Shown here: one piece after another, positions 1-64,000 of the stretch
How the letters are laid out: every line of letters begins with the position of its first letter
How positions within the stretch are numbered: the first letter of the stretch is position 1
Source: Spizellomyces punctatus DAOM BR117
Taxonomy: Eukaryota
Length of the DNA stretch: 64,000 nucleotides
Direction: 5' to 3' (one strand)
Assembly (NCBI GenBank): GCA_000182565.2
Contig: KQ257455.1
The notes under the pieces: generated by a model
Database searches by the model: none
Told to the model about the DNA's origin: nothing
The model's input: only the letters and a program-made list of their open reading frames with translations
Position numbers and translations under genes: made by a program

Positions 1-60
1 TCTAATTCTTTCACATAGATGAATGACATAAGAGGTCAACCTTTATCCCGACTGACGATA

Positions 61-1028
61 TCAATATCCATAATGGCGTGGTGGTTGATATCCGCTGTTA
101 CTTCCTCCATAGTCGGATCCTGGGGGCGGAGGGTACGCAGCCGGACCAGGATACGCTGCATACCCACCATACTCTGATGGTGCAGCATGCGACTGGTATG
201 TCGCATATGTGGCAGGCATGGTGTACTGGCCGCCGTAATCCGACCTGGCGCCATACTCTGTCGCTGCATAGGCAGTTGGAACAGGAGACGGTCCCCTTCC
301 ATTAGTATGGTTGAGTTCCATGAGGAAATTTGAGCGAGGATCTTTCTCGCCACTCCCGCCAGCAGAAGTGGAGTTGATTGGCCGGGAGGATGCATTAGAA
401 CTGAGCGTATTTCCGTACTCGCGGGTCATCATTCTCTTACGGAAATCACCAGACGGTGCCAGGGTTGCTTTACGGAAGACATAGATTCCAAGAACCGCAG
501 CTCCAATGGCTCCGCCTACGATACCGATGGATAAGAGGGAAATCTTGGTTGTTGACGAACTCTTGGTCTCTGCGGTCTGAGCGCCAGCTGTAGCGGTTGC
601 GACACTGGTCGCTGTGTCAGTCACGGCCAAGGTTGGAGTGGCCCTGGAACGGGTAATGATTTGGGTGACCGGCGGAAGAGACGTGACTGGGGTAGCAGAG
701 GAGATGGGCACTGAAACTGAGGGGACAGAGGTCTGAATTGCGGAAGTCACAATGGAACTCGGAATCGGATCAGTGGTCGAAGAAACGGACGGGATCGTCG
801 CTGGCGATGAAATCGTTGCCGTTGTTGTTGATGAAGAAGCCCCACGACCACCGCCAAAGATATCTGTTGAAAACAACTTGGTTCACACTTCCTGACCGTC
901 GAGAGCAAAGATATGCGCAGATACCCACCAGTAAAGATATTTCCCAGCTGAGGGTCTGCCCTCACATGGACACTGCCCACCGACAAAACCAGGGCTACCC
1001 AAGCCAACAAAGCCATTCGTCGAGCCAT
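61..1028 (-). CDS. Single-pass Ser/Thr-rich cell-surface protein (Mid2/Wsc-like architecture), 2 exons
   Basis: Signal peptide MARRMALLAWVALVLSVGSVHVRA; GT-AG intron 928-864 joins in frame (NIFT-DIFGG); S/T-rich ectodomain, TM helix LLSIGIVGGAIGAAVLGIYVF followed by RK, Tyr/Pro-rich tail. Confidence 0.75.
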
Positions 1029-2571
1029 ACCGATAGCGGCTCGTTGTCGGAGTCGCAAGGACATGGAGCGCGTAGGCTAAACCAACAAGTGTGCAGGGCA
1101 AGCAAGCAAGATACACCCCCGTCGTAGTCAACCTTGTTTCTTCAAGAGTCTGTTCTTGTTCAAATCCCTAGTTCCGTTCAAGCAGATGGGAAAGCTGATG
1201 GCCGTGAAGCCCGTTGGGAAAAAAAAGAAGGTTAACCCTTATTCCTTCCGTTCCCTCCAACGTACTTTTAGTTGCCGCAAAAAACGCGAAATGGCCGTCA
1301 GGCTCCTCCCTTTTCTGGGAAGGAGGTAATATGGCACAGTCATGCTATAATTAAACGGCCATATGAAACCAATAGTTTCAGATTCGAATCATGTCACGTG
1401 GCTATAAGTCTGATTGGAATCAGATTGAATGGATTACACTGCCTCCCGTCTTGTCCAATGTTGGAACACTTGCACACTTGCGATGGAGGGATTTGGAACG
1501 TCTTGTGCGATAAAGGTGCTGCTGATGAGCTTTCGACCAAGAGCTTTGTGTCCATCAAGAGTAGGCATAAAACTGCAATATTCATACCCTCCAGCGCACG
1601 ATTTGGCCCATGTAATTGAAACGATAATCATGTTTTGAAATGCCAACATCCAAGTAAATGTTACGCCTCAAGATATATATTCATCAAATCATCTAGTTAC
1701 TTTGATACATCCTGGCAACTATTTCACTAATGACATTGTCCCATATCCTTCGTGGTCCCTACATGTATCCTGCAATCGCTGCCCTAATCCTCACCCACCA
1801 CCGGCTGAACCTGATCGAAAGTGTCCGGCGGGGCTTTGATGACCGAGGGGTGTCTTGTCTATCATGTTGCGGCGGAATGGTTCCTCATCGTAGTCAACGA
1901 CATGTTATTCGTACCTTAATGCTGCTAGGTCCTGTGGAGACGCTGTGCGATGCTGTGTGAGAAGAACTCTGGTTTGAACGGCTGGCATTAAGGCAGTAGT
2001 CTTACGCTGCTAAAGGAAACCCTGGGTTCTGCCAGACTCATGAGGACAGTCGTGCCAGGTAAGTGACAGGAGTATGTGTTGTGCTGATTGTTGTGCTGAT
2101 ATTCCCCGTTGTAAATCACGGCGTAGTTGTCGTGTCCAGAAATTGACATATCCTCGAATACTCGCAAAACTACCAAAAGAGGTTTGTTTACAAAATTACT
2201 AAAAAGCTTATAGAATATGATGTGTTTGGACTTACCTTTGTACGCATCGTCACTGAACTCGTAATTGCCGTCGCCAGAATTTTGCGTATCCTGGTAAACC
2301 GTTGCTTCTCTTCGGAATGTAACCGTTCACATGGAATGGAAAAGGGCGGATTTCTTGAGGGGAGGGGAGCCATGCTGTCATGATAGACAAGATGGGAACT
2401 GTGCGAATGGAAGAACGGGGGATGGTTGGGGGGAGTGGGGATTAAATCGACGGTGGAAGAGACACTGTGGGATGCGGGGAGATTCAGCCTCACCCGGTAC
2501 CTTCCGCATAAAAGGGAAAATGCTTTGCATTCCAACGTAACTTTTTGAGAGACCATGTCGCGCTTTGAAAG

Positions 2572-2705
2572 CCCCCCCCCCCCNNNNNNNNNNNNNNNNN
2601 NNNNNNNNNNNNNNNNNNNNNNNNNNNNNNNNNNNNNNNNNNNNNNNNNNNNNNNNNNNNNNNNNNNNNNNNNNNNNNNNNNNCCCCCCCCCCCCCCCCC
2701 CCCCC
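2572..2705. other. Assembly gap (N run) flanked by poly-C
   Basis: N run with C homopolymers on both sides. Confidence 0.95.
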
Positions 2706-3461
2706 TATCGTCATGCGGTCAACATTCCTGATACTTCTTGTAAACTAACCGGGCTGAACCACCTAACGATTTGTGCCTTCCGATTGGGACAACTCACATG
2801 CATGAAGCATGAATGTTTTACTTTTTTTTCCGGTTTTGCTCGAAATCTCTGCAGGCAGGTTGTTATTTGACAGCCTATTACTTGGCGAGTCAGGCGAACG
2901 TCCACATTGCGCATGGCTTGACCCCTTTTTTCTTTTTGCTGAGTCGGCCGACAGCATGGTACCATTGGTCATAATGTTTGTTTAATGATAATCATTCTCA
3001 TGTCTAAGGCGTGATGGAACATTGTCATCTGGTGAGGCAGGATGAGGAACGATACCAGAGTGAGCCCACCGTGCGTGCAATGCACTTGAACAAAAGACCT
3101 GAAAAATAATAACACAAAACGCAAATACAGAAGATGCGGAAGTTATATTCCGTGGATGCACTTCTCTATATCCTATATTATGTGTATGCCCCGGTCAAAA
3201 GTCTTTTATTTTCACCACATGTAGCCAGGATTTTTAAACCACTTTGAGATCAAACATGGGAAATTGCCACATATAACTGCCCAATGTGTACACCTACATA
3301 CTTGACTTTTGTTGATTATATATAGCAGAGATATAGGGAAAGAAAGGCAGCGGGCCAGGGTATTTGCGATGTGTGTATGGTGGCATCCTGATTCAACACG
3401 CTCACCGTCGTGTCAGTCCTGCATTTAGTCACGTGAGTACTTGCTGTCAACGAGTGCATCA

Positions 3462-4217
3462 TAGTGTGGAGGCGATTGAAAATGGCACTAGGACCCGTTA
3501 TTATCCGGATGAATCCGGTTAATCATATCGCATAATCAGAACCCCCCTCTATCGCTCAGATTGGTGTGGCATGTATTGTAATGTTTTTTTTTAAACTGCG
3601 GTGAGGCGCATGCCAGAGGTCTATAGAAGGGGGGCCTTTTCCCTCTTTCCTCTTTACCCATCCTTGACTCGAAGCATCTGTGCAGCGCTCATTGCGACCC
3701 ACATTGCAACCTCATAGCGACTCACACAACCTCATCGCGACTCGGCCAACCATGAGAACGCCGATGTGGTGGTGTCGAGGACCTTGACCGCCCGACAGCA
3801 ACCATGACCAGAACCAGTGGCAACCAATCGGATCTGATAACAAAACCTACTATTATGCTGCCACATTAGTTGAGCTTGGCTGGTATGTATCGATGGCATT
3901 TCTTGCATTTCTTGTCATTGGGTCATCTTCTGACATGCAGTTTTTTTCTCTAGTCTCCAAGCCTTGTCACTGAACATCCTCCACCTTGCGAGTCTCCCCA
4001 ATGTTGCGAAGACTCTGGCTTCAATGCCATCAAGAGTTCTGGATCAAGGCCTAGTAGGGACCGCATGTGGTGGTGGGCAGTTATCCGGTTAGAACCAACC
4101 GTTACGTATTGCGTGTATAATTGCGTAGTAGTAGCTTAGTTAGCTTTTCCGAACCGGTTGTCGCCGGTTTATTCCCTGGTGTAGTAGCTAGTGCCATTTT
4201 CTGTCACCTCTACACTA
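3462..4217 (+). mobile_element. Non-autonomous Spu-1-like TIR element (Fanzor 'ghost' locus, no Fanzor ORF)
   Basis: Left end TAGTGTGGAGGCGATTGAAAATGGCACTAG (3462-3491) matches the reverse complement of the right end 4188-4217 (TAGTGTAGAGGTGACAGAAAATGGCACTAG) at 26/30; TA at both ends; CATA at 3460-3463. Confidence 0.9.
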
Positions 4218-4232
4218 AGATACAAGTACTCA
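4144..4232 (+). ncRNA. Fanzor1 omegaRNA (scaffold ~4144-4217 plus ~15-nt guide from the flank)
   Basis: TTTTCCGAACCGGTTGTCGCCGGTTTATTCCCTGGTGTAGTAGCTAGTGCC...CTACACTA closely resembles the SpuFz1 omegaRNA as I recall it; stem AACCGG 4152-4157/CCGGTT 4164-4169; pairing GGTGTAG 4178-4184/CTACACT 4210-4216. Confidence 0.85.
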
Positions 4233-4536
4233 AGCAAAACAAACTCGCATTTACTCAGATCAACAAATGTGTTTCATATGGAACCGTTTCAAATTCCATA
4301 ATGGATGTCTAATGTCGGAATGTTCTATCTGTTCGAGAAACTGCACCTTGGAGAGCTAGTATGTTACTCGGATGATGATGATGAAATTGAAAGAGCTTTC
4401 TCTGAGATTGCTTAGTTTCTCCACATCGAGCGGAACTTTCTAATGCTACGTCATGGCCTAAACCAGCAGGTGCATGCGTGGTTATGGCAACCGGTAATTT
4501 GTATCCGCTGGGTGAGCTTCTAAACCTGGCGAGACA

Positions 4537-5382
4537 ATGGACATAGCCGAGGTTCGGGACAAGGTATTTGGGTACCTTTCTTATGTAGAACTCAAGCGCC
4601 TAGCTACGACTTGCAGAACATGGAAGACCTCCTCTGATTACGCTGCTGAAAAATTGCAGTGCATCCTTTCTTTTGAAGGACGCAAAGCATTGACTCTGTA
4701 TCTGTCCCGCACAAACTACAATGAGGGAGGCGAATGGAAACATTACATTCCGCAAACCCCTGTAAAGGTAGATTGGAACTTTTTGTCAGTGCACATCAAG
4801 TTTCCCAATGGACGGGAGATCACTGGCATCAAGTTTCCCAATGGGCGGGAGATCACTGGACCGAAATTCGAGATCCTTCGGACTTATCCGTATGTCAGCC
4901 TGCGCATGGGCGGTGAAGAAGTCGGTAACATATCTGTCATTTTGGAAGACAGCTTTCGCTTGCGCTGGAAAAGATGGAACATGCACGACCTAACTATCGC
5001 GGCCCCTGGTAAAGCATTCTACTCGCCCGAATTGACAGCTGTTTACGACGAATGCCCAAAAGACGGCAAGACCATGGATGTTCTCATCAGTCCGGGAGAC
5101 AACCGGTACATCAATCTCCTCGCTAGTGGATCGATGGAGGTGATGGACAGGCTTTCCAGTTACCATAATTTGTTGAATTTGGTCAGCCACTTGGAGCTCA
5201 TGAAAGCCTCGGACGATGCCATTCGGCGCCGGAAGACGCAAGCAGTAGAAGACCTCATGAGGCCTAATGATCGCTTGGGTGCCGCGATACGTCGATACTT
5301 GCAGTGTGACGTTGGAAGTGCAGTAGATGTCTATGATACGTTGTCTAAATGGAGGACTTCGGGATTAAACACCATGAATTGA
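4537..5382 (+). CDS. Intronless 281-aa protein with N-terminal F-box-like motif
   Basis: AEVRDKVFGYLSYVELKRLATTCRTWK fits the F-box pattern; long uninterrupted ORF. Confidence 0.6.
   Translation: MDIAEVRDKVFGYLSYVELKRLATTCRTWKTSSDYAAEKLQCILSFEGRKALTLYLSRTNYNEGGEWKHYIPQTPVKVDWNFLSVHIKFPNGREITGIKFPNGREITGPKFEILRTYPYVSLRMGGEEVGNISVILEDSFRLRWKRWNMHDLTIAAPGKAFYSPELTAVYDECPKDGKTMDVLISPGDNRYINLLASGSMEVMDRLSSYHNLLNLVSHLELMKASDDAIRRRKTQAVEDLMRPNDRLGAAIRRYLQCDVGSAVDVYDTLSKWRTSGLNTMN
4794..4859 (+). repeat. 33-bp in-frame tandem duplication (IKFPNGREITG x2)
   Basis: CATCAAGTTTCCCAATGG(A/G)CGGGAGATCACTGG twice with one mismatch. Confidence 0.95.
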
Positions 5383-5394
5383 ACAAATGCGTGT

Positions 5395-5496
5395 AGTCAT
5401 GGTAACGATTACCACATCATTGAGCTGCTGTTGAGTTAGTGGTTCAGCTGTAAGTCATGGTAACGATTACCACGGCATTGAGCTGCAGTTGAGTTG
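5395..5496. repeat. Direct repeat with 58-bp period, each copy containing a TGGTAA-CGA-TTACCA hairpin
   Basis: AGTCATGGTAACGATTACCAC..CATTGAGCTGC.GTTGAGTT at 5395 and 5453. Confidence 0.85.
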
Positions 5497-5624
5497 TTCT
5501 GTTGATTTGTCAAAAAAACCCAAGTTGCTCAAATTACTAGACAAGTATCCCGACAAACCATTGGTTCTCCTTGAGTAGGCATCCCCGTGTCACCACGGAA
5601 TACGTCGGATGCAACAAGGAATTT

Positions 5625-5888
5625 TCAAAGTAACCCGATACTGGTCACTTGAAACTGGTCTGGACGTTTGTGCAGGAGTGAACAAAGAGTGTCGAAATCA
5701 CCATCAACCGCGTCGATGGTGCGCAAAGAAATCTTCCTCGTTTGTGGCGGATAGTAAGAGCGTCTGTAGTGAGATTGTTTACCATTGATCTCGTCTATTT
5801 CAAATTCTGCAGTAGGATACTTTTGCTTCAACTGAGCATAGGTTCCTCTGAACCCAAAGTCTGTGAAGAATTGGTGCATTCTATCCAT
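5625..5888 (-). CDS. Small intronless hypothetical protein (87 aa)
   Basis: ATG start in AAAATG context, protein-like composition, lies in a compact ORF cluster. Confidence 0.45.
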   Translation of the reverse strand: MDRMHQFFTDFGFRGTYAQLKQKYPTAEFEIDEINGKQSHYRRSYYPPQTRKISLRTIDAVDGDFDTLCSLLHKRPDQFQVTSIGLL

Positions 5889-5996
5889 TTTAGTTGACGT
5901 CGTCTGAACGCAAGCTAATCGACCTTTTCAGGGTACAACAAGATATTGTTGATGAAAATTCCTGCCACACTAGGTGTCCCATTTTGAATGTAACAA

Positions 5997-6248
5997 ATGT
6001 ACTTTTTTTCGACACAGAGAACAGGAATCATGTGTTATATACTTGTTTCCATCTTGAACTTTATTGTGGACGTGATTGTAAATATAGCCACTTTGATTGT
6101 GGAAATTGTCACGTTCCCCTTTCGGTTGCTTGCCGACTGCTTTGCCCGGTGCAGGAACGACCACGAGAACACGTCGATGGGGCTGGAATTGGAGAAGACG
6201 CAACTACTTTGGATCGAGAAAGGTGAGAAGTACGAAAATTTAGACTGA
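5997..6248 (+). CDS. Small hypothetical membrane protein
   Basis: Hydrophobic stretch CYILVSILNFIVDVIVNIATLIVEIVTFPF; 3' end overlaps the convergent ORF 6240-6620. Confidence 0.4.
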   Translation: MYFFSTQRTGIMCYILVSILNFIVDVIVNIATLIVEIVTFPFRLLADCFARCRNDHENTSMGLELEKTQLLWIEKGEKYENLD

Positions 6249-6620
6249 GATGACACTAAGCGCCGCTTTCATGGAACTGAGGAATGAGACGCCATTGCTC
6301 TTATCCATTTGGGCCAGATACGTCGTACCAGCCAAGATACTTGAACGTGGCAATACATTTCGAATGTCATTCACAGCATCATAGAACAAAGGATATTGTG
6401 CGCCAAGTAGTTCTACCATGGCTGGTAATCTATTGATGACAAGCGGGGTATTCCGTACCATGCATTCAAGGACCGTATTCACTGCCGTTGTTGCATCAAA
6501 CAAGTTCAAGAACACAATGTTCTGGGTCAACAGCTTGTCATAGTCAGCATCCTGCAGAGTCGGTATGATAACGACACTCTGGTCAATGCCTTCCAAGATA
6601 CCCAAACGTATGTAGATCAC
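6240..6620 (-). pseudogene. 5'-truncated giant-virus/bacterial-type glycosyltransferase-like protein fragment
   Basis: Motif YDKLLTQNIVFLNLFDATTAVNTVLECMVRNTPLVINRLPAMVELLGAQYPLFY, which I recall from NCLDV and cyanobacterial hypothetical proteins; no ATG at the 5' end; intronless. Confidence 0.65.
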
Positions 6621-6705
6621 ACACTAAAAGTTTTTCGGTGAACTTTTGGCGAACTTTTGACTTTTTTGCTTAGTGTTGGTAATGACAATGACCAGTCAAA
6701 ATGCG
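6618..6705 (-). ncRNA. Candidate omegaRNA scaffold / element 3' end (distal)
   Basis: On the minus strand, an 8-bp stem UUUUGACU/AGUCAAAA whose loop contains ACACUAA complementary to terminal UUAGUGU; also an AAAAGUU/AACUUUU hairpin; lies downstream of the Fanzor gene. Confidence 0.45.
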
Positions 6706-7085
6706 TGTAATACAAATAATGGATTTCATGGGGGTTGAGATCGTCTTTCAATGCAGTCAGATTTGATTTCCTTTGTCGCTCAATCGGAATATTTGAAGCA
6801 GGATAATGGAAATGACACATACAAAGGATGAATTGTCAAGTTCTCAGCTCCAGGCGATTTGTGATCTGGAAATGACATTTTTAGTACAACAGAATGGGCC
6901 GAAAGGGTTACTTCGACAAAGGTAAAAAGAACTTTTCAAACGTTTTTAAAAGTTTCTCCAGATGGACCAAATTATAGTACACAGGACAAAAACACTGCAA
7001 CTACGTCTTGCGACAGGAGGCGAAGTTAATGCGCCACCCCTAAGCCACTAAGCCTTTTTTTTAACTAACTAAGCTAAGTAAGTAA

Positions 7086-9120
7086 TCACGGTCTTGTGTA
7101 GATGGGGAGTTCATGATGCTGAACAATATTCAGGGTGTTCTGAAGAATGAGGTGTACAGCGGCTATGTTCCTGAAACCAAAAAATACCAACGATTACAGG
7201 TTGACCGACGAAATCAAAATTTCTTTTCTCCTACCGCTCGTAAAACTTGTCACGACCACCGTGAGCTTCGGTATTTGAACAAGCGCTCACCCTCCACACC
7301 TCTCGACCTTCTTCCACTTCGTGTCGCTTCACCTTTTTATGGCATGTTGGACACACTTGGCTGGAGTTAAATTCGCGCCAGTAAGAAAGCTCAGCCTCAC
7401 CCATCGATCGAGGTGGTTGCGGACGCCCCTTCTGAGGAGTTTTTCGAAACGCCCTTGGGGCTCGTCGCGCTGCCCGGCATGTTGTGGTGGAAATCACCGT
7501 CGCCCCAAATAACGACAAGATCGTTCATTGGAACTCCAGCAGGAAAGAAGCGGCGTAAGAATTCTCCCTCGGCTCTCTTAATACAGATGTGTCGGTCTAG
7601 TCTGAGTCGGCGTACTTTTCTCAGGCCCGTGAACTTCAGTCGCTTCGCCAATGTTCGATAGGTAAAGGCAACAAGTTGAGCATACTCAGCGGCACTGCAA
7701 CGTCGGCTATAGTTTTGAGCATCCTTGTAAATTGACTTGATACCATATCGAGGATCTGCTTGCCATTTCTTACGCCACAACTCCCGTTTCCGCTCTCCTG
7801 TAATCTCCCGCCGATATCTTCTGCTGAAGAGCGCGAAGTGTCCATAGCTACTTCGTTTAGGCTTTTGACAACTCGCTTGTGGCCAGAACTGACCCCTTTC
7901 TTGCTTGCGTCTGCCACGCCACCTTGCATTTCGCTTTATACGTCTTTTCCTTCCTCGCGGTTTCGACTTCCTTTGTACCCAGCGTCTTTGCTTTCGGAAG
8001 CGATGGTGCTGACTACGATTCAGATAATAGGGTTGGTATTGAACTTGTCCATCCACGAGGTGCGAACCGATTTGGTAATAGCCAGCAGCAATGATAGGAT
8101 CTTTGTTCGTATCCACCGAGATGATCACTTTGTTCAGTAGGTTTTCTGGGCGAACTTTTGAAAGCTCTGATAGCGTGGACGGGCGGATTCCAGAAACTTG
8201 ATTGACAGATTCCCATTGTTCATAAGCTTTCCGGCGCGTACGATTCATGGTATTCACCAGCACCCCTGCACAGACACCGTCCGTCAAAATCATGTAGTGG
8301 AAGCTCCGGTCAGTATAGGCCCGCTCTGGATCAGGGACTACCTTTCCCACATCGAAGACGCTGCTCCAGACCTTTCGCCAGTGTTCTTGACCTTTTCCCC
8401 TCGTCCCCACCAGTCCACCAAGGCCCAGACTATCCAGCGTGATCGGTTGCCATGCGTCGCCAAATTCAGGGAGCAGAGGAAAGTCGTCAACGAGGCGACC
8501 ACCTCGGTAGTCCGTCTTTGCGAGATCCTTTTGCTCATCCATGCTCTTCCCCTTCAATAGCTCGCGCCAACTGTCCCTCTCCTGCTCAAAGCGCTTACGA
8601 ATCCGGTAGAGAAGATCAAAGTATTGCCCCCAATGCTCGTAAATGTCCTTTTCTTTGAGCGATATGCCTAGAAGAAAATCTCTTTTCGCCTCCTCAAAAG
8701 CTTCGGTGCTGACGGTTAACATCTTGCGCACGGATGCCTTTTGGACGTAGTGTTCTTTAGCGAATTTGCCCAGCGAAGGCAAGGAAACGTTTTGTTGTCT
8801 AATCGAATGTCTAATATATATCGACATTCCTATTATATATGTATATACATTGATATTTGTATATGTGTGTGCAGATTCTTTGCAATTCTGCCAATTACTG
8901 ACTGCATTTTTCCTACCATACTCACCTTGATCCATAGTGCTGTTGTCGTCGCCGTCATCAGATTCTTTCACTCTCCTCCTCCTCCACAGCCGCGCTCTTG
9001 CGCCATAGTGTGCTGCAGAGAATATATCAACTTTTAATCGGAATAATTCGATTTACCTTTCACTCTGATGGCGTGCAAACTTGCCCCCATATTTTGATAA
9101 TCTTTTCCACCTTTTGAACC
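7086..9120 (-). pseudogene. Fz1: Fanzor1 (eukaryotic TnpB-derived RNA-guided nuclease), intron-containing and frame-disrupted
   Basis: FPLLP..ITLDS, FHYMILTDGVCAGVLV, RuvC-I ISVDTNK (D 8111-8113), LVVIWGD, RuvC-II REFNSSQVCPTC (E 7372-7374), SACSNTEAH; after intron 7234-7171 it reads YERNIAAVHLI...RP-stop (7086-7088). Frame changes at ~7395-7460. Probable further introns at 8925-8830 and near 9015-9055; 5' end uncertain. Confidence 0.88.
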
Positions 9121-9179
9121 TTGATCTATGAACGCAATGGAGCAAAGTTACATCGGAATGACTGTAAAAGCAGCAATGT

Positions 9180-9465
9180 ATTGGAAATGCAAATCATGGA
9201 CAAGGATCTTGCAATTTGAGTGCACCGCAACGAATTTGCAGATGCATACTAGACCTCCCTCATTACCAATAGCAGCAATGGTAAATTCAAGACAACTATT
9301 GCGCGCAAGCTTTACCTATTTTCTTTGTCAACAAACCTTGTCATGCCAGAGCAAAATCGAATAGTTAGCGTGCCTTAGCAGTCTTGTCCTGTCTTTGGTT
9401 TGGTGGATAAAGACAAATGGTGTCCTCCCCACTTGAAATGCACCAACTACTGCGCGCCAGCAATT
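9180..9465. repeat. Degenerate, deleted direct copy of ~11570-12070
   Basis: Shared blocks AACCTTGTCATGCCAGAGCAAAA, ACCAACTACTGCGCGCCAGCAA and TCATTACCAA in the same order. Confidence 0.8.
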
Positions 9466-9904
9466 CGTTTTCCGCGTCAACTTGTTATTATTAAATCTTA
9501 TTGTCTGACTAGTCAACCATACTCAAGAATATTACAAACAAGGCTGTGACGTGCATCATTCTCTAAATGCGCCTTTCTAATCGCTTCAACGGCTAAGCCC
9601 AAACTCGATCGGACGGCGGGAGTAGGTGCTATTTGGTCTTGTTCTGTGTTCGGTAAACACGCCACTTCTGCTGCTATTGTTTGGTCGTGCCCACAAGGTG
9701 CTTCACGTTGCGCTTCTTGTTTCGAAGGTCGAGTTTCGCATCTACGGCTTCATTGACGGAATCTTCACTGAGGGCCACTATCTTGTGCGTTTGTGAAAAA
9801 AATGCATTGAATGTGGCCTTCTCGGCCAGAAGTGTCTACAAGGAACAAATAGTTTCAGTCCTTTCAAAATATGCCAGTTATTCTCACTCAGTTTCTATGT
9901 ATTT

Positions 9905-10485
9905 GCTCTACGCTTGGGTCAAAGCCGGCACCGCGGTGCACAAGATCCCAGGTGTCCGCAGACACCCGAGGTGGGTTTGACCTAACTTGGGACCATCGCA
10001 ATGGACTCCACCTCGTACAGTCGCAACGGATGAGGTGCCCTGCGAGCCACTGCCAAACCATGTATCATTTCACTCACCTGCGAGAAGATTGTAGTCCTGA
10101 GTTGAGCAAAAGTTACTGGGCCTTTGAGATCCGGTTCGCTGCGCTACCGTCTTCAGCGAGGTGGTCCGGTCCACCTCGCTGATACTACCTTTATGAACAA
10201 AAAGGAGTTACCCTGAGTTACGTCAGTCTTGTGCGACTGCACAATTACAACAGATGGCGCCCTACAAGCCCTATTGACTCTGAAAGGCCCATTCATTACC
10301 ACGTTCAGTGGCTCTACGCTTCGGTCAAAGCCGGCATCGCAATGCATAAACACCCAGGTGCCCGCAGCCACGGGAATGACCTAACTTGGGACCATCGCAA
10401 TGGATTCCACTCCTACCCCCGCAGCGATAGGACGTGCCCTGCGAGCACTGACAATCCATGTATCATTTCACTCACCTGCGAGAAG
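9905..10485. repeat. Diverged ~180-bp direct repeat pair (9905-10087 and 10311-10485)
   Basis: GCTCTACGCTT.GGTCAAAGCCGGCA, TGACCTAACTTGGGACCATCGCAATGGA and CCATGTATCATTTCACTCACCTGCGAGAAG occur in both copies. Confidence 0.9.
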
Positions 10486-10521
10486 CAGTCCTCATCACCT
10501 CCGCCGATTCTCGAAGCGCTT

Positions 10522-11195
10522 GAGCAGAACACGGCTGCAAGTGGGACTAACTAAACAGGACCCTAACCCCACACCCTCTNNNNNNNNNNNNNNNNNNNNN
10601 NNNNNNNNNNNNNNNNNNNNNNNNNNNNNNNNNNNNNNNNNNNNNNNNNNNNNNNNNNNNNNNNNNNNNNNNNNNNNNNNNNNNNNNNNNNNNNNNNNNN
10701 NNNNNNNNNNNNNNNNNNNNNNNNNNNNNNNNNNNNNNNNNNNNNNNNNNNNNNNNNNNNNNNNNNNNNNNNNNNNNNNNNNNNNNNNNNNNNNNNNNNN
10801 NNNNNNNNNNNNNNNNNNNNNNNNNNNNNNNNNNNNNNNNNNNNNNNNNNNNNNNNNNNNNNNNNNNNNNNNNNNNNNNNNNNNNNNNNNNNNNNNNNNN
10901 NNNNNNNNNNNNNNNNNNNNNNNNNNNNNNNNNNNNNNNNNNNNNNNNNNNNNNNNNNNNNNNNNNNNNNNNNNNCTAGACCCCAAAGTGGAGCAGAACA
11001 CGGCTGCGAGTGGAACTAACTAAACCGCACCCTAACCCCACACCCTACACCATCTCCCACCCCATCGCCCTCCCCATCACCCTCCCCATCCCCGACCCCG
11101 TCACCCTCCCCATCCCCGACCCCATCACCCTCCCCATCCCCGACCCCATCACCCTCCCCATCCCCTATCCATCACCTCCCTCTCCCCAAGTGGAG
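10522..11195. repeat. C-rich minisatellite / tandem array spanning an assembly gap
   Basis: GAGCAGAACACGGCTGC.AGTGG.ACTAACTAAAC...CCCTAACCCCACACCCT on both sides of the N gap, followed by about three copies of the 24-bp unit CATCACCCTCCCCATCCCCGACCC. Confidence 0.85.
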
Positions 11196-11450
11196 CGTTC
11201 CTCCAGATGTGGAGAGCCCATCTTTTCGCGGGGACACCCAACCTCGATGAGACGATGGGAACGCGATGGGAACGCGAGAAACGGGGCCAGGTGGTGAATT
11301 TATAAGGCGTGGGGTTACACAAACTGATGTCAAGTCCGTGTAACGCGGGTGCAATGTGCAATGTGTGAGCACTCTGATTGGACAGATGTGCGCGTCGCTT
11401 AGTAAGCCTCGTTGTCCGGCCGCGTCGGACAACTGGTACGTGAGCAGTAG

Positions 11451-12070
11451 TTAACTCCCCATGCGGTGCAGAGCTAAAGTAGACCTCATTCTTTGTGAGT
11501 GAGGTGTGCTACCGCATATAGATGCATATAGATGCAACACAAAGACGACTGGACAGCCCCAGATGGCCAGTTTGGGAATGTCATGGACAAAAGACGGATA
11601 GTTAGAGCCATAGAGCATACCATAGACGTTCCATGCTTGTAAACCTCCATCATTACCAAAAGCAATCGTATTCAAGACGAATGGTGTCCTCCAGGCACCA
11701 ACTATCAACCAACCTGCTATCCAGCCAAAGAAGCCAATGCACCAAGCGATCATTCCAATACTTTAAACCAACAACTGGGCAAGCTGAGTTCCATTACCTG
11801 TCGATTCAGTCCTAATTCCCAAATTCAACCGTGAACCGCATAGTCCACGCATCGCATCCTGACGCGTTCCCCATCTGTCACAAAGCTTTATCTTTTCTTT
11901 GCCAACATAACCTTGTCATGCCAGAGCAAAAGCAAAATAGTTGGCGTGCCATAGGATCTTGTCATGTCTTTGGTCTGCTAGCCTAGAAACCCCATCTTTA
12001 CCAAAGCTATTCAACACGAAGGGGCGTCCTCGCCACTTTGAATGGACCAACTACTGCGCGCCAGCAAACG
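11451..12070 (-). pseudogene. Membrane-protein gene fragment of unknown family
   Basis: Hydrophobic Trp/Gly-rich ORF 11451-11753; partial degenerate duplicate at ~9180-9465. Confidence 0.35.
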
Positions 12071-12695
12071 CGTTAAACTCTATTATAAAAACTGATGACT
12101 GATCCACAATATGGGGGTTTTCCCACAGACTCATGTCATCACGTGAATGCGCAATGCAAAATAGCATGCTAATTTACCAAAAATGCGCGTTACATCCACC
12201 CCAACATCTTATTTCTCCGCTTCCGTGGATATAAATCCAAGTGTTCCAAAGAATCAAACAGCAAATAACAAGCATCCACGTAAGCAATTGAATTTACAAA
12301 GAAGAGTCAGCCATTTCCCGTTCGTGGGAACGCGTTGCCCCCAACTTTGTTTCAATCGGAGCTCACCGGAGGAGAGAAATACGGCATAGGAAGGTGGATG
12401 AGGTGGACGGGAGAGGTGGAAAAGTTACTTAAGGGCTGATGGCGACTTGCCCACCTTCTACGCATATCAAGCCTCATCATATATTCAGCCATTTTCAACA
12501 TTTCCCCTGCATTGCTTTCTTCTTCTTGTATTATCTGCACGTGCATTTTGTAGATTATAAAGTTTTAGAAATTTTGGTATTTCCCGCGGATAATCATTTG
12601 GCGTGGATATCGCTCCCAAGGAAATCGCTTTTAAAAAAGGAACTTGCTTTGAACTTCCTTTTGTCGTTCCGCTGTCCACTGACTTTCGAATTGTC

Positions 12696-15600
12696 ATGGC
12701 GTCTGCGACTCCCGCGCTGACCGCAACTACGGCGAACGGAGGCCACCTGGAGCTAGATGTGACAAAATTAAAAGAAGATGGACACGTCGTCCTGACGGAG
12801 GACGAACCCACAACGACGAGCAAAAAGGCAGGAAAAGATAAAGAAAAGAAGCCGGAAACACCTCGAGTCTCCTACCTTCAGCTTTATCGTTATGCCAGTC
12901 CGTTTGATATTTTGTTGATAATTGCCGGCACGCTCGCCGCGGCAGCCCACGGCGTCGGAATGCCCCTCATGACCATCATTTTTGGTGAGTCTTTTGTATA
13001 CCCCCTTGCCAACCCTTACAATGCCATACTGACGGCTTTCCTGTATATTAGCTGATATCCTCGAATACTATTATAGTTACGATCCAAACAATCCTGTTTC
13101 CGCTGATCTATTGAGGGATGCCGCCAAAGATACTGCCATATGGTTTGTCATCCTTGCGGCGTCGCTCTTTGCTCTTGCCTACGCTCAAATGTGCTTCTGG
13201 ATGTGGGCAGGTGAAAATCAAGCAAAGGTGGGTAGTCTCTCAATGGCTCTTGGTGAAGTGCGCTGGCAGCTTAGGCACCTTGCTCCCATTCGCAGCGCAT
13301 CCGCGAACTCTACTTTAAATCCATCCTTCGTCAAAATGTCGGCTGGTTCGACGCAACCAGTACTGGAGAGCTGACAACCCGGATGACTGCCGATACAGGA
13401 ATGATCCAAGAAGGCATCAGCGAAAAAGTCGGAATGATCATTCAGTTTGTGACAACATTCATTGCCGGTTTCATTATTGCCTTTATCAAAGGATGGAGAT
13501 TGGCTCTAGTCTTGACGGCATGCTTTCCCTTGTTGGCCGGTGCTGCCGCTCTCATGTCCATTATGGTTGCCGCCAGCTCGGACAAGGGAAACGATGCGTA
13601 TGCATCTGCTGGTGCGTCACAATCGTGTAACACTACAACGATGTAGTCCACTTTCTGATGATATTTTACAGGTGGCATTGCTCAGCAAGTCTTGTCCGGC
13701 ATGAGAACCGTCGTCGCCTTTGGTGGTGAGCACCGTGCGACAAAGAGATACGCTGCACTGCTGAAAAGTGCCGAGAAGGATGCCATCAAAAAGTCTATTT
13801 ACACGGCTCTTGGTGTTGGTATGATTAACTTTCTCATCTTCGCTGTATACTCTATGGCTTTCTGGTGAGTGCTCTACTTGGATTAATGTCTTCCCTGCCT
13901 TTGATTTGACCTAGCTGTCATCCAGGTACGGTGGACGTGAGATTCGGGCTGGCCGTATGAATGGAAAAGAAGTGGTCAACTGTTTCTTTGCGCTCATTAT
14001 TGGAGCCTTCACACTCGGTCAGGGCATGCCTCACTTTAGCGCTCTCGGAAACGCGCAAGGTGCGGCTTACAAAGTGTTTGGCACCATTGATCGCGTTTCC
14101 CCCATCGATGCGAGCAACCCCGGCGGCGAAAAGCCAAGCGAGGTGAAAGGTGATATCGAGTTCAAGGATATTTCATTCCATTACCCGACTCGTGAGGATG
14201 TCCCGATTTTATCCAAGTTTAACCTCAAAGTCCAAGCCGGTAAAACCGTTGCCCTCGTGGGATCATCCGGATCCGGAAAGGTAAGAAATGAAATATATCA
14301 TTTTGGAAAGTCATGCAGAGTTTGCTGAGTTTGCATTTATATCAGTCGACCATTGTAAAACTCGTGGAACGCTTTTACAATCCAGTCTCGGGAACAGTGA
14401 CTCTAGATGGCCACGACCTCAAGGACTTGAATGTGAAGTGGCTCCGACAGCAAATAGGAATTGTCTCGCAGGAGCCAACCCTGTTTGACACGACCATTCG
14501 TCGGAATCTTGTGTTCGGATTGAAGGAAGACCCAGATACGATTCCAAAGGAGAAACTTGACCAAATGGTGGAAGACGCTTGCAAAGTCGCCAACGCCTGG
14601 GGATTTATTCAGACTCTTCCTCAAGGGTTGGACACCTCTGTCGGTGAAGCCGGATCCATGTTATCTGGCGGGCAAAAGCAGCGTATTGCCATTGCACGTG
14701 CTGTCATGCGGGACCCTCGTATCTTGCTTCTTGATGAAGCAACTTCAGCTCTTGACACCGAGTCTGAGAGACTTGTCCAAGCGGCGTTGGAGTCTGCATC
14801 TCAAGGACGAACAACCATTGTGATTGCACATCGCTTGTCCACGATCAAAAATGCTGATTTGATCGTGGTGATGAATAAGGGAGCGATTGTCGAACAAGGC
14901 ACTCATGACGCTCTTGTTGCGGCCCGGGGAACGTACTATGAACTGGTTGAGGCGCAGCGTCTCAGAGGAGGCACGAACCATGAAGGTAATGGCCAAGAGA
15001 AGAATACGGTTGCCATCGATGTTGCCGATCTCGAAAATGCTGTCGAACCTGTCGCTACTGCAGAGCCTGTCAAACGTATCGGTGACGCCGGCGTCACGCT
15101 TGACATTGGAGAAAAGCCGCCAGCCCCTGAGCGCGTAGAGTCTGCACTTGAACGGCGCCAGAGTGTTGTGTCCCTTCGCAAGCGCAAGGAATTGGAAGAG
15201 GAGTTGGCCAAGAAGGAGAAGGAAGCAATGCTGAAGCGAAACGTGGACAAAAAGAGAATTCTGATGATGAACAAACCAGAATTCCCGATCATGTTCTTAG
15301 GGTAAGCTACAGCATTATCATCGCATTCGTTGTAGACGGATACCTTACCAAAGCCACCTAGTGTCATGTGCTCGTTGGTAAACGGCGCGGTTATGCCCGT
15401 TTTTGCCCTAATCTTTTCCGAACTCATCGCTGTGTTCAATCGTACGGGTGATGAGTTAACTCGGGAAATTAACAAATGGGCTCTTGGATTTTTCCTGTTG
15501 GCCATTGCCGCCTTTATTAGTCACGTCATTCAAATCGGTCTCTTGCGAATTGCCGGTGATAAACTTACCACTCGCCTCCGTCATGAGTCGTTCCGTGCCT

Positions 15601-17272
15601 TGATGAGACAGGAGATTGCATTTTTCGATGATGAGAAGAACTCTACGGGAGCGTTGACCGCCAAGCTCGCCGAGGATGCCAACCTGGTACAAGGTCTCAC
15701 TGGACAAACTTTTGCACAGATCCTGCAATTGATCTCCAACTTTACTGTTGGACTTGGAATTGCCTTTTCAAACAGTTGGCAGCTCACACTCGTCGTTTTG
15801 GCCTGTGTGCCCTTGGTCGGGATCGGTGGTTATCTTCAGCTCAAGACCTTGACTGGTTTCGGTGAAAAGTCCAGGGAGGCTTACAAGGATGCCAACCAAA
15901 CTGCATCCGAAGCCATTGAAAGCATTCGTACCGTGCAGACGCTGACTAAGGAGGAAAAGTTCGCGTCTACCTACGCCGAGCAGATCAAGGTTCCCCATCG
16001 TATGGTAGTCAAAGGAGCGTTCGTGAGTTCCGTTGGCTTTGCCAGTGCTGAGAGTGTTATCTTTTTGACATATGCCCGTATGTATTGTGGTCTTTATCTG
16101 TGTGGAACAAGGTCGTATGTGCTGACAATCTCTGGTTTGTTAGTTGCCTTCTGGTACGGTTCTGAATTGATGCTCAAAAACACATACGATGCGAAGCAAG
16201 TCATGACAACCATGTTTTCCATCATTTTTGCTGCCATGGCTGCTGGGCAAGGTAATACTAGATGATACGCGGCCACTTTCGTTTCCATATGCCGGCTCTA
16301 ATATTCTGGCTGGTTCAATTGTCTAGTCACAAACTTTGCGCCTGATGCAGCCAAAGCCAAGCTCGCTGCCCTTGGCATCCTCGATATTCTCGACCGTACG
16401 TCTCGCATCGACGCAACCAGTACGGAAGGCGAGCGTCCTGCAAAGCCGCAGGGCCGTCCATCAACTATTGACACGCACTTTGCTTACCCTACTCGTCCCG
16501 ACATCTCTATTTTGCGGGGATTGAACATTGCGGCCGAGGTTGGAACGACCGTAGCATTGGTCGGCCACTCTGGTTGCGGTAAGAGTACCGTTCTTGGATT
16601 ATTGGAGCGCTGGTACGATGTTACAGATGGACGTGCGGAGGTGGACCAGCTCGATGTCCGCATGTGGAACTTAAAGTACCTCAGGGAACAGATGGCGCTT
16701 GTCGGACAGGTAAGCAACTTTTGTATATGGCTGCGATCTGTGAAGGGGAGCTGATGTGGCATTGACCTTGCTAGGAACCCATCCTTTTCGATGTGTCCAT
16801 CCGTGAAAACATCGCCTACGGCGCACCTGAAGGCGAGGCAACCGACGAGCAAATCGAAGCCGCCGCCCGCGCCGCCAACATTCACGATTTCGTCATTGGT
16901 CTCCCCAAAGGATACGACACAATGGTCGGCGAAAAAGGAGGCCAACTCAGTGGTGGCCAAAAGCAACGCATTGCCATTGCTCGCGCGCTCATCCGAAACC
17001 CGAAACTCCTCCTTCTAGACGAGGCGACCAGTGCCCTAGACTCTGAATCCGAAAAAGTGGTCCAAGACGCCCTCGACCGCGCTGCCAAAGGTCGTACAAC
17101 TGTAGTGATTGCACATCGTCTTTCTACCATCCAGAATGCGGATAGGATTTACGTCGTCCGCGGTGGACAGGTGGCAGAGATGGGCACCCATGCGGAATTG
17201 GTTGATCTGGGTGGGGCGTATGCCGAGTTGGTAAATCAGCAGATGCTCCACAAGGAGGAAACAACGTCATAA
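12696..17272 (+). CDS. MDR1: Full-length ABCB-type multidrug transporter (P-glycoprotein), multi-exon
   Basis: Two TMDs and two NBDs: GSSGSGKS and GHSGCGKS Walker [15 protein letters not shown] signature twice, [11 protein letters not shown] twice; GT-AG introns. Confidence 0.96.
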
Positions 17273-17844
17273 AGTGTATGATTGGTTGGTACATTGGATA
17301 CTTTGGGTACTTTGTCATAGATTCCTTTTTTTTTCGGCATACTTGGGATAATGGACTGCAATTATGAGAGCCTGGTGCTCTGGCTTCAAAATACACGCTA
17401 CAGAACATATACATGTGCTTGGATTGCTATTTCTTTGTTGTTGCTTTGGTTTGGATGGACATTTCTGGTGGCCGTTATGATGTTGGCCATACCCAACCTA
17501 GAGTTTTCATCCGAGATGTTGTGAGCTCTGCACTAATATCCGCTCCACCCCAGGTACGAAGACACGGAATCAAATGAATCAGTTTGCTGAATATCTCTAA
17601 ATTGTCAATCGTCAGGACCGACGGAGCTGCCATCCAACCTGGGCGTCGTCTACGAGTAACCCAAAACTCCGATTGCCTTACTGTGCCACCTGCGCGAGAA
17701 AGTTAAAAACTCTTCAATCACGTGGTAACTGATCGATGCACTAAGCCACGTGAGGGTCCGATCGCGTTCTCATCACATCGTCAGTTTCCGTGGGACGGTC
17801 ATCTTTCAAAAACCGCACTCTTTTCAACTGTCCCATGGTGTGAA

Positions 17845-19948
17845 ATGCCCCAAGACCCTCAAGATGGGTTCATAGAGCTTGTACAAGAATGCATACAGAA
17901 CCTGTCGACAGAAGAAGAGGTATTTCGTCATGTTTATTTACATGGCGTTGTGTTGGTGTTGAGGGCAAATTTTTTGGTGCAGGCCACGGACGACCAGCCA
18001 GTTGGCGTTCTTTACAAGTTTTCGGTGCTTGCTGATGCAGCGCAACAGTTTGACGACCCCTTGGGTAAACTGCACGCTACTGCAGCATGCTCAAATGTGC
18101 TGATCTTGCTGGTAGGAGATGCAGTGTGAGAAACGGTGCAAACCGAACACTAACTCTTCACGGTTGCGACGCAGAGCCGCGGATTTACAACCAAGCACCA
18201 GCATGCTGCATTTACCGCATTGAAGATCCTTGAAACCATTGTTTGTTCAGAAAGCAACAAGTTCCCTGAAGGTCAGGCGCATTTCGAGATCATTTCTTGG
18301 AAGATGGTACTCACCAAACTTTTAACATTTTGCACAGATCGGTCTGCCGCAGATGCTCTCGCTGCATTTTTTGCTCACCTGGTGTCGAATCTTCGACCGA
18401 GCGTACAAGCATCGCCCACAGACCGATCAAAAATACATAACATCATGTACTCGCTCGACTTCCTACAACGTATCCTGAAACATTGTCGAACTCGAATGAA
18501 AAGGGCCCATGAGACATGCCCTTTTGCCCTGCTATATCCGCTTGCGATTGCCCTTGCTGACAAGGACAAGGATGGGCGGGTTGGCTGGATGTCTGTATTA
18601 TTTATGAAGCGGACCTTGGTGCGAAAGAGTTCATTCGAGCGAATCGAGTCGCGAGTTCAACATGATGTCTTTGACCCATTCTAAAATTACAGATTCCGCC
18701 AGAAACTCTCTCCCACTACATTGCGCTAATGCACGGTATTGTTAAGACGAATATTATTGTATCGGCACGATCGGACGGGCCGGACCCAACTATTGTCGCG
18801 ACGATGTTGAGCTTGATTCGGTATATGAAAGCACATGTTCCTTCGGTAAGACAAGTGCAACAGAGCTGCAATTGTAGGACAGGATTTTGACATGCAATGG
18901 TTCTAGCTGGGAACGCTTTTAGAAGACTGCAGTCCGTACGTTAGACGAAAGACATTAGAACTCCTTCATACGATCACCACCAGCAACGGCGACATGGTAT
19001 CGGTAGGAACTATTGCCTTTACCGTCTACCATGTCCGTTAATAGTAGGGTCGTCGCTGATATGATATTATAGATCATTCTTCTCCTAGATCATCTCTACC
19101 GGTGTTTAGACCACATACATAACCCATCATTTACGGAATGGTGGACACGTACCATCACGGACGACTATACAGAGTTCTTCTTGGACCCTTCTCATCCCAT
19201 CGACAGGGAATCTCTCAAAATTTGTGTAAATATGCTTTTGGAGGCGCTTTCCGCAGGGATGCGCGACTTTTCGGGACCAGAGATTACAGTGGAAAGGAAA
19301 CGATTCATGTTTTTGTTGGATAGGTTCTCGGTGGGGTTTGCTGGTAAGCTCTGGGATCGCTTGGTCGATGATGACACAAAAAATAAAGTCATTGTATCGG
19401 CAGATGTTCTGAGAAATAGTAATCTGCGAACTTATCTCTTTCAACTGTACGGTGATAATGATGCGCAGCTTTTTGGTGTTCTTTCCATCTTTATCCAGTT
19501 GTATATCGGTGTACAACAGGACGAGATAATGAAGCGGTAGGTCCAAAATCGGTTTCTGACTGGGTCTCATGAGTTCCTTTGTTCACTAGTTGAATTTTCC
19601 AGACTTTTCCCAACCATTACGTACGCTCTCCATACCCTCAACCCTCACGCCCTCTGGATTCACTTCTCCTTAAACACCAACAACGATCCAGAAACTCTCT
19701 TGGACTTTTTGATATCTGGCGAAACGGGATTTCTAGAATATTTTGTCAAATATTTGCGATTTATCCTGTCGCGTGTGGAAGCCTTTCGGAACATGTGTCA
19801 GCGTCAAGGGGCTATGGAGGTCCAGCTATTGCTATTGAGCGGTTTGAAGGATCGAGTGGAGAGTTTGTGGAAACGTGGGTTGTTTCCATACGAACCTGGA
19901 GTGCTAGTCAAGAGACTGGATGATGTTATTAGTGCTCTGAGTGGGTAG
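17845..19948 (+). CDS. Protein Lines homolog (LINS-like), multi-exon
   Basis: C-terminal LLDFLISGETGFLEYFVKYLR...LFPYEPGVLVKRL and LYGDNDAQLFGVL resemble Lines domains; start approximate. Confidence 0.7.
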
Positions 19949-20097
19949 CAGGAGCTGAGTTTGTCGGGAGTACGCAAGACCAAGACCAGATTATATATTA
20001 TATATATTTTACATTATACACGAGCAGAACGCCCTTAAAAGCCAACTGCAGATCAATAATAAATAATATACCACAACTTTTCGACGGCCGCGCCCTC

Positions 20098-21762
20098 CTA
20101 AATAGCATTACCCAAACCAGACCGCTTGCTTCTCACCATAACCTCCACAGGATGTACCAAGCCTTGGCTTCCTTCACTGCCTAATGCTTGCCCCTCAGTC
20201 CACCCCATCGCCTTCAACATCCGATGCCCAATATTCCCTTCACCGATCGGCTTACTTCCCTCTCCAACCACAGACCCCAATTTTGGTCGCGCCTTTTGAT
20301 CGGGTGCCCCTGGTGGCTTCTTCTTTTTGGTCCCGCTACCAGGTGACCTGGTATTCCCCTTTAATCTTCCTCCCTCTGCTTCGACAACTTGTTTGACAAC
20401 CGATTTCCAATGTTGCGGTACATGTGATCGTTGTGTACGGATTAGAACGGAGACTTTGGCTTTTCCTTTTCCGCGGGTCTTGGGTAGGAGATGATACTCC
20501 CTTGCCATGCTGTAGACGAGTCGTCGGACTGCGCCTGGCATGGGTGGGAGAGTCACGCAAGGTTTGGAGGGTTCGTTTTGGGTGAATGTGTGCATGGTTG
20601 AGTTGACGGTGGAAAGGAATGTAGTCACATCTTTAGTGATTTTTGTGCCTGAGCGTGAGAGGGCAGCGTTGAGGTTTTGGCCGGCGTTGGCTCTTTCGCG
20701 GGCTTTTTGGTGTTTGTTGCGGGTGAACTCGGCCTGCTCGCGTCGCTTTTGTTTACGTGCTTGGGATTTGGAACCAAAGTCTGCTTTGAGAATTTGCTGA
20801 AACTTGCGCTCGGAAGGATCTTTATTCCGGGAAGTATTCTCATCCCATGCGGACTTTCTGCCTTCGAAATCTTGTTTGAGATACTCTTCGTCATCGTCAC
20901 TATCGTCATTCTCACTTCCCAGCCCCAGCCGTGCAAATGATGGTATCTCGTCACTAGAATCATCACTAGTATCCACTTCCTCATCATCATGTCCCATCAT
21001 CAATGCTTCATATAGCCCAACTTCTGCTTCTTCTTCGTCCGATGAGGCCGATAAAGAAGTCAGGTGGGTTAATGCACTGGAGAGATCTCCAACGGAAGAG
21101 TTTTGGATATAATCCATCATGATAGCCATTTCTTCCGGGTCTACATCTTGTTCTGGGGTTTCATCTGATGAAAGGCCATCTTTGTCCTCCTCTCGGTCTT
21201 CCACATCCTGTTCGACAAGTAGCCTGTTTATGCCACCATCATTCCGACATTTTTTTCTTTTACTTGATTGGCCGTGTCTCTGCTTCCTTCGCCGTTCTTT
21301 TTGGGTTGGGGTGAGGGAGATAAAGTCTTCTGCAGAGGATGTTGATGTGGGTGTCGTTCCTTGTGTGTTGGGTAGGCGTTCCGGTGTCAGTGGCGTGTGA
21401 AGAAGAGCGGAGTCACCTCGGCGGTCCATAAAGAAGAGTTGGGAGGAAAATTGACGAGAAGAGCTTTCAGTGCGGCCGGATACTGACGACGTCGTTGTTC
21501 CAAGACTGTCGGCCTTTGGTGTTGCGTCCAAGACTGCGCCGTCACCTTGCTGATCTATAAAGAAGAGCTGGGTCAATCGTTCACAGGTGGACATTGTGCT
21601 ATGTGACGGTGTTCGTCTTGCGGTGTAGTTTGCGGAATCACCGTCAATAAGCGATATCAGTATCCTCGTCAACACAGACCTTTGCATGCAGTAGCCAGTG
21701 GAGTAGCCACACTTCAAGGCACGTGTTTGTGCTGACATAAGCGACCTGCTATGCTTTACCAC
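20098..21762 (-). CDS. SQS1: R3H plus G-patch domain protein (SQS1-like); 5' end uncertain
   Basis: LPPMPGAVRRLVYSMAREYHL (R3H-like), NIGHRMLKAMGWTEGQALG...RSKRSGLG (G-patch), acidic middle region. Confidence 0.8.
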   Translation of the reverse strand: MVKHSRSLMSAQTRALKCGYSTGYCMQRSVLTRILISLIDGDSANYTARRTPSHSTMSTCERLTQLFFIDQQGDGAVLDATPKADSLGTTTSSVSGRTESSSRQFSSQLFFMDRRGDSALLHTPLTPERLPNTQGTTPTSTSSAEDFISLTPTQKERRRKQRHGQSSKRKKCRNDGGINRLLVEQDVEDREEDKDGLSSDETPEQDVDPEEMAIMMDYIQNSSVGDLSSALTHLTSLSASSDEEEAEVGLYEALMMGHDDEEVDTSDDSSDEIPSFARLGLGSENDDSDDDEEYLKQDFEGRKSAWDENTSRNKDPSERKFQQILKADFGSKSQARKQKRREQAEFTRNKHQKARERANAGQNLNAALSRSGTKITKDVTTFLSTVNSTMHTFTQNEPSKPCVTLPPMPGAVRRLVYSMAREYHLLPKTRGKGKAKVSVLIRTQRSHVPQHWKSVVKQVVEAEGGRLKGNTRSPGSGTKKKKPPGAPDQKARPKLGSVVGEGSKPIGEGNIGHRMLKAMGWTEGQALGSEGSQGLVHPVEVMVRSKRSGLGNAI

Positions 21763-22606
21763 ATACTGTACCTTGTATCGTTGTCAAATGCACAGCGATT
21801 CCATTAGTATGCATATCCCAATGTCCAACTTGCAATGTATCAATTGCAGTACATATGGGGCAAGACCATCATGCAGTCATCTGAATCTTGAATGACCTGC
21901 TGCTGGCACTAGAGAGATAATGCATGCCCGGAGATGTGTCCTCTCCGGTGTTGATACATATTGAATGCCCTAACGATGGCCACAATGCCTCATCCTTACC
22001 ATATTCACTGGATGTGTCTGGCATATCTAGCGTACTCGGCTGCGATGTTGCTTGTCGTATGCAAACTGACTGTCAGGTGTGGAAATCCAATGCATTGGAT
22101 GGGCATTCAAATGAGTAGCCCGTGATCGGACGAGACCGGAAGACGGTAAAATTGCATAGCCCCTCCCGATGTCACCCGAGAACCGTCACGCGCTATGATG
22201 ACACATCTTTGCGCATTATCTTGCGCCGTGGCTGCTTTTTGGGATTCCGTTCCTTTTGTTATAAAGGCTCCAGCAAGCGGTTCTCGTCGTTTCCCGACAC
22301 GGTATCCTTGAACTTTCACGATTTATTTGCGGCAATTGCATTGGCAAGAGTTTAATTTTAGTAACAAGGTGAGTACATTTATTTGTATTATCGTTTGGTA
22401 CCTGCTTTATCAACGGTCTGTGTCAGTTCCGAAGGGTTTGGGGAACCTATATAAAGGGCTGGTTTAACCTTTGACATTGCCAACACAGATCACCTTGTCT
22501 GTTGCCAAACCAATTTTTCTTGTTTGATTTTACTCCAGCTCTTTGCCGACTCCCTCTCCGACCAATCGCACCCTCCAACGAAACCTAGACCAAAGAAAAA
22601 CATAAT

Positions 22607-24690
22607 GCCACTCACAACGCCATCACCAGCGCCATCCGCCCGCCCTATCACTACTCCTGCACCCACCCCAGTCCCCTCAAAACAGTCCACGCAGCAACAA
22701 TCCGTCTCTGGAACACCGCCGACGGGAAAGACAAGCACACGCAATGTGACAATGGCCATGTATCAGAGTCACACTGTCGAGCATCATGACGGCCTTTAAT
22801 AATGGTTGGCGGGGACATATATTGATGAGCGGGGATAGAAGTGGGTAGAAACAGAATATGTTTTCGATTCAAGTGGTTTTCTTTTTTGTGTATTTGTATT
22901 TTTCTTCCTTTTAATACTCGATCATGAATATCTGAATCTCGGGTGTGGGTTGACCTTGTTGAAGATGTCGAACGATAGCGAGTACTCTCTGTAGCAATGA
23001 GCCCTTGCCGTACGGCAGACGACGGATCTTGTCGACGTCACCGTCGTCAAAAATTGGGTTGACTTTTGTTTTTTTTGACAGTTGGATCGACTGTTAAAAG
23101 ACCATTAATTAGCCTTTTCCGTTTGACACGTGCTTTCATGACTCATCCGACCAAAGTTGACCTTTCTCACAGCATGGTCGGGTCCCTGCATGGCGCTCTG
23201 GAATTTGCTTCCATCGTCGTTGTAGAAAACGGCTGTCAACGGGCTGCTTGCACTCTGTTCAGCTTCCTCTTGCGTGACTTTCCTTGGTATGCCTTTACTG
23301 AAGCAACTTGAGACTGTGTCATCCCCCCCTCGCCTTGACAATCTACCGCCTATCTCGCAAGAAGCTCGTGGAAACGCGACAAAAACAATGTCGCATCCTG
23401 GAAGGGGGAATGTTGCAAGCGACATGTTACATGAAGTTTTACAAGTCATGAAGCGGCAGCAAGGAGACGACGTTCGATCAAAGCAGTGCAGCACGCAGGA
23501 CCAGCAGGTCATGAGCGAGCACGCGCAACATCGGTCGAACATGAAGCGGCAGTCTTTTAATGGAGCACCGTTGCCTTCTGCGGCAGGTCGACTGGGGGGG
23601 TAAGTGCAATTGGATAATATTTGTATTGATAAAAAAATTTTCTGATATTTATATGGGTATGTTGCATAGACGCCAGCCATCAACAGATACTCTTGGCAAG
23701 GGATCTACTGTAGCATATCCCCCACAGCGACGCTTCTCTTATGCTATTGAAAACCACCCACCAATTCCGTACCAAGGGCATCCGCAATCTCATCAACCAC
23801 GACCCGCCGCATACCGTCTCGGTCCTACGCCTACTCCTGCTCCTGCTCAACCTCCACATCCCCCAGTCCCACATGCACGATCTGCCAATCCAACCATTGC
23901 AGCAATTCACAAGAAGCCTGAAGAAGACGAAGATGATGACGTACCTCTCGGCGTGCTGATGCAAATGGGGCGATTGCCATTTCAGTCAAAGGAATCCTCT
24001 GGTCGTCAAGGAAATGCTCCGAATGCCCGCCAAGTGTATAATTGTTTTCCCCACCCCCTTCCCTCTCCGCCCATCAATCCAAGGCGAATTCACAGCACAT
24101 CTTTCGAACATCTTCACAACCCTGCTCCGGCCTCTTCAAAGAGGATTTCACGCCATAGTGTTGTCATCGATCCCATTGTTAGTCAACCCCGGGAAGACCA
24201 TCGCCGCAACCGCCAATCTTCATTTGTACCTCCTTTATCATATCGCAATTCGGCGACTGACGTCACCCCGAACACCACAGGCAGAGAGGTCAAAAATAGC
24301 CGTCAGCGCCCAACATCTATGGTTCTAGGATATGGCTCCTCTGGTGGAGCCGCAGTGCATATACCCCCGCAGCAACAAGAGCACAGTCCTTGTACTCCGC
24401 CAATGACTCCTGTGCCTGCAAATCTCTCGGAACGTCTCCCGGCTCCGCCTCCTTTGTTACAATTCACTCAGGTTGATTTTAAGACGTCCAAGACTCTCCG
24501 TGAGTTGGCTCGTTCGACCCAACCTACACCTACGCCGTCGGAGAGCAGCGGGAGTGGAACAGGAAGTGGGCACAGCAGTGATGCTGCTCGGAAGCTGCGG
24601 AGATCATCACGAATGTCTGTAACTATGCCACCGTTGGAATATCAAAAGCCAGTCGCTGGTGATATGAAGAGAGCTAGTTTTGCGGGATGA
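22607..24690 (+). CDS. Pro/Ser-rich disordered protein of unknown function, probably multi-exon
   Basis: Long ORF 23560-24690 with DDDVPLG motif; upstream ORF segments with GTAAGT donor at ~23600; start uncertain. Confidence 0.55.
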
Positions 24691-24861
24691 TATTATTACT
24701 GTAAACTTGGATGCTTATGTAACTACATAGCTGTAGCTTGTAGACTTTGTAGACACGGACCACAAATAATAAACCTTGTTTTAGCTACAACTGTGTGTCA
24801 CGAACAGATGAGTCATACGCAGAATGCATGACGCTTGCATAGTGTCTTCTTGGCCAACATT

Positions 24862-26416
24862 ATGGGCTCTGACAACGACAACCAAGACCCGTCAACCGCT
24901 GGCACTGCGGCGGAACGGGAATTCTTTGAACAGTCGACAGATGTGCGCAAGTATTGGTATCCACTAATCCCATCCGCTGAACTAGATGCCGCAACACCTG
25001 TTGGGCTTCACCTCCTGGTATGGTGATGCAATCTGGATAGGTTGAAGCTATCTGGGTTGGGCCTGATACAGCACCCTGTAACTAGGACGATCCACTAGTT
25101 ATTTACAGGGCATATCCAGGCGGAGATGCAGTGGTAATGCGGAACATCTCTACCATACAATGCAGGTGTCACACACAAGCTAAATTCCATGAAACCCAAA
25201 CAATTTTAGATCATTCAAGACAAATGCCCTCATCGGGCGGCGCCCTTATCCCTCGGTCGCATTGTTGACGGCCATATCGAATGCAAGTATCATGGCTGGC
25301 AGTTTGACAGCACTGGTGCATGCTCCCATATCCCGTCCTATCCACCTGCGGCAAAACCGCCCCTCGCCGCACACGTTCGACAGTACCCAACACGGGAGGT
25401 AGATGGATGGATCTGGGTCTGGCCAGGAGCTTCACTGGATTCATTGGACAAGGATGGTCCTAGCTTATATATGGCCTATGGAAGGGAACAGGAGTTGGTA
25501 CCTTGGAGTGGATATGTGGATCTGGATATTGACCAGTAGAGTATTTTTGAGCCGTTTATTTCATATCATATTTGATCTCACGCCAGCTGTGATCTTGCTT
25601 TCTACGGCAGCTCTCTTTTAGTGGAAAATTTTCTCGATCCGGCTCATCTCCCGTTCGTTCACAAGACAACAATATCCAAGCGATCAAATGTGACGCCAAT
25701 CCACATATCTGCAATTCAATTCAGTCCAGGCTCGATGAAAGGTAGACAAGTGACCCCTCGACGTCCAGATTTGACTGAGGTTGAACTTGAGTTTCGAACC
25801 CCTTGCACGGTGCGGCACGATCTTCAGCGACGATCACGGAATAGATATTCACGCTTCAAATTGCCTATAGGTTGCTCTGAAATTCAAACGGCCAAAGCAG
25901 CACGAAATCCAAATTGATAATGATGTCTCTCCACCCTTACCATTTGACCAAACATTCTACGCAATTCCTACACAGAAAGGCAAATGTCGCTTTATCTATT
26001 TCCAGCGCATGCCATTTCTTCCCTCACCTACATGCACCTTCGTCAAATATTTCCCGCCTCTTCGCTGGCTAATTTCGTGGTATTTGCACCGTTTCAATCA
26101 ACGTGTGCTTTACGAGGATTATGCACTACTGAAGGGCTTGCAACGGAATCTGGCCAAGGGCGCCAAGGCGCTTGACAGCAGAACTGTGGTTGCTGCCGAT
26201 GGTCTTGTTGTCAAGTATAGAGCATGGTGGAGAAGAGCATTTGGGAGAAGAGGGAAGCGCTGGAATGTGTGGTTTGCAGGGTAGATACTCATATTTTATC
26301 GTATCTGTACACGTTTTTGGTATCTAAAACGTTCTTGCGATTGCAGGTATAACCCTGATATTGAAGATATTGTTCTGGACACGAGTAGGCCAGCGTGTGC
26401 GTCTGCTTGTGAATAA
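24862..26416 (+). CDS. Rieske non-heme iron oxygenase (PAO/VanA-like), multi-exon
   Basis: YWYPL, DKCPHRAAPLSLG...IECKYHGWQF (Rieske CxH...CxxH), ENFLDPAHLPFVH (mononuclear Fe motif), VLYEDY. Confidence 0.9.
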
Positions 26417-26608
26417 CGTAGGGATTGAGACTTGTGTCACTCATTTACCACCATGCGTACGTCTCGTAGCGCTGTTATCGTACTCGTAGTTTATTTGATT
26501 TCAACGATTGTTCAGATCAGTGTGGCTTGTCGCTTATGTCATTCTGCTGCGCACATGGACGCGTCCAACCTCGCGTGTGCCCTTGTATGCCAGCAAACTG
26601 TAAACAGT

Positions 26609-29238
26609 ATGCAAAGATCCAGCTCATTCCGCTCGCATAAGAGTAGTTCCAGCAGTTTTTCCGCAAAGCAATATATCAAGGATGATACTCGTCGCTCAAG
26701 TGAATCTTTGAGAAAGGAGAGAGGGGAGCTGAGTCGAAGTGGATCGCTACGATCTGAACGAGGAAGCCTGCGGAATGAAAGATCGGGGAAAGCCGAGAAT
26801 GGAGTGGTAGGTTCGGAAGATTTCTGATCGTAATTGAGGACGCCTAACACTTTGATGCGACGATCATCATAGATCGCTGTGGCACTGTATGATTATCGGG
26901 GTGCCACCGATGAAGAATTGAATTTCAACGAAGGCGATACTTTTGAAATCTTAACTACTGATAATCCAGAGTGGTGGTAATAAAGTTTGACAACTTAAGT
27001 ATGAATTATACTTTAATTTGACGCTTGCATACAGGTATGTGTGCACTCGTAACGGTCAAAAGCTCGAGGGATACGTTCCGACAACGTACGTCCGGAAACT
27101 GGAAGATAACGAAGTCTCTGAGAATCAAATGAAAGACAGCGGAGAGGAGGAAGGTACCTCGGAATCTGAAAGTGATGATAGTTCTGGATATGAGACTTCC
27201 GCGGAGGACTCTCAAGAAGACGATGAAGAAGACATGGGAGAGGGTACGTCTCGAAAGTGCCAATTGGACGTCGGAGCAAGTATCAATGTTACCACATACA
27301 TCAGATGAGCAAAACGATGATAGCGTGGATGCCAAATCCCCTACCGAGTCGAGTCAAACATCTGGAGAGGAAGAGGAAGACGAAATAACGGTGACACCCA
27401 CCCGCGTAGCCCAAGAGAAAGGGCGGCGAAGACATAGACAACGCCATCACTATCGACGCCCTTCAAGAAGGCGGCTAATACCTCCCGATCCGTTGAAAGG
27501 TTTCGGAATCTTGCCGCAAGGATTTCGCTTTTCGACTTTGGGAAAAACCTACGAGCAAGGTAACTTACTCCTGAACTTCTCTACTGATTCGTCAGGCACG
27601 TTTGTGTGGGTGGCTGACATTTCCCTCAAGGTATCGGACGCCTCTCAAAATCCCTCACACCGAAATTAACACCGGACGGCCTCTGTTTCAAGGATCTCCT
27701 ATGGGATCACAAGAAAGACCGGGTACATAGGCTTGAACCTTTCCAATGCCGAAATCTCACTTACAAAGTTGAATCCAGATTAAAAAGCTCTCCACCACCT
27801 GTACAATAGCTTTCTCCCTGCTCGATGCACGATATATTCCGATTCCTGGACCACATGTCCGTATCCTTGGTCGATGTGTTCGGATGGCGTTGTTTGATAA
27901 AGCGAGCATTTTGAGCAATATCCATGCTGTGCCAGCGGTGTATAATCCTGAATTCGAACATTTATGGAAATTTTCTAGCAAAGTAATGTTCGGACTGTTG
28001 TGCTAAACTAGTTAGATGTGTTATTAACTAACTTGGTGAACTTTACCAACAGGCTTCTTTGCTGTTTCCAAAAGATGATGAGAATACGTGTTTTTTACGA
28101 GTCAACGATGTTGATGTGAACTTGTGCATTCTTTTTGAGTTTTGTATGATTGTTGAGAAGGAGAGCCGGGGGGATAGACCGGGTAAGTTCCTAGGATCTC
28201 CATTCTGGGCCATGAACTCTGCGTAACCATCTTTTCTATTTGTAAGAAATCGCACAATTGAGTTGCGGATGGGGTCTTCTTCCCCTCTTCACAACCGACG
28301 GAGGCCCAATTGAGAATAAAACGTACGATATTAAACTATATGGTGGTACACCATTTGAAAAGAACGTCCGTCTTTATGAAGAGATTGGAAAGCAAGGTAG
28401 AAAGGATATTCAAGGATTTCATATCATATTGTCAGATGATGATATGTCGTCACTTTTCCAGGCCTCTTGCAAAGCCTCATTCAACCAAACAAAACACCTC
28501 GTTTGAACGTCAGAGTATGGAAACTGGGTTCTTCTGCCTTGAGGCGTTTAAAGTAAGTTCTCTGATGCAGTTGCTTCATTCTACACGGCGAATTTATAAC
28601 ATCAAAACCACAGCCACCTACCCGGCACATTGATATCCTTCCTCTCCGCCGTCCCTGCTCTTTCCATGTACCGCCAAATTCTTGCTGACGTTCTGGTAGC
28701 ACCAAAACGAGATCAAGTGTTTTCGACGATTGGGGATAGCGTCTTGGGTATTTTTCCCCTTCTCGCGGAACAGAATGATTTGTTGAGGCTTTTGGTAATG
28801 GTTTGGGAGAGAACATGGAGAACTATGAAGCGGAGCGACAAGGTATTTGTCGTGAGCTATTTGCTCAGAACTCCATTATTGGCACATTGTTTCCCCTAAC
28901 GCATGATCGGGCCGTATAGAGATCATTTACGCGGAGTAAACAGCAGTTCACGCGTTGCGTAATGGCTGTTTGGCCGCTGCTTCACGTAAGAGAGATGCCA
29001 GATTATATTCCTGGCTATGTCGAACTATCACAGGTGCAGCTTACTGCCTTTTCAGGCGTCCATAGACATAATTGTAACCTCATTTTGCATTTAGGCGAGA
29101 CAAACCATCATCCACCGATTCCAAGAAGTGGGTGTCATTGATTACTTGGGCAAAAATCCTGCTCAAGCAACCATGCGTCCCTTCAACACTGTTGAAGTGC
29201 AGTTCAACTGTCTAGCTGCAATTGCCGCTGCAAAGTAA
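26609..29238 (+). CDS. NPHP1: Nephrocystin-1 (ciliary transition-zone protein), multi-exon
   Basis: SH3 domain (ALYDYRGATDEELNFNEGD...WW...GYVP), acidic stretch, C-terminal LSCGWGLLPLF...YDIKLYGGTPFEK. Confidence 0.85.
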
Positions 29239-29414
29239 TTCAACCAATATAACGCAACCTTATATAAGTTAAGAAAAAATCATTGAACTTGTCAAGGGGA
29301 ATCATTTATATACATAACACCGTAAATCCGAAAACAAACAAAATAAAAAAACGTTAAAAATCTAATTGTAGAAACCTCTGTACCCGAGTGCCACTATGCG
29401 GCCCCTGCGTGTTA

Positions 29415-32400
29415 CTACTTTTCGCACTCCAAGGACATCTCCTTCAGTTTCGTCATACTCTTCTCCACCGGGGGTTTGGCAAGGAAGTTTTGTATTGCTG
29501 GTTTGGGCTCGAAGCTGTACTCTACCCGAGCGAGACCAGAGATATCTTTGACCCGGTTGCCCATCATTCGAAGTTTGTCGAAATTAATCATTTGACGTTC
29601 AGTACCGATCTTCGACTCATTGCCATCGTTCATGAACGTGAGATCTTTCAAGTAAATGGCTGTGAAGAAGACAGAATTGTTAGTCCCACGTAATCTGCTG
29701 AACACAATCACACAGATCACTGTACGTACGCAGGAAAGGGACGATGGGAGGAGTAGCTGCATTTAGCAGATCTCGATAATTCTTCATATTTCGTGAAGGA
29801 TCTGCCACTTTTTCTAGCTCGGCCCAAGCCTTCTTGGCCTTATCCGGTAACGCTTCCCAGGTTTTCTTCAATCGTTGAATAGGTGGCATGTTCAATCCCG
29901 CGATAAGAGCAAACATTGTGAAGAAGTTACTGAGTTCTTGACACATCTTTAAGCGAGTATCATCCATGTGAATACGAGATTATGAAAGATTGGAAACAAA
30001 ATACTGCCTCGTACCTTTGCTGTGAGAATGAACTTGCGAAGAAGACTCGTTCTCTTCTTTAGATCCTTTTCTTTAAGGATCTCCGTGCTCGCCCAGTAAG
30101 ACTCCTTGTCGAACCTTTCAATGAAATAAATCATTGATGGGGAACTTTCATTCGTCTTCTGCCAGATCTGGTTCAAATATTCGATCGGATGGATGTTATG
30201 GAACAACTTGAAGTTATGAATGCAAAGCTGTTGACTCAAGTCCTCCACGGATATCTCTTGAACCATTCCTTCAATCGTCTTGCCTCTTCGCTCCACAGTT
30301 TTGTAGTTGTGGAACATCTCCTGGTACGCCTCGCTTTGGGTTTCCATTATTCGGTATAGCTCGGCTGCATCTGATGCGAACTCGCCGTCATTGTAATCTC
30401 GAATTTGGTCCACAAAGTCTTCCAAGTCGGCTTTGATGGAGCCATCAACTCCAAAGTCATGGTAGTGGTGTTTCACCCACCATTTAAAGGCGGCAATGAC
30501 TCTGAAGAGATGACCTTTGGTATCCAAGCCAAGACCAATGAGTTCAACGAACAGGAACATACCTTCGTTGCGTTGGCACCTTCATCTTATTGAAGTACTC
30601 GACATCTTCAGGAGAAGGATCCGGTGGTAGCTCAGAATTAAACCGGGCTACTAACTGATCGAAAAATTCGAGCGGTTTAATGAACGATCGGTATGTCAAG
30701 AGGAGAGTATCCATGAATGTAGGGTCTGATATCAGAAAATCAAAATTAATGCGACGAGGAACTTCCTTTGCATTTCAGAGTTAACCCACCCTTTTCCGCA
30801 TCATCGGTCAACCGCTCTATTAGTTTCTCTGGTGTCGCGGCCATGACTTGAAGTCTGAAAGAAGTCATTAGTCAATATCCCGGTCCCAAGGGTGGACGCA
30901 AATCAATACTCACTTTCCCCCGATCAATTGGAGAATCATCACATCCCTGCCCCCTTCACTGACACACATAGTACTGTATGTCTTTTCTTTCCTTACAACC
31001 ATTACTTCATTAATCCCTTCTTGAATGTAATATGAAAGAGGACGATCCATCTCCACTGTCACGCCCTCCTTTGGTACGTCCAGTGTATAATGGTCAAAGT
31101 CCAATTTACGCTTCTGGCAAATATTGAGCAGAACTGTTTCCATCGTGAGGTCCGGTTGAATCATGATAGTAGTACTCTGTAGGTCTGGCAGAGAAACTTT
31201 CAGCACAACTCGCTTTGGATCGTCCGCAAGTATGGGCGTGGTGGGGGTGTTAAGCGTCAAAGCATAGTCGGCGCTCATGGGACCTTCAGGTACTTCTATC
31301 GCGGTTTCAATGCCCGAAAGAACGTCCGTGTTCGAACGTTGACGATTGGTGCGCAATACAGGCCGACGGAGAGTGGAGTAGCCGGAGCTGCCGCTTGTTG
31401 CTGGTGACGAGATTGTGCGCTTCCGACTAGAGAAATAAACAATAAACTCGATGACGACGAATTGATATGCTTTCTATATGAGTGACCTACATTTTTTCTC
31501 GGGCTTGTGGTTCACGAGCCACTAAAGAATCCGCTCTCGACAGTGATAACATGTCAGAAGACAAATTCGAGGTTAAAGTTGGTTCGTCAATGGCCCCTGC
31601 ACTATTATTCTTGCCATCTGGTATGCTGATTGACTGCGACGAGTTAGTGAGAGATTCACGGTCGCAAGCATCGCCGGACATGAAATTAAACCCAAGCGAG
31701 GTCACACTACGACGCAGATTTTTAGGAGCTTCACGGGATACGTCGTTACTGAAGGCTTTCAAGTTGTTTCCAGATTGATTCGGTAACGGTGGTAGAATTG
31801 GGTAAGTACCGTTAGGAGGGCTCTTTTTTCCATCATACGACGCCAATGTATCCAGGTCAGAGTCCATGCTCTGGAGACTGGAGTCTGCACTTTGAATAGG
31901 CGACGGTGCCTCAACACCAAGCCTGCTAGTAGTGCTGAACCTGCCAGCAGGTTTTTTCTCAGCCTTGTCCTCGTCTGTCATCGTAAGAGACAAAGAGCTC
32001 GTATTGTTCTCGCTCTGGGACAACCCGCTAGGGGGTCTTGGAGATTCCGGTGGAGTGGAGCTCAGACTGCCCAGTTCACCGGACATATCTGTCGCTGACT
32101 TTTTGTTAAAGAAGAGCATCGCGACATTTTTGATGGTCTTGCCTCTCCGCGCCAGCAAGCTCGTGTCAGCTTTGCCAGCTGCTAGCCGCAGTGCAAGTGC
32201 TGCTTCGTCTGTAACCGTCTTGGGAAATTCTTGGGAGGACATACGAATGGCGCTTGGTTTTGGGGCATTTAGTACAACCGATGCTCTACGTCCCTGCCGC
32301 ATCCGTGCTGGATTCGCAGTTTCACCTATAATTGATGTCTGAGATTTTGTGGAAGGTGATGACCGAATATCATCTTCACCAACCTGCTCGCTTCTGCAAT

Positions 32401-32772
32401 ATAACCCGCTCCAATCCATGGTATGTATTCAACGCTCTAGCTTCGTCAGCGATCTCTTCTTTCCCATCCGAGTACACCATCTTTGCGATGTGATGGGAAG
32501 GAGTCAGCTGCTTCTTTGAGCTAATTACGCAGAGTATCTCCCACATAGTCATGTCACCCTGAACTTGAATCACCGTTGTCATATCGTTCGGTAATTGAAC
32601 TCGGAGAAAATAATCCAGCGGGGAAGCTTCATCATTCTGCGAAAGCAGAGACGCTTTCGATCTGTCAACACATAAGTCCGTTTAATCATTTTGCGCTGGA
32701 GTCTGGATGACCATGCTAGAATTCCATATCTTTCATGATCATGACTTACTCTTGATGTTTCAAAGACGTCAT
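29415..32772 (-). CDS. Ras guanine-nucleotide exchange factor (RBD-like, REM and CDC25 domains), multi-exon
   Basis: NFFTMFALIAGLNMPPIQRLKKTWE, DPSRNMKNYR, PIVPFL, YLKDLTFMNDGN, INFDKLR; REM TFLLTYRSF. Confidence 0.9.
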
Positions 32773-33560
32773 GTTGTGCACGCAATGCGGAATGTATTTT
32801 GAGAGAATGCCAGGAGATGATGCCGGGAAAGGACGACACTCAACCGGCCACACAGACTCGAAAGTAGCCTAACGGCGCTGCCAGGTGGGTAAATCGTCTT
32901 GCCCCGACAACGGAGTCAACCATAAGATGCTGAGTGACGGGACTGCAGTGAGGATCATGAATTGCCTATTCCAGACCTTCCCTGGGTGAGGCAATCACAA
33001 TGTAAATGTGAGTTATATTTAGACGACTGCTATCACGGGGATTGATGCCGTGACCATTCATACACCCTGCAAATCTTTTTTTAGTGCCTGTGGGTCGAAG
33101 AAGTGCGGGATGCTCAGCACAAAACATGTCTTCGCTACGGGTCGCGCCTTCAAATCGAACATGTTTAACGGGAGAATGATTATTAACGGTCGGCTGGATT
33201 CTGCAGATGTTCTTGGCGCCTCAGGGGAAGTCAAGAAGCTTACGCTTGAAAGCCAACGTGCCACGCATGCTGGCGTAGCGACTGGGGCTTCTATAGACTA
33301 TGGGATCACTAGTGGTCAGATTCACCTGAACCTTGGATCTCGGCCGGGTGACCATGTGTACATAGCTTATAAGCTCTATCAGACTTTGCAAGCGTGGGCG
33401 CGCATGCGCCAACACATGCAATCAGTCGATTTGGCGACACTAATAATAACTGGCGGACATTCTGCTGACATAAGCCTTACGAAACAGAGTTCTCCCAGCG
33501 ATCTGGATTTGCTCTCAGCCCGTTTGCCCTGATGAACGCATCCTATATTCAAACCGACCC

Positions 33561-34497
33561 TCATCTGCCAGCTGCTCCTCCGCCCCCGACAAAAAGCCCA
33601 CCCAATCGATTGGATATCATACTTCCGACAAAGCCTTGAACCACACCTTGTCCGGCAATGAAATTTGTAACCTTCGCTTTTGCGTTCTGGTCGTGTAGAA
33701 CAAGCATGGTCAGCACGAGCACATGGAATGCAATGGAGAGATACCATCATCTACCTTTTCACACTTGGTGTAGCCGATGACATTTGCCATGCTCATTGTT
33801 ATGGCCACAATTGTTATCAAAAGCCACATAACTCTGGTAATTGTGAAGAAGGCAAAAAGTGCCCATATGGCGGGTGTGAGGTACAGCGAAAACCAGAAAA
33901 CTCGAGAGTCGGTGGCATTCACTATTCGGTTCTGTTACCGTATGCAGTTTTAGTGACCCAAACAACACGAGGATCCAACTGTGCTGAATACCTTACCTCA
34001 CGAGACTCAAATTTCCACTCGGTCGAACCATCTTCTTTTATTTCGTTCCACCATCGCAATCCGACCAGCAATCGACCGGTAACATTTTTGACAGTCCAAA
34101 AATCAAAGGCAAGAAGGAGAACAATGATAACAAAGGGAAGCACGTATGAACCAGTGAACAGCGAACAAAAAAGGTAGGTGAGCATAGCACCTGTTCGAAA
34201 TGCGAGGTGAAAAAAGAGCGCAATAGGGTGACTGTGGTACTGGAGTGTCTAGCGGACTTTGAACATAACCTTTCAATGTGATGAGCTGGCATACCTGGAC
34301 TGTTTGAAAATATTCTCTGATGCTGCTGGCTGTCCAGCATTGCTGAACGGTTGACCTCCAGCCTCTAGATCCACACTAGCTCCTGCTATTGGTGCGGCGT
34401 TCGACACCAAGTTTTGACGATCCCCCTTCAGAGAGAGTTCACGTTATTGGCCTTCTACTTTCAAATGTCCTCTTGGTGAATTCAAGGTTCTTACCAT
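33561..34497 (-). CDS. TVP23: Golgi membrane protein TVP23, multi-exon
   Basis: LLAFDFWTVKNVTGRLLVGLRWWNEIKEDGSTEWKFES; DSRVFWFSLY; ANVIGYTKC. Confidence 0.93.
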
Positions 34498-35225
34498 TGT
34501 GTGCGGTATGTGCGGTGTGAACTCCAAGAGGTGGAGAGAATCTAGTCCAAAGAGTCCAGCGCGTTCGCACCAATGGCGTGGCGTGATCACGTGCTACCTC
34601 CAACTTGTCGGCCTCATCACGTGCACAGCGGAGTGCTTGTCTAAGCAATCTGCCGTTGGGTTACTCTGGACAAACACCAGACCAGCAGAAGAAGTTAAAG
34701 AACCTTCTTGTACATCTCGTTGTGCTGTATAGCCAGGTATCGAGAGAGCTGAGGAGAGAACCTAGTTTATAACATTTACCTATACAGCCACGGAGGAGTG
34801 GGGGCGAATATGTGAAGATGTTTTGTTCAGTACCAGCGTCCGAACATGCATAACTAGCTCTCCCATGCATATTTTGCCCTACGGCTATAACAGCACCACG
34901 AGGTGTGTTTTCCTTCTAGCCAATTACTGCTTCCCTCTTGGCGACGGATCGTACGTTTCTGCGCCTGGTTTTCCGGGTTCTCCTCTGAATGAGCATAATG
35001 AATTCCAGGAACCATTCTCCTTTGACAGCGGTGCAATCTCTCACGTAAAGCTTAATCGTCTCAGCAAGGTCTGCGTGGCGACCCACACGGGTGGCGACGC
35101 CAATTCCAGTGGAACTTGTTGCACCACATTTTCTCTCCCAGGTATAGAAGTCAATATTTTACATATATTCTTTTATCAAAAAATCTAGCGTTGAGTTCCT
35201 TGAATGTGCTCCTTCCAGCATACAG

Positions 35226-37565
35226 TTACTTGTTGACAATTCTGTCCCTGTAGGCCAGATGTATCAGCTGATGATTGTTATGGATTTACAAATGTATCCT
35301 CCGGTAGCATACCTATATTCATCGATGTTATCATATGTTAAAACTACCAGCTCGCGCTTCGTCAGTGGCTTCTTTGTCAACGGACAAATGTTCTTTCGCT
35401 CTTCGGAACTCAGGCAACGAATCCAACTGGCATAGCTGTAATTTGATACCGTTAACATTCAATCTTCCGTGTCCTTCCTTCCTATGACTTGGCCTGTATA
35501 GTCTCACCTCATGACGTGGCCATAAGGGGATATTGCAGGCTTGACCACTTCCTCCAAGGTGATAGGATCCACAAATCCTGCAAGGGGATTCTCATACGCA
35601 TCCACAGGAGTTCCCTCTGACTCCGCCTCCGCCGCTTCCATCCGAGCTCTGGTCCGCCTCGTCGTAGCCCAAGAGGCTTTACAAGTAAAATTTCCAGAGT
35701 CGTCTTGGTCAAATAAGTCGTCCACGTTCCCGTCATCGTCGTCATCCTCGTCGCCATAGGCAGATTTTCGCTTGCGCTTCTTTCCACCGCCATTTTGACT
35801 GCGAGCTCCTCCGGATCCGTGTTTCGAGTGGACTCGAATCACTCCTTTACCTCCCTCCTTCTTCCCAAACAAGTACCGTAACTCCCCTTTTGAATCAATT
35901 GTATAATTCTCATCCACAATTTCTCCAGTTTTCAGAAGATGTCTGTAAAAGTTGGAGCACTAGAGCAGAGGGTTAACAGAGAGAGACCTCGAATCGAAAC
36001 ATAATGGCAGACATACCTGATACCCCACACGACCTGGGATCGCGATTGAAAAAATTCCCCACTGGCCATCGGCGCCAACTTCCTCCAATCTTTTGAAGAA
36101 CATTGTGCGTTCCTCCTGCATTAACGTCGTTCGGTTTCAATGCTCAAAAGTTGCTGAGTTACAAATTACCTCAAGCGCACCTTTGTCCATGGCCCATTCC
36201 TCTGCTTTTCGCCGGGAGCATTGAAGCGATAATAATACGAGTTTGGTTTTGTTTTTATCTGCTTGTATGCGCGCACCCGGGCGTCACTCCACCCTTCGAA
36301 GACTTTAGCTGGATCAACTCCATTTTCCAGTTGACTGAGTGCATCGTCCAAACGCAATCGCGAGAACCTGATACAGCGCCTTTACCACACGTAAAAAGCA
36401 GGTTAAGGACGCAAAGGCACTGCAATACGGTCCCCGCAATCATCATACTTTTTCGATTCCTCCGTAGTGGTCTTCTTCGCAGCCTTTTTACGTTTTTCAA
36501 CAAGTCGCTCGTATGCCTGCTGTTGCTCTTCGGTCATCACAACTGTGATTTGACTCGGTGAGTCCTAAACTAGCACTCTGGCCGGCGGGGTACAACTGCA
36601 ACATTTACCCTCTGATTGAATCGGCTGGTGCTTTTCGGCAATCCTTTTACGCAATTTCATCAGATAAGCCGTCTGAGTGAATTTCAATATGGCTGCGTCC
36701 TATTAACCCCATCAGTGCCTAATCATGGAACATCAGCAAGCATGACCTCTTGGAGCGCTTCCGCACCTCATCATTATTGGCTTCTTCCAAAGCTTCCTCT
36801 ATCTCTTCGGTGCGCAAGTATTCAAACATGTTTCTTATCTTGGCGAACTTGCGCGCGTTTTCTCGTCGCTGATACTCTTGAAACTGGAATGGTTGTCAGG
36901 CAAGGTCTTTACAGACGACCAAACCGCTCGGAGTAGAGTCATACCTGCCGTTGTTGCAAGGCGACCCGTTGTTGAATGATATCCATTTCCTCTTCAGTGA
37001 TTTCATCATCAAAAACCCTTTCCTTCCGAACAGTCTGAATCGCATCACTGGAAGATCTCAGATGACCATCCAAAAATCATACTACACTGGATATGCGGTA
37101 CCTCTGCTGTCGAAGCTCCTGAATCGTGTCCCTTAGATCAGTTTCCTCCTCCCCATTGGCCTTTCGGTGTTGCTTCTCCTGCCAATTTCGTCGTAAAATG
37201 CTCTAGTAGGTATAAGGTATCAGTTTCCAGGTCATAGAGTAGTGTGATATTCCGCGGCATACCAGAACAGTTTCAGTGCCGTTGTCAAGTTGTATAGTTT
37301 GCAATGGATACTCCTGTTTAGCTTTCTGAGATCTCCTCCCCGAAGACCTTTTCAAAGCTGCCGTGTTCGGGGAAGAAGTCAGTAACGACCTTCGCCGCAT
37401 ATCCCGGATCACAGTAGATCCTCACTTCTGCAACCGAATTCAGAGCACTAATTCCCAGAATCACATACCTTCTTGAAAAAACTCGGTCACTCGTTCGCCT
37501 CCAGAGCTGTCGCCAGGTTCCTGACGAGAGTCACCCGCCGTGGAGGAAGCGACTGAGGCCGGCAT
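35226..37565 (-). CDS. Myb/SANT-like plus C-terminal U-box/RING-like protein, multi-exon
   Basis: NSYYYRFNAPGEKQRNGPWT, QWGIFSIAIPGRVGYQCSNFYR, DPITLEEVVKPAISPYGHV...CPLTKKPL. Confidence 0.75.
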
Positions 37566-37845
37566 AGTGTTCGTTGTGATTGGATACGATCCTTTCAAGT
37601 TTTACGTCCAATAAACACAGGCGACAGAGATAGTATGATTACTAAAGTAAGTAGGATGTTGGGCTGTTCACGCAGGCTGAAGATGGATGCTGGTAGGAGT
37701 TGAGGGGTCAAGTCGTTGAGAGTCGCGTCCGGAAGTTACGTCCGAATGTGGTGATAAATCACCATAAATATATCATCCTGTGTTGTCAGCATTGAGCTCC
37801 GTCTAAAACATTCCATCCGCTGCGTCATTAACCGATTTGCAGCAT

Positions 37846-38391
37846 ATGTCGACCCTCAGACCCCGTACACGCACAGCGGCACTGCCAAGCGAAGAACGTC
37901 CCTATGATGATCCTCGCAACAAACCACGGTCAAAACTCATCCGTTACCTAGAGTCATTCGCGTGGATCGCTGGAGCCCTTGGGGCGGGCTGGTGGAGCGA
38001 TTTACCGAGCGCCTTGCAAAACTATGGATATGGGTACGGCTACGCACACTTATAAGGGTCCTGTCAACACCGAGACTTGCTACTTTTACTTACATTGGGA
38101 AACTTGTAATCACTTTTTAGCATCCCGTTTTACCTGCTCTTCGTCTCACTCTCGGGTTGGACGCTTGTTTTTCTTTACCTCCAATTTTACATCCCCTTCA
38201 AGACGGGAACTCGGCCAGACCTTACGCAATGGGAAACACAAGCGAAGCATCCAGTGCAGATTGCCACGGCATTTGGTGTCATTAGCGCAATATCTTCCTG
38301 TTGGATGTTATGGCCCGCCTACGGGTTTTTAACACCGCTACTAGTATTTTTGATGTTTATGGGAGGGGTGAGTTTTATTGGTCTGTTCTGA
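37846..38391 (+). CDS. Small multi-pass membrane protein (TMEM128-like)
   Basis: ESFAWIAG..., LFFFYLQFYIP, ALWPATGFLTPLLVFLMFMG after removal of an intron. Confidence 0.6.
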
Positions 38392-38748
38392 TATGTGCCC
38401 TCATTAGGCGCCTATGTGGGTTGTGGACTATACAAGGATACTGTTACGAGGAGGCAAAATGTCCTTCAATTGCAGATTTGGGGCCGACGGGGAGTGGGCA
38501 GAATACTGGGACCCCATTGTCAGATACGATAACATGAATTACGCATACAATAAGATATATCAGCTCTGCTCAAACTCAGACGGCTAGTATGCTTTCTTAC
38601 AATTCGGTTTGCATCTCTTTGGGATTTTGCAGTCTTTCTTACTGTAGCATCCAGAGAACGGTATCTTCAATCAACCAACGGATATCCAACCACATGATTA
38701 AAGCCATACACAGCGAAATATACATAAGGTGACAGTCCTTTGCCTGTT

Positions 38749-41144
38749 TCACGTAAAACCGGGTATTTCCGCCTTCGGCCGCTTCACCACCGGGTTAGCG
38801 TATTGATAACCACCGTTCCCCTTCGATGCCACTCCATTCGTGTCCGGTATATTGTGGGATGCGTTCAGTCCGGACATAGGTCGACCCATATTAGCGGCTG
38901 TATGAGGACTTGCACCAGTACCGCCTGGACGAGCACCAAAACCACTGAAAAAAGTCCATACCATTAACGATGAGGGGCGATGAATTTTCGATGGGCAGCT
39001 GAAAGTCTATTACTTACTGGGTGTTCTGCATGTCTAGTGGTCGTTTGACACCCTTTGGTGAGGGATTCCCATTGTTATGCATACTCTGATTTGGGGGCAC
39101 CGATTGCCCTGGCTGTCCTCGAGGATATCCATTGTTCGAAGTGTGCTGCGGTTGTGCTTGGTAGGGCTGATTTGGACGATATGACGGACCGTTGCCTTGA
39201 TGCGCTGATGTGTGGGTGGGTTGGTATCCATTGGACAAACTGTCTTTAGATGCGGAATTATGCGAATGGCTCAACGTTATATTCTGTGGATCATTGGCAT
39301 CGCCCGTCTTCGCACCCCCTGGCTGTATTGGCATGCTTGTAGACTGTGTCTGTAGGTTGACAGAGCGTTGGTCGAAAACGTTCTGTCCAGGATGAACACC
39401 TCTTGACGACTGCTGCTGAGGCTGCTGCCACCGTTGTTGAGGATTCTCTTGTTGTTCCATATACCAGGGTCGATTAGCTGTTTGATTCAGAGTACCACCT
39501 GGTCCTGGATTGTAAGTAGGTAACATGCCGATGCAGATCGTGCATATCGGCCCAACGTACCGTGGCTGATGTCCGTGCTGCGAGTTGTTTGAGGCTGGGC
39601 TACAGTTCCCTCCGTTTTGATATGAGTGTGATTCATTTGCAAATTGTGAGAAGTATTCTCGTTCCGTGATGTTGAGTTGGTGGTGCCAAGAGTATTACGT
39701 TGCTCCTGTCCTACTGGAATACCCATCGGATTCGTCGATGGTGGACCTGTTTGGCGTCCATGATTTATTTGAGCCGATGCATTTTGAGTTCCTTGATGGA
39801 AAGGCAACGGCCCTGGTGGGCGGGGATTTGATTGGGCCTGATTAGGGGTTATATTGCTATACAAACCGATTAGTAGGTGGTGCTGGACTTTGTAAAGTAA
39901 AGACCTACCTGGACGATTGTACAGAGCTCGAATCGGTGGTGGCGACGGTACCTACGAAAAAATAGAAAAGTGCTTAATGGGAGTATTTTCTTGCACGCAG
40001 TAAACTACCGGACTGGGGATCTACAGAAAGGATCAAAATGCTACTCTGTACCTCCGAAAGTCGAAGAGGGCGAAGCAGCTTGGGTATATCCGACTTGAGC
40101 GGGTGGAACACCACCGGTTACGTTTGATGCAGCTATCGGATAAAGACATGAGGCGCGCTCGGACGCAGGCTTGGCGTACTGACACGCAGAACGCACTTGG
40201 ACAATGACTTTCACCTTCGGATGGAACAGCAAAACCGCTGTCGGCGAGGAGCCCGTTGGAAGGACGGCCAGTGGTCCGATAATCGGGATGTCTATACAGC
40301 TCATCAGGGGCCAGTGGTTTTGTCTGCTTCATCAATGTCAGTTCTATCACTCTTTATGGAAAATCAGTCTTTGTTACCGGCTGACTCGACATGCGAGAAA
40401 CTTTCCGCAAGAAGTCCTTATCATACAAACACGAGCCGACGCTATTGCCAAAGTGTTTCAGCGCTCTTTTGGTGGCATCTGTAACAGCTTCTTTCTTGGC
40501 CTGTTCATCAGGTCATACTTAGTGGCGTCCCATAGATTCATCTGAAATGCACCCTTACTTTCTCGAATGCCTGGGCTTTACTCCTCGCATTTTCAATAGA
40601 TCCGTATCCGACATCCTAAAAAAGAATGCAATGTGAGTCTGAGTCAAACCGACATGAGATATTTGCAATCGTCGCAATTCACCTCGTGGAAGCTACCATC
40701 TTTCAGGGTGACGCGGACGACCGAAGAGATACCCATGCTGACTTTCCCATTATCGACATCAACCTGCATTGAGCGCTCAATGAAGCTACTGGGCTACCGC
40801 TGTGCATGTATAATGATCAAAACACTCACAAAGTCCACCGTAATATCTACAAGTGTGCTCGACCAGCCGTTGAATCCAAATATGTCGTTTGCCAGCTGCG
40901 TAGCTTTCCATCCTTCCAAATAGCTAACTTTTGCTGCATAAAGAACACCCTCAGTCAGCAATTCCGATATATGCAGCGCTGCACACGCAGAATACTCACA
41001 ACCCCCTGGCCCGCTACGTTGCGAGATGTATTCAGGCCCAAGCTTTAGGTTGAGTTTTGTTCTCACTTCCTGGGCCTCATTGGATGAGTACTGATAACTA
41101 CCAAACAAAGAGTTGGGAATGTTGGCCTCGCGTCGCTGATTCAT
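38749..41144 (-). CDS. RAD52: DNA repair and recombination protein RAD52, multi-exon
   Basis: [71 protein letters not shown]-rich tail. Confidence 0.95.
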
Positions 41145-41948
41145 TCCTGCATACAATAATGCTTGGAATGCGTGCAAGTGCAGCGGTGGCTAGACGCGAG
41201 CCCAACGGCGGACACTATAACTTTACAACACTACTGAATTTGCCAGCGGCCAAACACACTGATCGATACCCGTCTACCACATAGAGTGCTGCGAAGATGT
41301 ACGGGTTGCGAAATCTAGCTGATCACAGTATTAATCGTCCGACGATTGCCAACGTGTGAGCCGTCAAGTCAAGGTAAGTGTGAGCGGTGGCTGGTTTCTT
41401 CATGTAATCCACATTTGGCCATATGACCAAAAAGGACTGGCAATCCTCCTACTTTTCCGAATCGATTTGTTTTCTTGGACGGTCGATGAAAGCAGCTACG
41501 ACGGACGGCATAGATTTCAACCCGTCGATGAACGCGGCGAATTCACAGCCAGTTGCTGTCAAAACGGGCGGTGGAGTAATGCATGTTGCGGCTGGAGATT
41601 GCCGGAATCGAACTCATGGAAGCCCTCATGACTCATACGGCAGTCACCATGTGAATTTGGAAGGAAGATTGAATTTTTCGGTCCAAGTCCTTCTAGACTA
41701 ATAGAAATCTCCTCCTTTCCGCCCAATAAATGCTGATTGCATGAGTGTATTTCCCCAAATCAAGACATACTCCAGATACTGTGGCCGAATTTGAGAGCAC
41801 ACCGGTAAGGAGGAGCCTCAAGCCATTCCAAAAAATAGCCCCTATTGAATGCAGACCATTGACTGCGATCCAGATTCCGCCCGCATCCTACAACGACACT
41901 ATTTCGTTCTTGAAAGGCACATAGGAGCGGTTCAGTGCGGGCGGGACG

Positions 41949-44900
41949 ATGGAGGAGAGTTTGGAACGCGCTGTGGCGGTGTCCGTGGACCCGACGGCCA
42001 ATGTAGCCCTGAAAACGGAGGCGATGGCGTTTTGCGATCAAGTGCGTAACTCGTCCAATGGCTGGCAAGTTTGCTTAAAAATCTTTGTAAAGGTCCCAAA
42101 AAGGTATTGTTGCGGGATGACCGTTTCGACTATTATTCAAGCATGGTGCTAATTTCCCAATGGCGGCGAAAGCTCGGAGCAGACACGTTTCTTCGCTCTA
42201 CATGTTTTGGAGGATGTTCTTCGGCGACGATATGCTAGTCTAAATTCCAATGAGCGAGCTGGGTTGAGGCAAACCCTGTGGAATTGGTTGGTTCACAACC
42301 TGGACGAGAGCGAGTTTGTGTACATGCGCAACAAGTTCATACAGATCGTAGTTCTTGTGTTTGCGGCTCAGTATCCCGGGGAATGGCCGAGTTTCTTTGA
42401 CGACCTTCTGTCTCTCTTGAGCTCTACATCAGGAACTCAGCGAAACTCAATCATGATAGACACGTTCTTGCGTATATCATTGGCCATTGACGATGAGGTG
42501 GCTAATCTCATGATCTCCCGAGATGCAAAGGAAACGGCGCGAAACACTCAAATCAAAGATGTTATGCGGGAGAATGCAGTAGCAAGGCTTGTTTCAGCTT
42601 GGGGTGATATCCTCATGGGGAGCTACCAAAGCGACGCAGGAATCGCCAACATGTGTCTACGTTTGTTTGCTCGCTATGTGGCATGGATTGACATCAACTT
42701 GGTTGTCAACGAAGCAATCATTTCTGGCTTGTACCAATTCTTGGGCGTAGAGTCATTGCGATTAGCAGCGTGCGAATGTCTAACAGAAATCGTCGGAAAA
42801 GGCATGAAGCCGGTAGATAAGCTAAACCTCATCCGTGCCCTTGACATCACCAATGTGTTGGGTTCCTTGCCATCGGACGATGCGGAATTTGCAGAGTATG
42901 TTGCAAGGCTTGTCAACAATTTAGGTCTCGAGCTTTGCAAATGCTGGGAAATGCAGAATATTCGGGAATCGTCCTTCCAGCTTTTGCAGCAAATCTTCCC
43001 ATATCTTATCCAGTTTCTGGCCAACGAATACGATGATACATCATCCGTCCTCTTCCCATATCTTCAAGCGTATACCGATGTCTTAAAACAGTATATCAAG
43101 TTGGGGGGCCAAGGTTCAGCGAAGCCGCTGGAGGAAAACCTCATCGCTTTGTTGAGAACCGTTATCCTTAAGATGAAGTATGACGAGGAGGAGGAGCATG
43201 AGTTTGGTCAACAGGCTGGGGAATTGGACGCACTGTTTATGGAGTTACGACAGGTCTGGACGCTCTGTTACTGGTCATTCAGACATCAGAGCACCGCAAG
43301 CTGACTCTCGCTCCCGCAGAATCTGAAAAAGCACTTCAATGCAATTGCCACCATTGATGAGGCGTTATTCGTCAATTACATTCTGTCAGTTGTGACAGAC
43401 ACCTTCGGTAAAATCGCTAGCTCGCCTGGCTCGGTGAGCTGGTCAGAAGCCGAACTTTCACTACACCTTATATATCTTCTCGGAGAGTCTGTTAAAGGTA
43501 TTGTGTCGGGTGCTATGCGGGACAATGGCCGAAGCTAATCCATGAACGTCAATTATCTAGTGCAATTTGCTGTTGGCGAGCCCCCTGCAGCTGTTGTAAC
43601 ACCACTCGGCCAGATGCTAACGAAGATGATTACAAGCAGTTAGTAGTGGTGCATATACTTTGGCACATATCAATCATTTCACTCACGCCACTTCCCTGCC
43701 CGTCAGATGTGTCAGCGTACCCACATGTTTCGATACCATTGATTTTCTTCGAAAATGTCACTCGGTATTCTCAATTCTTCGATCTTTTCCCTCAGTACAT
43801 CCCTAACGTGATGGAGGCCTTTGTTGACCAGCGGTACGACTTCGTTGATGTTAATGATGCTCTAGATCATAACGGACCACTGAACGGGATGCTTTAAAAA
43901 GGGGAATGCATCATGATGCACCCTTCGTGCGCAGCAGGACGTACTATTTGTTTCGGCAGTATGTCCAAAGTTTGAAGAGCAAGCTTTCACCTCTGGTCAA
44001 CAACGTTCTAGCAAGTATCGAGGTCTGTGTGTTGGGACCTGCCAAAGGGTTTCTTTTTGGTTTCTGAGACTGAAAACTGCAACGGGTACTTTTAGGATCT
44101 CATGGTTGTACAGCTGCCAGAACCGCAGAAACCGGTACGGGACGGAGAAGAGGAAGTGACAGCAACCAGCTTCGACAGTCAACTTTATCTTTATGAGGCC
44201 GTCGGCATCCTAATTTCGCTGGATGGTATGACCACGGAGAAGCAGGCCCAGCTGCTAACGGTTAGTAGCTAATTGTAAGCGCTCATGAAGAATGAAGAAC
44301 AGAGAACTTACCAGAAGATTATTCCATCCAAATGCAACAGGTGGTTCTTACTCCTTTGATGCGACAGATCGAGGAGATTATGCGAAATGAGCTTTATAGG
44401 CGTGATACACCGGACAACATTGTGTTCACACTACAACTAGATCATCTAATTCGGGCGATCGGGAATATCAGCAAAGGTACGCGTGGACACAGGCCTCATA
44501 CTGATTCAAGGAGTGGGAATCTCACCTTAAGCTAGGATTCCCTGACGTTGATCAGGCTTCCAAGGTGGTGCAAACCGTACCTGCATGGGCGTTAGTTTTT
44601 CAGCAGGCACTAGGGGCGATTGTTGCTGTTTTGGAGCGTTTACATGAGAGTGAATTGATTCGCAATGCGGTTCGTATTATATTTTCCCTTTTACTCGGAA
44701 ATTGACCTAACTCCAGTTCGGAATTGTAGGCACGCTTCGCTTTCCAACGGATGGTCGGCTGTATGGGTCACGACATATTAAATCACATTGGTCCTCTAAT
44801 TACGGCCGGCCTATTATCAAACAGCACACGGCAGGAATTGGTCGACTTTGTTCCTTTCATTGGGCATATTACCCACAAGTTCAAGGTACGTCCTTGGCCA

Positions 44901-45800
44901 GAAGTGCAAAAGAATTATTTGTTTTTTTAATTAACCCTTGATATGTAGCCGGCGGTTTTCCCAATTATGAATGAGCTTATTGGACCGCTGATGGATCGCA
45001 TCTTCAGCAGCTTAAATCAACCTGTAGATGGGACAGACGACGCCTTCTCGCTGCTGGAACTTCGAAAGGCGTACCTCAACCTGTTGGCAACAATTTTCAA
45101 TGCTGATATGGAGGGGACGTTGGTGACAGAAGGTATGAAATCTTGAGGGAGAAGATAGGCTCATGGGATTGGATGGTCGTTCCTGATTGTTTATCTTATT
45201 TTCAGCCAATATGCCAAGACTCACTACCGTGGTGCAATCTGTGTTGCACTTTGTAAAAGAATCTGGCGATCGAACCTCACAGAAACTGGCATTCTCTGTC
45301 CTTACTAAAATGGTCCTCTCTTGGGGTGCTTCGGAAGATTCCCAAATCAACGGCATAGATCCAAAAACTTATAAAAAAGGGATACCAGGCGCGAAGTCTG
45401 ACAAAGCCAAGCACACGACACCGCCAAAACCCCCACTGCCCGGATTCGAACAATTTATCTATGAAAACATTGTCCCGATCCTGTTTGAAGTGCCCATGAA
45501 TGCGAGCTTCAATCCTTCAGATGGACAATGTTACCTCGTCATGTCAGAAATCTCCTCACTGCAGAAAACCCTAGTCAGTGCACAAGGTGCCAAATATCTT
45601 GAATACCTGGTCAACGTATACCTTCCCTCCATCGGTTGTCCTCCTAATGCTGCGCAAGAGTTCGTTGCAGCCTTACAGCGAACGGACGTCAAGGAACTCC
45701 GAATATTCTTGCAGGTAGGACAGCGCGGTGTGCCACCGCTGAAGCATCATGGTCTCTAACTCCCTCTCTTTAGGAATTTTTCATGAGAATGAAATCATAG
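41949..45800 (+). CDS. LOS1: Exportin-T (tRNA export receptor), multi-exon
   Basis: RNKFIQIVV..YPGEWPSFF, RNTQIKDVMRE, YVAWIDINLVVN, ECLTEIVGKGMKPVDKL, FFENVTRY. Confidence 0.92.
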
Positions 45801-46130
45801 CCCGCAACATAGAATATGGGATATAACTCCATTGTCAACGCTTAATCCAAGCGCGACCTTGGCGAACCCTGACACAAAGTCGCTGTAAGGTGATGAGAAA
45901 GGCGTGGACAGTTCTCCAAACATAGTTATAGATTTGGAGGGCTGCTGGAGGGGATCGTGGAGCTCTGGGGCAAGGAGGCTGCTCATGCACATAATTGAAT
46001 TTGTACATTTGTACATTACAACCTTTATGAAAAGAGTAGGCGATTCTGACTACGCCTACGTGTGATGAAAAGTTTCATGTCTCTATCTATTTTGCCAGTG
46101 TTGGTTACGTCTACCACCGACTATCTCCAA

Positions 46131-48276
46131 CTACATATCGCGAAAGTCCTTGTTGAATTCTCGACCTGCCGTTCATATATCAACTACTGTTAATTATAGG
46201 AGGAATGCAATTCACAGCACGTACCAATCAACATGCGTCGGATCTCGCTGGTTCCTGCACCGATTTCGTAGAGCTTGGCATCTCGCAAGAAGCGTCCAGT
46301 AGGATCTGGCAAGACAATGTTTTAGTCATTCTGATTTGAACGTCGCCTCATTTCAGCCTTCCAGATGCTCACAGTCATTAATGTATCCGTTTCCACCTAC
46401 AGGGAGAACTGCGTGAGGGTGCGAACATATAAGCCCTGGAAAGGGAAAGTATTACGTACCTAAACATTGAATTGCATCCAATGCACATTCCGTTGCCCGC
46501 TCAGCAGAGTACAGGATGGCACCGGCACAATCCTAACCGACTGATAAGACTTCCCAGAATCGGCAAATTACGAGATATGACAAGGTTATTAATACCTTGT
46601 TACTGATGTGTCCCGCATCGCATGCCCGACCAACCGCGTAGACATACGCCCTAGATGCGCTCAATTTTGTGTACATATCGGCAAGTTTTCCTTGAATAAG
46701 CTGTTGTAGACGGGTGAGATGCTTGAGCCTCTTCCTATCCAAGGTCTGCGTTGACACACCTGAAATTGGCCAATGGACTGATCAAACTGCTTCCGCTGAT
46801 GAACATATGGAACGGTGACGTCCAAACAGGATTGCATGAGCCTGAAAGCATAATATGAATAAGAACATGAACTTCAGATACGCTGCCCACAACAGATGCC
46901 GTCTTACCCCAGGGGTCCCCCGGAAAGCACTAGTCGTTCCAAATCCAAGCCACTCATTAACACGTAGACGCCCTTTCCTTGCTTACCAAGCACATTCTCT
47001 GCTGGTACTTCGCAGTCCTCAAATACGAGCTCGCATGTGTTGGAACCCCTCATTCCCAGTTTGTCCAACTTTGGCGACGTAGAGAAGCCTTTAAACCCCT
47101 ATTTATGTCCGCATTCAGTGCACTGAATTTACCTTTAATCATTTCTCTCACGCACCTTTTCAATTAGGAAAGCGGTAATGCCTTTCGGACCTGCGTTGAC
47201 ATCCGTTTTCGCATAAACAACCAGAACGTCCGCATCGGGACCATTCGTTATCCAAAACTGACGTACCCAAAATGAACCTTCCATTAGCACTACTTCACTG
47301 CGGTCCATATAATGGTTCGGTCCTTGCACATACCTTTGTCCCGTTCAGTATGTAACGGTCGCCTACCATATACGTTATTTTTTAGCTGTATGATGGATGG
47401 TAACATATTGTATTTTCAAACCTTTCTTATCTGCGCGGAGCTTCATGGAAACCACATCCGAACCTGACCCTGCTTCACTCATTGCCAGCGCACCGATGTG
47501 CTCTCCACTGATCAGCTGTGGGTAAGATTAATATCTGTGACAATGTGTGCTTTCTTATTCCAACAGGTCAATGGCATACCTTGGGTAAGTATTTCTGCTT
47601 TTGAGTTTCGTTTCCATTGCGCACAATTTGGTTGACACACAGGTTGGAGTGAGCACCGTAACTCAAAGCAACGGACCCCGACGCTCGGCTGATTTCTTCC
47701 ATAACAATCGTGTGTGCAAGATATCCCATCGCTTGTCCACCGTACTCCTCTGAGATGGGTTACAATTAGCATGGGTAAGAATGTCTTGAATATGAATCAA
47801 GTCCCACCTGGTGCAGTTATCCCCAATAGCCCCATATCTCCAAACTTCCGCCACATATCCTATTCCAAGTTGCGGGTGAATATGAATGGCTATGCATCAT
47901 AAGATTGGTCTGTGGGCCGAACTTCAAAACGTAGGACTTCTTATCGATCTGGTCAGCCCGGGGAGCCAATTCCTTTTGGGCAAAATCGTGGACACTTTGG
48001 CGCAGCTGCTCTTGATGCAATTAGAACTGCACAATTCTGGAGAGTAATAACAAATTAGGACCTTTACCTCCGCGAGCTCTTCAGAGAGGCCCGCTACATT
48101 GCTGTTGTAGGAATCATAAGCTAAAAACCGCTTGTGAAGCAGCCCCGACGACGGTCGCGCATTTATGGCGCGTAACTATTGAAAGAGCGTGAGTCTGGGT
48201 GAAACACACACAATTTCGCAGCTGCAATATGCACCTGGGTCCGAGCAACAGACGCTGTTCGTGCGATGAATGACAT
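46131..48276 (-). CDS. IVD: Isovaleryl-CoA dehydrogenase, many introns
   Basis: [71 protein letters not shown]. Confidence 0.93.
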
Positions 48277-48778
48277 GTTGCTGTCTGCACAAAATGCAAG
48301 AAATTGGTCAACAACGACCTCGAAAATAAACTCCAACAGCCATACAATGCGTGGTTTGTCACGCGAGGCTTGGGTTGTGGACTTTAACTATTTATGGTAA
48401 TAATCCAATGCGCGGCATTGTCATGGCAACAGGAGCAGTTCGATACCCGCTGCGCGCACTTTTGGACACTCGCTGCCGTTTTTACGTGGGAGGAACAGTC
48501 ATTGATTTGATCATTTTACACAAGCACCCTGCCCCCCCAAGATCCCCAGATTCTTTTAAAGTTTCAAGCTTCAACTCGACGACGAGAACCAATCAACCGA
48601 TATAAGCGGCCCTTCGTATATTTCTATTAAATTTTGATAGTGATCATAGTGTTTGAATCGTGCAAGCTCAGGAGAGTCGACACCATCGTCCGCGTTATTA
48701 TCCATAGATATCCCCACCTGATCCCATTTTAGATTGCACACTTGTTGGTAGGAAAAAACCTACCTGAAAGAAAGGAAG

Positions 48779-51700
48779 ATGGGTATACCCAAGGTAAAAA
48801 ATCAATTACGGGTATAGTTTCATATCAGCTCTCAGTCACACTGATTTCTCTTGCTCTGTAGTTTTTTCGCTGGATCAGCGAGCGATATCCACTATGTAGT
48901 CAACTGATACAGGAAAATAGGATCCCTGAGTTTGGTAGGTGAAAACACGGTTGAAAACCTGTGGAGATGTGGGCTATAGCTTGCTTTTGCAGACAACCTC
49001 TACTTGGATATGAATGGCATCATTCACAATTGCTCCCATCCCAACGATTCCGATGTACACTTTCGCATGACGGAAGACCAGATATTCTTGGCCATCTTCA
49101 ACTATGTGGACCACTTGTTCTCCAAGATCAGGCCAAAAAAGTTATTCTTCCTTGCTGTGGACGGTGTGGCACCAAGGGCGAAGATGAACCAACAGCGCGC
49201 AAGGCGTTTCCGTACGGCGAAGGATAATGCAGAAGCTCGTCAGAGAGCAATACAGCGTGGGGAGGAACTTCCAAAAGAGGCACCCTTTGATTCTAATTGC
49301 ATCACCCCAGGTAAATAAACTCTAGCAATTCTCGTTTAGAGAAATCTAGCATTTCACGAACAAGCACTATATAGGAACACCATTTATGGCAAGGCTGCAA
49401 GAACAGCTGAAGTACTTCATCAATAAAAAGATCACGGAAGACGCCAGTTGGCACAACGTAGAGGTCATATTGTCCGGTCACGAGGTGCCAGGCGAGGGGG
49501 AACATAAAATTATGGAATATCTACGTTTAGCCAAGTCGCAACCTGATTACGACCCGAATGTCAGACATTGCTTGTATGGTTTAGATGCAGATTTGATGAT
49601 GTTAGGACTACTCAGCCACGAACCGCATTTCGCCTTGCTTCGAGAGGAAGTCACATTCGGTCGAAGTCGAAAGAAGAACCCAGGTGGAAATCCTGAAGCA
49701 CAGAATTTCTACCTCATGCATCTCTCTTTGTTCCGAGAATACCTCGATGCGGAGTTCTCGACCCTTCAAGATCAACTTTCATTCAAATATGATGTGGAGA
49801 GAGTCATTGACGACTTCATCGTGCTCGCCTACTTTGTAGGGAATGATTTCCTACCTAATTTACCTGGACTACATATCAATGAAGGTGCCTTGGCATATAT
49901 GTTCAAAGTGTACAAGACAGTTTTATTGGAAGGTGGTGGCTACCTCAACGACGGGGGTCAACTGCAACTGGATAGGTGCGAGAGATTCTTACGCAAACTC
50001 GGCGAGCAGGAACGCGAACTATTCGAAGTCGAAGTCGGGGATGTGAAGTGGTTGCAAGGTAAACGGACGAATGGACAGTCAAAACAAGCGCCAAAAAAAT
50101 CACAGCTAGGTTCGTGGACTGCCTATTGATTCACATGACGTGGCGGTACACATAATCAGTGCCTTATGTTGCTAGTTTTGAGCAAACCTCAGCGCGAGTA
50201 TTACGACAAGATCAAGTCATTTGTCCTATCGAATAGGGAAACCGCGCGGCTAACGTTTTCGACCAACATACCTGCGCGCGATCGCACCTTCATCATCAAT
50301 CTAGCGAATGAGCTTGGTATCAGTCACACAATCGATGCCTTGGGGGAAGGAAAGGACCTACCTCAGCACCATATAATTTTGGATTGGGATGAAGATGACG
50401 ATGAGGACGACGAAGAAAGCATGGAAGCCAGACAACGCGTACTTCGACGATGGGACGCGGCGGAGATTATAGACGAAGATGGGCTTGCTGCTAGCTTGGA
50501 GGCGGAAGAGAAGCAGAAGTTGGACGAAGCATTCGTGGAGTGGAAGCGGGAGTACTACAAAGAGAAAATGGAGATCAATTATGACAATCAAGCGCAAATG
50601 TCAAAGTTGGTGTACCACTATGTGGAGGGCTTGCAGTGGATTGCATACTACTATTATAATGGGGTTGCATCCTGGGAATGGTTTTACCCGTACCACTATG
50701 CGCCAAAAATAACGGATCTGGTGAACATCGGCAATCTTGACATAAAATTTGATATCGGCCGACCGTTTTTGCCTTTTGAGCAGTTGATGGGTGTCCTACC
50801 TGCAGCAAGTCGACAGCATATTCCTGAAGCCTTCCGCGAGTTGATGACGGATCCTGGTTCGCCAATCATCGACTTCTACCCAGCTGATTTTGAGCTAGAT
50901 ATGAACGGAAAGAAAGCCGATTGGGAAGCCGTTGTTAAAATCCCTTTTATCGACGAAACGCGGCTACTGCGTGCCCTCCACGCGAGAGAAAACCAGCTTA
51001 CAAAAGAAGAGAAGTCTCGAAATAGACATGGAGACAGCTTCATTTTCGAATTGGATGCTAAACAGCCCCATTCCTATCCCTCACCATTACCGGGAGTGTT
51101 TCCTGAGATTGCCAAGTGCGTGTGCAATATGCGAATTTATCGTCTCCCAACCGTTGGGTCTGACGGATTCGTGAAGGGCCTGTGTGCCGGAGCTCAGTTG
51201 GGAGTACGTGCCCTCGCTGGGTTCCCTACGATGAAGACGCTTCCACACACTGCTACCCTGGGCTTCCATGGTGTACACGTGTTTACCATGGAGAGTCCGA
51301 ATGAAAGTATGATCATTGCACTTGAGAACAGATTTGAGGGATGCATCCCAGAAGAGATTGCAAAGACTCAAATTGGGCAACGTGTGTTTGTGAACTGGCC
51401 TTTCCTACAAGAAGCACTTGTCAGCTCGATGACCGATGAGTTTTTTCGATATGAAATAAAAGAGATCGGAGGGCGCAAGGATGTGGTGAAGATACCTCAG
51501 AACCAAGACAGCCAAGATCGGTTTTACAAAGCGAGCGAAAGGATTGAACATTATTACAGCAAGCGTTATGGAACAATAACAGGACCAGTTGAGATCCTCC
51601 TTAATGTCCGCTTGTTGAAAGGTGAGCGTTGTTATACGATAGCGCTATGGATGGTGAGACCGTTTCCATAATTCAAATTCTGCTTGCGTCTAGGAATGAA

Positions 51701-54700
51701 GCTCCAAGAAGACGGGGCGTTAGTCAAGGACTATGGTTCGTACCATGAGGAAACGGATATTGCGTTGCAGACTGTGGTTGGCCAAGTGGAGTTTGAGGAC
51801 CCTAGATACAAGGTGTGTTCGGGAATGGCCCTGCATTTTATCAGTTGTACTGACTCTATCTTTGTGTAGGAGCAACCGGCGGCACCACTACCGCAAGAGT
51901 ACCCCCTGGGATCTCGAGTGTTCTTTTTGGGAAATCAAGGATATGGCCTGGCTGCCGATGTTGTGGGATATGACACTGAGAAGCTTCATATCAAACTCTT
52001 GGTGAGTTTACACGTGATCAATGCTCGAGAATATCAGCTGAGAAACCTGTGCCAATAGAAGCCAACAGATCCGGAACTGGTCGAAGGCTTGCACTTCACC
52101 AGGGAGAAGGCAATTGATGCAGAGCGTGGCGAACGCTACATGCCCAGCTGGCAGGTTGCGAAGCAATTGGGCATTCCTAGCTTGGCTCTCTCAAAAGTCA
52201 CGTCCAGCCTTCATGTAATCAGTAAGAAGTCCGATCAACGATACAATCTGGGGTTAAATTTGAAGTTCGAGTCCAAAAAGAGGAAAGTGCTGGGTTATTC
52301 AAGAAAGACCAGCTCTGGGTGGGAATATTCGCAAAGGGCTGTAGCGCTCATCAGGGAATACAAGGTACGCTTTCCTTTCGAGACATTGGGTTCGAGACAT
52401 GAATTTTAAACGGTCTCTCTCACATTTGCTAGGATCGATTCCCAGCTCTCTTCGTAGGATTGGAAAAGAGGTCAAGAAATGACCTTTACGAGGACACTGA
52501 GATTTACCCGGAGGAGGTGGCATCATCGAAGCTAAATGAGATTAAAGAATGGCTGAAGGAGGCGGGCGTGAAAGACTTCGAACGAGTATCGTTAGATACC
52601 AGGGCTCTGACAAAGGTGAGCTGAATTCTCGTAAGCGAACTACGTCTCGTGGAATCTGTCGCCTTATATGTTGGTCAGAATGTGATAAAGGATATTGAGG
52701 AGCGGGTCGATGAGGTCTACAAGCGAATTGGCGATGTCAAGATTAAGGCGGTGACAGTCAAGAACGTGCCTCGACCGGTACGTCGAAATCCTCTTGTTAA
52801 ATATATCACAAATCTTACACTTTCCGGTATTTATCCTTGCAGGCTGTTTTAAAACCAGCACACGCACGACATCGCTTGTCACATCAAGTGTTTGACCTCG
52901 GGGATCGCGTGATGTATGCCATGGACTCCGGCAGTGTGCCCTTAGCGGCACAGGGCACGGTCGTTGGCATGGAGGGTAATTTTCTGGATGTTGTTTTCGA
53001 TCAAATGTTCATGGGTGGTAGCAGCCTTGGGGACAGGTGAGCGACTCTACAGAAATTCGCGGCGATCTGTGCTGTTTTCTAATAGCCCGCTCATGCCAGA
53101 TGCCAACCGAATCGCGGATTGGTGGTTAACAAGGACGCGGTACTTAACCTGACTCATATGCAGCCTCCGATCGAAGGTAGCCGACCAAGCCAAGTCATAC
53201 CAATTAATCGGCCAATTCCCAGATTTGCCATGCGTTCTGGAGGAAACGCTCTAGCACAGCAGCAGAATTCTGCCCATAAATCATCAGCGCCACCGATAAA
53301 AAATGCGTGGACGGAAGGTGGTCCTACCATCATGGCGCGCAACGCTGGTCCACGGTCTGGTTTCAACGAACCCCCGAGATTCGAAAATCAAGAACGAAGT
53401 GACGCCGGGAAAAGGCATACGTTTGCGGGCGCTTCCGGTGTGACAATCGCCATCACGAAGCACTCCACCCCTGTACGGTCAACAGGCGGTAATGTCGTCC
53501 CTAAAAACTCTCAGCCAAGTGTGACGAGCGTAGCGAAAGAAAACGTCAGACGCAAGCCGCATCCATCTCGTCCGGAGGTAGCTGCACCGTCGAATAGTGT
53601 TCTTCCTAACGGATCCGCGATAAAGATCCAGCATGAGCATGAAAAGGCGGACTCTACGAAACGCAGTGCGCCGTCAAAGCCCACTCACCAAGGAGGGGCA
53701 GGCGAGCAACTGAAAACTGGTCTAATCCGCAACTCCGGTACATCTGCACCACCTATTCATGCAGTATCCTCGGCAACGCCTGAAGCCAACGAGACGGCAA
53801 CAGCAGCCGGATATAGTGGGTTACCACCTAGTGGGTCGACGGACGAAGCGGACATGATCACGCAGAGTTTGAAGACCATGCTGCATATCGGCAATAACCA
53901 CCCGCCGCCAGCCACAACGGTTCCCCTCATGCAAGTTCCGGTTGGGTTTCAACCAATTCAAATGGTTCCTGTAGGGATGCCAGTTTTCACCCAGCCACAC
54001 TTTCCGATGTCAATGGCTCCGGCAATCCCAATACAGTACGGAACAGCGCCACATGGCCCTCCACAGGCTATTGTGATGGATCCCAACAACTTGGAAGTAT
54101 CCCGACAACTAATGGCAATGCTGCAGCCTCAACAAGCCGCGCAGCCACACATGCTGGCCAGCTTTTCTCCATACACCGTTGCTGCCGGTGCAATGCCAGT
54201 TCAGCCGGTACAGAACGAGCTAGCAGAGTTAATCAAGCATAAGGAACCTGCTGGACGAGGAAGGGGACGTGGAGCTGCTGGAGTACCTGGACCAAGGAGA
54301 AGTACTGCTACCGGCACGGGAGATGTGATTCAATCGAGTGAGGAACAAGGTTCTACATCGCAGGAACCAGAGGAAACGATGGACGTTGAACATGAAGGTG
54401 AGGAGGGAACAGGGGAAGTAAATCGGGATCCTGGAACTCACCAAGATCGCGGGCGTGGACGTGGACGTGGAGCCTTCCGCGGACAACATCAAAATCAAAG
54501 ATGGTCTGGCGGTGGATATGTACCGAGAGGCGGGTATGGATATGGACCCATGCAACAAAATGGAGGGTACAATTGGAGAGGTGGAAGGGGACGAGGTACC
54601 GGAGGCTCTTATGGGAATGGTACACACCAAGGCGGTGGGGGTCAGGGCGGTTTCCATGATAATCGAGGGCGGGGTCGTGGCGGATATCATGGAGGTGAAA

Positions 54701-54735
54701 GTGGAAGTCGAGGGCGTGGCCGTGGTTTCACCTAG
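48779..54735 (+). CDS. XRN1: 5'-3' exoribonuclease 1, multi-exon
   Basis: MGIPKFFRWISERYP, LYLDMNGIIHNCSH, DGVAPRAKMNQQRARRF, GEGEHKIM, YGLDADL, GNDFLP; XRN1-type C-terminal domains and RGG tail. Confidence 0.97.
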
Positions 54736-54927
54736 TTGTCGAGATCAAGCAATGGACCGTGGTGGGAATACCTCCAGCATGTAGTGGGGCAGCAGTAGCT
54801 AGTGCACTCAGGACACGGACGCCTCTTTTGTAGAGATGTACATGTTTTTTTCTTTCTTTTTTGCAATAGACGCTGATCTCACAACAGCCTCCGCCATCAA
54901 CGACATTTATTGATCAACCGCACTGGA

Positions 54928-56975
54928 CTATGGTTCAGTGGGACTATTCTGTATCTGCCCATTCTCCTTGTCGCTTCCATCTATGGCCTCCCTGTCCATA
55001 TCTTCATCCCACATTCCCTCATCCTGTTTGAAAAAATTGGTACCTTGGAGCTCAGGAGGCAAGTACGTTTGTTTGACTGGTCCAACAAAGTCTGGATTAT
55101 ATTTGTATCCTTTTCCGTATTCGAGGTCTTTCATGAGCTTTACGACAATAGGAGGAACATAAGTTACAAAAGGGAACTCATCGCATGGTAAGATGCTGCT
55201 TTACTCCACCTTGGTTGGTGCATTCCGAATATGAAGGGGTACTGGGTATGCGATCGAGGTTTGAACCATGTGTTTTACATTCTATGGGGGGCGCCGTCAG
55301 TATGATATTAACGGGACTGGATACGGGGCATGAGAGAACAGCATACTTTCATAGCTTTATAGACTTCAACGCTTTTTGGTGCTCGACTCAAATACTATAA
55401 AGCACAGGCAAGGTTCTAGATCAGCAGTTGTTTGCATCTAGTCTTATGAGTAAAAACCTCACCGTAACACAATGTGCCAATATCACATCGCATTCTGGCA
55501 TGCCAATCATTTGACACGCTTGATATGTCGACAAGGCGAGCGGTAGTGCATTGTTATCTGCCAGTCCGATATCCTCTGATGCGAATCGAATTAGCCGGCG
55601 TGCCACGTACAGAGGATCTTCGCCTGCGTAGACCATTCGTCCAAGCCAATAGAGGGCGGCGTTTTCGTCTGAACCGCGCATGCTCTTAAACGGTTGAGAA
55701 TACTGGCGTTAACGTCGTACATGGTCCATGGTTCCAAAACCAGCAAAGTCACTTTACCTTGTGCAAAGCAGATATGATATTATAATGCTCCTCTCCGTTT
55801 CTATCATACAAAAGAGATGATTTCTGTAGCGCGTCCATTATCGCCTGTTCGGTCACTTCCCCTACACCATCACCCGCGGCCCCCATTACAGAATCCAACG
55901 CCATTTCCAATGCATTGATAGCGGCTCTTGCATCCCCGTCGCATAATGTCGCCAAATGCGTCAACACCTTTTCGGAGACGAGGATACGCTCGTCGCCCAC
56001 TTTAAGCTTCATGGCCCTTCTTAGGACTTTGATCAGATCTTGGACACCCAACTTTCCTAGAACAAATACTCTCGAGCGGCTCAACAGCGCATTATTTACC
56101 CTGAAACTAGGATTCTCTGTGGTTGCAGCAATTAACGTAAAGTCACCTCGCTCAACAGGCGGCAGGAAAAAGTCTTGCTGTGATTTTGTGAACCGGTGGA
56201 TCTCGTCCAGGAAGATAATGGCTTTCTGACCTGTGAGTTGGCGATGATTTTTAGCTTCATCAGAGGCCTTCCGGACGTCGGCAACATTATGTATTGTAGC
56301 GGATAGTTCCCGGTAGTATGTATTCTGTGACTTTGCTTTTTGGAGTTGTCAGCTCAAGTCAAGATAATGCGACATTTGAGGGTTCCTCTAACCAATGATT
56401 CGAGCAAGTGTCGTCTTGCCAGATCCCGGAGGTCCCCAAAATATGAGACTAGGGATTTTTTTCTGATCGATCAGCGATCTCAGGAGTGTTCCTTCCCCAA
56501 TTAGCTCTGTGTGGCCGTGAACGTCGTCAAACGTGGCAGGCCGAGCAAGATCTGCTAACGGAACATGATCGGATTTTCGAGGCCGTTTTTGAGGGGGCGC
56601 TTGACTTGATGCAGTGGTCGCTACTGCGTGGGCCGGAGAACTTGTTGGTGCTTTCACATGTGTGTTAACCGATGTAGCGAGGGCTCTCTCAGGTGTAGGG
56701 ACATCCCGCTTGCGTTTAATAGCGGAGCCGGAAGGAAATATGGAAGACTTTGAGGAGAGTGAAAGAGCAGGGTCTTTGATACCGTGAGTGTTGAACAATG
56801 TCGTTTGGACGCTGCGTCGGGACGCTGGGGTAGCTGGTGACGTTACATGATCTGCATTGCTCTCTCTCCCAGATGTGGCGGTGAGGCAGCCTGAATCTAG
56901 GTGTCGATTGATATCATCGACTTGTACTTCTCTCAGGCATACTGGGCATGACACGGTTGATAAAGTTTCCGCCAT
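54928..56975 (-). CDS. MGS1: AAA+ ATPase MGS1/WRNIP1 with N-terminal UBZ finger
   Basis: CPVC...[70 protein letters not shown]. Confidence 0.95.
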
Positions 56976-57959
56976 GAAATTCTGAATGGGTTGCAGCTCA
57001 AAATGTCCCGTAGACAGGTAGAGCAAAATAGCGATGACACACCGATCTGCTTAGTCATCATCGGGATTAGCTACGAAACCTGCTACAATATTTTTGCTCT
57101 TGTACTTTTTGATTGCAAAGGAGAACATTTTATGGCCTTTTACTAAAAGGCAGCCAAGGATAGAGGGATTCGGAACCCACATTTCAATAATGAGTGTCGT
57201 AATTCTACAATCAAAAGTAACACCTTAGCAGGTTATCATGGCCTATCAGGCTAACATAAGTTTTGAACAAAAGTATTTTGCATGAAGTTGAATCGTCGAG
57301 CTATTCTCCTTCATCCAGTGGACGCTTTGTGAGCATCGTTAAGGTTGGCCCTGCTTTCTGAGGATGAAAGGCTTGTACCCTGCACAGTATCTGATCAATG
57401 TCAGCAGCAGACGCTGCTTATGCAAAGATGGCTATTTCGGTTGACAAGCTGGTATGCGCAGACCATTAACAAATGCGCTGATTCGTCTGGAAAAAGAGGT
57501 GCCAGCTGTGCACCGCCTCTTATTGTTTTGTGTTGAACCGAGCAAAGGACGGCGGGCAGTGCGGTCGGGTCCAGAAACCTACTGTTGACAATAGCACACA
57601 TGTCGGAGCCACCTCTGTACATGCATGGTAAAGACTTCTAGAACTCGGCAGAATGGCTGGTCAACCCCTATTGATATTTTGGCGTAATTATTTTGGCCGC
57701 GGGTTAACGACCTGGTGATTGACCCTCAGAGGATTCGCGAATGCGGGTAGATTGATCGGCACCAAGGGTACCTGTTTGCGTGGACTTTGCTTACTTGTTT
57801 CCGTTCCGATGCTCTTTTCGCTTCACAGATGTTGAGTATTTTGTATGGCTCTGGAATATAAAAGAAGAGAACACAGGTTCGCATCTTTTCTTTTCTTTTT
57901 GACAGCGACGTTTTTCGTTTTGTAGCTGACTGCACCCGTACTCTATACACCTTATACCA

Positions 57960-58712
57960 ATGTCGATAATATTCACACCGCATGACGGCGGTGATGTGCA
58001 GCAGTTGGCACTGCTACCCGAATATTCGGATGATGCACTAGCCGAGATTATACGAAACTTTTTTCCTGAGCTCCTTGGATCTCCCCTACCACCAAAGCCT
58101 CGTTCCAGCTCGGCTGCTCCGTCAAATTCGTCCAACATGTCTTCGGAGGAGACTCTGTATGAAGCTACCAATATACAGGAGGATCATTACATGCATTGCG
58201 AGTCGTGTCAGTACGATGAAGAATGCGATGCGCATCCCTACACAGTTGATGCATCTCACGAGACGTTATGCGAATTTGATGCCGGGTATCTTCAAGTTGA
58301 TCCATGTTTCTCCCTCCCCGTCTCACGAAGAGGTTCCCATGTTCGCCATGGCTCAGAAAACAATGACCCAGCGCAGTCACAACATGTTCGCCATCACTCT
58401 GAGAATGCAGAGACTGGGACAACACACAATCGCCGTTCCTCGGCTTCAAACCATATTTCATTTCCATGCTTTGTGCGGGGATGCAACAAGGTCTATACAA
58501 CGGGGGCAGGACTACGATACCACCTTAAAACGATCCACAAGACGATTACGCCACGTGCGGCGAAAATAAAGGCGACGGAGAAGAATATTGTTTGTCCGCG
58601 GTGTCCAGACAAGGCCTTTTCAACCAGAGGAGGACTTAAATACCACGAAAAGACAGTCCACCAGGGCTGGTCGATACCCCATCGAGAACTTAATATGGAA
58701 GATACGTACTGA
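57960..58712 (+). CDS. C2H2 zinc-finger protein (two fingers)
   Basis: FPCFVRGCNKVYTTGAGLRYHLKTIH and CPRCPDKAFSTRGGLKYHEKTVH. Confidence 0.85.
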   Translation: MSIIFTPHDGGDVQQLALLPEYSDDALAEIIRNFFPELLGSPLPPKPRSSSAAPSNSSNMSSEETLYEATNIQEDHYMHCESCQYDEECDAHPYTVDASHETLCEFDAGYLQVDPCFSLPVSRRGSHVRHGSENNDPAQSQHVRHHSENAETGTTHNRRSSASNHISFPCFVRGCNKVYTTGAGLRYHLKTIHKTITPRAAKIKATEKNIVCPRCPDKAFSTRGGLKYHEKTVHQGWSIPHRELNMEDTY

Positions 58713-59492
58713 ACCCATTATATCCTGTACATTTTATTATTATTTCTTATCTTATGCAAATACATTTATGATTTTAATGTCGTTTTATTCCAATCAGCAG
58801 CGCCAAGAAATGCAATTATAAAGTTGCTCTAATTGTATTTTATCTCTCCAAACCCGCCGCCGGCAAAACTAGTAGTGACCCTCCCAAATGGTAAACCGCC
58901 GCCGCCAGTAAGCAAAAAAAACATGGCCAACGTTTCTGTGGAGGGGCGAATCGAGACCTCCTCTCGTTTTGACCATTGTCCACAGCTTTGACTGCTTTGA
59001 TCTTTATTATGGCACCAAAAGCGTTCACCGTCCAAAAGGATGATAACCCCCCAAAAGATACTCTACATTGTCCAATAAACTGCACGCTGACCGCAACAAA
59101 AAAAAAAAAAGATAATCTCCAGAGCCCCTTTCAAAGTGTCCATGTCTTGTCCCGTTCGATTCAAAATATTTACGCCGTTCAAAAAGCCAAGAATTAAAGT
59201 ACGCCTCCGCGTTTCAAAAGTGCCAAGAGTTAAATCTTAAATTCGTATTTGGGACTTTGAAAATCTCGGCGCCGCTTGCTGGTGTTGGAACTTTGCAATT
59301 TGAAAGTTTCAACTACAATCAACAAGAAAAAAATGTAATCTAAAAACCATGTTGGCCGGAGGCTGGAAAATAAGGTTAGAAGGTTTTTCTCCTTTAAAGA
59401 TTATAAGGCATACTATATATGGACTGGGACCCATATTTGGCCTGCCCAGCTTTTCTTATCCTCCCACTTCCCAGTAGAATTGACCTGCGAAG

Positions 59493-61895
59493 ATGGCGGG
59501 AACTTATCCTTATTCAAACAATGGATGGAATGACGACGACAGGAATGCTTTTCGCCAACGCGATGATGACGCTACCAGCTCTATCCAGAGGAGAAGAACT
59601 CGTCTTTTGTACAATGCTATGCGAGATGCAGAAGACGAGGATAATCGGTCCTTGTCAAGTGGACGCCCGGGATCGTACGGAAATGATGGCACTCCGTTGA
59701 CAGGATCTGGTCAGTTCTTTTCGAATGTCTATTGCTCCTGGACTGGTCTGAACTCATTCTGGATCTTCAATAGTAAAAAAAGAGAAAACCTTTCTGGATA
59801 AGGCGGCTGCCATTTCCCCTATCATCGGAGCATTCCGCACTTATACGCTCAGAGACATGCTCAAGGATTTCCTGGCTGGGATGACCATCAGCTTGGTGTT
59901 GATTCCTCAAGGAATCGGGTTTGCCATCTTGGCCGACATCAACGTATACCACGGTATTTTGTCCGGTATATTCCCAGTTTTTATCTACGCCTTCCTCGGA
60001 GGAGGAAAGCATCTTTCTGTTGGGCCTGAGGCTGCAACGACCGTGGTTTTGGCCGAAACGATTCGATTTGTGAGGGTAAGTGAGATCGTCCATGCTTTAG
60101 CTTGCTAGAATGGAGCACTTGGCTCACCTTGTGCTGAACAGGAGGAACATCCAGAGTTGAAAAATGCAGACACATATCAGATTGCAGCTCTGATCACCAT
60201 CTTGGTATGTATGCCTGTTCCTGTTGTTGCCTAATCTAAGATCAGTATCTCATGTTGTACTCACTAGGTCGGTCTGATCGACGTCATCTTTGCCGTCCTC
60301 CGACTCGGGTTCCTTAACAATATGCTCTCTGGATCGCTACTGATCGGATTCGTCGGTGCCCTGGGCACCTTGATCATAGCTGAACAGCTTGCACCGTTGA
60401 CCGGCATCATCAAGCCCGAGGCTGAGCTATCCACAATGGAAAAATTCCGCCATTTCTTTATGCACCTTCGCGACATTCATCCGGGCACAATCATTGTTGG
60501 TCTCGTCGGAATTGCATTCTTGCTGGGGATGCAAGTGTTGAAGGGAAAAGTCAAGCACCCAATCGTGCAAAATATGCCATCCGTTCTGATTCTCGTCGCC
60601 GTGATGATCAGCGCAAGTGCAGGCGTTGGTTTCCAGGGTAAGGGCATTTCGACCCTGGGAGAAATCACGTTGAAATTCCAGCCGCCGCGGTTACCCGACG
60701 TGCCCTTCTCGATCATCCCCACCTTGATTCAACCGGCCATTACAATGTCAGTTGTTGGATTTATTGAAACGATGGTGGCTGCCAATGCATTTGCCAACAA
60801 GCATGACTATCAAGTGTCAGGAAACCGGGAACTAGGTTCGTATCCCTCCTCAGTTCGAGTCTCAATGTTCGTTACCACTGACATTGGCCCATGTTTTAGC
60901 TGCTCTTGGCGCATGTAACGTATTCGGAGGAATGCTTGGAAGTTATACAGTCATTGCATCTTTTGCTCGTTCCAAGATCTACGAAGCTGCAGGAGCAAGG
61001 ACTATGATAGGAGGACTGTTTTCTGGGGGTTTCGTTCTGGCCATCTACGTGCTCCTTTTGCCAGTACTCAAATTCTTGCCCCGTGCAACTGTCGCGTCGA
61101 TCCTTTTCGTCGCTGGGTACAATCTGATTGAATGGTTTGAGATCATGTTCATCATCCGTATGGCAAGCGTTCGCGACGTAGCGTATCTTGCTATCGCCTT
61201 CCTCGCGTCAGTGTTTGTCAACACAGAGGTAGGCCTCATGGCCTGTATCCTCCTGTCGCTTATGACCCTGCTCAAGAAGAGCAGCAAGCCGGAAATGGCT
61301 GTTCTTGGTGCAGTCCAAGAGGGGAAAGACGTTGTGTACCGCTCAATTGAAGAATATCCCAACGCACAGACCAAGGATGAGATCATGATTATTCGTGTTC
61401 TTTCCAGTTTGAGGTTCTACAATTCGAGTCTCCTGCGGGATCGTCTTGCTCGCTTGGAAAAGCAGACTCGTGCACTTGCTGAATCATATGGAAAGGGTCC
61501 CAACCCGATTCAAGAATTTGTCTTGGACATTGGCCTATGTCGCGAAATTGACTCTACGTGAGTATTGCTATTCCCGCATCCACAACCTCTTTGATAAAGA
61601 CTTTGCTAATGCAACTCGATTCTGCAGGGGTGCCCTCGTTTTGTACGAACTGATCCATTCTCTGCATCACCGCCATGTTCGCGTTTGCTTTGCCAACGTC
61701 AAGAAGCAACACCGCGCGGCCTTCAAGAATGCAAAGATCACACAAGAAATTGGAGAGGACCGTCTTTACGAGACTCTTGATCAAGCAGTTATTGCCTCGC
61801 GTAATCGGCTAACGGGACCTGGCTATCGCAAAGGGGGTGCAGGCCCCGAAATTGTAAAGATTGACATGGCCTACCCACCACCGGCCGCATACTGA
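59493..61895 (+). CDS. SulP/SLC26 anion (sulfate) transporter with STAS domain
   Basis: DFLAGMTISLVLIPQGIGFAILA, LSVGPEA, NRELAALG, SFARS, LRFYNS, IDSTG. Confidence 0.93.
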
Positions 61896-63157
61896 ATGCA
61901 AGGACCACTCATCTAAATGTTTCTAACAAGAAATGGTTACGATTCCGGTTGTCCTAGCACCAGTTGTATATAGTTCCTTTTGTAAAAATGCTCAGTTAAA
62001 TAAATTACAATGTGATAAAATGACAAAATATCCTAGTGCAGGGACAAGTTACAGGCAACTGCAGAATGGTCCAGTCATTAAATGGCCGTTGGACCCATCT
62101 TATTGTTTATCTTCATTATGATGATCCAATAATTGTGGCTACAGGTACTGACATTTGTACTTCCCCAACTCTGAGAACTGACCTACGTATCCATTGATAC
62201 TACATAATTTATTCCATCACTTGATATAAACGATCCACACTGCCTTTAAAACAAAACACCATTCCATTCTTTCTTGCATTTGCCTTTCTGTAAAATCGCC
62301 GACTATTCCTCTCCGTGAGATGTGTGATCTCTTACTTTACCCATCCTGGCGGTAAATGACTGACGGAGGAGAAAGAGTGCCGTATAGAGCTGTATCTCCA
62401 CTAGGGAAGCAGTGGAACCCAGCTTCTGGTTTCCGGTCGTTCAAGGCACATTTATGGAATAGATATACATCAGGCGCAGATTACACTGAGCAATCCTTAA
62501 GGATTGACGATATGTAAAAGAGGATTTCCTACTTGTAGCAGGCAAATCGGACAAAGAGAACGCGAAGGGTTACTTGAAGACAGGGAAGCAGAAAGAGCAA
62601 TTTTTGAGATACTTGCACTGCTCGAGCATATTAATGCTCTGGTGGAACTATCGGTGGAGAATATACTTGTGTAAGGAATCTGTCCAGCAATTAGACATTA
62701 GTCGCTAAATACACTGAACTTATTTCCTGATAACGAGAGCACCAGTAGTCATCCCGTTGCTGCTGTGGAAGAAGTCCACACCCATTGAAGTTGTACTAAC
62801 AGCGGCTTGAATTGTGCCGATCTGCTCCAATTACGAGTATATTCTGACTGAGGTTATGAGATATCTCAGCATCATCCAATGTCACCAGGGAACCACTGGT
62901 GGTATCTCGGAATAGTCTCTGGTCGCAACGAGACCTGATCGGGCGCTTACGTTATAACGTTGTGCTGTGCCACTACCCAAGATCGTCGTGTTTGTCCCGA
63001 AGAGATCTTGAACTTTGATGTGACAAGAAGAATCCTCCACTCACTAACGTGTGGATAACTTTAATACACTCTCACACATCTTATCCTACCACTCGGAGAG
63101 TCGCGTTTGTGTTTGGTCCGGCATATCGCTGGTTGGTACCAGAGAGGAACGATATCG

Positions 63158-64000
63158 ATGAGCAGCAAGTCTAGGAGCTTTCAAGCTGCCGTTGGATTTG
63201 GCGTCGTTTCGAGCACTCCAGGTGAGCTTTTCGGGTTTTCTCCTCTTTTGGCATGTCTGTACAAGTATGCGGTCATTTGGAAAAAAGAGATCGGGTCAAG
63301 TGCCGAATGAGGGTGTTTGTTGGTCATGCATGCACTGGACAATGCGACACCGCATTTCTAACGATACTGGTAACCTAGACCGCCAAACGTCACGCCTCCC
63401 CAAAATAGTCCTTGACGAAGCCGCCCGTCGAAAAGCACAGGAGCGACATTTAGAAGAACTTCAGCAAGACAATTATGCAGCCGATATCCCAGATACCGCC
63501 GAACTAGAGATAGTATCATCCGCAAGAAAGAAACGGGTTTTGGAAGATGAGGACCCGTCTGGTATGTTGTTGCATTAGGCACACATTCAGAAGGCTAGCA
63601 TTAATATGGGTCATCGCAGCCCGAACATCCATGAACAAGCGTCAGAAACGGGCATCCGTAAAGCGAATCCTTCTCCAAAAGAAAAATCTGGCAACCCTGA
63701 TACAGGAATCTGTGAGTGGTTTCTCGTTATTGACCTAAAGTTTTCAGCCAGTAACGCCAATTCTGGATAGAATATTGAAAGTATGCCGCCTGAAGTACCT
63801 ACCTACCTAACAGCAGCAGCAGCACCATCCCGCTTTCCTCCCCGTAAATTCTGCTCTGTGTGTGGATATTTCTCGCAGTATAATTGCATACGATGCGGCA
63901 TGCGATATTGCTCAATAACCTGCAGAGACACGCATAATGAGACTCGGTAGGTTTTGTTTCAAGTTTAACCTTTGATTTGATGCTCATTCGGTTTCCGCGC
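63158..64000 (+). CDS. VPS71: SWR1 subunit Vps71/Swc6 (ZNHIT1, zf-HIT); runs off the window end
   Basis: HLEELQQDNY; PPRKFCSVCGYFSQYNCIRCGMRYCSITCRDTHNETR. Confidence 0.88.

Follow-up and report, generated by a model that had tools for sequence, protein, structure and literature searches.

A probable ghost Spu-1 element of the Fanzor family, with a candidate omegaRNA gene at its right end, in Spizellomyces punctatus

Does a protein-less segment of the Spizellomyces punctatus DAOM BR117 genome, bounded by short inverted repeats, belong to the Fanzor elements, and could it supply a guide RNA to a Fanzor protein made elsewhere? The question arose from a preliminary description made from the letters of the window, by which we mean the whole 64-kb stretch of DNA analyzed here. 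That description placed a Fanzor transposon without its protein at 3460..4237, and gave it an omegaRNA with a guide derived from the flanking DNA.

Elements of this kind are known from the same strain. Saito et al. 2023 (PMC10432273) reported Fz genes, whether full-length or partial, at 42 loci of S. punctatus DAOM BR117, alongside 134 'ghost Spu-1' loci, which have the repeats without an Fz ORF. According to that text, the inverted repeats of the ghosts are 30 nt long and unlike those of the Fz loci at seven positions. A CA is conserved upstream of the left repeat, an interior of about 550 nt is conserved, and the right end consists of a 75-nt region similar to the Fz omegaRNA, in which stem 2 has a 3-nt bulge. 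The Fz loci yield RNAs of 88-90 nt that reach 14-15 nt into the variable flank, and the canonical scaffold is made of two stems and a 6-nt linker running from A29 to C34. The TAM of SpuFz1 is given as 5'-CATA. The preliminary description had named this TAM and a right-end omegaRNA with a guide from the flank, in agreement with the published account.

The ghost omegaRNAs of four loci were reported to edit with SpuFz1 in human cells at a level equal to that of the extended canonical RNA, and the discussion of the same paper proposed the ghost loci as suppliers of guides to Fanzor in trans (PMC10432273). A paper of 2026 (PMC13434818) listed 126 unique ghost scaffolds (gst1-126) of 74-76 nt and tested representatives. 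The full-length element, SPu-1, was described by Bao and Jurka 2013 (PMC3627910) as about 2.1 kb long, having TIRs of 33 bp, putative duplications of TA and only one ORF, which is TnpB-like.

Ends, junctions and interior of the element

A search for inverted repeats (seed 11, minimum length 24, arms up to 4 kb apart) returned only two pairs in the whole 64-kb window. The top pair was 3462-3491 and 4188-4217. The left arm (plus strand) agreed with the reverse complement of the right arm at 26 of 30 positions, and the 30-bp TIRs claimed earlier were thus recovered. The element they bound is 756 bp long (3462-4217). A 14-nt core of the TIRs was exact at both ends, at a threshold of up to two mismatches for which 0.55 occurrences were expected in the window.

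Both ends of the element read TA (3462-3463 and 4216-4217). As read in this single copy, the TA may be a target-site duplication or a part of the repeat. The left TIR was adjoined by CA (3460-3461, likewise read in one copy), and together with the TA at 3462-3463 it makes the left junction CATA (3460-3463, plus strand). This equals the published TAM of SpuFz1 (PMC10432273). The TA ends and the CATA had both been noticed in the preliminary description, and the start it gave, 3460, is the CA of this junction. The end it gave, 4237, was not sustained, since it lies 5 nt beyond the end of the guide at 4232.

The match between the two TIRs continued for 7 nt past the TA ends, with five of the seven positions agreeing (3455-3461 versus 4218-4224). 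An insertion site that is weakly palindromic, a target-site preference or chance could explain this extension. In addition, 10 nt of the left flank (3434-3443) formed a perfect inverted match to the final 10 nt of the putative guide (4223-4232). This match was equalled by 11 of 2000 shuffles of 45-nt flanks, which were picked post hoc, and by 50 of 500 shuffles of 200-nt flanks, and is probably due to chance. The first five positions of the guide are mismatched at 3434-3443, which is therefore not a guide target. Nesting of the element in a larger palindromic element was unsupported, as the 10-nt match was reached so often with the longer flanks.

The 696 nt between the TIRs were free of genes. 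The longest ORF touching the element was 63 aa (4121-4312), and a Pfam scan of seven small ORFs at the element gave no match below E 0.03, which bears out the earlier statement that no Fanzor-like ORF lies inside. The non-coding part of the interior that precedes the scaffold (3492..4143) contained three tandem units at 3684-3746, each of 20-23 nt and 70-80% alike. About 74 nt of this part (3879-3952) are missing from some other copies of the element. Contig depth was raised across the interior. The interior was repeated across the public runs examined. Its 696 nt compare with about 550 nt published for the ghost loci (PMC10432273), and the excess is partly accounted for by the 3879-3952 segment.

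The surroundings were also scanned. Domains of Fanzor, TnpB or transposase type were absent from the 40 ORFs scanned among the 45 of at least 150 aa in the window; the other five overlap N runs. With no Fanzor-type domain in the scanned ORFs, the supply of the protein in trans is an assumption. Two long frames, 7397-9052 (minus strand, 551 aa) and 53086-54735 (plus strand, 549 aa), belonged to no Pfam family. As candidates for a Fanzor they were ruled out, having no match among PDB sequences.

An ORF of 281 aa (4537-5382, plus strand) begins 320 bp downstream of the element. Its resemblance to an F-box was weak (E 0.00026, a match that falls short of the Pfam cut-off). It contained an internal near-duplicate motif, KFPNGREITG, and had no relative but itself among 5.8 billion proteins. 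Two N runs, 2584-2683 (100 bases) and 10580-10975 (396 bases), resemble assembly gaps. The former is flanked by homopolymer-like G/C runs.

The right-end scaffold, its guide and the SpuFz1 omegaRNA

The preliminary description had placed a structured segment of about 74 nt over the right TIR. The 74 nt at 4144-4217 (plus strand), our candidate for the omegaRNA scaffold gene, folded into two stems with an MFE of -21.3 kcal/mol (z -3.71), which none of 200 shuffles equalled. Stem 1 consists of 8 bp (4151-4158 paired with 4163-4170) closed by a UGUC loop. It is followed by a 6-nt linker, AUUCCC (4171-4176), which runs from A to C. Stem 2 (4177-4217) has a 3-nt bulge and terminates at the last base of the element. 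Its 3' half is the right TIR (4188-4217, minus strand), the limits of which are supported by the match with the left TIR, by the fold, and by the divergence of contigs at 4217.

The four positions at which the TIRs mismatch all fall in this stem. In the predicted fold, 4202, 4203 and 4211 are paired, and the pairing would be lost with the left-type base. At 4206, the left-type base would yield a G-U pair.

The mirror-image RNA at the left end folded no better than its shuffles (z -0.04), and the two ends showed no likeness beyond the 30-nt TIRs (433 of 1000 shuffles scored equally). These results ruled out a mirror-image omegaRNA at the left end and indicated that the scaffold is confined to the right end.

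The putative guide is the 15 nt of right flank that follow the scaffold, AGATACAAGTACTCA (4218-4232, plus strand). Its position was set from the published lengths of scaffold and guide (PMC10432273). When scaffold and guide were folded together (4143-4232), the guide was unpaired and the z score was -2.14; 6 of 200 shuffles folded equally well. No second match to the guide with fewer than three mismatches was found in the window.

The segment was compared with the SpuFz1 omegaRNA at the 18 single canonical nucleotides that PMC10432273 mentions in its text; this is a comparison of named positions and not a full sequence alignment. Placing nucleotide 1 at 4144 and allowing a single 1-nt deletion, located between nucleotides 22 and 29, made 15 of the 18 fit. 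The start of the omegaRNA near 4144, as proposed earlier, is where this best fit falls. The score of 15 was the single highest among 127,840 offsets (the window on both strands, three shifts each). The runners-up scored 14 (twice) and 13 (eleven times), and 15 is therefore no distant outlier.

Of the misfits, G22 is replaced by C here, and C40 and G70 are replaced by U and A, which remain paired in the predicted fold. The two stems, the 6-nt linker from A to C, and the 15 of 18 nucleotides suggested that a homologue of the roughly 75-nt scaffold is present at the right end. The link to SpuFz1 appears specific, though it is an indirect one, made through 18 nucleotides and one indel.

General searches for RNA genes gave no further identification. 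An Rfam search of 3000-4800 returned three matches with E values of 1.3 to 9.5, none near significance, and no tRNA-like gene was found. A 19-mer of stem-loop 1 had no occurrence in a search of paper text. The same 19-nt stretch occurred in 51 metagenome loci, but these were rejected as chance; none holds the element, and the sole blastn match was 21 nt long.

Copies of the element in public sequencing runs

To examine copies outside the window, Logan contigs of four public runs (X1, X2, X9 and X12) were placed on 2700-5500 at 80% likeness. Family contigs were present on the element in all four runs. Summed over contigs, the depth in X1, X2 and X9 was 0-3.5 in the flanks and climbed to 40-500 (in X9, to values between hundreds and more than 100,000) only in bins 3452-4297. 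In X1 alone, it was 3-3.5 in the flanks and 40-356 in bins 3452 to 4297. The step in these three runs was about 20-fold to more than 100-fold, and it lay exactly at the repeat ends, 3462 and 4217.

The contig pieces of other copies began exactly at 3462 (two records). At 4217, six X1 contigs continued into unlike sequence, and the consensus agreement there was 0.52. The element is thus a member of a high-copy family whose ends are conserved and whose flanks differ between copies. The preliminary description had named a lack of copies with conserved ends and variable flanks as evidence against itself. Many copies were found, with the likeness stopping at 3462 and 4217, and this objection therefore falls away. 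The unique flank contigs (3023-3488 and 4189-5500) showed no difference from the window, indicating that the organism of the run is that of the window or a very near one. Soil, root and rhizosphere metagenome runs with small shares were not taken as evidence of habitat.

Within the window, blastn of 3400-4300 gave only the element and its own repeats, and no second copy. Several weaker resemblances to the TIRs were taken as chance. The stretch 6062-6091 (plus strand) matched the left TIR at 20 of 30 positions, including 18 of the first 22, and had neither a CA before it nor a partner. The stretches 1450-1479 and 17161-17190 each matched at 19 of 30 in a 30-mer scan with up to 11 mismatches. 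Two matches to the TIR core with two mismatches each, 43557-43570 (minus strand) and 43751-43764 (plus strand), lie 180 bp apart and face outward. They are probably chance as well, since no TIR-like 30-mer occurs there.

The copies varied among themselves. In some, joints from 3877-3879 to 3953 skip 73-75 nt, which is the segment 3879-3952. The copies without this segment carry TT or CTT in its place, and the family has a long and a short form. The copy in the window is therefore of the longer form. One contig skips 3724-3842.

Variation was also seen in the scaffold. The stem-1 pair 4156-4165 is G-C in the window, but a minority of copies have A and T there. The changes at 4156 and 4165 were equal in contig counts and in depth sums in X2 and X12. 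This fits a compensatory change, the same contigs presumably carrying both. The scaffold of the window copy carries the majority letters of the family, among the differences listed. Its interior differs from all placed contigs at several places, e.g. 3497, 3616, 3785 and 4125.

X12, taken by guess only to be an RNA run, had family contigs on 3697-3879 and 4010-4195. None of its contigs covered 4204-4297, which includes the 4204-4232 part leading to the end of the guide. This is no evidence against expression, as contigs cannot show the absence of an RNA.

Identity of the element and its possible role

The element shares with the ghost Spu-1 loci the 30-nt inverted repeats, the CA on the left, the lack of a Fanzor ORF and the presence in many copies (PMC10432273). 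It also shares the scaffold of 74-76 nt over the right repeat, the guide from the flank and the 3-nt bulge in stem 2 (PMC10432273, PMC13434818). The full-length SPu-1/SpuFz1 elements likewise have terminal repeats ending in TA, a right-end omegaRNA and a CATA TAM at the left junction (PMC3627910, PMC10432273). On the other hand, they are about 2.1 kb long and encode a Fanzor1 of 633-638 aa, whereas the element here is protein-less and only 756 bp. By their description in PMC10432273, seven positions also set their repeats apart from those of the ghosts, and an 8-nt loop in their stem 2 takes the place of the bulge.

A further likeness is to bacterial TnpB-omegaRNA loci of the IS200/IS605 type and their protein-less derivatives, in which a right-end guide RNA also reads into the flank. 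These too have the TAM at the left junction, so that the RNA targets the very site that the element has vacated (homing model, PMC10432273). However, IS200/IS605 elements have no TIRs, make no target duplication and are moved by the HUH transposase TnpA, whereas the element here has TIRs and TA ends.

We interpret 3462-4217, with high confidence, as a 'ghost' of the Spu-1 Fanzor family, a non-autonomous copy that has both TIRs and a right-end omegaRNA gene and has no Fanzor gene. The locus is very likely among the ghost Spu-1 loci listed in the literature. As ghost elements were described and tested in 2023 (PMC10432273), the element of the window is an ordinary member of its family and not a new one. 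The preliminary description had not noted this earlier publication.

Other readings of the same features are to be weighed against this one. That the repeats arose by chance in unique intergenic DNA would agree with the single copy seen within the 64-kb window, but the depth steps at the repeat ends in X1, X2 and X9, together with the family contigs in all four runs, refute it, and an exact 14-nt core at both ends is hard to reconcile with it; we give it practically no credence. Tc1/mariner MITEs typically have short TIRs and a TA at each end, and the element might be an ordinary MITE of such derivation, unrelated to Fanzor, with hairpins at its right end that are incidental. The absence of an Rfam match would suit such an origin, as would the fact that the link to Fanzor runs through named nucleotides and not through a direct omegaRNA alignment. 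Yet an incidental hairpin would hardly place 15 of 18 omegaRNA nucleotides at the predicted start with the top score of the window, nor would it account for structure at the right end only and a compensatory change in stem 1 among the copies. The CA, the 30-nt repeats, the 74-nt right-end scaffold and the A-to-C linker all fit the published description of the ghosts (PMC10432273), and a MITE unrelated to Fanzor appears very improbable.

A closer rival accepts the descent and disputes the function. The element could be a ghost Spu-1 that is now dead, from which no omegaRNA is loaded and which neither contributes to Fanzor targeting nor helps to maintain itself. The TIRs have drifted to 26 of 30, the interior departs from all placed contigs at the places given above, and the contigs of X12, the possible RNA run, leave 4204-4232 uncovered. 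No promoter was identified; the scan for bacterial-type promoters and terminators is uninformative for a eukaryote. Against this, the absence of an RNA is not demonstrable from contigs, and the scaffold folds well and keeps the family majority letters. In addition, ghost omegaRNAs of four other loci were functional in the published assays (PMC10432273). We consider a dead copy rather unlikely, while giving it real weight.

If the ghost Spu-1 element is active in the way suggested for its family, transcription of its right end would give an RNA of about 89-90 nt, made up of the 74-nt scaffold and the 15-nt guide from the flank (4218-4232). This omegaRNA would be bound by a Fanzor protein encoded at another locus of the genome, in a full-length Spu-1 copy. 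Were the element lost with one TA left behind, CATA would stand directly before the guide target (AGATACAAGTACTCA). The Fanzor RNP could then cut the emptied CATA-plus-target site, and repair from a filled copy might restore the element, by analogy with the homing model for TnpB (discussion of PMC10432273).

Much of this picture is already on record. The protein-less Spu-1 ghosts appeared in print in 2023, together with the CATA TAM, the ghost omegaRNAs and the use of these RNAs with SpuFz1 in trans, and a systematic mining of the scaffolds followed in 2026. What this copy adds is a scaffold at the right end only, TIR differences that are tied to the predicted pairing of stem 2, and one covarying pair in stem 1. 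It also indicates that an element of the ghost Spu-1 kind can be recognized from raw sequence alone.

A more speculative proposal is that the ghost elements are kept by selection and are not decaying debris. It draws on the switch between G-C and A-U at 4156-4165, on the conserved and possibly transcribed interior, and on the longer sub-form with its extra 74 nt or so. We regard it as doubtful on present evidence. If it were true, the interior could serve the omegaRNA as a promoter or a precursor. Selection would then be maintaining the ghosts as a reserve of guides, with which Fanzor could act in trans to restore sites or to target them.

Follow-up and report, generated by a model that had tools for sequence, protein, structure and literature searches.

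A probable remnant of a giant-virus-type glycosyltransferase gene beside an orphan gene in Spizellomyces punctatus

In a 64,000-nucleotide stretch of contig KQ257455.1 of Spizellomyces punctatus DAOM BR117 (hereafter the window), four short open reading frames (ORFs A to D) between positions 4537 and 6620 contain at most a single small relic of a giant-virus-type gene and no multi-gene viral fragment. The reading we favour, and hold to be moderately probable, is that this block is a chance neighbourhood in a transposon-rich host chromosome, in which ORF D is a dead stub of viral type, ORF A a separate orphan, and ORFs B and C likely non-coding sequence. The block would thus be a tiny viral fossil at most, since ORF D is of viral type and no viral ancestry was seen for the other three ORFs. 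A first-pass annotation had described it as a compact cluster of four intronless ORFs, a giant-virus relic lying between two Fanzor elements. All four ORFs were found closely packed at the positions it gave, with one tail-to-tail pair, ORFs C and D sharing 9 bp (6240-6248). The viral ancestry was supported for ORF D only, through its IMG/VR relatives, their viral neighbours and a careful tree, and not for ORFs A, B and C. Nor do the four ORFs amount to four genes, as ORFs B and C are of chance length and without homologues and ORF D is a C-terminal fragment.

Features of the ORF cluster and its flanks, with positions counted from the first nucleotide of the window.
Feature	Position	Strand	Description
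ORF A	4537..5382	+	281 aa, ATG-ORF; deposited as protein; plus-strand RNA; sub-threshold F-box-like N-terminus
ORF B	5625..5888	-	87 aa, ATG-ORF; no supported homologue
ORF C	5997..6248	+	83 aa, ATG-ORF; hydrophobic; no supported homologue
ORF D, ATG form	6240..6461	-	73 aa
ORF D, stop-to-stop frame	6240..6623	-	127 codons; C-terminal GT-B stub
In-frame 33-bp tandem duplication in ORF A	4794..4859	+	IKFPNGREITG x2; 2 copies, 96-97% identical
Two direct 43-nt repeats	5395..5495	+	93% identical; immediately 3' of the ORF A stop
Left-flank gene-less element	3455..4224	+	37-nt inverted repeats; deep plus-strand RNA in 3' part
Right-flank TnpB/Fanzor-like gene	7086..9052	-	551-codon open frame; weak family evidence

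All that ORF D retains of a GT-B glycosyltransferase module is the final ~100-115 residues, and its homology begins 9 codons past an in-frame stop and 45 codons ahead of the first ATG, which is codon 55 of the frame. The motif quoted in the first-pass annotation occurs literally in its translation (NIVFLNLFD...NTVLECMVRNTPLVINRLPAMVELLGAQYPLFY). The C-terminal block of the family, YD.LL..NIVFLNL.D...NT..EC.VRNTP...N..P...E.LG..YP, is present in ORF D with every invariant column kept. The 12 full-length homologues (425-935 aa), 11 of which carry the polysaccharide pyruvyl transferase domain PF04230, match the window solely via their last ~85-125 residues. A family HMM of ~830 profile positions, built from these homologues with the window row left out and run against all six frames of the 64-kb window, matched 6243-6623(-) at profile positions 716-816 with an E-value of 3.8e-43; it matched nothing else in the window better than E 1.3, and ORF D is therefore a truncated stub. 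When the 12 homologues were run against the window by tblastn with a relaxed cut-off (E up to 50), none of the matches listed, besides ORF D, fell below E 0.1. The HMM located PF04230 in none of the six frames of the window and gave no match there for the N-terminal GT-B half (blocks HRSGW...DRTFHW...HHTFDT...HPTE...GAWLRN, profile ~440-640). ORF D keeps 40 of the 45 conserved columns, ranking 10 of 28, and holds no internal stop, which one would not expect of a fragment long dead and which may point to a recent truncation or a residual function.

The fold of the module could be read from P0001, an NCBI protein and the nearest relative of ORF D, a stand-alone form of 425 aa without PF04230, whose AlphaFold model (pLDDT 81.4, pTM 0.79) matches GT-B enzymes such as WaaG, BshA, SenB and trehalose-6-phosphate synthase with E-values of 4e-6 to 6e-5. 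The equivalent of ORF D comprises residues ~306-419 of this model, the last strands and helices only. Neither for P0001 nor for the bacterial stand-alone forms was a Pfam or NCBIfam family found, and the GT-module profile reached E 0.22-0.26 at best against solved structures.

Members of the ORF D family were confirmed in 193 of the 261 candidate stretches of IMG/VR viral contigs. Among the 80 IMG/VR loci kept, 32 are GVMAG-named and 40 lie on contigs of at least 50 kb, up to 911 kb. In giant-virus metagenome contigs the module forms the C-terminus of pyruvyl-transferase fusion proteins of 870-1116 aa, and in four of the five viral loci inspected the relative was a PF04230 fusion (886-1116 aa) beside giant-virus-type genes, the neighbours being a Mimivirus R596-like Erv1 oxidase, DUF5832, EsV-1-7 repeats, topoisomerase II, HSP70 and GT10/GT25.

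The family is not virus-specific, and ORF D might instead derive from a non-viral gene, as the pseudogenised remains either of a host gene (fungal or other eukaryotic) or of one taken directly from bacteria, a reading that we consider unlikely. The module was also found in 40 bacterial/archaeal loci, including isolate cyanobacterial chromosomes, at 35-67% identity and in stand-alone proteins of 323-444 aa, an architecture shared by P0001; the codon score and GC3 of ORF D are host-like as well. The bacterial stand-alone proteins (cyanobacteria, Bacteroidota, Planctomycetota; loci L081-L120) have the same module and motif block, but ORF D fits the viral profile better, by 21.5-30.3 bits in four of four random split-half tests, in which 121 of 136 held-out viral rows and 81 of 84 bacterial rows were classed correctly. 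A phylogeny had been suggested as a check with the first-pass annotation. In our phylogeny of ORF D, which rests on ~101 alignment columns only, a careful IQ-TREE of 52 rows placed ORF D as sister to P0001 (support 93/79), deep within a 23-row set that includes 19 viral rows (support 95/94), and 19 of the 20 bacterial rows grouped apart. Forcing ORF D onto the bacterial side of this tree cost 25 lnL and was marginally rejected (AU p 0.032). One 'bacterial' row (L081, a 1,134-nt MAG contig falling among viruses) was removed after the tree had been seen. A quick tree of 134 rows, for which the unconstrained search came out worse than the constrained one, gave ORF D no supported clade and failed to reject a tree joining it to bacteria (AU p 0.685). 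Among the 12 and 120 relatives listed, the sole eukaryote name was that of a green alga and none was fungal; should P0001 be fungal, ORF D might have arisen by decay of a host-gene paralogue. Best hits to vertically inherited fungal genes, part of the refuting outcome named with the first-pass annotation, were not observed. Judged from these sequence comparisons, ORF D is most likely the relic of a giant-virus-type gene, of a family that is also bacterial.

ORF A is a separate, transcribed orphan gene, restricted to its lineage and carrying a degenerate F-box. The F-box-like N-terminus noticed earlier is indeed present, residues 5-33 matching the first helices of F-box proteins (PF00646 / PF12937), but the gathering score was reached in neither Pfam family (PF12937, E 2.5e-4 and 21.2 bits with a cut-off of 24.3; PF00646, 18.8 bits with a cut-off of 20.5), and no substrate-binding domain was found by Pfam. 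If the F-box works, the protein would be an adaptor of an SCF ubiquitin ligase. The sole match of ORF A in the word-indexed protein search was itself, and HMMER against 1.84 billion representative proteins returned no real homologue, only ORF A and one low-complexity repeat protein (P0016), rejected as spurious. The intronless state claimed for the cluster was confirmed for ORF A: the exact 281-aa ORF is deposited, and between 4451 and 7156 no reads spanning a splice joint appeared in the RNA evidence, which consists of one run with 3' bias, ~6% of it read, the read strand being calibrated on the 3' end of a plus-strand ABC-transporter gene and a CT..AC joint. The nearest Atlas feature clusters of ORF A include two Nucleocytoviricota clusters, one of them named F-box (score 0.89, 105 of 256 features); scores in this range are graded 'a lead only', and we take these clusters as a weak lead toward a viral origin of ORF A. 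The Atlas structure rows were set aside: TM stayed below 0.4 in all of them, and the model had a pLDDT of 0.41. The direct repeats at 5395-5495 were considered as a hairpin or terminator and rejected, giving no significant fold (z -0.40).

Most likely, ORFs B and C do not encode proteins, and ORF C lies in the downstream transcribed region of ORF A. The window holds 190 stop-to-stop ORFs of at least 84 aa (2.97 per kb), so that the lengths of ORFs B and C do not exceed chance expectation, and neither was found among deposited proteins. ORF B had no family match in Pfam or NCBIfam; its Atlas assignment to PF05047 (mL43 / CI-B8 family; score 0.84, 177 shared features) was left unsupported by both, and its best match among solved-structure sequences was an unrelated surface protein (E 0.11). 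ORF C lies within plus-strand transcribed DNA 3' of ORF A, and its matches to DUF7396 (Pfam, E 0.014) and to the LPFR motif of NCBIfam (E 9.5e-6, 25.3 bits, cut-off 40) were taken as hydrophobic-peptide noise.

The location between two Fanzor elements was roughly borne out, with a gene-less inverted-repeat element on the left and a TnpB/Fanzor-like gene on the right. The inverted repeats of the left element (3455-3491 / 4188-4224) are 84% complementary over 37 nt, with 0 chance matches expected. A dispersed repeat makes up its 3' ~210 nt (4009-4220), where plus-strand RNA coverage is very deep, with a depth of 7165 at 4000-4450, and repeat-type loose ends occur at 4009 and 4217-4220. Rfam gave no family in 1-12 kb at E up to 0.1. 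In the right-flank gene a Cas12f1-like TNB domain scored E 0.0016, below the cut-off, and the zinc ribbon and last RuvC-like motifs, read by eye over three frames, lie outside the 551-codon frame; the reading frame is interrupted, being either spliced or frame-shifted. The inverted repeats at 6918-6937 / 9041-9060 (20 nt, 80%) were too weak to rely on as Fanzor ends. The right-flank ORF had no close relative in IMG/VR and no solved-structure match among Protein Data Bank sequences, which presumably include the published SpuFz1 structure.

Saito et al. 2023 (PMC10432273) describe Fanzor1 loci as well as 'ghost' guide-RNA loci that lack a gene, and our flanks are likened to them by description only. 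Like the ghost loci of that text, the left element is gene-less, bounded by inverted repeats and the source of abundant RNA from its 3' part, but its length is ~770 nt, whereas the loci described there measure ~550 nt. The right flank resembles the Fanzor1 loci of that text (PMC10432273) in its putative TnpB-type zinc ribbon and RuvC-like motifs.

The whole block at 4537-6620 might instead be the relic of one giant-virus insertion, with ORFs A, B and C as viral ORFans that possibly arrived with the Fanzor-type elements, a proposal that we judge quite improbable. It draws on the giant-virus type of ORF D, on the intronless ORF A without cellular homologue and its Nucleocytoviricota neighbours in the Atlas (0.89), on the tight packing of the ORFs with Fanzor-type elements on both sides, and on the Fanzor elements already reported in giant viruses (10.1101/2024.09.03.611062, PMC10432273). 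Against it, no relative turned up for ORFs A-C or for the Fanzor-like ORF, either in IMG/VR or among 6,713 ORFs of 80 viral loci (best E 0.08), and the Atlas scores lie in the range of a lead only. As the first-pass annotation had itself remarked, no hallmark core gene is visible: Pfam detected no major capsid, PolB, A32 ATPase, VLTF3 or D5 primase-helicase, nor any other virus-like domain, in 119 of the 148 ORFs of at least 45 aa in 1-12.6 kb or in 27 long ORFs elsewhere in the window. The GC3 of ORFs A-D (0.47-0.60) is host-like (0.42-0.60 in host exons), the lengths of ORFs B and C are at chance level, and viral relatives were found for one of the four ORFs only, with no distinct multi-gene composition or density. 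The first-pass annotation had set the cluster against a genome with short introns in nearly every gene; intron-bearing housekeeping genes, split over several ORF segments, resume ~7 kb from the cluster, and genes for an ABC transporter, G-patch, RasGEF, exportin-T, XRN1 and sulfate permease follow from ~14 kb onward. That ~4.2-6.9 kb is a giant-virus insertion remnant, with ORF A a domesticated viral F-box ubiquitin-ligase adaptor and Fanzors that came with the virus or targeted it, appears very improbable to us, and the locus gives no direct evidence on viruses carrying Fanzor elements.

Minus-strand RNA depth over ORFs B and D was 0.11-0.35, compared with 12-29 on the plus strand, and the ATG form of ORF D was not found among deposited proteins. 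We give hardly any credence to a live, unannotated host gene that would have ORF D as its last exon and upstream exons too diverged to recognise, as might be suggested by the 127-codon open frame of ORF D, its 40/45 conserved columns and a TTTTAG acceptor-like site coinciding with the upstream stop: the two most plausible upstream donors, checked by eye, join out of frame, the in-frame donors found by eye imply introns of only ~20-40 nt, the minus strand is covered at 0.11-0.35 with no joint seen, and a GT-B active site needs more than the C-terminal third of one Rossmann half.

ORF D is most likely a dead stub of a GT-B module of giant-virus type. In its most likely history, a fragment of giant-virus DNA, or a gene that came from a giant virus, would once have lain at this site, the transfer running from virus to host, and everything upstream of the last ~115 codons would then have been lost by deletion or rearrangement, at a point no more than ~300 bp from where the adjacent Fanzor-like element ends. 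What is left presumably does nothing, since it lacks the acceptor-binding domain, most of the nucleotide-sugar domain and a start codon before the homology, and is essentially without transcription. In giant viruses, the fusion proteins with the GT-B C-terminal half would probably serve in building capsid or fibril glycans. Mimivirus L143 and Megavirus Mg538 are annotated as 'pyruvyltransferases' of fibril-glycan clusters (PMC10117803), and we infer that the family of ORF D is the same. With the PF04230-GT-B fusions of metagenomic Nucleocytoviricota, ORF D shares the C-terminal conserved block at 41-56% identity, but it represents ~12% of such a protein, PF04230 and the N-terminal GT-B half being missing window-wide.

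In zoosporic fungi, the major capsid gene has been described as the sole viral gene on contigs that are otherwise fungal and resemble the host in GC and intron density (PMC13533422). ORF D resembles the single-gene relics of that text in being a lone viral-type gene amid host-like DNA, but it is a truncated auxiliary glycosylation gene and not a hallmark, and its family is also bacterial. Two lessons follow from the locus: what looks like a conserved motif of a short ORF can belong to the tail of a far larger gene, and short ORFs packed closely are, on their own, no viral signature. Contact between giant viruses and zoosporic-fungus-like hosts is already in print (PMC13533422; PMC7017919). If ORF D is virus-derived, it would be a further small footprint of such past contact, and auxiliary glycosylation genes, besides capsid genes, would leave footprints in these hosts.

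The minus-strand ORF D, which contains verbatim the NIVFLxLxD...NTxxEC motif quoted in the first-pass annotation, is the tail of a larger gene. Twelve longer relatives with 43-55% identity were found, 11 of them proteins of 823-935 aa with a polysaccharide pyruvyl transferase domain (PF04230) and one (P0001) of 425 aa without it. Using tblastn, each of the 12 aligned to the window by its last ~85-125 residues only, at about 6243-6677, and an HMM built from them with the window row left out matched 6243-6623 on the minus strand (E 3.8e-43) at profile positions 716-816 of ~830. When all six frames of the 64 kb were searched with the same HMM for the rest of the gene, the next best stretch reached only E 1.3. 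By alignment, the entire pyruvyl transferase domain and the conserved HRSGW, DRTFHW, HHTFDT, HPTE and GAWLRN blocks are missing from D, whose homology starts 9 codons past an in-frame stop and 45 codons ahead of the first ATG. Since 40 of 45 well-conserved columns are kept (rank 10 among 28 sequences) with no internal stop, the remaining piece is not visibly decayed. The terminal branch of D is long (0.55-0.60 vs medians of 0.18-0.34), and its sister P0001 has one of equal length. In GC3 (0.52) and codon score D resembles the host. Contigs of low coverage from further runs labelled with this species, possibly from the same sample as the assembly, cross both D borders without differences, thus misassembly at D is unlikely.

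No Pfam or NCBIfam family matched the module to which D belongs. The AlphaFold model of P0001 (30-row alignment; pLDDT 81.4, pTM 0.79) matches the GT-B glycosyltransferases WaaG, BshA, MshA, SenB, trehalose-6-phosphate synthase and glycogen synthase (Foldseek E 4e-6 to 6e-5). D corresponds to model residues ~306-419, the final strands and helices of the Rossmann-like C-terminal half, and with these alone it cannot work as an enzyme by itself. Of 8,000 candidates scored in a profile search of 5.8 billion proteins, at least 1,759 were relatives (E up to 1e-5), nearly all of them unnamed metagenomic proteins. In one subgroup of metagenomic proteins of 725-1005 aa (P0017-P0045), the C-terminal GT block occurs in two copies; precomputed Pfam domains are absent there except in P0017 (PF18922).

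To place the module among viruses, IMG/VR was scanned with a pattern, giving 261 candidate stretches, 193 of which encode a relative. Among the 80 loci kept, 32 carry a giant-virus metagenome (GVMAG) name and 40 lie on contigs of at least 50 kb, up to 911 kb, as counted from the table. Neighbourhoods were scanned at five viral loci (56 ORFs of at least 200 aa, from 80 such ORFs of seven loci). The gene is an 886-1116-aa PF04230 fusion in four of the five, and among its neighbours are genes for a Mimivirus R596-like Erv1 oxidase, DUF5832, EsV-1-7 repeats, topoisomerase II, HSP70, collagen repeats and GT10, GT25 and GT47 enzymes. The GT module is not confined to viruses: with one genome per species scanned, 40 prokaryotic loci encode it, isolate cyanobacteria among them, either as a stand-alone protein (323-444 aa) or fused to other domains. 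D was therefore tested for the viral versus the bacterial side.

With split-half profiles, the viral one gave D the higher score in four of four random splits, by 21.5-30.3 bits; held-out rows were correctly classed in 121 of 136 viral and 81 of 84 bacterial cases. A quick tree of 134 rows and 101 columns left the placement unresolved: a tree with D among bacteria survived the AU test (p 0.685), and this constraint scored better than the short free search. A careful IQ-TREE analysis comprised a random 28 of 67 distinct viral rows (the long-branch L063 had been removed first), 20 of 41 bacterial rows, the relatives P0001, P0003 and P0004, and D. Here P0001 is the sister of D (93/79), and D falls within a 23-row set (95/94 support) of which 19 are viral, with 19 of the 20 bacterial rows apart. 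Forcing D to these 19 rows cost 25 lnL (AU p 0.032), a marginal value reached with the "bacterial" row L081 excluded after the tree had been seen. In the tree L081, a 1,134-nt contig of a Bacteroidota MAG, is placed among the giant-virus sequences, and the viral profile fits it better; it is probably a viral or eukaryotic contig that was binned in error. Taken together, the results put D with the viral type, with a confidence limited by the short alignment.

Coordinates of ORFs A-D and of neighbouring features in the window
Feature	Position	Strand	Remark
Assembly gap	2584-2683		
Left element, inverted repeats	3455-3491 / 4188-4224		37 nt each
Left element, 3' part	4009-4220		~210 nt
ORF A	4537-5382	+	281 aa
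Tandem duplication inside A	4794-4859		33 bp, in frame
Direct repeats past A stop	5395-5495		two of 43 nt, 93% identical
ORF B	5625-5888	-	87 aa
ORF C	5997-6248	+	83 aa
ORF D	6240-6461	-	73 aa from first ATG; stop-to-stop 6240-6623, 127 codons
Possible Fanzor-element end	6918-6937		weak inverted repeat only
Fanzor-like open frame	7400-9052	-	551 codons
Dispersed repeats	9307-9463 and 11883-12067		86-90% identical
Assembly gap	10580-10975		between the dispersed repeats

The window is eukaryotic host DNA, with genes for an ABC transporter, a G-patch protein, RasGEF, exportin-T, XRN1 and a sulfate permease from ~14 kb on, each broken into several ORF segments. The four packed ORFs of the first-pass annotation are real in their coordinates and in the 9-bp tail-to-tail overlap of C and D, but the cluster was overstated, as D is a gene tail and B and C are of chance length; stop-to-stop ORFs of their size occur at ~3 per kb across the window, and probably neither is a gene. 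The 281-aa product of A has been deposited as a protein, from a contig of 1.5 Mb. Its F-box-like N-terminus does give F-box matches, but under Pfam thresholds, and an HMMER search of 1.84 billion representatives gave no hits except A itself and one low-complexity repeat protein. The near neighbours of A in Atlas, a protein-feature resource, include giant-virus clusters, one named F-box (score 0.89, 105 of 256 features shared), which the tool grades as a lead only. An Atlas lead relating B to PF05047 was not confirmed on follow-up. No relatives of A, B or C were found in IMG/VR, nor did the 80 viral loci contain any in their 6,713 ORFs (the hydrophobic C came closest, at E 0.08). Among deposited proteins, no exact match was found for B or C, for D read from its ATG, for a 67-aa ORF upstream or for the 512-aa Fanzor-like ORF. 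The repeats past the A stop showed no significant secondary structure.

Transcription over 4000-17500 was followed in one RNA run labelled with this species (~6% of the run read, 3'-biased, one condition). First mates are sense, as the 3' end of the plus-strand ABC-transporter gene (17079-17500) has a depth of 91 on the plus strand vs 0.34, and a CT..AC joint of a minus-strand intron (9835/10078) occurs only in minus-lying reads. Plus-strand depth was 28.8 (4902-5352), 14.7 (5353-5803) and 12.1 (5804-6254), and minus-strand depth 0.24-0.97 over 4902-6254 and 0.11 over 6255-6705; A and the DNA downstream including C are thus transcribed, and next to no RNA of B or D is present in this run. Its reads gave no splice joints between 4451 and 7156.

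Of the two Fanzor elements proposed as flanks, the left is a gene-less element of ~770 nt enclosed by inverted repeats (0 expected by chance), without an Rfam family, which resembles the "ghost" guide-RNA loci described with Fanzor in the text available of PMC10432273. Over its 3' part, plus-strand RNA reaches a depth of ~7,000, and many of the reads are variants; since contigs at 4009 and 4217-4220 continue into differing sequences, this part is a dispersed, expressed repeat. The right flank is a TnpB/Fanzor-like gene (7086-9052, minus strand), but its zinc ribbon (Pfam Cas12f1-like TNB, E 0.0016) is below cut-off and lies beyond the 551-codon frame in another frame; a RuvC-III-like motif, ending at a stop at ~7086, is also out of frame. 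These frame changes are either introns or frameshifts. In sequence searches the Fanzor-like ORF matched no solved structure, and IMG/VR yielded no close relative. D is on the same strand, starts ~470 bp downstream of the stop at ~7086 and lies beyond the possible element end. Plus-strand RNA antisense to the Fanzor-like ORF peaks at 8476-8960 (depth 62.8 at 8510-8960), with six reads skipping 8477-8558 at non-canonical AG..AT ends. Directly upstream of the Fanzor-like gene, an expressed gene ends on the minus strand (3' end 9412-10078, depth 211); it has a GT..AG intron of 242 nt (9836-10077), and its ORFs matched no Pfam family.

That zoosporic fungi contain giant-virus relics and that giant viruses carry Fanzors has already been published, according to the portions available of PMC13533422 and 10.1101/2024.09.03.611062, respectively. 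In the literature on giant-virus pyruvyl transferases and Mimivirus glycosyltransferases, in which fungi were not the search target, we met no paper on the GT module in fungi; PMC10117803, in its available part, concerns giant-virus glycans, as does, by its listing, PMC9614988. As the first-pass annotation had said, no hallmark viral gene is found, and a multi-gene viral fragment is without support from such a gene, from a compositional break or from a second virus-like gene. The viral interpretation holds for D only. A is a separate expressed orphan, and for D the best reading is a glycosylation gene of giant-virus type that was truncated and persists as a silent relic.

What the first reader, a model, noticed from the sequence alone, without database searches (positions are those of the whole stretch)
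7086..9120. Divergent intron-containing Fanzor1 with Asn at the RuvC-III catalytic position
Seen: Fanzor1 motif order (TDG, RuvC-I VDTNK, WGD, RuvC-II E plus CxxC, then CxxxxxH). The C-terminus appears only after splicing a 64-nt GT-AG intron (7234-7171), giving YER-N-IAAVHLI where TnpB/Fanzor normally have R-D. It also has a long Arg/Lys-rich insertion after RuvC-I. It is clearly diverged from SpuFz1 as I recall it, and I found no Spu-1 TIRs around it. Inference: a distinct Fanzor lineage, possibly nuclease-attenuated and acting as an RNA-guided DNA binder (by analogy to TldR). The D-to-N change could also be simple decay or tolerated.
Basis: partly seen in the sequence, partly recalled or inferred. 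Interest (0 to 1): 0.9.

Follow-up and report, generated by a model that had tools for sequence, protein, structure and literature searches.

The report
Decayed Fanzor1 relic with Asn triad
This is a broken, single-copy leftover of a divergent chytrid Fanzor1 (RNA-guided nuclease) gene whose unusual Asn in the active site is a variant already shown to be active in other Fanzors, so it is not evidence for a nuclease-dead DNA binder.

Summary
A family profile matches solved Fanzor1 structures (SpuFz1 E 4.2e-12, PpFz1 8.1e-12). A model of the closest intact relative has Fanzor1 structures as all 7 of its 7 PDB matches at E<=0.001.

The 64-nt GT-AG intron (7234-7171) is ancestral. A 45%-identical metagenome homologue (L001) has an intron in the same phase of the same Arg codon, and both genes resume with Asn. 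That Asn aligns with SpuFz1 D606.

The "nuclease-attenuated binder" reading fails for two reasons:
- Xu et al. 2024 (PMC11423790) report that GtFz1 naturally has Asn at this position and cleaves DNA, and that SpuFz1 D606N cleaves better than wild type.
- The window copy (Spizellomyces punctatus gene model SPPG_03742) is broken. At least one frameshift, probably two, lies between WGDGD and the RuvC-II Glu, and DNA reads confirm it. About 200 N-terminal residues found in relatives are missing.

No TIRs, paralogue or guide-RNA signal were found. RNA reads show mainly a spliced, polyadenylated antisense transcript.

Verdict: a decaying member of a known kind; low interest.

The parts
7448..8797 (-). 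Main homologous block in frame -1: REC/WED-like region, TDG strand, RuvC-I, basic insertion and WGDGD, ending at ..GSATSPKG
   Evidence: Family HMM without self, positions 74-514, E 1.6e-137. tblastn of P0003 gives 45% identity over 430 aa, 8701-7457.
8111..8113 (-). RuvC-I Asp codon (VDTNK). The Asn two residues later corresponds to SpuFz1 N385.
   Evidence: Profile alignment to SpuFz1 ..VIDPNKRDIL. Mg2+ ligands D383, N385, E541, D606 from PMC10432273.
7397..7399 (-). TGA that ends frame -1 before RuvC-II
   Evidence: DNA reads and contigs show no difference here.
7385..7457 (-). Frame-break zone. The family motif ..FEKLLRRGVRN.. survives only in the third frame, so two 1-nt shifts are inferred (frame -1, then the third frame, then frame -2).
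   Evidence: The third-frame piece 7493-7332 matches HMM positions 505-532, which overlap and cover the gap (515-531) between the two strong hits. E 0.13-0.14, third best of 263 six-frame pieces. One shift is certain, the second is inferred.
7235..7374 (-). RuvC-II Glu (7374-7372), CPTC (7353-7342), second knuckle C..H, ..KFYER; end of exon 1 at 7235
   Evidence: HMM positions 532-579, E 1.2e-14. Pfam Cas12f1-like_TNB E 0.0016, below the curated cut-off.
7171..7234 (-). Ancestral 64-nt GT-AG intron, phase 2 inside the Arg codon that precedes the RuvC-III residue
   Evidence: L001 has a 71-nt intron (2981-3051) at the same codon and phase. Five further relatives (P0004, P0007, P0008, P0009, P0010) end at or read through right after [FYWV]-E-R; P0003 is the protein of L001. 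No splice reads reached the listing threshold in run X18.
7086..7170 (-). Exon 2: Asn (7169-7167) at the RuvC-III position, C-terminal helix, stop 7088-7086
   Evidence: PpFz1 ..WNRDQAAVLNF.. against window ..YERNIAAVHLI.. aligns without a gap.
6982..7357 (-). Only stretch with sense-strand RNA (depth about 5-10), with the intron apparently retained
   Evidence: table 2. Strand assigned from the poly(A) loose ends of the same run.
7215..8835 (+). Antisense, spliced, polyadenylated RNA. Introns 7555-7624 and 8137-8226 are GT..AG; 8477-8558 is non-canonical. Poly(A) site at 8835. A minor upstream exon ending near 7078 is spliced to about 7135.
   Evidence: joints, poly(A) loose end in 10 reads, depth up to 116. 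Splice-site letters checked.

Best explanation
The locus is a decaying, apparently single-copy relic of a divergent Fanzor1 (eukaryotic TnpB-like RNA-guided endonuclease) subfamily found in chytrid fungi and soil metagenomes. Intact members, such as the L001 gene, have RuvC-I Asp, the Fanzor-type RuvC-II Glu six residues before a CxxC zinc knuckle, a conserved phase-2 intron, and Asn instead of Asp at the third RuvC position. That Asp-Glu-Asn triad has been shown experimentally to be active in Fanzor1. Intact members are therefore most likely working nucleases (inferred). The S. punctatus copy has lost about 200 N-terminal residues and its reading frame before RuvC-II, has no transposon ends, and is now transcribed mainly as an antisense spliced poly(A) RNA. 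It most likely makes no functional Fanzor (inferred).
For: Family membership: profile A1 against PDB gives SpuFz1 4.2e-12 and PpFz1 8.1e-12, with TDG, RuvC-I, GD, Glu+CxxC, the second knuckle and the R-D position aligned. Foldseek of the P0003 model gives 7 of 7 hits at E<=0.001 as Fanzor1 (SpuFz, PpFz, GtFz), followed by Cas12 types. Atlas neighbours carry PF07282 and DUF8286.

Asn is ancestral: same intron position and Asn in L001.

Asn is compatible with cleavage: PMC11423790.

Decay of this copy:
- Stop at 7399-7397 and a frame change.
- No indels in 6603 DNA reads or in the X1 and X2 contigs.
- The N-terminal HMM finds nothing in 6500-12500. An upstream minus-strand RNA ends with poly(A) at 9464/9468, leaving only about 410 nt.
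- No paralogue in the window.
- X2 contig depth is equal in the body and the flank (2.2 and 2.0).
- No TIRs, no Rfam hit, no conserved or unusually stable 3' RNA (z 0.23).
- The annotators could only model 243 aa.
- Antisense RNA depth reaches 116, against sense depth of 10 or less, and sense RNA is seen only in the last 375 nt.
Against: The 450-codon homologous block in frame -1 has no internal stop, so the damage is recent or the truncated product is kept by selection. The whole genome was not available, so other copies cannot be excluded. X19 and X1 show 8-30x more depth over the body than over the flanks. I attribute this to ChIP enrichment and cDNA, but collapsed repeats could also cause it. 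The RNA library is 3'-biased, so absence of sense reads upstream of 7357 is weak evidence. Exon 2 could be read in only 2 subfamily members. The P0003 model is of low confidence (pLDDT 59.9, pTM 0.44).
Confidence: 0.72

Rival explanations
1. One reading: a functional, nuclease-attenuated Fanzor that acts as an RNA-guided DNA binder or repressor (TldR-like) because Asp became Asn at RuvC-III.
For: Asn replaces the residue that aligns with SpuFz1 D606 and is conserved in a distant homologue. The locus sits among host genes without TIRs. My four full-text searches on inactive or domesticated Fanzors surfaced no described natural nuclease-dead Fanzor among the listed papers and the passages I read.
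Against: GtFz1 has the same Asn and cleaves DNA, and SpuFz1 D606N is more active than wild type (PMC11423790). RuvC-I Asp and RuvC-II Glu are retained in 8 of 8 subfamily sequences. This copy is frameshifted and N-terminally truncated. No guide-RNA signal was found.
Confidence: 0.04
2. The gene still encodes a protein. Either an unannotated short intron bridges the frame break, or the frame -1 product alone (REC/WED plus RuvC-I, no RuvC-II/III) is a domesticated truncated protein. Candidate introns read are 7450-7390 (61 nt, GTTTCG..TGAG, keeps the Glu) and 7400-7361 (40 nt, GTGAGG..CCAG, deletes the Glu).
For: Both candidates have length 3n+1 and remove the TGA (sequence). Frame -1 stays open for 551 codons. 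A 243-aa model is annotated.
Against: The 61-nt candidate has poor splice sites compared with the four introns seen here (GTA[AG]G.. 5' sites). The 40-nt candidate is shorter than any intron observed here (56-90 nt). One in three GT..AG pairs has length 3n+1 by chance. Sense-strand RNA depth is 0 across 7358-7451. The family motif KLLRRG lies in the third frame, as expected for plain frameshifts.
Confidence: 0.12
3. The present function of the locus is its antisense spliced poly(A) RNA (7215-8835, plus strand), either a lncRNA or a silencer of the relic. The Fanzor frame is just its template.
For: Three canonical plus-strand GT..AG junctions appear in X1 contigs. One junction has 6 RNA reads, a poly(A) tail at 8835 has 10 reads, and depth is up to 116 against 10 or less for the sense strand.
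Against: The spliced RNA has no convincing ORF: the longest is 233 codons stop-to-stop, lying opposite the Fanzor frame. Abundance is not function. No conservation test was possible.
Confidence: 0.1

Closest known systems
GtFz1 (Guillardia theta Fanzor1; PDB 9cer)
   Same: Fanzor1 fold (Foldseek hit E 2e-4). Asn instead of Asp as the third RuvC residue, and active in vitro (PMC11423790).
   Different: No detectable sequence match with the family profiles. Cryptophyte versus chytrid, so the Asn is probably independent (inferred). The window copy is broken.
SpuFz1 (S. punctatus Fanzor1; PDB 8gkh, 9ceu-9cez)
   Same: Same organism. Best sequence-profile and fold match. D-x-N at RuvC-I, and Glu six residues before CxxC.
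   Different: Invisible to a single-sequence search. SpuFz1 has Asp606 and W-N-R-D, where this gene has Y-E-R-N. SpuFz1 is multi-copy, about 82% identical between copies, with 30-nt IRs (PMC10432273). Here there is one copy, no IRs, an intron at RuvC-III and a C..H second knuckle.
PpFz1 (Parasitella parasitica Fanzor1; PDB 9cf0-9cf3)
   Same: Profile E 8.1e-12. The C-terminal helix ..NRDQAAVLNF.. aligns without a gap to ..ERNIAAVHLI... Both have an insertion in RuvC.
   Different: PpFz1 has Asp. Its FRI insertion binds a cyclophilin (PMC11423790), whereas the insertion here is a Lys/Arg-rich helix of unknown role.
TldR (TnpB-like nuclease-dead repressors)
   Same: TnpB-derived, and located in a non-transposon context.
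   Different: Per the TldR preprint passage, TldRs were identified by loss of the conserved RuvC active-site residues. Here Asp and Glu are kept and Asn is an active state. No adjacent guide RNA was found.
Giant-virus 'transposase family' clusters with DUF8286 (PF26935) and Cas12f1-like_TNB (PF07282)
   Same: Nearest ESM-Atlas clusters to P0003 by features (0.98) and by structure (TM 0.67/0.76 over 578 residues).
   Different: No relative found in IMG/VR by pattern plus tblastn. The Atlas rows are leads without alignments.

Membership tests
Fanzor1 (eukaryotic TnpB-like RNA-guided endonuclease) | Sequence or fold homology to characterised Fanzor1 across WED/REC, RuvC and TNB | tested here: met
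   A1 profile: SpuFz1 4.2e-12, PpFz1 8.1e-12. The subfamily-only profile A3 still finds SpuFz1 at 0.0029. Foldseek gives 7 of 7 hits at E<=0.001 as Fanzor1 (model pLDDT 59.9).
Fanzor1 (eukaryotic TnpB-like RNA-guided endonuclease) | RuvC-I Asp | tested here: met
   VDTNK, codon 8113-8111, aligned with SpuFz1 D383. The column is invariant in A3.
Fanzor1 (eukaryotic TnpB-like RNA-guided endonuclease) | [quoted passage not shown] | tested here: met
   E-FNSSQV-CPTC, but in a different reading frame from RuvC-I in this copy.
Fanzor1 (eukaryotic TnpB-like RNA-guided endonuclease) | Third RuvC residue Asp, or Asn as in GtFz1 | tested here: met
   Asn 7169-7167 after splicing, and the same in L001. 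Asn is an active state per PMC11423790.
Fanzor1 (eukaryotic TnpB-like RNA-guided endonuclease) | TNB zinc finger (CxxC ... CxxC) | tested here: inconclusive
   The first knuckle CPTC is present. The second is C-x5-H rather than C-x-x-C. Pfam PF07282 scores E 0.0016, below the cut-off for the window piece. 3 of 14 family rows match it, best E 5.3e-07.
Fanzor1 (eukaryotic TnpB-like RNA-guided endonuclease) | omegaRNA from the 3' end of the ORF and downstream | tested here: inconclusive
   Sense RNA exists only over 6982-7357, which a 3'-biased library also explains. No Rfam hit, no conservation with L001, fold z 0.23.
Fanzor1 (eukaryotic TnpB-like RNA-guided endonuclease) | Intact ORF able to give a full-length protein | tested here: not met
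   Stop at 7399-7397 and a frame change. About 200 N-terminal residues are absent. Reads confirm the DNA. The window copy is a relic of the family, not a working member.
Fanzor1 (eukaryotic TnpB-like RNA-guided endonuclease) | Residence in a transposon (TIRs or a transposase nearby) | tested here: not met
   No credible inverted repeats around the gene in the window or in L001. Judged by reading the ORF translations only, the neighbours look like host genes. Some published Fanzors also lack IRs (PMC10432273), so this feature is not strictly defining.
TldR-like nuclease-dead RNA-guided binder | Loss of the RuvC catalytic capacity | tested here: not met
   Asp and Glu are retained in 8 of 8 subfamily sequences. 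Asn at position three supports cleavage in Fanzor1. Activity itself is not testable here.
TldR-like nuclease-dead RNA-guided binder | Adjacent guide RNA and a target promoter | tested here: inconclusive
   No structured or conserved RNA found. No target search was possible without a guide.

The most novel reading that the evidence does not exclude
The chytrid subfamily is a second, independent natural Asp-Glu-Asn Fanzor1 clade. The canonical W-N-R-D motif has become [FYWV]-E-R-N, an acid/amide swap two residues apart on one strand, split by a conserved phase-2 intron. This swap may rewire metal coordination rather than merely tolerate Asn. In S. punctatus its last copy survives as a sense/antisense RNA pair, or as a truncated REC/WED plus RuvC-I protein with a host function.
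Probability: 0.15. Interest if true: 0.5.

Novelty: new member of a known kind. Interest (0 to 1): 0.25.

Why it matters
The feature that earned the high first-stage score, Asn at RuvC-III, is already explained by published structure-function work, so the locus does not open the question of natural nuclease-dead Fanzors.

Three things remain of modest value:
- S. punctatus, the source of SpuFz1, also holds the remains of a second, very divergent Fanzor1 lineage that single-sequence searches miss.
- That lineage, with intact members in soil metagenomes and other chytrids, offers natural Asp-Glu-Asn enzymes with an E-R-N motif. They could be compared with the engineered SpuFz1 D606N.
- An intron sits exactly at the catalytic codon, so gene predictors truncate or read through it. 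7 of 7 database proteins of the subfamily that reach this point do so, which hides the third catalytic residue from automated surveys.

Tried and rejected
- Whole-genome paralogue search: no genome is held.
- Paralogues inside the window: none.
- Single-sequence PDB search with P0001: only chance hits at E>1.
- Pfam on P0001: nothing. On P0002: only sub-threshold zinc-ribbon and TNB hits.
- N-terminal exons upstream: the N-terminal HMM gives no hit at E<2.7 in 6500-12500. A 'QWLAGHLIR' match at 10064-9891 (E 6.9) was rejected as chance inside a repeat.
- GRD in ..HGGRDKFYER as the real catalytic Asp: rejected. It is not conserved, being present only in the window and P0006.
- omegaRNA: no Rfam family, no tRNA, no DNA conservation with the L001 3' region, no unusual folding energy.
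- TIRs: none credible.
- Giant-virus relatives in IMG/VR: the first try with A1 could not run. The retry with A3 gave 92 pattern matches and 0 relatives.
- More subfamily DNA: the single metagenome scan returned only L001, and the look-up of encoding contigs is closed. Exon 2 of P0004 and P0006-P0010 therefore could not be read.
- RNA holders: 'no RNA holder listed' by the index. The raw RNA run X18 was laid instead.
- Collapsed multi-copy repeat as the cause of the depth excess in X19 and X1: considered, not favoured. X2 depth is equal in body and flank, the X19 profile is bell-shaped, and X1 boundaries coincide with the antisense RNA's ends. It is not excluded.
- Literature: six searches. 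The listed papers and the passages I read describe no natural nuclease-dead Fanzor, and SPPG_03742 was not found. Supplementary tables of PMC10432273, which list the S. punctatus Fz loci, could not be seen and may list this locus.
Full report
**What is in the sequence.**
On the minus strand a stop-to-stop frame runs 9052-7400 (551 codons, P0001). It contains ILTDGV, VIISVDTNK, a Lys/Arg-rich stretch (RFRKQRRWVQRKSKPRGRKRRIKRNARWRGRRKQ) and VVIWGDGDFHHNMPGSATSPKG. It ends at TGA 7399-7397.

A different frame (7524-7234, P0002) contains REFNSSQVCPTCHKK...SACSNTEAHGGRDKFYER.

Removing 7234-7171 (64 nt, GTAGGA...TTTCAG; read) joins CG|G to AAC. This gives ...FYER-NIAAVHLILQNTLNIVQHHELPIYTRP and the stop at 7088-7086.

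**Is it a Fanzor?**
- P0001 alone finds nothing relevant in Pfam or in the PDB sequences.
- An exhaustive phmmer scan of 1.84 billion representatives gives only 13 hits at E<=0.001. The word-indexed searches give 2 and 4 hits.
- Named members come from S. punctatus itself (P0005 = SPPG_03742, a 243-aa model of this locus), Powellomyces hirtus, Rhizophlyctis rosea and Hyaloraphidium curvatum. The rest are metagenome or Logan proteins.
- A profile of the 14-row alignment A1 hits SpuFz1 (8gkh, E 4.2e-12) and Parasitella PpFz1 (9cf0, E 8.1e-12). These are the only hits below E 0.4. The printed alignments pair TDG, RuvC-I (VIDPNK), GD, DEYKTSSVCPRC, the second knuckle, and the profile's ..feR-y with SpuFz1 ..WNR-D.
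- The chain numbering minus the MBP tag (394 residues) reproduces D383, N385 and D606, the Mg2+ ligands named in PMC10432273 (passage read).
- The subfamily-only profile A3 still finds SpuFz1 at E 0.0029.
- An AlphaFold2 model of P0003 with A1 is of low confidence (pLDDT 59.9, pTM 0.44). Even so, all 7 Foldseek hits at E<=0.001 are Fanzor1 structures (SpuFz, PpFz, GtFz), followed by Cas12 types.
- ESM-Atlas neighbours are giant-virus clusters carrying DUF8286 and Cas12f1-like_TNB (leads only).

Homology to Fanzor1 is established.

**The intron and the Asn.**
- The metagenome contig L001 encodes P0003 (45% identical to the window over 430 aa).
- Its DNA reads ..ATC GTC GAA AG|GTACGT..(71 nt)..TTTGCAG|A AAC ATC TCG... 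The intron is in the same phase of the same Arg codon, and exon 2 begins with Asn: NISAVVHILEGSLSIIENGCLPKYLAPK...
- The two exon-2 peptides align at score 53, reached by 0 of 5000 shuffles.
- 7 of 7 database proteins of the subfamily that reach this point (P0003, P0004, P0006, P0007, P0008, P0009, P0010) stop at, or read through into unrelated residues right after, [FYWV]-E-R. This is the signature of the same unrecognised intron.
- The distant, uninterrupted relative P0013 has ..TWNRDVNAARSF.., and PpFz1 has ..LWNRDQAAVLNF...
- Window ..FYERNIAAVHLI.. aligns to PpFz1 without a gap, so the Asn sits at the D606 position.
- The Asn is therefore ancestral to a lineage at least 45% diverged, not copy-specific decay.
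- A side observation: the subfamily has E-R-N where canonical members have N-R-D, that is, the acid and the amide appear swapped two residues apart.

**Why the 'nuclease-attenuated binder' inference fails.**
- Xu et al. [quoted passage not shown] GtFz1 cleaves DNA. SpuFz1 D606N cleaves better than wild type. GtFz1 N658D is weaker.
- Asn at this position is thus a known active Fanzor1 state.
- In line with this, RuvC-I Asp and RuvC-II Glu are kept in 8 of 8 subfamily sequences, the window included. Per the TldR preprint, TldRs were picked out by loss of the conserved RuvC active-site residues.

**State of the window copy.**
1. *Frame break.* A family HMM built without the window row matches three pieces:
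   - frame -1 at HMM positions 74-514 (E 1.6e-137);
   - frame -2 at positions 532-579 (E 1.2e-14);
   - the third frame at positions 505-532, which overlap and cover the gap (515-531) between the two strong hits (..RFEKLLRRGVRNHLDRWVRLSF.., E 0.13-0.14, third best of 263 pieces).

   Relatives read SPKD..(I/L)RRG....LFLPGCE(F/Y)xSSQxC here. One frameshift is certain. A second is inferred from this weak but collinear match.

2. *The break is in the DNA.* 6603 ChIP-DNA reads (X19, depth about 150 at the site) show no substitutions or indels at 10% or more. Contigs of X1 (7215-7555) and X2 (7026-7443) are identical. X1 may be the source data, and all runs may be one strain.

3. *N-terminus.* Full-length relatives have about 200-220 more N-terminal residues (P0003, P0004, P0006, P0012, P0013). 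Neither tblastn nor an N-terminal HMM finds them in 6500-12500. A minus-strand RNA ends with poly(A) at 9464/9468, leaving about 410 nt upstream of 9052. Beyond that lie tandem repeats and an N gap.

4. *Context.* There are no flanking inverted repeats, no paralogue in the window and no transposase. Neighbours look like host genes, for example an ABC transporter at 12.6-17.3 kb, judged by reading the ORFs only.

5. *Copy number.* X2 contigs have equal depth over the body (2.2) and the flank (2.0).

**Transcription (one RNA run, 3'-biased).**
- Poly(A) loose ends show that first mates carry the RNA's sense.
- The dominant RNA is on the plus strand, antisense to the Fanzor frame. A poly(A) tail at 8835 is seen in 10 reads, and depth is 61-116 over 8580-8861.
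- A junction 8476>8559 is seen in 6 reads and in an X1 contig.
- X1 contigs add junctions 7554>7625 and 8136>8227, plus a contig end joining about 7078 to about 7135. On the plus strand these are GTAAGA..CAG, GTAGGT..AAG and GTAAGT..CAG. The 8477-8558 junction is non-canonical (AG..AT).
- The spliced antisense RNA has no convincing ORF.
- Sense-strand RNA is seen only over 6982-7357 (depth 4.5-10). In this sample the intron looks retained.
- Because the library is 3'-biased, the lack of sense reads further upstream is weak evidence.

**Guide RNA.**
There is no Rfam family, no conservation between the window and L001 downstream of the stop, and the 411-nt sense stretch folds no better than shuffles (z 0.23). 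The sense RNA over 6982-7357 is where an omegaRNA would lie, but an mRNA 3' end explains it equally well.

**Alternatives kept open.**
- Two GT..AG spans of length 3n+1 could bridge the frames: 7450-7390 (61 nt, poor sites, keeps the Glu) and 7400-7361 (40 nt, good sites, very short, deletes the Glu).
- No RNA covers them, and the conserved KLLRRG in the third frame argues for plain frameshifts.
- The long open frame -1 means the damage is recent or a truncated product is retained.
- The 8-fold ChIP depth peak and the 10-30-fold X1 depth excess over the body are attributed to enrichment and cDNA, respectively. A collapsed repeat is not excluded without the whole genome.

**Comparison and novelty.**
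- The locus works like nothing at present, most likely. Its family works, by inference, like GtFz1-type Asp-Glu-Asn Fanzor1 nucleases.
- It is a relic member of a divergent chytrid Fanzor1 subfamily.
- Literature searches found no mention of SPPG_03742, and the listed papers and passages I read describe no natural nuclease-dead Fanzor. They did find the published Asn triad.
- Supplementary data of PMC10432273 could not be opened and may list this locus.

Interest 0.25.

Noticed in passing
window 7215-8835 (+), introns 7555-7624, 8137-8226, 8477-8558; minor exon ending ~7078 spliced to ~7135: An abundant spliced, polyadenylated antisense RNA lies over the Fanzor relic. One of its junctions (8476>8559, AG..AT, 2-nt microhomology) is non-canonical yet is seen in 6 RNA reads and in a contig of another run.
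   Followed up: partly
window 7400-8100: ChIP-seq run X19 has a smooth depth peak of about 100 per strand, against about 12 in the flanks. The antibody is unknown to me. It could be a chromatin mark over the sense/antisense unit or a collapsed repeat.
   Followed up: no
window 7235-7240 and 7167-7169; family rows in A1: Covariation at the RuvC-III motif. Canonical members have N-R-D (P0013, SpuFz1, PpFz1; P0014 shows N-R before its intron). The subfamily has E-R (8 of 8) followed by Asn (2 of 2 readable). The acid and the amide are swapped two residues apart.
   Followed up: partly
window 9334-9463 vs 11909-12067; 9905-10485; 11024-11182; N run 10580-10975: A repeat-rich zone lies upstream of the relic. 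It contains two copies (89-93% identical) of short segments 2.6 kb apart, a tandem repeat of about 400 nt flanking the assembly gap, and a 12-nt C-rich minisatellite. A minus-strand RNA with poly(A) at 9464/9468 ends inside one repeat copy.
   Followed up: partly
window 12594-17272 (+): Multi-exon ORFs with two ABC signatures ([14 protein letters not shown]) and transmembrane stretches: an MDR-type ABC transporter, judged by reading the translations. Not run through Pfam.
   Followed up: no
window 20098-21783 (-): A 561-codon open frame rich in Ser, Asp and Glu, with a C-terminal Gly-rich motif (..GWTEGQALGSEGSQGLVHPVEV..) that looks like a G-patch. Recalled resemblance, not tested.
   Followed up: no
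database proteins P0003, P0004, P0006-P0010: All 7 gene-model proteins of the subfamily that reach the RuvC-III codon are truncated at, or read through, the intron there. Automated catalytic-residue surveys would therefore score them as lacking the third residue.
   Followed up: partly
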